Below, one piece after another: positions 1 through 8,923 of a stretch of DNA of 8,923 bases. The DNA comes from Candidatus Iainarchaeum sp. (GTDB lineage: Archaea > Iainarchaeota > Iainarchaeia > Iainarchaeales > CSSED10-239), in NCBI GenBank assembly GCA_937968065.1, contig CALBUD010000085.1, positions 1 through 8,923 of the forward strand, written 5' to 3'. A program made the translations under genes and the position numbers. The first letter of the stretch is position 1. Every line of letters starts with the position of its first letter. The notes below the pieces were generated by a model, which saw nothing but the letters and a program-made list of their open reading frames with translations, had not been told where the DNA came from and did not search any database.

Positions 1-22
1 AATATTTAAATAATGATAAATT

Positions 23-2953
23 ATGTCTGTTGAAAAATATAAAGCAACTGAAAAAAAAGATTTCTTTGAAGATATGGATAAATATAGAAGAACAGTTGTA
101 AATGAAGATACTATTAAAGATATTGAAGAAAAGATAAAAAAATCTAAAAAAAACCATCTTTTAGAAGATGTTGAAGAAGAAAAAGAAGAAGATTTAGAAA
201 AAGAACAAGAAGAATCTTATGAAAATACAAAAAACTATGATTTAGAAGATGAAGAAAAAGAAGAAGAAAAAGAAGAACAAGAAAAAGATTTAGAAGAAGA
301 AAAAGAAGAAGATCTAGAAAAAGCTTATGAAGATGCAGAAAACTATGATTTAGAAGATGAAGAAAAAGAAGAAGATATTGAAGAAGTTGATAAAATAGAT
401 TTTACTTCAAAAAAAAACAAAGAAGAAATTATAAAAGAAAAACAAGATGTTGATAAAGACATAGAAGAAACTATTGAAAAACATAAAAAAGAAGATTTAG
501 AAAAAACATTAAAAGATGAACATATAAAACCACAACTTAAATTTTTAAAAGATTTAGAAGACCCTAATGTTGTTTATTTAGGAAGGAAAAAATCAGTTTT
601 AAAACAATATGGTAAAACAGCATCAGCATACATAGGAAAAGTTGCAGAAAACCAACAGAAAGGAAAACAAGTACACATAGATGGCCTTAATCCGCATGTT
701 ATCTTCTTAGATGGTGCTAGAGGAACAGGAAAGAGTTATCTTTTAGGAGTAATTGCAGAAGAACTTGCAAGAACAAACCAATATATAGGACAAATAGTGA
801 TTGATCCTGTTGGTGTCTTTTGGTCAATGAAATTTCCAAACAAAGATTCAAAAGAATTAAAATTATTAGAAGAATGGGGTCTTAAAGCAGAAGGTCTTAA
901 AAACTTAAAAGTTTTTGTTCCTGAAGGTATAAAATCTCAAGTTTCAAAAGATACTTATGATGATACTTTTTCAATGTATCCTTCTCTTTTAACAACAGAA
1001 GATTGGTGTTTAACTTTCGGTATTGAAAGATTTTCTCCATCAGGTCTTCTTTTAGAAAAAACATTAGAATCTGTTAAAAAAGGATATATGACTGGTGGAA
1101 CAAAAGAAGTTCCTGATATTAAAAAAATACATGGAAAAGGAAATCAATATACTTTAGAAGATATTATTAATTCTCTTCAAAATAATTCAGAATTTCAATC
1201 TTCTCAAAAAGGATATAAACCAGATTCAATAAGAGCTTTAGTTTCAAGATTTGAAGCTGCAAGATCTTGGGGTATTTTTTCAGATTCTGGAACTCCTTTA
1301 TCTAAACTTTCAAGAGAAAATCAATTAACTGTTTTAGATACTTCTTTTTTAGATGAAAACATAACTGCTCTTGTTATTGGTATTTTAGCAAGAAGAATAC
1401 TTTCTGCAAGAAAACTTCTTGCAAGACAAGAAGCTGCTTCAAAATTTAAAGAAAATGATCAAAAAGCAGAAGAACTTTTAGAAATTGAAATTCCACCAAC
1501 CTGGATGTATATAGATGAAGCGCATACTTTAATTCCTTCTGGAAATTCACAAACACCAGCAACAGCAGGAATAATTGAATATGTAAAACAAGGAAGAAGA
1601 CCAGGTTGTTCTTTAGTTTTTGCAACTCAACAACCTTCTGCAATAAATACAAAAGTTTTATCTCAAGTAGATATATTAATCTCAAATAAATTAGTGTTTA
1701 ATGATGATATTTCTGCAATACAAAAAAGAATGCCTGCAATTATTCCAAAACAATATAAAGAACCTAATTTTATTAAAACTTTACCATTTGCAACTGCTCT
1801 TGTAGGAGATAGATCTGAAGAAACATCCAGAGCATTTATTTTAAAAGCTGCTCCAAGAAGATCTCAACATGAAGGACGTGATGCTGAAACTATAAGAGAA
1901 GTTCCAAAGAAAAATAAATCTGAAGTTTTACAAATAGCATTTAACTTAATTTATCCAAAATTAGAAAAATCTAAACAAATTAAAACAAATTTTGCAAAAG
2001 ATATTTTAGATGTTATAAATATAAAGTATAGAGCTGATGTTTATTGGGATGAGATTTTAGAAAAATTATTTGAAAAACAAGTTATCTTAGAAGAAAATAT
2101 TTTATATTTAAATAAAAGTTATTTAGATAAAAAAGAAGAATTAATTAAATCTGAAGTTATTGAAGAAGAAGAGAGTTTTGATGAAATAAAAGAAGAAGTT
2201 GAAAGCATATCTTCTCCAATTACAAAAATAAAAACAAGAACAGTACTCTCTGAAAGAATAAATCGTTTAAATATTGAAGAAATTGCAAAGTCAAATATTA
2301 AAAAACAATTTATTATATTTAAACCAAAAGAAGAAATACAAACTATTGTTTTAAAGTATCGTGCAATTTACAAGATGTCTTATAATTTTTTTGAAAATGA
2401 AAATGATTTTAAGAAATGCACTTGTTTTATAGATTCTTATACTGGAGAGTTTATACATTTCATTAATTCTGAATTTAAGATATCAAAAGGTCTTAAAAAT
2501 ATAAGTGACTTAGACGATATTGATTTAGATTTATTATATCTTTTATCAAAACAACAAACTATTTTTTCTTTAAATCAAGAAACAGATCTTGATGAAAAAG
2601 AAATTTTAAAAAGAATTAATAATTTTAAAGAACTTAAACTAATAACTAACAAAGAAAGTAATAATAGAGAAATCTATAAACTTTCTGAAAATTTCGATAT
2701 TCCATTTAACCCAAATCATAGATTATTATCCTCTATTGATATTTTGCCTTTAAAGAAAAAAGATGTAGAGTTTTATGAAGATCATAATTATTCTATTTTA
2801 GATATTCAAGAAAAATTAAAAAAATTATGGAAAGCAATAGAATTTTTATCAACTGAAGAGATTTATTGGCCAATTTGGAATGTCACTTATATAGATAATA
2901 AAAATAATTTAAGAATATTAAAAATTGATGCAATAACAGGAAAAGAGATGTAG
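23..2953 (+). CDS. HerA/FtsK-superfamily (DUF87-like) P-loop ATPase with hyper-acidic N-terminal tail and ~350-aa C-terminal extension of unknown function
   Basis: 976-aa ORF with ATG at 23 and an in-frame TAA at 17-19 just upstream. Walker A GARGTGKS (nt 713-736, aa 231-238) follows a DUF87-type lead-in (VHIDGLNPHVIFLDG). Walker B WMYIDEAH is at nt 1502-1525. The HerA-like post-Walker-B block GRRPGCSLVFATQQPSAINTKVLSQVDILISNKL starts at nt 1592. An Arg-rich segment RRSQHEGRD lies at nt 1856-1882. No transmembrane segment and no room for a HAS-barrel. The family call comes from motif recognition, not a search. Confidence 0.8.
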   Translation: MSVEKYKATEKKDFFEDMDKYRRTVVNEDTIKDIEEKIKKSKKNHLLEDVEEEKEEDLEKEQEESYENTKNYDLEDEEKEEEKEEQEKDLEEEKEEDLEKAYEDAENYDLEDEEKEEDIEEVDKIDFTSKKNKEEIIKEKQDVDKDIEETIEKHKKEDLEKTLKDEHIKPQLKFLKDLEDPNVVYLGRKKSVLKQYGKTASAYIGKVAENQQKGKQVHIDGLNPHVIFLDGARGTGKSYLLGVIAEELARTNQYIGQIVIDPVGVFWSMKFPNKDSKELKLLEEWGLKAEGLKNLKVFVPEGIKSQVSKDTYDDTFSMYPSLLTTEDWCLTFGIERFSPSGLLLEKTLESVKKGYMTGGTKEVPDIKKIHGKGNQYTLEDIINSLQNNSEFQSSQKGYKPDSIRALVSRFEAARSWGIFSDSGTPLSKLSRENQLTVLDTSFLDENITALVIGILARRILSARKLLARQEAASKFKENDQKAEELLEIEIPPTWMYIDEAHTLIPSGNSQTPATAGIIEYVKQGRRPGCSLVFATQQPSAINTKVLSQVDILISNKLVFNDDISAIQKRMPAIIPKQYKEPNFIKTLPFATALVGDRSEETSRAFILKAAPRRSQHEGRDAETIREVPKKNKSEVLQIAFNLIYPKLEKSKQIKTNFAKDILDVINIKYRADVYWDEILEKLFEKQVILEENILYLNKSYLDKKEELIKSEVIEEEESFDEIKEEVESISSPITKIKTRTVLSERINRLNIEEIAKSNIKKQFIIFKPKEEIQTIVLKYRAIYKMSYNFFENENDFKKCTCFIDSYTGEFIHFINSEFKISKGLKNISDLDDIDLDLLYLLSKQQTIFSLNQETDLDEKEILKRINNFKELKLITNKESNNREIYKLSENFDIPFNPNHRLLSSIDILPLKKKDVEFYEDHNYSILDIQEKLKKLWKAIEFLSTEEIYWPIWNVTYIDNKNNLRILKIDAITGKEM
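173..374 (+). repeat. In-frame imperfect tandem duplication (~120-nt period) inside the acidic tail of the ATPase gene
   Basis: Unit A is 173-266 and unit B is 293-374. The first 31 nt (173-203 vs 293-323) differ at one base. The last 34 nt (233-266 vs 341-374) are identical. The middle differs by a 12-nt (4-codon) indel. Protein units: EEEKEEDLEKEQEESYENTKNYDLEDEEKEE vs EEEKEEDLEKAYEDAENYDLEDEEKEE. Confidence 0.85.
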
Positions 2954-2958
2954 TTATT

Positions 2959-3600
2959 ATGCCTTCTAAAAAACCAACTTTAAAAAAACCAATTTCTAAA
3001 AAATCATCCTCAAAATTAGATGCTATAGATAAAACACATAATATTTTAAAAACTCTTGAAAAAAAATACCCTAAACAACTATTTTCAAATGATTTAACTA
3101 TAGGTAATATTAATCTTCTTACATTAAAGTTTAGAAAAGAACCTGAATTTTTTAATAAAGTTAAATCTTCTATTAAAGATAAAAAATTTAATTTTAAAAA
3201 ATTAATTGAATCTTTAAAAAGAGAACAAGAGCATACTAATAAATTAAATATAGAGCAAAGAATTAAGCAATCAATGTTATTAACAGATGTTGAAAAAAAA
3301 TCATTTTCAAATTATTTAATTAAAAATAAAATTAAACCAGAATTTGCAGAAAAGACAGTAGATTTACTATCTAATAATTATACCAAAAAAGAAATTAGAG
3401 AAATTGTGGTGTCTTTTTCAAAAGTTTTTAATTTTTTACATCCTTCACAAAGAGATAGATTTTATAGAAAAACTTTTTATGAACTTAAGAAAACAAATAA
3501 TAATTATATTCAAATAATTACAAGACTTGCAAGTAATAAAATTAGTGAAAAACAAAGAAATTATTTCTTTAAAACTCTTTTTCCAAATTATAAAAAATAA
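2959..3600 (+). CDS. Hypothetical strongly basic Lys-rich protein (213 aa), probable operon partner of the upstream ATPase
   Basis: ATG lies 5 nt after the ATPase TAG stop, on the same strand. By hand count it has about 50 K+R vs about 21 D+E. The N-terminus is PSKKPTLKKPISKKSSSK. No TM segment, no signal peptide and no motif I recognise. The coding call rests on ORF length, tight coupling and codon usage consistent with the neighbours. Confidence 0.7.
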   Translation: MPSKKPTLKKPISKKSSSKLDAIDKTHNILKTLEKKYPKQLFSNDLTIGNINLLTLKFRKEPEFFNKVKSSIKDKKFNFKKLIESLKREQEHTNKLNIEQRIKQSMLLTDVEKKSFSNYLIKNKIKPEFAEKTVDLLSNNYTKKEIREIVVSFSKVFNFLHPSQRDRFYRKTFYELKKTNNNYIQIITRLASNKISEKQRNYFFKTLFPNYKK

Positions 3601-4418
3601 GTAAGGATATAAATAATTCCTAATATAAAACAAAAATAGGAAAAATTTATATTTTTTGCAAATTTAATTAAAAGATCTATAGTTATATACCCTACAAAGA
3701 AAGAAACAATTATAGATATTAATATTAAGGGAGAGAAGAAAAAACCATTAAATATTAAAAGAGCAATTTCTCCAATTAAAATAGTTGGTATTGAAAGTAG
3801 AAAACTTATTCTAAAAGCATTTTCTGGATTAAAACCTCTGAAGAGTAAAAGTGAAGTTGTAAGTCCACTTCTACTAAGCCCAGGAATTATTGAAAAACCT
3901 TGAAAAACACCTAAAAGAAAAGAATTTTTAATTGAAAAGTTTGGTTTTTTAGAAATTATATTTCTTGAAAAGAATATTAAAAGACCAGTTATTATAAGTA
4001 ATAAACCAATTATAAAATTAACAATCAATATATTTTTAATATTTTGAATATAATTATTTATTAAAAAATATAAAGGAGCAGATATTATTAATGTAACAAT
4101 TACTGCAATTAATAAAAATCTAAATAAATTAAATTTTTTTTCTTTTAAATCATTTTTAGTAAATATTTTAAAATTATATTTTTTTAATAATAAAAAATTA
4201 TTTAAAGATAATAAAGACGCTAATTTTTTTCTAAAATAAACTATTGCTGCAAGTAATGTTCCTATATGCAAAAAAATAGAATAATTTAAACTTAACAGAG
4301 GTGTTATATTTAAAACATTTGATAAATAAATAACAAGTCCTCCTTGAGAACTTATTGGAAGCCATTCTATAACACCTTGTATAACACCTAAAAGAATATA
4401 ATTAATAATTTCATTCAT
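3588..4418 (-). CDS. uppP: Undecaprenyl-diphosphate phosphatase (UppP/BacA family)
   Basis: 276-aa polytopic membrane protein. Both family signature blocks are present: GVIQGVIEWLPISSQGG (aa 11-27, cf. E. coli BacA VEGLTEFLPVSSTGH) and FQGFSIIPGLSRSGLTTS (aa 172-189; PGLSRSG at nt 3864-3884, cf. PGFSRSGATIS). Length is typical for the family. Confidence 0.9.
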   Translation of the reverse strand: MNEIINYILLGVIQGVIEWLPISSQGGLVIYLSNVLNITPLLSLNYSIFLHIGTLLAAIVYFRKKLASLLSLNNFLLLKKYNFKIFTKNDLKEKKFNLFRFLLIAVIVTLIISAPLYFLINNYIQNIKNILIVNFIIGLLLIITGLLIFFSRNIISKKPNFSIKNSFLLGVFQGFSIIPGLSRSGLTTSLLLFRGFNPENAFRISFLLSIPTILIGEIALLIFNGFFFSPLILISIIVSFFVGYITIDLLIKFAKNINFSYFCFILGIIYILTYFL

Positions 4419-4539
4419 CTTAAATAATAATATAACCAGTTTATTTTTAAAAAGATAAGTATTTGTAAAAAAAGTTATAAAATGAAAGAATTTTTAAATA
4501 TTCACAGTTAAGTATATTTATAATTAGATAGGTTTTAAG
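4419..4539. promoter_or_regulatory. Divergent promoter region between uppP (-) and the DUF457 gene (+)
   Basis: This 121-nt intergenic spacer is the only non-coding DNA between two divergently oriented genes. TATA-like runs occur at about 4441-4454 (minus-strand reading ctttttaaaaataa, about 30 nt upstream of the uppP ATG) and at 4491-4500 and 4513-4523 upstream of the 4540 ATG. No clear Shine-Dalgarno. TATA-like strings are frequent by chance in DNA this AT-rich. Confidence 0.35.
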
Positions 4540-4968
4540 ATGAATAAATTAGGACATGTATTATTTTCAACATTAATTTTTATTTTTATATATGTAGTTA
4601 TATCTAATAATTTAGAAATTGATATTTCAAAAGTATTAATTGCTTATTTTATATTTATAATTTATTCTTTAATTCCAGATTTAGATAAAAACAATTCTTG
4701 GATAAGAAAACAGTTCAATACAATTGTAATATTGTTAATCCTTTTCTTTACTGTTTTAAGTATTGTAAATAATGATAAAACAGCAATGTTAATTGCAGGA
4801 ATATTAATCTCTGTTATTATGTTTTTAACAGTTGTAAAACATAGAGGTCCAGTGCACTCTTTATCTTTTGGAATTATAGCATCTGCACCTTTGTTATTTA
4901 TAGATCCTTTTTTCTTTTTTGTAGGCGTTATAGGTGTTTTAACACATCTTCTTGCAGATATGATTTAA
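4540..4968 (+). CDS. DUF457 / YdjM-like membrane-bound putative metal-dependent hydrolase (short form)
   Basis: 142-aa hydrophobic protein. It carries the ordered DUF457 motifs seen in E. coli YdjM: N-terminal GHVLFS (GHLLFS), LIPDLDKNNS (LLPDIDHPKS), KHRGPVHSLSFG (GHRGFTHSL) and LTHLLADMI (LSHILADML). The protein ends directly after the last motif. Confidence 0.75.
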   Translation: MNKLGHVLFSTLIFIFIYVVISNNLEIDISKVLIAYFIFIIYSLIPDLDKNNSWIRKQFNTIVILLILFFTVLSIVNNDKTAMLIAGILISVIMFLTVVKHRGPVHSLSFGIIASAPLLFIDPFFFFVGVIGVLTHLLADMI

Positions 4969-5834
4969 TTTTTAATAAGATTTAGTTTAATTAAAAGAAT
5001 TTTTAAAAAATTTTCTTTTTCAATAATTTCTTCTTCTTCAATAATTTCGGGTTCTAGTTTTTCTTCAGGTTCCATATAATTAACTGTTATTGTTCTTATC
5101 TTATGAACATCATCTTTATTAAATGCATAACAATTAATATAATATTTACTTAAAAAATTATTAATATCAGAATCAGGAAAAACCTCTAAAGAAAATTCGT
5201 TATTATTTATATATCTTAAATCTAAAATTAAATCTTCTTTATCAATAAAGCATTTAATATCATATAAAAGATTATAATCAACATGATTTTTTATAGTTAT
5301 TAAATCTTTGTCAAATTTATTTAAAAGAATCATCTTATCTCTTGAAAGAGAATATCCTTTATAATCTGGAACTTTATTTATAGGACTATCTATAAAATCA
5401 TATTCTGAATTATTTGAAACTAAATCTAAATAAATATGTTGTGAATCTATAAGGTTATTAAAAACATCATAAATATTTACTTTTATTTTTAACTTTATCT
5501 TTTGATCTATAAAATTTAAACCTCTAATATTTAAAAAAAAATTAGAATTTACTTTAGATATAAAATATTCTTCTTTTTTTGAAAGACTTAAATCTATTTG
5601 ATTAAGATTATTTGAATAAACTGTTAAATCATACTCAGCTCTCATAAAATTTTGATAAGTTGCAAAATAATCTGTATCTAATCTAAAGTTTATTGTTTTA
5701 TTTATATTTTTTGAAATATAAAATTTGTTTTCTTTAACATCACTTGCAGTTTCTAAAAATATATTTGCTTGTGAAAATATATTTGGAATTATCAATATTA
5801 TTGCTAAAATCAAAAGTATTTTTTTATAATTCAT
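4965..5834 (-). CDS. Secreted or surface hypothetical protein with N-terminal signal peptide or anchor
   Basis: 289-aa ORF. The N-terminus MNYKKILLILAIILIIPNIFSQA has the n-region, h-region and small-residue pattern of a signal peptide. The body is Asn/Tyr/Ile-rich with alternating beta-like patterns. The C-terminus has an acidic stretch PEEKLEPEIIEEEEIIEKE followed by an amphipathic tail. No family recognised. Confidence 0.7.
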   Translation of the reverse strand: MNYKKILLILAIILIIPNIFSQANIFLETASDVKENKFYISKNINKTINFRLDTDYFATYQNFMRAEYDLTVYSNNLNQIDLSLSKKEEYFISKVNSNFFLNIRGLNFIDQKIKLKIKVNIYDVFNNLIDSQHIYLDLVSNNSEYDFIDSPINKVPDYKGYSLSRDKMILLNKFDKDLITIKNHVDYNLLYDIKCFIDKEDLILDLRYINNNEFSLEVFPDSDINNFLSKYYINCYAFNKDDVHKIRTITVNYMEPEEKLEPEIIEEEEIIEKENFLKILLIKLNLIKN

Positions 5835-5914
5835 AACTGTTCACTATATAATTATAGTCAATTAACCTTTATAAATATATTGATTTTATAAACTTAAGCA
5901 TACATATATAAATT
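5835..5914. promoter_or_regulatory. Divergent promoter region between the secreted-protein gene (-) and the DUF1846 gene (+)
   Basis: 80-nt spacer between divergent genes. The string ttttataaa at 5884-5892 is centred about 27 nt upstream of the 5915 ATG, the spacing expected for an archaeal TATA box on a leaderless mRNA. The near-palindromic tttataaa at 5868-5875 could serve the minus-strand gene. No Shine-Dalgarno precedes 5915. The high-AT background makes this weak evidence. Confidence 0.35.
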
Positions 5915-6922
5915 ATGAAAAAAACAATTGCTTTTGATGAAAATAAATATATTTCTCTACAAACACAAGAAATCAAAAAAAGATTAAAAAACTTTGATAA
6001 AGTCTATATAGAGTTTGGAGGGCATCTTCTAAGAGATTATCATGCAAATAGAGTTTTAATAGATTATAAGAAAGATACAAAGGTAAAAATTTTAGAAAAA
6101 TTAAAAAAAGATGTTGGTATCATTTATTGTATTTATTCAAAACATTTAGAGAATGGAAGAGATTATAATAGTAATTTAGAATTTAGAAAACTAGTTTTAA
6201 ATGAAATAGATGTTTTAAGAAAAAAATTTAAAAAAATAGATGTTGTTATAACTAGATATAAAAATGAAAAGTCAGGAAAAGTTTTTGAAAAAGAAATGTT
6301 AAATAAAAATATAAAAGTTTATTTTTCAAAACCAATAAAAGATTATCCAAAAGATGTTAAAGAGATTCTTGGAAGAAACGGTTTTATTAAACAACCCTAT
6401 ATAAAAACTAATCAAAAAATAAATATTGTTATTGGTCCTGTTGCAAATTCTGGAAAGATGGGGGTTTGTCTTTTACAAATGTTTCTTGATTCTAAACAAA
6501 ATATTAATCCAGGATATTTTAAATCAGAAACTTTTCCAATATACAACCTTCCTTTAAATCATCCTATTAACCTTGCATATGAAGCAGCAACAGCAGATAT
6601 TGGTGATAAAAACTTAATTGATCCTTTTCATAAAAAAGAATATGGAAAAGTTGCTATAAATTATAATAGAGATATTGAAAATTTCAAAATACTTAAAAAA
6701 ATAATAATTCATATAGTTTCTAAAAAAAATAAAATGAATGAATATAAATCTCCAACAGATATGGGTATTAATTTAATTAAAAAAGCAATTGTTGATGAAA
6801 AAAGAATAATTAAAGCTTGCAAAAAAGAAATTATTTTAAGACATAAAACATATATTAAAAGAAAAGAAAAAAAAGAAGTTATTGAAAAAATGAAACTTCT
6901 TTTAAAAGAAATTAAGGAATAA
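5915..6922 (+). CDS. DUF1846 / UPF0371 family protein, short form lacking the usual C-terminal third
   Basis: The N-terminus [44 protein letters not shown] matches the UPF0371 hallmark (GFDxEKYLxLQxxxIxERIxxFxxKLYLEFGGKLxxDxHAxRVLPG). The central block [51 protein letters not shown] closely matches the family core ([35 protein letters not shown]...NYNRDIE). It is 335 aa, whereas I recall typical members as about 490-500 aa. Confidence 0.85.
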   Translation: [335 protein letters not shown]

Positions 6923-8923
6923 ATGGTTCTATAACTTCAAGTTCTGGAAATGGAGTTTTAAATAAAGGATAAGTTACATTTTCAGTTATTTGCCATATAT
7001 TTGTAAAATCCCACCCAATAAATGTTGCTTCTTGTTTCATTTCACTTGTTGTTTTTGGAATTCCTTTATCTTCATCTGATTGTCCTGATGTTTGAGAATC
7101 ATAATAACAATCAATAATCTCTACATATATTTCTTCAGGATTACCACCTAAAAGACCACCAACATTTAAATCTCCAGTAACACTTCCTACAGAATAAGAA
7201 TGAAGAACAAAATTTTGGCTTTCTTCATAATATCCTAAAAATCCAATTAAACCACCAACATAATCATCTCCTTCAACATTTGCTGTTGAATAAGTCTGAA
7301 CAATGTTAACACCATCTTCAGTATATCCAATAAGTCCACCTACATAACTATAATCACTATATATTTCACCAGTTGAATAACTATTGTATACAGAAGCTCC
7401 ATCAACTAATGCACTAACTAACCCTCCAGTCATGCTAAATGGAGATGTTACATTTACAGAAGAATAAGAATTATATAAATAGGTATTATTTCCCATAAAT
7501 ACTGTTACCAATCCTCCTAAAATATTATAACCTGCAGTTCCATAATATCTTAAAGAAAATTCTAAAACTTCATTTATTTCTATTTCTGATTTTGGAATTT
7601 TAATTTCACAAGTTTGGTGTTTATAATCTGCTTTATCTGTCATTCCAAAACCACAAACACCATAAGTGTTATCAAAATCATTTACTAAAAATTTATTTTC
7701 ATTAATAGTAATTTCAATCCAATCTTCTCCAAAATCATTTGTGTTATCTGAAGGTATATCAACAGAAAAATAAATAAACTCAAGATCATCTCTTACATAA
7801 ATATAATTTTCTGTAATTGGATGTCCTGTTGATGGACTCCATTTAAATGAATATAAAGGTTCTTCATTTATTACTTCTTCTAAAATTCCATCAACTTCTA
7901 AAGAACTAAAATTAGATCTAAGTGTATATTCTACAGAACCTTTAAATAAAGGAAATCTTAAAGGAAAAGAATTTCCATATTCATTTGCAGTTAGAAATAA
8001 AGTAGCAGTAGAGCATTCTTCTGGTATGTTCCAAGAAACTTCAATAGTTTTATTATTTACAACAGCAATATTTTTATCTATTTTTAAAACATCTTCTAAA
8101 ACATTTTCAAAAGTATCTGTATAATGAGCGTAAGTTGGAGTTAATTTTTCTTCGCAAGCATTTAAAATAATTGCATCCACACCTGAGAAGGGAAGATTTT
8201 TTTGATTAATTCTTAAAGTTAAAATTTCTTCTAAATCTTCAAATAAAAATTCTTGAGTTTCATAATTAATAGAAAAACTTTTAGAATAAACTTCTTTAAA
8301 AGAATTTTCTGAATTTAATTTACTTATATATATAGTAGAACCTGTATCTCTATAAATTTCTCCTGTTGCAAAAGAATAACTTATGTTTGAATCTTGAGCA
8401 ACTCCAACTAATGCAGCACCCCCTACAAGATTAAGATTTACATCTACAAGTCCTATGTTTGATAAGTTAGCTCCTGCAATTCCAGAAAATAATCCATAAA
8501 AATCATTTCCACTTGGTTTATTAATATAAAGATTTGTTAAAGTATATCCTCTTCCATCAAAAGTTCCTGTAAAAAAGTTTTCAGATTGAGCACTCCCGAT
8601 TGATTCAAAACCTTCTCCTGAATTCCAGTTATCAGTTGTGGTTGAAATATTTAAAGGAGGGTCTTGCCAATGATTTGGATTAAAAAAATCAATATTTCTT
8701 CCTAAAGCATAATCACCATCTAAATTATCTCTAACATAATCAAAATCATCTGCATAACATAAAATATATATACCATTATTAAGACCAGTTGAACATGGAT
8801 TGATTCTATAAATAATATTAGTTAAATTTATTATTTCATTATTTGTTGTATAAAGCACAATTGTTATATTTCTTTCTTGTATTTCTAAAGAAGATAAATC
8901 AAAATCTTTAATAGCAGTAATTC
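6912..8923 (-). CDS. GLUG-motif beta-helix surface protein (adhesin or IgA-protease-like repeat domain), 5' partial because the N-terminus lies beyond the window
   Basis: The supplied ORF starts at a GTG (8856-8858). I translated the same frame upstream (8859-8921: ITAIKDFDLSSLEIQERNITI) and found no stop before the window edge, so the true start is probably outside. Family evidence is fourfold. First, the entry motif FTGTFDGRGYTLTNLYINKP..FYGLFSGI. Second, repeated GGL(V/I/L)G units (aa 146-152, 448-451, 478-481, 507-511, 535-539, 567-571 of the listed ORF). Third, the closing module CYYDSQTSGQS...TTSEMKQEATFIGWDFTNIWQI..YPLF. Fourth, no signal peptide in the listed ORF, consistent with a missing N-terminus. 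Confidence 0.85.
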   Translation of the reverse strand, partial: ITAIKDFDLSSLEIQERNITIVLYTTNNEIINLTNIIYRINPCSTGLNNGIYILCYADDFDYVRDNLDGDYALGRNIDFFNPNHWQDPPLNISTTTDNWNSGEGFESIGSAQSENFFTGTFDGRGYTLTNLYINKPSGNDFYGLFSGIAGANLSNIGLVDVNLNLVGGAALVGVAQDSNISYSFATGEIYRDTGSTIYISKLNSENSFKEVYSKSFSINYETQEFLFEDLEEILTLRINQKNLPFSGVDAIILNACEEKLTPTYAHYTDTFENVLEDVLKIDKNIAVVNNKTIEVSWNIPEECSTATLFLTANEYGNSFPLRFPLFKGSVEYTLRSNFSSLEVDGILEEVINEEPLYSFKWSPSTGHPITENYIYVRDDLEFIYFSVDIPSDNTNDFGEDWIEITINENKFLVNDFDNTYGVCGFGMTDKADYKHQTCEIKIPKSEIEINEVLEFSLRYYGTAGYNILGGLVTVFMGNNTYLYNSYSSVNVTSPFSMTGGLVSALVDGASVYNSYSTGEIYSDYSYVGGLIGYTEDGVNIVQTYSTANVEGDDYVGGLIGFLGYYEESQNFVLHSYSVGSVTGDLNVGGLLGGNPEEIYVEIIDCYYDSQTSGQSDEDKGIPKTTSEMKQEATFIGWDFTNIWQITENVTYPLFKTPFPELEVIEPFIP

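Follow-up and report, generated by a model that had tools for sequence, protein, structure and literature searches.

We find in the window (the whole 8,923-nt stretch analysed, a single 8.9-kb metagenome contig) what are probably, at about 0.6, two unrelated genes lying side by side: a stand-alone, vertically inherited HerA-clade ATPase, ORF1, and a Lys-rich protein gene, ORF2, that was moved next to it by inversion. ORF1 is a real, uncharacterised and atypical member of the HerA ring-ATPase family. An earlier note on this DNA had already described it as an atypical HerA/FtsK-type motor, and had joined it with ORF2 in a two-gene module.

The ATPase, its motor core and its family

The coordinates of ORF1 (23..2953) and ORF2 (2959..3600) and the 5-nt spacer between them were confirmed, and the motifs described earlier were located at aa 231 (Walker A), aa 494-501 (Walker B) and aa 524-539 (Arg-rich, post-Walker-B block). 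The features of the gene and its core are as follows.

23..2953, + strand: ORF1, ATPase gene; 976 aa, HerA-clade P-loop ATPase of a family common to Iainarchaeota and Micrarchaeota
548..1897, + strand: HerA-fold core, aa 176-625
713..736, + strand: Walker A loop GARGTGKS, aa 231-238; intein insertion site in ten homologues
1502..1525, + strand: Walker B block WMYIDEAH, aa 494-501; D498 and E499 invariant
1592..1639, + strand: GRRPGCSLVFATQQPS block (GRRPG...ATQQPS), aa 524-539
1853..1891, + strand: near-invariant PRxSQHEGRxxET peptide at the core end, aa 611-623

The core begins with a short beta N-terminal segment that replaces the HAS barrel and continues as a RecA-like domain with a helical insertion; the motor is a complete HerA fold in which Walker A, Walker B and the GRRPG...QQPS block are all intact. 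Assignment to HerA follows from domain, profile and structural matches together with similarity to solved HerA chains. ORF1 matches Pfam DUF87, the HerA central domain, well above its cut-off (E = 7e-13; 49.6 bits against 23.2); the PADLOC mad8 profile matches the core over profile positions 5-311 of 314 (E = 6e-15), as do PADLOC HerA defence models; and the GRRPGCSLVFATQQPS block aligns with the EGRKYG...SQRPS block of anti-phage HerA chains of solved structure. An AlphaFold model covering aa 168-976 (pLDDT 86.9) matches Sulfolobus HerA, 4d2i, over 447/458 residues (Foldseek E = 4e-17, TM(target) 0.61), and all of its top 50 Foldseek matches are HerA-type ATPase chains (HerA proper and TdpA, E <= 2e-13).

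More than 442 proteins match ORF1, the best 120 of them all at E <= 1e-222 with query coverage of 53-100%, and a homologue was confirmed at 375 genome loci. The family is conserved within one group of DPANN archaea, very small organisms of the Iainarchaeota (Diapherotrites) and Micrarchaeota, with 37-73% identity over core and C-terminus, decreasing by group: 70-73% in Forterrea-like genomes, 41-59% in other Iainarchaeota and 37-54% in Micrarchaeota. Titles and abstracts on HerA with DPANN or Micrarchaeota included none on this family, and no paper was returned for DUF87 combined with archaea and 'winged helix'.

Neighbourhoods were compared at 80 genome loci, each with an ORF1 homologue. Their 3' neighbours are either convergent (GlmU-like/GlmM/GlmS, HAD-CofD, or a 270-aa gene with L44e and SMC after it) or co-directional and unrelated (SAM synthetase, SDR, M50 peptidase), and no conserved co-directional partner appears in the 80. 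One recurrent neighbour, cluster C7, is membrane-protein-like and has no Pfam match. Known HerA partners were noted earlier as absent from the ORF1 locus, which proved correct; across the 80 loci NurA, Sir2 and DUF4297 were not seen, and NurA, Mre11 and Rad50 genes lie beside 0/80 homologues. Inteins favour ATPases of DNA metabolism, and they occupy the Walker A loop in 10 of the 80 homologues. Most likely, ORF1 works alone as a ring motor passed on by vertical descent.

Terminal additions to the core

23..547, + strand: N-terminal tip motif and hyper-acidic low-complexity tail, aa 1-175, net -36
1916..2110, + strand: winged-helix domain 1 (wH1), aa 632-696; model m4a4fb3e66d4c, pLDDT about 95
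2111..2230, + strand: acidic disordered linker, aa 697-736; family median net charge -7
2231..2485, + strand: alpha/beta domain 1, aa 737-821; one helix on long antiparallel strands
2492..2683, + strand: winged-helix domain 2 (wH2), TrmB/MarR/ArsR-like, aa 824-887
2720..2950, + strand: alpha/beta domain 2, aa 900-976; homologous repeat of alpha/beta domain 1

At the N-terminus, an acidic linker of variable length bears a short tip (D-[FL]-F-[DE]) that is acidic-hydrophobic and conserved, with M1, D13 and F15 each at least 90% conserved across the family. The hyper-acidic tail of about 175 aa is present as the earlier note had it (D+E = 41%), and GAA-rich tandem repeats at 163-375 account for most of its coding sequence. 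Its length differs among homologues, many of which have it short or missing, and it is a low-complexity expansion that varies between lineages. The tail may be a regulator that works within the molecule or by binding a partner.

The ~350-aa C-terminal extension is conserved and folded rather than low-complexity padding (pLDDT 88.4 with 71 sequences; mean column identity 0.40-0.51). In the predicted structure it runs wH1, acidic linker, alpha/beta, wH2, alpha/beta, the alpha/beta pair being repeats (hhalign probability 94.8%, E = 4.8e-8); alpha/beta domain 1 may be 'PepSY-like', a likeness seen in weak sequence hits only. The winged helices suspected earlier are both there in the model: wH2 matches SmtB/CzrA over about 65 residues (Foldseek prob 1.0), the family profile matches the MarR-type regulators ZitR/AdcR (E = 3e-3), and homologues match Pfam TrmB. 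As for the FtsK gamma role proposed earlier for these segments, KOPS-like DNA reading is not indicated, because they have almost no conserved basic residues (K668 in wH1 and none in wH2; family median net charge 0 and +1, respectively). The module would thus not be a sequence-reading, FtsK-gamma-like domain, and may serve as an adaptor or regulatory cap for substrate or partner recognition or for gating.

ORF2 and the junction with ORF1

2959..3600, + strand: ORF2, 213 aa, Lys-rich, net +29
3588..4418, - strand: uppP/bacA, conserved convergent neighbour of ORF2-family genes
2959..6922: block of ORF2(+), bacA/uppP(-), ydjM(+), a 289-aa gene(-) and DUF1846(+), inverted in order and orientation relative to the ATPase
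2954..2961, + strand: rearrangement junction, from homology mapping on both sides

A residue count confirmed both the 213-aa length and the net charge of +29 that had been counted by hand for ORF2 (41 K and 9 R against 7 D and 14 E; pI 10.1). This charge is less unusual than it first appears, high positive charge being common in this AT-rich proteome: the DUF1846 protein of the window, which is ~22% GC, is also basic (net +33, 18.5% Lys). Pfam, PADLOC, NCBIfam and PHROGs detected no nuclease, NADase or defence-effector family in ORF2, as had been read from the sequence. Its description as an orphan held in a word-indexed search, which returned only ORF2 itself, but not in a full HMMER scan, which found four near-full-length relatives (193-211 aa, E = 1e-15 to 1e-18) and three more that are shorter or weaker. 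These form a small, lineage-restricted family of Lys-rich proteins of about 200 aa without a recognisable domain.

With Ca. Forterrea and other relatives as reference, the block that starts at ORF2 is inverted. Gene order by cluster is C0+ ORF2+ C11- C13+ C12- C10+ in the window and C0+ C4+ C10- C21+ C12+ C13- C11+ ORF2h- in Forterrea; in relatives the ORF2 homologue sits at the far end of the bacA-ydjM-DUF1846 block. Homology to the relatives' ATPase 3' ends continues through the ORF1 stop codon, and homology to ORF2-family genes begins at the ORF2 ATG, the conserved element upstream of those genes being missing in the window; the breakpoint is exactly the ORF2 ATG. The 3' ends of uppP/bacA and ORF2 overlap by 13 nt in the window and by 8-15 nt in relatives. 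ORF2 would be a fast-evolving Lys-rich protein whose ancestral place was between a thioredoxin gene and uppP/bacA, and a 4-kb inversion in the window lineage would have set its ATG 5 nt past the ORF1 stop, with loss of its own upstream region. The two genes are probably adjacent because of this inversion, and judging by gene order their link appears recent and accidental. They are probably now co-transcribed, and the new adjacency, with its 5-nt spacer, could be a young but real functional link. The junction may instead be a chimeric join, given that the window is a single metagenome contig, but no long shared repeat is present there.

That ORF1 and ORF2 make up a dedicated system, with ORF2 as a DNA-binding or effector subunit or as a remodelled substrate, was the central proposal of the earlier note, and we now regard it as highly improbable. 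Complementary charge between the acidic tail and basic ORF2 would suit such a pairing, as would the common strand and short spacer, which make co-transcription likely in the window genome, and the location of ORF2-family genes no more than about 6 kb from the ATPase in relatives. Yet synteny, the check that the note itself had named, came out against it: an ORF2-like gene adjoins the ORF1 homologue in 0/80 loci and is also absent beside relatives 72-73% identical to ORF1. In all three arrangements where an ORF2-family gene lies near the ATPase (Forterrea, L006, L087), the two are separated by 3.7-5.7 kb and encoded on opposite strands, the ORF2-family gene being convergent with uppP/bacA, to whose block the family is tied; the inversion explains the adjacency, many ORF1 homologues have no acidic tail, and the ORF2 family is limited to the Forterrea-like clade whereas the ORF1 family spans two phyla. 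Synteny thus appears largely to refute the partnership. The analysis does not support the two-gene module, and ORF2 is no conserved neighbour of ORF1.

Role of the ATPase and likeness to known systems

As a stand-alone motor, the ORF1 ring would use ATP to pull a polymer through its pore, most likely double-stranded DNA by analogy with other HerA proteins; going by the fold family only, the substrate is probably DNA, with RNA or protein as alternatives. Its role would be core chromosome maintenance, not defence, because the gene is conserved in genomes of 0.7-0.8 Mb, has housekeeping neighbours and carries Walker A inteins in some homologues. Such inteins would also fit a divergent orthologue of canonical HerA acting in the end resection of double-strand breaks with NurA, Mre11 and Rad50 encoded at other loci, as would the best structural matches (Sulfolobus HerA and the Thermococcus HerA-NurA complex) and those of the distant member L080 to NCBIfam HerA_Thermprot (E = 6e-15) and helicase_HerA (E = 1e-13). 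We think this unlikely: the L080 scores of 55 and 50 bits face equivalog cut-offs of 800 and 970, ORF1 of the window has no NCBIfam HerA equivalog match, the three partner genes adjoin none of the 80 loci, the HAS-barrel region is much reduced, and HerA has no counterpart of the 350-aa C-terminal module.

A defence-type, mad8-like ATPase, working as a single gene or with an unrecognised effector, is rather improbable. It would account for the mad8 match across the whole profile and the HerA defence models, and for the E = 4e-53 match of the core to a core-only ATPase of a Haloplanus plasmid locus that also holds PglZ-like, 'BREX ATP-binding' and PD-(D/E)XK nuclease genes. Against it stand the conserved, syntenic, vertical pattern over two phyla, small genomes included, the housekeeping neighbours, the lack of an adjacent effector, methylase or PglZ gene, the lack of matches in phage records, and PADLOC finding nothing else in the window. 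ORF1 may still have a defence ancestry, the nearest non-DPANN relatives of the core being short mad8-like ATPases, one of them in that BREX/PglZ-like locus. DPANN archaea are host-dependent, and a family member weakly matches NCBIfam CedD, CedB, VirB4 and TraB (E = 1e-3 to 2e-8), a consequence of the superfamily they have in common; both would suit a CedB/VirB4-like uptake or secretion ATPase powering DNA or protein transfer between symbiont and host. We hold this very unlikely, since the annotated neighbours include no gene recognisable as a channel or pilus component (such as CedA or VirB6), and the fold ranks HerA above VirB4 and FtsK.

Compared with known systems, ORF1 has the motor fold, Walker A/B and GR..G/QxP block of canonical archaeal HerA (4d2i; Thermococcus HerA-NurA, PDB 9x1m), but identity is only about 16%, and ORF1 adds the acidic N-terminal tail and the wH / alpha-beta / wH / alpha-beta C-terminus. 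FtsK/SpoIIIE is of the same superfamily and likewise places winged-helix domains after the motor; the fold and sequence of ORF1 are nevertheless those of HerA, with no FtsK chain in the top 50 structural matches, its winged helices are nearly devoid of conserved basic residues, and it has no membrane anchor, going by the earlier inspection of the sequence. Many family members match PF05872 (HerA_C) of the bacterial HerA-like ATPases YjgR/DUF853 from Walker B to the sensor region, though weakly (E = 9e-6, 25 bits in the AR10 homologue; ORF1 of the window falls below), and the C-terminal module is unrelated. Anti-phage HerA (Sir2-HerA/Nezha and DUF4297-HerA; 8xau, 8wiv, 9c1m, 8ziq) resembles ORF1 in fold (Foldseek E = 1e-16 to 1e-13) and in sequence around Walker B and the sensor block (E = 7e-6 to 3.5e-7), but ORF1 scores 29-32 bits against NCBIfam HerA_antiphage cut-offs of 800-850, has no Sir2, DUF4297 or other effector nearby, and keeps a chromosomal position conserved across phyla. 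By sequence, the core is closest to the short mad8-like HerA ATPases (PADLOC mads_8), among them WP_251331428.1 of the plasmid of the haloarchaeon Haloplanus sp. HW8-1 (389 aa), which matches aa 207-621 end to end at 29% identity and, like the ORF1 core, terminates with a PRxSQHEGR-type peptide. Both have the motifs DPxGxxW, WGIFSD and terminal PRxSQHxG; the mad8-like proteins are core-only (about 310-390 aa), their loci being plasmid-borne or of defence type and containing PglZ-like and BREX-type genes, whereas ORF1 carries big N- and C-terminal additions in a housekeeping context.

The ORF1 motor and its appended domains

The window (GC ~16-31%; contig of 8,923 bp) contains a large ATPase gene, ORF1, followed after a 5 nt spacer by a gene for a basic protein, ORF2.

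Principal features of the window and predicted domains of the ORF1 C-terminus
23-2953, +, ORF1, HerA-clade P-loop ATPase, 976 aa
2959-3600, +, ORF2, basic protein, 213 aa
3588-4418, -, uppP/bacA (undecaprenyl-diphosphatase)
6912-8858, -, very acidic 648-aa protein
ORF1 aa 632-696, winged helix 1 (model)
ORF1 aa 697-736, disordered acidic linker (model)
ORF1 aa 737-821, alpha/beta domain 1 (model)
ORF1 aa 824-887, winged helix 2 (model)
ORF1 aa 900-976, alpha/beta domain 2 (model)

ORF1 is a complete HerA-type motor whose catalytic motifs are under strong purifying selection. It carries each motif listed in the earlier note: GARGTGKS at aa 231 as Walker A, WMYIDEAH at aa 494-501 as Walker B, and the GRRPG...ATQQPS block. 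Alignments of 22 and 71 sequences show that G231, R233, G234, G236, K237 and S238 of Walker A, I497-H501, and G524, R525, P527, G528 and Q536-S539 are invariant or nearly so in the family. That note's assignment of an atypical HerA/FtsK-type ATPase is borne out, on the HerA side, by Pfam PF01935 (DUF87, the HerA central domain), which scores 49.6 bits against a gathering cut-off of 23.2 (E = 7e-13), and by Foldseek. The AlphaFold monomer model of aa 168-976 (pLDDT 86.9, 71 sequences) aligns with Sulfolobus HerA 4d2i over 447 of 458 residues (E = 4e-17, TM(target) 0.61), near-completely and with an rmsd of 6.7 Å, and places ~55 residues forming three short strands and one helix before the P-loop strand, in the region that the HAS barrel takes up in canonical HerA. 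All of its top 50 PDB matches are HerA-type ATPase chains (HerA proper and TdpA), including the Thermococcus HerA-NurA complex, Deinococcus HerA, and the Sir2-HerA and DUF4297-HerA defence complexes; the protein is thus predicted to adopt the three-dimensional fold of HerA, a RecA-like core with a helical insertion. Among PADLOC profiles, which carry no curated cut-off, mad8 matches ORF1 over positions 5-311 of 314 (E = 6.4e-15) and several HerA models match too; a PHROGs search returned generic P-loop matches only.

The core is flanked by less conserved sequences, mean column identity in the family alignment being 0.78 in the core and 0.40-0.51 in the C-terminus, with a highly variable N-terminus. 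The N-terminal tail (aa 1-175) is as hyper-acidic as first described, with a net charge of -36 and 41% D+E, and is encoded mostly by GAA-rich tandem repeats at nt 163-375. Some family members lack this acidic stretch altogether and in others it exceeds 200 residues, while M1, D13 and F15 at the extreme N-terminus are each conserved in at least 90%, so that a conserved acidic-hydrophobic tip is carried on an acidic tether of variable length. A near-invariant peptide, PRxSQHEGRxxET, closes the core in the alignment.

Beyond it lies a conserved, folded and duplicated C-terminal module, modeled with a pLDDT of 88.4 for aa 606-976 (71 sequences). The winged-helix segments anticipated there were recovered as ArsR/SmtB-type by Foldseek, as MarR-type (ZitR/AdcR) by the family profile and as Pfam TrmB in homologues, and the two alpha/beta domains are homologous repeats of each other (hhalign 94.8%, E = 4.8e-8) with weak matches to PepSY. 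When the C-terminal model was compared with PDB and BFVD by Foldseek, matches were confined to the ~65-residue winged helices (E ~1e-2), and neither database yielded a counterpart to the whole module or to the alpha/beta domains. The suggestion that this region plays the role of the FtsK gamma domain survives in part: winged helices are there, but K668 in winged helix 1 is the only conserved basic column in either, median net charges are 0 and +1, and winged helix 2 of the window protein is visibly acidic-rich. We therefore down-weighted FtsK-gamma-like DNA reading and treat the analogy as architectural only.

Distribution and neighborhoods of the ORF1 family

A protein search with ORF1 yielded over 442 relatives; all of the top 120 have E <= 1e-222 at query coverage of 53-100%, and most of these span core and C-terminal extension together (coverage 81-100%). 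In a scan that sampled each GTDB species by a single genome, 375 encoding loci were confirmed. Nearly all of the top 80 come from Iainarchaeota (Diapherotrites) or Micrarchaeota, among them the complete genomes of Ca. Forterrea multitransposorum (hereafter Forterrea; CP045477.1, 73% identity) and archaeon AR10 (CP010424.1). Identity to ORF1 falls with taxonomic distance, from 70-73% in Forterrea-like genomes to 41-59% elsewhere in Iainarchaeota and 37-54% in Micrarchaeota, the pattern that vertical inheritance predicts. Two contigs with typical members (L025 and L030, in our numbering L001-L092 of comparison loci) are labeled Falkowbacteria and Chloroflexi, probably through binning contamination by DPANN contigs rather than because bacteria carry homologues. 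Public annotation of the relatives goes no further than 'DUF87 domain-containing' or 'ATP-binding' protein, and none of the titles and abstracts found on HerA, DUF87, NurA, MADS, DPANN, Micrarchaeota and Forterrea deals with this family or describes its architecture.

An intein of ~435 aa interrupts the Walker A loop (GARGSGK|C...VHN|SY) at the site corresponding to window 713-736 in 10 of the 80 genome homologues (L054, L055, L056, L060, L062, L063, L070, L072, L076 and L083); the window ORF1 is free of it. One uncultured-archaeon contig encodes two paralogues within ~6 kb (one at L076:5596-9576, coordinates being those within the locus, the other close to the 3' end of that locus), one of them with the intein.

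Neighbor clustering covered all ORFs of the 80 genome loci, of L001-L005 and of the window. In the Forterrea-like clade (L001, L003, L005-L012, L045) a gene for a non-basic protein of ~98 aa starts 0-15 nt downstream of the ATPase gene (for example L003:9019-9315, L001:8919-9230 and L005:5852-6145). It encodes a single TBP domain (profile against archaeal TBP E = 7.6e-9; Pfam TBP in 7 of 10 members), hence our name 'half-TBP', and has no match in PHROGs. The gene lies 4-6 genes from the ATPase gene in other Iainarchaeota and is absent from the window, where the gene for the 648-aa protein stands in the place that relatives give to half-TBP or other genes. A normal TBP of two domains is encoded nearby in Forterrea as well (L088:1185-1793). 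The 648-aa protein (net charge -62, pI 4.1) contains repeated VGGL(I/L)G motifs and matches nothing in Pfam, NCBIfam or PADLOC. Outside the Forterrea-like clade the downstream gene is usually convergent and of one of three types:

Downstream genes outside the Forterrea-like clade (usually convergent)
GlmU-like acetyltransferase, then GlmM and GlmS
HAD-CofD fusion
270-aa protein, then ribosomal protein L44e and SMC

Ten co-directional downstream genes of distant homologues encode, among others, SAM synthetase (twice), an SDR protein, an M50 peptidase and an HTH protein, five of the ten having no family match. Neither these ten nor the recurrent neighbor clusters of the 80 loci include NurA, Mre11, Rad50, Sir2, DUF4297 or PglZ, and the earlier note was right that no known HerA partner stands beside ORF1. 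With housekeeping neighbors and no conserved partner gene, the ATPase behaves as a stand-alone gene.

ORF2 and its junction with ORF1

ORF2 is strongly basic as reported (net charge +29, pI 10.1); the DUF1846 protein of the same window reaches +33, so this value is unexceptional for a Lys-rich proteome. Its description as an orphan fits a word-indexed protein search, which found ORF2 alone. A full HMMER search through 1.84 billion representatives overturned it, with four near-full-length relatives (193-211 aa, E = 1e-15 to 1e-18) and a further three that are weaker or shorter. All five near-full-length members for which charge was computed are basic (net +22 to +28). The family has no meaningful match in Pfam, PDB, PADLOC or PHROGs, the best profile match in PDB/Pfam being an integrase-like NMR structure (E = 0.045), with Pfam matches scattered and confined to single members. 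Besides ORF1, three window proteins were run against PADLOC (ORF2, the DUF1846 protein and the 648-aa protein), and none gave a match.

The genomic setting of ORF2 homologues is telling. They are convergent with uppP/bacA, with overlapping 3' ends, in Forterrea (L088-L090) and L087, and the convergent gene of L091, of which part is sequenced, agrees with this arrangement; the overlap is 13 nt in the window and 8-15 nt in L087, L088 and L091. A thioredoxin gene lies divergently upstream in Forterrea and L086. The AT-rich element ATATATTATAGAATAGATTTAAAAGAATATA is conserved upstream of ORF2-family genes (L088:5900-6000, L086:1250-1353, L087:60-160), falls in Forterrea (L088) and L086 within the intergenic region common to the divergent thioredoxin gene, and is probably their promoter. 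One Iainarchaeum MAG has its ORF2-family gene divided between two overlapping frames (L006:12550-13178, -); the gene may be frameshifted or a pseudogene, or the sequence may be in error.

Gene order in Forterrea and in the window (strand in brackets)
Forterrea: Trx(-), ORF2 homologue(+), bacA(-), ydjM(+), 285-aa protein(-), Kelch(-), DUF1846(+), 98-aa protein(-), ATPase(-)
Window: ATPase(+), ORF2(+), bacA(-), ydjM(+), 289-aa protein(-), DUF1846(+), 648-aa protein(-)

Comparison of these orders indicates that the block from ORF2 to DUF1846 is inverted relative to the ATPase gene in the window. An ORF2-family HMM, searched against six-frame translations of every comparison locus, placed the homologue 5.7 kb from the ATPase gene in Forterrea, 3.7 kb in L006 (as two ORFs) and 3.9 kb in L087, always on the opposite strand; its remaining matches are on the short contigs L086 and L091. 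The same search found an ORF2-like gene adjoining the ATPase gene in the window alone, and in none of the 80 homologue loci, and the proposal that ORF1 and ORF2 form an undescribed two-gene module is accordingly not supported.

DNA alignment locates the junction sharply, ATPase 3'-end homology extending through the stop codon and ORF2-family homology beginning at the ATG (ATGCCT...), with the upstream element missing. It follows that ORF2 has probably become part of the ORF1 transcript, though recently and in this lineage alone. We saw no inverted repeats able to mediate the inversion and no repeat that would explain a mis-assembly, only AT-rich low-complexity matches; the junction is known from a single assembly. 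In AT-rich genomes, a short spacer and opposite charges say little about functional coupling.

Function and comparison with known systems

We read ORF1 as a stand-alone conserved HerA-variant motor with ORF2 as an accidental neighbor, and put the probability of this overall reading at roughly 0.6. A motor-plus-basic-partner module is hardly credible given the synteny, and because the pair is not a conserved unit it is not carried forward as a candidate defense or translocase module. That ORF1 is simply the canonical HerA orthologue, with NurA encoded elsewhere, seems unlikely, since it does not match the equivalog models, has none of the canonical partners among the recurrent neighbors at the 80 loci and differs in architecture. 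For a defense ATPase of the mad8 type the similarity of the core is the one argument, and the distribution and context of the family contradict it, leaving that role quite improbable. An ATPase for host-symbiont transfer is very improbable: the neighbors include no recognizable channel or pilus partner, and the fold ranking favors HerA.

As a stand-alone motor, ORF1 would form a HerA-like ring translocating a polymer, most probably dsDNA. C-terminal elements of HerA contact the neighboring subunit, and by analogy the near-invariant PRxSQHEGR peptide that closes the core may work across the boundary between subunits. The C-terminal module could serve as a cap or gate of the ring or as a partner-docking site, with the acidic tail and conserved tip regulating it; speculatively, tail and tip look like those of bacterial SSB, also acidic, seen in mirror image. 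A DNA translocase with a chromosome-maintenance function is our tentative suggestion for its role. Genes that genomes of only 0.7-0.8 Mb keep at 40-70% identity, and that P-loop inteins have colonized, usually serve a central function of the cell. Three observations favor core chromosome maintenance over defense: the family is kept in genomes of 0.67-0.84 Mb, its identity gradient is vertical, and inteins have entered its P-loop. A more far-reaching version, which we consider doubtful, makes the family the principal DNA-pumping motor of Iainarchaeota and Micrarchaeota, an essential FtsK-analogous translocase for chromosome segregation or repair. In that case the duplicated winged-helix/alpha-beta cap and tethered acidic tip would give a HerA ring a hitherto undescribed means of gating substrates or docking partners, and the Forterrea-clade motor would cooperate with the co-transcribed single-domain half-TBP protein.

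What stands is a well-defined, strongly conserved and uncharacterized HerA-clade architecture, seen here in genome-reduced DPANN lineages only. Judged by the titles and abstracts found, the architecture is new; at the level of mechanism there is nothing surprising. Chromosome segregation and repair in DPANN archaea are poorly understood, and the family offers a concrete, expressible candidate for such a role as well as a new example of accessory domains grafted onto HerA rings.

ORF1 differs from each characterized system to which its core is related. The NCBIfam equivalogs of canonical HerA (NF040819, NF040937) are unmatched by the window protein at E <= 0.1, a distant homologue (L080) scores 50-55 bits against their cut-offs of 970 and 800, and no linkage to nurA, mre11 or rad50, as in the canonical HerA-NurA-Mre11-Rad50 system, occurs at the loci examined. 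Against the NCBIfam HerA_antiphage models ORF1 scores 32.1 and 29.4 bits, far below the cut-offs of 850 and 800, and unlike Sir2-HerA and DUF4297-HerA it has no adjacent Sir2 or DUF4297 effector by PADLOC and Pfam in the window or among conserved neighbors. In contrast to FtsK/SpoIIIE, it has no recognizable membrane anchor and at most one conserved basic winged-helix column, and FtsK is absent from its top structural and family matches.

ORF1 matches the mad8 profile of MADS, but no other mad gene was found among the three further window proteins run against PADLOC, and the neighbors of ORF1 homologues in the 80 loci are housekeeping genes. Searches with tblastn gave no match in phage records and one informative match in plasmid records, a 389-aa 'ATP-binding protein' of Haloplanus sp. 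HW8-1 (plasmid NZ_CP098519.1; L092:4844-7152, comprising this gene and a PglZ-like gene). It aligns end to end with ORF1 aa 207-621 (29% identity, E = 4e-53), has the motifs DPxGxxW and WGIFSD in common with it, likewise carries a terminal PRxSQHxG, and also matches the mad8 profile. Its gene follows a 'BREX system ATP-binding' gene and a 380-aa PglZ-like gene, overlapping the end of the latter by 4 nt. With a PD-(D/E)XK nuclease and a helicase encoded beside it, the region is a possible MADS/BREX-like defense locus of a haloarchaeon. The nearest relative of the ORF1 core outside DPANN is thus a short, core-only ATPase and not canonical HerA.
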